Below, piece after piece: positions 1 to 8,315 of a DNA stretch of 8,315 bases; position 1 is the stretch's first letter; each line of letters opens with the position of its first letter. The stretch lies in assembly GCA_005191425.1 (NCBI GenBank), contig SUPR01000125.1, positions 1 through 8,315 on the forward strand, given 5' to 3'. Under the pieces are notes generated by a model. That model did not search any database. It was given only the letters and a program-made list of their open reading frames with translations, and was not told where the DNA came from. A program made the translations under genes and the position numbers. This DNA comes from Candidatus Helarchaeota ASGARD archaeon Hel_GB_B (lineage in GTDB: Archaea; Asgardarchaeota; Lokiarchaeia; Helarchaeales; HEL-GB-B).

Positions 1-2
1 TT

Positions 3-59
3 AATTTAAATAAACTCTCTATAGCAGAATCATTAAGAGAAATTTTAAAGTCAAAATAG
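3..59 (+). CDS. Possible 3' end of an upstream gene (NLNKLSIAESLREILKSK*), partial
   Basis: The frame is open from the window edge to TAG at 57-59 and reads like an amphipathic C-terminal helix. It is too short to identify. Confidence 0.3.
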   Translation, partial: NLNKLSIAESLREILKSK

Positions 60-207
60 CGTTTTAAATTAAACTTTAAAAGATATTTTGAAATTACTAG
101 AATGTAAAAGTGTAATATAGGTAATAATAATGTTAATAGTTAGACGAGTTAAAAATTGTATCTGGTATGTTAACGAAATTCCCTTGGACATAAATTCTAT
201 AGATACT

Positions 208-213
208 GGAGGA
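208..213 (+). promoter_or_regulatory. Shine-Dalgarno site (GGAGGA) for the GT4 gene
   Basis: GGAGGA lies 7 nt upstream of an in-frame CTG (221) that begins a canonical GT4 N-terminal strand (L/M-KILLVP). Confidence 0.65.
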
Positions 214-220
214 AGATAAA

Positions 221-1402
221 CTGAAAATTCTTCTTGTCCCTGAGTTAGATTGGATGGCCTCACTTCGAAATAGAGTCCAAAAAATATTTAATAGACTCTC
301 AAAAAACAATTTAATTTATGTAATTTATTTTGAGCATGAAAAAAAGGGAATTAATAAATCATTTCAATTAAAGAAAAATCTATATTTGTGTAAACCTCCA
401 ACATTTTTCGTAAAAAATAAGTTAATTTTTTACATTTTAAATGGAATTTCATTCTTTAATTATATTAATAAGATGATTAAAAAATATAAAATCGATATAT
501 TAGTTTCTACTAATTTTTTATTTTCCCCATTATTAAGTTTATCGGCTAGGATCAATAAAATCCCTTTTGTCTTTGATTTAGTTGATTATCAGCCTTATCA
601 TATTTATTATATGACTTTTTTACCTCTTTTAGTTAGAAAAATTGGAATTTATTTTTTGTCTTATCTTTTAGATTATGATATTTTTCATGCTGACTATATT
701 ATAACAACAGGAATTCCTTTATATAAATATGCAAAACGAATAAAATCATCAAAAGTAAAAATAATTTCAAACGGAGTTGATCTTAAATTATTTAATCCTG
801 CAGTTAATGGGACAAATATTAAGAAAAAATACAATCTTAATGAGTTGACTTTATGTTTTATAGGTGCATTGGAATATTGGATTGATTATGACTATCTATT
901 TGAAAGCTTAGCTTTAATCAGAAAAGATTATCCTACAGCCAAATTAGTATTGATAGGTCCATCTATTTATTATGGTTTTAATAAGATTAAAAATATAGCT
1001 AAAAGATATAATGTAGAGAAAAACCTGATTTTTACGAAATGTATTTCTTATAATTTGCTACCAGCGTATATAAAAGCATGTGATATTTGTTTAATGCCAT
1101 TTACTAGGAATTATCTGACTGAATGCGCAATTCCCATGAAAATATTTGAATATTTAGCGTGTAGAAAACCGGTCATATCTGTCTCATTAGCAGGTATTAA
1201 ATCTATATTTAAAGATGCTATTTTCTATGCGGATACACCAAAAGAATTGAAAAATGTAATAAAATCAATTTTAACAAATAGTAAAGAATATGAAAATAAA
1301 ATAAATAAAAGCAAATTAATTATTGAAAAATATACTTGGGACGATCTTTCTCTTCAATTTGAAGAAGTTTTCAAGTCCCTTGTTTTAAATTCTAATAATT
1401 AA
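221..1402 (+). CDS. GT-B fold glycosyltransferase, family GT4 (about 393 aa; probable CTG start, extended from the ORF-track ATG at 254)
   Basis: Motifs include ISNGVD, LCFIGAL, DICLMPF and IPMKIFEYLACRKPVIS, typical of the GT4 C-terminal nucleotide-sugar-binding domain. The frame is open upstream of ATG 254 to TAG 200-202. Starting at CTG 221 adds (M)KILLVPELDW, the usual first beta-strand of GT4 enzymes. Confidence 0.9.
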   Translation: MKILLVPELDWMASLRNRVQKIFNRLSKNNLIYVIYFEHEKKGINKSFQLKKNLYLCKPPTFFVKNKLIFYILNGISFFNYINKMIKKYKIDILVSTNFLFSPLLSLSARINKIPFVFDLVDYQPYHIYYMTFLPLLVRKIGIYFLSYLLDYDIFHADYIITTGIPLYKYAKRIKSSKVKIISNGVDLKLFNPAVNGTNIKKKYNLNELTLCFIGALEYWIDYDYLFESLALIRKDYPTAKLVLIGPSIYYGFNKIKNIAKRYNVEKNLIFTKCISYNLLPAYIKACDICLMPFTRNYLTECAIPMKIFEYLACRKPVISVSLAGIKSIFKDAIFYADTPKELKNVIKSILTNSKEYENKINKSKLIIEKYTWDDLSLQFEEVFKSLVLNSNN

Positions 1403-2861
1403 ACTTATTTTGATATTTTTCATATAAGCTGTTAATTTTTCGAGAATAAATTCTAAAGAACTTTTTTAATAAGGAATTAAAATTAATATATCCATAAAAT
1501 GTGTAATATAATATCATACTCAAAAGAATAAAAGGTGTAAAATATCGCTGAACAAATAAAATACTTATTGAAAAAATATAATATATTCCTACTGAAATTA
1601 GATCTGTAATTACTTCTGTTGCATTTCGTCTCCAATTATCCCATTTGTTATTTTTTAAATTTTTCATAATGAAAATACTCATTAATGGCACAAACAAAAC
1701 GGTATAATATTTGTAAAATCCACGAGGATAAAATAATGTCATTGAAATCAATAATATCAAGGTAATTATTAATGTATTTTCATTATATGATTCGTTTCGT
1801 TTAACAAAAAACGAATATATACAACAAATTATAACTGTACTTGATATTAAAAATATATAATATTCCAATAAATACTTAAAACTAAGTAAAAAATTAGTTC
1901 CAAAATGCATCGCTATAAAAGGTACTACAAAATCAACCGGTGTTTGATAAGCGGGCAAATTTAGGTCAAATTCAATATTTCCAATTGTAAATATGTGGTA
2001 CAAGTAATCAGGAAAATCTGGATATATTGGAAGTATATATGGCATAGATAAAATGCTTATAGGTAATATAAAGACAAAAAGCGTTTTTATAAATTTCTTT
2101 AATTGTTTTAATTTTGAATAACCGTTATCTTGCATTTTTCTAGACATTCTAATTAATAGTATTGGTAAAAAAATTCCTGCAAATTGTTTACACATAATAG
2201 ACAAGCCTAAAAATAAAATTGATAAATTATATCTATCATTTATTAGAAAATATATCGAGCCAAGAAGAAAAAAAATGAAAATAGGTGGATTGAGCCAGCA
2301 ATAATCACAATAATAAAAGTTCAATGGATTTAATTCATAAATTAGACATGCAAATGTTGCAATTATAATTTTATTCCATGTTTTTTCTACAATTTTGAAT
2401 ATAAATATCCCACTTATAATATCAAATAATAAAAATTGCAATCCAACAATCCAATTCACTGATGTCCCAAACATTGAAATAATATATAGATATAAAGGGG
2501 GATATATTAAATAGGGTGTATAACTCATAAATGGATTTGGCGTATTATCCACATAAAAATAATGGGTATAAGGTAAATGCCCGGATAAAAAATATCTAAC
2601 AAAATTTAGTGTATAATATCTAAAATCGTCATAAAATTCCACATTTTGTGGCCCAAAAGCAATTTGTGAATTAATTTCTCCCATAAATGGAGTATCAAAA
2701 TTTAAATATCTAGAATAAAAAAATAGTAATTTAAATACCATTCCAATAATTAATGGGAATAAAAATAATGTAAAATAAATTAATTTATCATTTTGCCTTG
2801 GATTTTTAATACTTTTTAAGTTTATTCTAGAAATAAAATGTTTATCATTGCTTTTTATCAT
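1392..2861 (-). CDS. Multi-pass membrane GT-C fold glycosyltransferase (GT87/DUF2029, PIG-M-like), 489 aa
   Basis: There are many hydrophobic segments. An acidic first-loop motif FYDDFRYY (D78-D79) is followed by GHLPY and YPPL, and later by LNP and SIMCKQFAGIFLP. This matches the D..Y / G..PY / YPP / K..P pattern of GT87-like lipid-linked sugar transferases. Confidence 0.72.
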   Translation of the reverse strand: MIKSNDKHFISRINLKSIKNPRQNDKLIYFTLFLFPLIIGMVFKLLFFYSRYLNFDTPFMGEINSQIAFGPQNVEFYDDFRYYTLNFVRYFLSGHLPYTHYFYVDNTPNPFMSYTPYLIYPPLYLYIISMFGTSVNWIVGLQFLLFDIISGIFIFKIVEKTWNKIIIATFACLIYELNPLNFYYCDYCWLNPPIFIFFLLGSIYFLINDRYNLSILFLGLSIMCKQFAGIFLPILLIRMSRKMQDNGYSKLKQLKKFIKTLFVFILPISILSMPYILPIYPDFPDYLYHIFTIGNIEFDLNLPAYQTPVDFVVPFIAMHFGTNFLLSFKYLLEYYIFLISSTVIICCIYSFFVKRNESYNENTLIITLILLISMTLFYPRGFYKYYTVLFVPLMSIFIMKNLKNNKWDNWRRNATEVITDLISVGIYYIFSISILFVQRYFTPFILLSMILYYTFYGYINFNSLLKKFFRIYSRKINSLYEKYQNKFNY

Positions 2862-2903
2862 TCTAATTTTTCCATTTTCTAAAATTTTTATTCATTTGGT
2901 CCT

Positions 2904-3305
2904 TTAATTTTCTAATTTATTTCCACATGAAATACAAAATTTTCCATCTGGCGGATTTATTGCTCCACACTTTTTACAAATTAATTTATTGCCAGTATTT
3001 TTAGAAATAACTGAACTAATTCTCTGTTCTATTCTTTTCATTCGGGTTGTAAACCCTTCTGCAATACTGGGATTTTCTACTTTATATTCATCTAAATTAA
3101 ACTTAATATTTTCTAAAGGAATTGTTAAATTTACATGTGGACAGGAATGTTCACCACAAATAAACTCTACCATCCAAATCTTTTTTATTTTATGTTTATA
3201 TTTCCTAATAAACAACAAGTCTTTACCGCAATTTGGACATTTTGGATATTCATTATAAATGGTTTGATTTTTTTTATTTTTGTTTTTCTCCTTTTTCTTG
3301 GGCAT
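2904..3305 (-). CDS. Small double zinc-finger / zinc-ribbon protein (133 aa from ATG 3305; alternative TTG start at 3341)
   Basis: The N-terminal finger is CPNC-x23-CGEHSC and the C-terminal ribbon is CKKC-x10-CISC (zinc_ribbon_2/DZR-like). The N-terminus is Lys-rich, and AGGA lies upstream of ATG 3305. Confidence 0.75.
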   Translation of the reverse strand: MPKKKEKNKNKKNQTIYNEYPKCPNCGKDLLFIRKYKHKIKKIWMVEFICGEHSCPHVNLTIPLENIKFNLDEYKVENPSIAEGFTTRMKRIEQRISSVISKNTGNKLICKKCGAINPPDGKFCISCGNKLEN

Positions 3306-3358
3306 TGGAACTTTCCTACTAACTAGATTTTTAATAAACAAAAATATTAAGTAATAGA

Positions 3359-3368
3359 ATTTTAAATA
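3359..3368. promoter_or_regulatory. Candidate archaeal TATA box(es) in the divergent intergenic region
   Basis: TTTAAATA at 3361-3368 (+) follows purine-rich AGAA, and TTTAAAAT overlaps it on the minus strand. It lies between the divergent zinc-finger and GT-C genes. AT-richness makes a chance match likely. Confidence 0.3.
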
Positions 3369-3410
3369 TTTTCTAAAATAGTTATCAAAAGTTAAACAAA
3401 AAGAATTTCA

Positions 3411-4913
3411 ATGATAAAAAAAGTCAAAATAAAAAAATCTAGAATTATACTATTGTTTATAATATTAATTGGCCTAGTTTCTCGTTTAATGTCTTTTATA
3501 ATAGGACCTGTATTATTATCTAATTTAAACTCCAATATTTTTCCAGATGAAGCAAGTTTTCTTGTTTATGCAAAATATTTATTAATTGGTGAGACTCCCC
3601 CAATCCCGATTTCCTATCATGGTAGTATTATAATTTCAAGTTTAATTGCATTATTTTATTCAGTTTTTGGTGTACAAGTCATAGTAGGTCGCTTGATTTC
3701 AGTAATTTTTGGGACTTTAACTATTGGAGTAGTCTATTATTTTTCAAGGGAATTATTTAATAATGAAAAAGTCGCAATATTATCCGCACTATTTATCTCC
3801 ATTTCAGCAGTATTGCGGTTTTGGGATATTAGAGCTCTATCTGATGGACCGCTGACATTCTTTTTTGTTTTATCAATGTTTCTTTTTTTTAAAGGTCTGA
3901 AATCAGAAAAAATCAAATTTTTTATCTTAGCTGGTATTTCATCGGTCATTGCTTTTTTAGTAAAATATCCTGGATTTTTAGTTTTAATTATTATGAGTAT
4001 ATACTTCTTAATTATAATTTTAAAACGAGATATACGCACTAAAAAAAGAAAAATTTTCGTCAATTTTAGCATTACAATTATAACTTTTTCGGTCAGTATT
4101 ATTTTTCTTTTATTAAGTCAATTTGCAATAAAATATCAACCATTTTTACAGATTGGTGCTTATATTCAAGGATTAGTATTTCAAAATACCAATTTTTTAT
4201 ATTATATTTTATATCTCTTATCTTTAAATACAGTTTATGGAATTTTAATGATAATTTTTTTGAGTTTTATAATTATTTATTCTATTATTAAATTAAATTA
4301 TGGAATTCTTTTATTATTGATTTGGAGTATCGTTGTATTTATATTTTTTTCATTATATGGCCCATCAGAATTGTATAGATATCTACTCCCTGCATTCCCT
4401 GCTTTATATATGTTAATTTCATATTTCTTTATCACTACAATAAGTCCAAACTTGAAAATTTTTAGGACACATAATAATTGGTTCAAAAAAAGCATAGTAC
4501 TATTATTAATAATGTCTTTAATTTCATTTATCAGTTTAGAAATTACATTTGGTGAATATATAATAGTAAAAAGGTCGAACACATATAAAGGAGTTTACAA
4601 TTGTAGCAATTGGTTATTTTCTAATGCATATCCAGAATCAAATATAATGGCTCCATCAAATGCTTTATCTCAATTAGAATTTTATACTTCAAGTAATTAT
4701 AATTATTATACGCTCTCTAGTGCTGATAGTTGGAGTGATATTGTAATGGATCTTAGAAACAATCATATAAACTATGTAATTATCTCAGTACTACAATATC
4801 CTGAAACGCAAAACTTACCGATTTGTACTTTACTTCCATTACATTTAACTCCGATTTATAATTCTACTGATGGTGATTTTATTACATATATTTATAACAC
4901 AACAGGAATATAA
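3411..4913 (+). CDS. Membrane GT-C glycosyltransferase, ArnT/PMT-like (PMT_2; GT83/GT39-like), 500 aa
   Basis: One N-terminal TM is followed by the DE motif (FPDEASFL, D46-E47). Further motifs are GRLISVIFG, ALFISISAV...DGPLTFF, FLVKYPG and YRYLLPAFP. There are about 11-12 hydrophobic segments and a soluble C-terminal domain. Confidence 0.8.
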   Translation: MIKKVKIKKSRIILLFIILIGLVSRLMSFIIGPVLLSNLNSNIFPDEASFLVYAKYLLIGETPPIPISYHGSIIISSLIALFYSVFGVQVIVGRLISVIFGTLTIGVVYYFSRELFNNEKVAILSALFISISAVLRFWDIRALSDGPLTFFFVLSMFLFFKGLKSEKIKFFILAGISSVIAFLVKYPGFLVLIIMSIYFLIIILKRDIRTKKRKIFVNFSITIITFSVSIIFLLLSQFAIKYQPFLQIGAYIQGLVFQNTNFLYYILYLLSLNTVYGILMIIFLSFIIIYSIIKLNYGILLLLIWSIVVFIFFSLYGPSELYRYLLPAFPALYMLISYFFITTISPNLKIFRTHNNWFKKSIVLLLIMSLISFISLEITFGEYIIVKRSNTYKGVYNCSNWLFSNAYPESNIMAPSNALSQLEFYTSSNYNYYTLSSADSWSDIVMDLRNNHINYVIISVLQYPETQNLPICTLLPLHLTPIYNSTDGDFITYIYNTTGI

Positions 4914-4917
4914 ATAA

Positions 4918-5751
4918 ATGGAAAAAGAATTAGAAAATAAAATTAAAAAGATCTATTCAATCTTTAATGGTAAAAAAGTAGTTGTAGCTTTTTCAGGTGG
5001 AGTTGACAGCACTATTATTGCATTCCTTGCAAAAAAATCTGCTAAGAAAGTTATTTGTTGTACTTTTTATAACCCAATTTTTCTAAAAGAAGACTTAATT
5101 ATCGCCAAAAAAATGGCAAAAGAAATTGATATTGACCATAAAATAATAGAAGTAAATAACTTTCCTGAAGTTCTTTTTCAGAAAAATCCAAGGAACAGGT
5201 GTTATATTTGTAAAAAAACTTTAATGAAACATTTAATTGCCTTTAAAAACAAAAGTGGATTTGATATAATAGTCGATGGAACTAATCTTGATGATTTAAA
5301 AGAGTATCGCCCAGGTATTACTGCTCTTAAAGAGTTAAATATAATGTCACCATTTATTTTAGAGAAAATAACGAAAAAAGAAATCAGAAAAATTGGTAAT
5401 TTTTTTAAAATCAGTAATTATAATTCTCCAAATACTACATGTCTGCTGTCTAGAATTCCTTATAATGAAGAAATTACTATTGAAAAACTTGAAATGATAA
5501 AAAAGAGCGAAGATTTTTTAAAAAGAATGTTAAAAACAGATGTGGTACGGGTTAGGCATTATGAGTTAAGTAATAAAATTTATTTAGCTAGAATTGAATT
5601 GGAAAAGGAAAAAATTATCGAATTATTTGAAGGACCAGAACTAGATATACAAAAAATTATAAATGAACTTAAAAAACTTGGCTATACTTACCTTACAATT
5701 GACCTCGAAGGCTATCGGTCTGGCTCAATGGACCAAAATGCTATGGGATAA
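4918..5751 (+). CDS. larE: ATP-dependent sulfur insertase, LarE family (PP-loop), with three conserved Cys ([4Fe-4S]-type)
   Basis: Motifs are the PP-loop AFSGGVDS, NRCYICK, DGTNLDD..YRPG, SPF, CLLSRIPY, VRVRH and TIDLEGYRSGSM, the complete LarE signature set. Confidence 0.9.
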   Translation: MEKELENKIKKIYSIFNGKKVVVAFSGGVDSTIIAFLAKKSAKKVICCTFYNPIFLKEDLIIAKKMAKEIDIDHKIIEVNNFPEVLFQKNPRNRCYICKKTLMKHLIAFKNKSGFDIIVDGTNLDDLKEYRPGITALKELNIMSPFILEKITKKEIRKIGNFFKISNYNSPNTTCLLSRIPYNEEITIEKLEMIKKSEDFLKRMLKTDVVRVRHYELSNKIYLARIELEKEKIIELFEGPELDIQKIINELKKLGYTYLTIDLEGYRSGSMDQNAMG

Positions 5752-5760
5752 TATTATCAT

Positions 5761-6411
5761 TTATTCATGTCTTAAATTAAAAGGTCTTCCCTCTTCTAAT
5801 ACCTCTTTTGAAATTAAATCTTTCCACTTGTTTAAAAATTTGATTTCATCTTTTTTTACACGTAAATTATCGGGCAACATCTGTGGTATTGCTTCGGAAA
5901 TAGGGTACCATCTTTTACAATTATCACAAATCATTATACCATCTTGAATTTCAGCTCTCTGAAAATACCAATTTAATAGATATATATTTGTTATCTGTCC
6001 CTCAATAAAATTTTTTACTTTATTTTCATCAGTGATATTTACTACATTTAGAAAATTGTTGTAAATGTCAATTACTTTATTATGAATATCTTTTGGATAA
6101 CCTTCAGTCAAAATCTCAATGTATTCCAGATTTTTAAGAATTTCAACAGCCTTATCGATATATTCTTTAAATTTTAATTGATAGCGCACTAAATCATCTT
6201 GAATCGTATCATCTTTAATAATAACACAATCTTCGGCCTTATCTTTTTTCCTAACAATTTTGGTCAAATTTTTTAAAATTTTAATGTCTTTAAGTCCTTC
6301 TATAGCCTTTTTAAATGTTTCATCTGGAGTTTCCCAGCTGAATACTTGAAGTCTTATTGGCCAATGCTTGCATATCGGGCATGCAAGTAAATCTAATAAT
6401 CCTAGCTTCAT
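5761..6411 (-). CDS. trm112: Trm112-family methyltransferase activator with a large internal insertion (216 aa from ATG 6411; 218 aa from ATG 6417)
   Basis: The N-terminus MKLGLLDLLACPICKHWP and the C-terminal half EIQDGIMICDNCKRWYPISEAIPQMLPD form the split Trm112 zinc knuckle. The tail FLNKWKD...EGRPFNL resembles long archaeal Trm112 proteins. Confidence 0.88.
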   Translation of the reverse strand: MKLGLLDLLACPICKHWPIRLQVFSWETPDETFKKAIEGLKDIKILKNLTKIVRKKDKAEDCVIIKDDTIQDDLVRYQLKFKEYIDKAVEILKNLEYIEILTEGYPKDIHNKVIDIYNNFLNVVNITDENKVKNFIEGQITNIYLLNWYFQRAEIQDGIMICDNCKRWYPISEAIPQMLPDNLRVKKDEIKFLNKWKDLISKEVLEEGRPFNLRHE

Positions 6412-6495
6412 AATCATCCCATAAAAAAATTATATATTTTTATTTTTTTCATTTTGATTTAAAATTTTATTCTATTTAATAAATCTAACTTTTTA

Positions 6496-7548
6496 TCAAA
6501 ATAGACTAACATGTTCAAAAATCATCTTCGCTAAACCGACTGCACCTGTTATCATGTGATCACCAAATGGTGCCCCTAAAATATATTTTAATTGAGTATT
6601 TCTTATAATTGATCTTCTTGGCCCCGTAACTATCAACTCAAAATCTTTATTTAGACCTCGGTTTACAAATGCTCCGTGTCCTTTTTCTTTAATTACTTCT
6701 TCATTAGTTAAAGTCCCATTAATCAATTTTTTAATTGCCCATTCCAGTCTAGAAACAGTGATTGATTTTGTATGATATTCAAAATATCCTAAAATTTTAT
6801 TATTATCAATAGAAAACGCACATGTATGCCCATTTCCGATGTCCATAGCAACTATTTTATCAAATTTCAAATTTGGATGGTAAAGACATCCTTTCATCGC
6901 AGAAATGGATGTATCTGAGACAAAAACAGGGGTCGCAGTTTTTTGATATACATATTTTGCTATTGAGTTTGATCGTGATAAAAATTTCGGGATTTTATTA
7001 TATGGAAAAAGAAATTTATCAAATTCAGGAGACTTTTTTAAAATATTAATGATCCATTCTCTTCTAAAATTCTTGGTCTTTATAGATGGGTCTGGTACTC
7101 CATGGTCTTGAACCGCAATCCCAATATAATCAAAATCCAAACTTAACCCAAACTTCTTAAAAATCTTAAAAAAATAATCTATTTCCACATCTGTAAGAAA
7201 TAGTTCTTCATTTTTCTCGGAATTTTTAAGTTTTAACTTTTCTTTATCATTAATTATATGTATTCCTTTCTCCAGAACATAATTTCTATCATACTTAATA
7301 GTCTTCCAAACAGTATCTGACATATAAACTTTAAATCCTTTTTTAATATGTTCAAATATTGCAGAACTTATTGGGAAACCACCCATTTCTATTCCATCAA
7401 TAAACAAATTTTCTTTTGATTTCTTGATTTTTTTTGTAAAATACTGACAAGGCGAAGGTAATACTAATTTGAAAATATTGACTTCATTTGTATCCCAAAT
7501 TAGGACGTCTATAGTACCTACCCCAACATCAAATGTAAGTATTCGCAT
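6496..7548 (-). CDS. DUF1786 family protein (ASKHA/actin-like fold, function unknown), about 350 aa from ATG 7548 (alternative TTG 7560)
   Basis: Motifs are ILTFDVGVGTIDV, KLVLPSP, AVQDHG, SDTSISAMKG, MDIGNGHT, FEYHT, GHGA, TGPRR and APFGDHMITGAVGL, matching DUF1786 as I recall it. DxGxGT and DxGNGHT look like ASKHA phosphate loops. Confidence 0.82.
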   Translation of the reverse strand: MRILTFDVGVGTIDVLIWDTNEVNIFKLVLPSPCQYFTKKIKKSKENLFIDGIEMGGFPISSAIFEHIKKGFKVYMSDTVWKTIKYDRNYVLEKGIHIINDKEKLKLKNSEKNEELFLTDVEIDYFFKIFKKFGLSLDFDYIGIAVQDHGVPDPSIKTKNFRREWIINILKKSPEFDKFLFPYNKIPKFLSRSNSIAKYVYQKTATPVFVSDTSISAMKGCLYHPNLKFDKIVAMDIGNGHTCAFSIDNNKILGYFEYHTKSITVSRLEWAIKKLINGTLTNEEVIKEKGHGAFVNRGLNKDFELIVTGPRRSIIRNTQLKYILGAPFGDHMITGAVGLAKMIFEHVSLF

Positions 7549-7759
7549 TTTACGCCACAAAAATCCTTTAATTTAAAATTTACTGAGTTAAAATTAACAA
7601 AATTCATTTTTTAAGAATCAAATTTATATTATTTTTTTCAAGTTCATTAATTATTTCTTTTTAAATGTTAATTACTTCTGTTTTTTAACTTATATTCCTA
7701 CTATTTTTAAAAAGTTAGAAAAGATATATTAATTTTCTATTTATTATATTTTCAGTATA

Positions 7760-7769
7760 TTTATATAAA
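7760..7769. promoter_or_regulatory. Palindromic TATA-box candidate TTTATATAAA in the DUF1786/selD divergent region
   Basis: A perfect 10-bp palindrome reading the archaeal consensus TTTATATA on both strands. Confidence 0.4.
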
Positions 7770-7775
7770 CAATAT

Positions 7776-7782
7776 GGAGGTG
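7776..7782 (+). promoter_or_regulatory. Shine-Dalgarno site (GGAGGTG) for selD
   Basis: A perfect archaeal SD in otherwise extremely AT-rich DNA, 8 nt upstream of the in-frame GTA 7791. Confidence 0.65.
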
Positions 7783-7790
7783 CAAGTCCC

Positions 7791-8315
7791 GTAAAAGAAA
7801 ATTATCGACTTACCAGACAAGTAAAAATCCATGGTTGAAGTTGCAAAATAGATAAATTAGAATTAGACAAGTTATTGGAAACATCTAACATAAAAATTAG
7901 ATCTCCTAAAATTATCATGGGGATCGGAGATGATGCTGCAGTTATAAAAATTAATGATGAGTTAGTCGCTATTAAATCAATTGACGTTTTTACTCCAATT
8001 ATAGATGACCCAATATTACAAGGAAAAATCACTGCCTGCAATGTTACAAATGACATTTATGCAATGGGTGCCACCAACATTATTGGTGTCCTTGTATTCC
8101 TTGCTATTGACCCAGAGATGCCCCTTGAAGTTTCATCAGGCATTCTTAAAGGGTTTCAGGAATTTAGTATTAATAATGGAACCACTATAATTGGTGGACA
8201 AACAATCCAAAATCCTTGGCCCCTAATTGGCGGCGAAGCAACTGCTATTTGGCCAATTGATAAAGTAATATATTCTTCAAATGTAAAAATTGATGACTAT
8301 TTAGTCTTAACAAAA
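7791..8315 (+). CDS. selD: Selenide, water dikinase (selenophosphate synthetase), selenocysteine-containing, 3'-truncated by the window edge
   Basis: Manual translation gives (V/M)KENYRLTRQVKIHG-U(TGA 7836-7838)-SCKIDKLELDKLL...MGIGDDAAVIK...KSIDVFTPIIDDPILQGKITACNVTNDIYAMGA...KGFQEF...IIGGQTIQNPWPLIGG...DYLVLTK. These are the hallmark SelD motifs, closest in style to Methanococcales-type SelD (LT..VK.HGU.CK). The start codon is uncertain. Confidence 0.95.
7836..7838 (+). other. In-frame UGA recoded as selenocysteine (catalytic residue of SelD)
   Basis: The TGA sits in U-S-C-K, equivalent to C17-x-C19-K20 of E. coli SelD. SelD-like sequence continues in frame on both sides. Confidence 0.92.

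Follow-up and report, generated by a model that had tools for sequence, protein, structure and literature searches.

The 3' end of the window, as the whole analysed stretch of DNA (8,315 bp) is called here, raises the question whether an in-frame UGA within a gene for SelD terminates translation or is read as Sec. The frame from position 7791 reads VKENYRLTRQVKIHG-U-SCKIDKLELD... and stays open through the last base of the window. Counting from GTA 7791, the UGA (7836-7838, + strand) is codon 16; it is preceded by ...YRLTRQVKIHG and embedded in H-G-U-S-C-K (7830-7847, + strand), which corresponds to the N-terminal catalytic loop of SelD with its Sec/Cys plus Lys. Since the mechanical ORF list is restricted to the post-TGA part of selD (7875-8315), the N-terminus of the selenoprotein stayed hidden there. 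Both observations from which the sequence-only reading had started, an in-frame TGA in HG-U-SCK followed by SelD sequence up to the window edge and the absence of a Sec-containing SelD from the ORF track, can be read directly from the DNA. Taking all evidence together, it is very probable that 7791-8315 represents the 5' half of a functional selD, in which the UGA at 7836-7838 is decoded as Sec by recoding of the archaeal/eukaryotic type.

The part of selD present in the window (7791-8315, + strand) comprises the 175 N-terminal codons and is cut off by the contig end. This fragment scores 142.3 bits with the SelD equivalog TIGR00476 (cut-off 125), and its residues 46-151 (7926-8243, + strand) match the N-terminal, ATP-binding AIRS domain of SelD (PF00586, 57 bits). 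The second domain of the two-domain SelD architecture, AIRS_C, is seen only in L072, a contig of the same species with 99.8% identity to the window. Here the full-length protein is matched end to end by NF010705 with 331.1 bits (cut-off 291) and reaches 228.9 bits on TIGR00476, which demonstrates the identity of the gene. The Gly-rich loop with Sec/Cys and a Lys three residues further on is present, and H-G-U-S-C-K is kept in all relatives; from E. coli SelD (Cys17, Lys20), we take this loop to contain the catalytic residues, Cys/Sec and Lys. Among named SelD proteins, the nearest belong to Lokiarchaeota/Promethearchaeota MAGs.

The window is the entire contig C31 of the draft genome (a MAG) of a Helarchaeales-type Asgard archaeon, which has 3.54 Mb (182 contigs, 28% GC, 93.7% complete) and can therefore not be extended within the assembly. 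Searching the assembly for the C-terminal half of selD by tblastn with four full-length relatives yielded only paralogues, and the DNA located 3' of selD in the sister contig L072 has no counterpart in this genome. In the congener G001, the contig carrying selD (G001:C378, L023) ends 65 nt past the selD stop, so that two independent MAG assemblies of the genus break inside selD or shortly behind it. The next genes in L072 encode a 432-residue leucine-rich-repeat protein (7233-8531) and an AhpC/TSA peroxiredoxin (8832-9350).

Among the 41 genomes searched, the window's own and 40 relatives of the same class, SelD was found in 38. Exactly one TGA occupies the Sec site in 47 of the 48 SelD matches, and the alignment of the 48th stops short of the site. 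Conservation of the UGA is accompanied by coding selection across it. For nine independent sequences, taken from the order and from close relatives of it, the pairwise differences at codon positions 1, 2 and 3 amount to 0.26, 0.20 and 0.56, respectively, in the 11 codons 5' of the UGA, compared with 0.44, 0.25 and 0.58 in the 11 codons 3' of it and 0.61, 0.59 and 0.68 in the 57 nt further 5'. The bias of this variation towards the third position places the peptide (Y/F)RLTxxVxxHG ahead of the UGA under protein-level selection. Moreover, L072, which stems from an independent NCBI assembly, differs from the window by 12 mismatches over 6,468 nt and carries the same TGA. Contigs from public runs of three studies cover 7836-7838 with zero variants, and the contigs of run X4 are without coverage of 7744-7935. 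At the contig level (L072 and the contigs of the three studies), a TGC or TGT at 7836, which the sequence-only reading had set against its own proposal, does not occur. For this uncultured archaeon, RNA runs containing the selD stretch are not listed among the public runs.

Directly downstream of the UGA, no obvious bacterial-type SECIS hairpin had been noticed, and this proved correct: the 80 nt from the UGA onwards (7836-7915) fold with -5.7 kcal/mol (z = +0.10), 102 of 200 shuffled sequences fold as well, and zero Rfam matches were obtained in the window at E <= 1. The SECIS had instead been expected 3' of the selD stop, outside the window and possibly in a eukaryote-like form. An AUGA...AA element of eukaryote-like (Loki) type is indeed found at this place in the 99.8%-identical L072, and five relatives have a SECIS at the equivalent place. 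The absence of the SECIS from the window is explained by the break of the assembly at 8315, which truncates the gene. In L072, selD comprises 347 codons and ends with TAA (L072:6985-6987). The SECIS (L072:6977-7054; L073:3917-3994 and L087:2384-2459 in two relatives) begins within the gene, since the last two codons (GUGGU) pair with a downstream GCCAC to form the closing helix. Two bases past the stop, AUGA opens a stem of 8-10 bp with a loop that starts with AAAA. An extra hairpin, which is short and GC-rich in the three-armed elements of selD and vhuD and has 5 bp in L072, lies 3' of the AUGA hairpin and inside the closing helix, giving rise to a three-armed outline. The 3' closure of the core reads AUGA...UAA in L072 and G001, AUGA...UGA in L073, L087 and G004, and AUGA...GGA in G006.

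In the close relatives, this SECIS is present and shows covariation. RNAalifold on five selD 3' elements gave 21 pairs; compensatory changes occur in 8 of these, including GUGG/CCAC versus GCGG/CCGC in the closing helix, and the three A columns of the apical loop are all invariant. Folded alone, the L072 element reaches -18.7 kcal/mol (z = -2.6). A covariance model built from five selD elements, with G001 left out, recovered the G001 element at 60 bits; elsewhere it found L088 at 17 bits and did not reach the vhuD and class-level selD elements. Its best score was 10.5 bits within the window and 22 bits (E about 0.3) across the remaining assembly, and neither search revealed a SECIS. A MAFFT alignment of selD with vhuD SECIS elements was structurally inconsistent and was not used. 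The selD element presumably functions as the SECIS of this gene. Its consensus fold has a plain apical loop and is thus distinct from the type II form, which is defined by an apical ministem; two Asgard papers (PMC4989117, PMC11227280) present selD SECIS elements mostly as type II with an apical ministem. The published type II fold and the three-armed fold may be different drawings of related sequences.

The prediction that the genome encodes a full Sec system was borne out on a single contig, C9, with a reservation concerning the kinase. EFSec (C9 6218-7621; Pfam aSelB_III) scores 278 bits with TIGR00475 (cut-off 242), and SepSecS (C9 7618-8946) scores 482 bits with TIGR03531 (cut-off 225). 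A KTI12/PSTK-type kinase (C9 22431-23195) reaches 157 bits with TIGR03574, under the equivalog cut-off of 290.5, and is the PSTK candidate as the best and only KTI12-type match in the genome. An AIRS-family gene on the minus strand (C9:9001-9984), which adjoins SepSecS, was weighed as a further SelD but dismissed, since it scores only 46 bits on SelD and 362 bits on the 'methanogenesis marker 2' model TIGR03267 (cut-off 365), in a non-methanogen lineage.

The gene for tRNA-Sec was located with the tRNA-Sec sequences of relatives as probes on the plus strand of C9 (C9:14937-15123), followed by an encoded CCA, with which the feature extends to 15126 (L018:14937-15126). Three insertions interrupt it: one of about 46 nt within the D-arm, for which two boundaries are possible, one of 24 nt at canonical position 37/38, and one of 27 nt within the T-loop. 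Removing the insertions in silico leaves a 90-nt RNA, which ARAGORN calls as tRNA-SeC(tca) and which folds as a 9/4 cloverleaf: nine base pairs make up the acceptor and four the T stem, the variable arm is long, and the discriminator base is G. In the congener G001 (G001:C3:39691-39884, L064), exons 2-4 are identical and exon 1 differs at 1-2 positions, set against strongly diverged insertions. Accordingly, the precursor would be spliced at three sites.

Because of its three introns, this tRNA-Sec is missed by standard tools. On the genome, RF01852 overlooked the unspliced gene and returned only a tRNA-Cys at 33 bits, and ARAGORN found no tRNA-Sec with or without intron mode. Rfam at E <= 1, applied to the window and C9:1-20000, yielded neither a SECIS nor a tRNA-Sec; its one match, a U54 snoRNA (E = 0.34), was taken as not real. 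ARAGORN detected 6-8 tRNAs altogether in this 3.5-Mb, 94% complete genome, which suggests that most of the tRNA genes are rich in introns, are split or are missing from the assembly.

SelD is not the only candidate selenoprotein of the genome. Four of the 11 MvhD/FlpD-domain matches contain one or two UGAs aligned to conserved Cys residues of paralogues, as seen in the motifs CNWC/CNKU and GCH/GUH, giving at least four Sec-MvhD/VhuD genes (3' ends at L079:1893-1966, L080:1409-1479, L081:1402-1481 and L082:1890-1965). A three-armed AUGA...GA element follows the stop in three of the four Sec-vhuD genes. In the fourth, on C118, the UGA within the AUGA core serves as the stop codon, and the arms could be parsed only partly.

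In the mechanism that we propose, PSTK and SepSecS would make Sec-tRNA(Sec) by using SelD's own product, and EFSec, the archaeal SelB, would bring it to the UGA. The recoding signal would come from a SECIS located in the 3' UTR rather than from a hairpin beside the UGA. What is missing 3' of the assembly break, half of the gene plus the SECIS, would be as in L072, with 347 codons and a Loki-type element two bases past the stop, the core of which is predicted to be a kink-turn-type AUGA...AA hairpin with an A-rich loop, plus closing helix and second hairpin.

Three other explanations of the in-frame UGA have to be weighed against decoding as Sec. If it were a true stop, the protein would start downstream, with ATA 7848 read as Met, and the 15 codons upstream would be a leader. 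A gene caller indeed let the corresponding protein on the same-species contig (P0002) begin with MDKLELDK right after U-S-C-K, and the region upstream of the UGA contains zero canonical start codons. However, such a protein would be devoid of the Sec/Cys-x-x-Lys loop required for catalysis. The 11 codons ahead of the UGA show the third-position bias and the conserved (Y/F)RLTxxVxxHG described above, the match to NF010705 sets in at residue 3 if the protein is started at GTA, and the whole Sec machinery exists together with a SECIS. Termination at the UGA is therefore highly improbable. The absence of an ATG, GTG or TTG start in combination with an internal TGA could also mark selD as a decaying pseudogene, which has lost its start and acquired an in-frame stop. 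Yet both apparent defects are kept across the order, in which SelD proteins are only about 50% identical, the remaining gene is intact and under purifying selection, and the full-length copy scores above the equivalog cut-off. Moreover, no other SelD was found in the genome, although several selenoprotein genes need SelD, and decay of the gene is thus even harder to credit than termination.

That the TGA reflects an assembly or sequencing error, or a genome-wide reassignment of the codon, for example to Trp or Gly, is conceivable only a priori for a draft MAG. An error is contradicted by the identical TGA in L072 and the contigs of the three studies. Reassignment is excluded by TGA ending 216 of the 1,368 long open frames of the genome (15.8%), and the in-frame TGAs of MvhD align with Cys only. 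We assign almost no probability to either variant, and decoding of the UGA as Sec is the reading kept below.

The sequence-only reading marked 7791-8315 for SelD, and one point needs correcting: the codon at 7791 is GTA and no recognised start codon. The N-terminus is bounded by the nearest in-frame stop upstream, TAG 7716-7718 (+ strand), and between this stop and the TGA at 7836 there is no in-frame ATG, GTG or TTG. A perfect Shine-Dalgarno-like (SD) motif, GGAGGTG (7776-7782, + strand), is situated 8 nt before GTA 7791-7793 (+ strand), the presumed non-canonical initiation codon of selD. This GUA shares only one base with AUG and lies only 15 codons ahead of the UGA-Sec. Comparison of the window (7716-7838) with the selD loci L023, L024, L026, L027, L072, L073, L087 and L088 revealed that a canonical in-frame start is also absent from five further sequences of the order or near it. 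The layout of SD motif and start position is found in every order member and three metagenomic relatives. GGAGGTG is kept upstream of selD in G001, G004, G005, G006, L073, L087 and L088. It is followed at a distance of 8 nt by GTA in L072, L073 and L087, as in the window, by ATT in G001, by CTG in G006 and by ACG in G004, and at a distance of 6 nt by GTA in G005 and ACG in L088. The sole compared member with an ATG at the homologous codon is G003, in which the weaker SD motif AAGGAAG precedes it by 8 nt. In G005 and L088 an in-frame GTG or TTG exists, but it lies within the SD motif.

The relatives also limit where the protein can begin. In-frame stops are found immediately ahead of GGAGGTG in L073 (TAA) and two codons ahead of GTA in L087 (TGA), and G001, G004 and G006 have stops a little upstream, so that the N-terminus of selD cannot lie further 5'. 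Position 4 of NF010705 aligns to residue 3 of the GTA-started protein, the length of which thus fits. The sequence of the start region is confirmed in independent assemblies and is no assembly artefact. GGAGGTG is a rare motif in the genome; it occurs 121 times, 7 of them before a canonical start. As 106 SD-led long ORFs have a canonical start, the missing start is not a habit of this genome; the sole other 'start-less' candidate looks spurious.

From the sequence comparison we infer that selD of this order starts at a weak non-canonical codon that is placed by a strong SD motif. For the full proposal the chances appear evenly balanced: selD of the order and of its close relatives would be translated from such a codon, set by GGAGGUG, and a deliberately weak start on the one selenoprotein required by the Sec pathway itself would throttle ribosome loading ahead of the slow UGA-Sec codon. 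To our knowledge, GUA has not been described as a natural archaeal start. Literature precedent for such starts in Asgard archaea was not found, and in the searched text of the Asgard Sec papers (PMC4989117, PMC11227280) start codons are not mentioned. The AUU start of E. coli infC, a weak non-canonical codon behind a strong SD motif, offers a likeness for the selD start only. In contrast to infC, selD here belongs to an archaeon, its start codon changes with the lineage (GTA, ATT, CTG, ACG), and a regulatory loop would be hypothetical. If true, the selD start would mean that initiation at codons other than AUG, GUG and UUG occurs naturally in those archaea that are closest to eukaryotes, and it would affect a gene where translational throttling makes mechanistic sense.

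Initiation at GTA competes with termination-reinitiation after an out-of-frame mini-ORF of six codons, ATG GAG GTG CAA GTC CCG TAA (7774-7794, + strand), which overlaps the SD motif and the TAA of which overlaps GTA 7791. A similar mini-ORF occurs in L087 and G006 and is absent in G001 and L073; being present in some lineages only, it makes reinitiation less consistent with the data than direct initiation at the codon behind the SD motif. A programmed -1 frameshift from ATG 7774 was rejected as a general mechanism, since a slippery heptamer is missing and a comparable ATG mini-ORF is absent from G001, L073 and G004. An upstream exon joined by a BHB intron was likewise dismissed, as the divergent neighbour gene of L073 begins about 70 nt upstream of the SD motif.

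Sec-containing SelD with a eukaryote-like SECIS in the 3' UTR is the usual, already published arrangement in Asgard archaea. The first description is that of Mariotti et al. 2016 (PMC4989117). The survey of Huang, Xiao & Zhang 2024 (PMC11227280) includes the Lokiarchaeia/Helarchaeales clade and gives SelD as the most widespread Asgard selenoprotein, present in 87% to over 90% of Sec-utilising genomes. The same enzyme with a single UGA in an HG-U-xCK loop and the same set of tRNA-Sec, PSTK, SepSecS and EFSec are described in these papers. The Asgard SECIS elements presented there lie in the 3' UTR near the stop and have an AUGA...GA/AA core and an A-rich loop, like the selD element found here. 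The succession of AUGA, a stem of about 9 bp, an A-rich loop and GA or AA corresponds exactly to the published lokiSECIS, the AA variant of which has also been published. The tRNA-Sec departs from this agreement, since a single T-loop intron is reported for the Loki tRNA-Sec (PMC4989117), compared with three insertions in the gene on C9.

Methanococcales and Methanopyrus also possess a Sec-SelD, in which the UGA occupies the same loop and the SECIS lies in the 3' UTR, and the relative L020 shows a Methanococcus-like SelD N-terminus, MKLTELVKLHGU. According to the two Asgard papers, the SECIS elements of these methanogens are of the classical GAA_A type, in contrast to the AUGA...GA kink-turn type found here. 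Eukaryotic SEPHS2, a Sec-SelD orthologue, has a type II SECIS in the 3' UTR with an AUGA/GA quartet and unpaired adenines, which resembles the selD element; the stem of the latter, however, is shorter, its arms are arranged otherwise, and its genome context is prokaryotic with an SD-like motif. According to PMC4989117 and PMC11227280, no SBP2 is known in Asgard archaea.

In itself, the assignment of selD as a selenoprotein gene matters for annotation only. The public model of the same-species selD (GCA_054387055.1, P0002; L072:6001-6987) starts at ATA directly after U-S-C-K and is consequently devoid of the Sec loop required for catalysis; the same truncation is seen in P0003, which comes from a Lokiarchaeota MAG. 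As gene finders cut off the Sec loop and miss the tRNA-Sec, automated pipelines would regard the Sec trait as incomplete in this genome. With its three presumed splicing events, the tRNA-Sec illustrates how Asgard MAGs with the Sec trait can be under-counted in surveys that rely on Secmarker, tRNAscan or Rfam. Together with this three-intron tRNA-Sec, the start-codon anomaly and the three-armed SECIS are the parts that deserve a further look.

In class-level relatives of family f4, many genomes have a pair of Sec-selD genes on a single contig, separated by 1-3 kb, for example at G007:C5:26607-28444, G016:C18:41753-44057 and G013:C51:14826-18596. These pairs agree with the multiple selD genes reported by Huang et al. 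2024 (PMC11227280). Elsewhere in the window, a 489-codon ORF without a Pfam match (1392-2861, - strand) lies beside a glycosyltransferase gene. A 218-residue Trm112p-like protein is encoded at 5761-6417 (- strand), in which the 40-position Trm112p profile is spread over residues 4-175, indicating that a large insertion splits the zinc ribbon.
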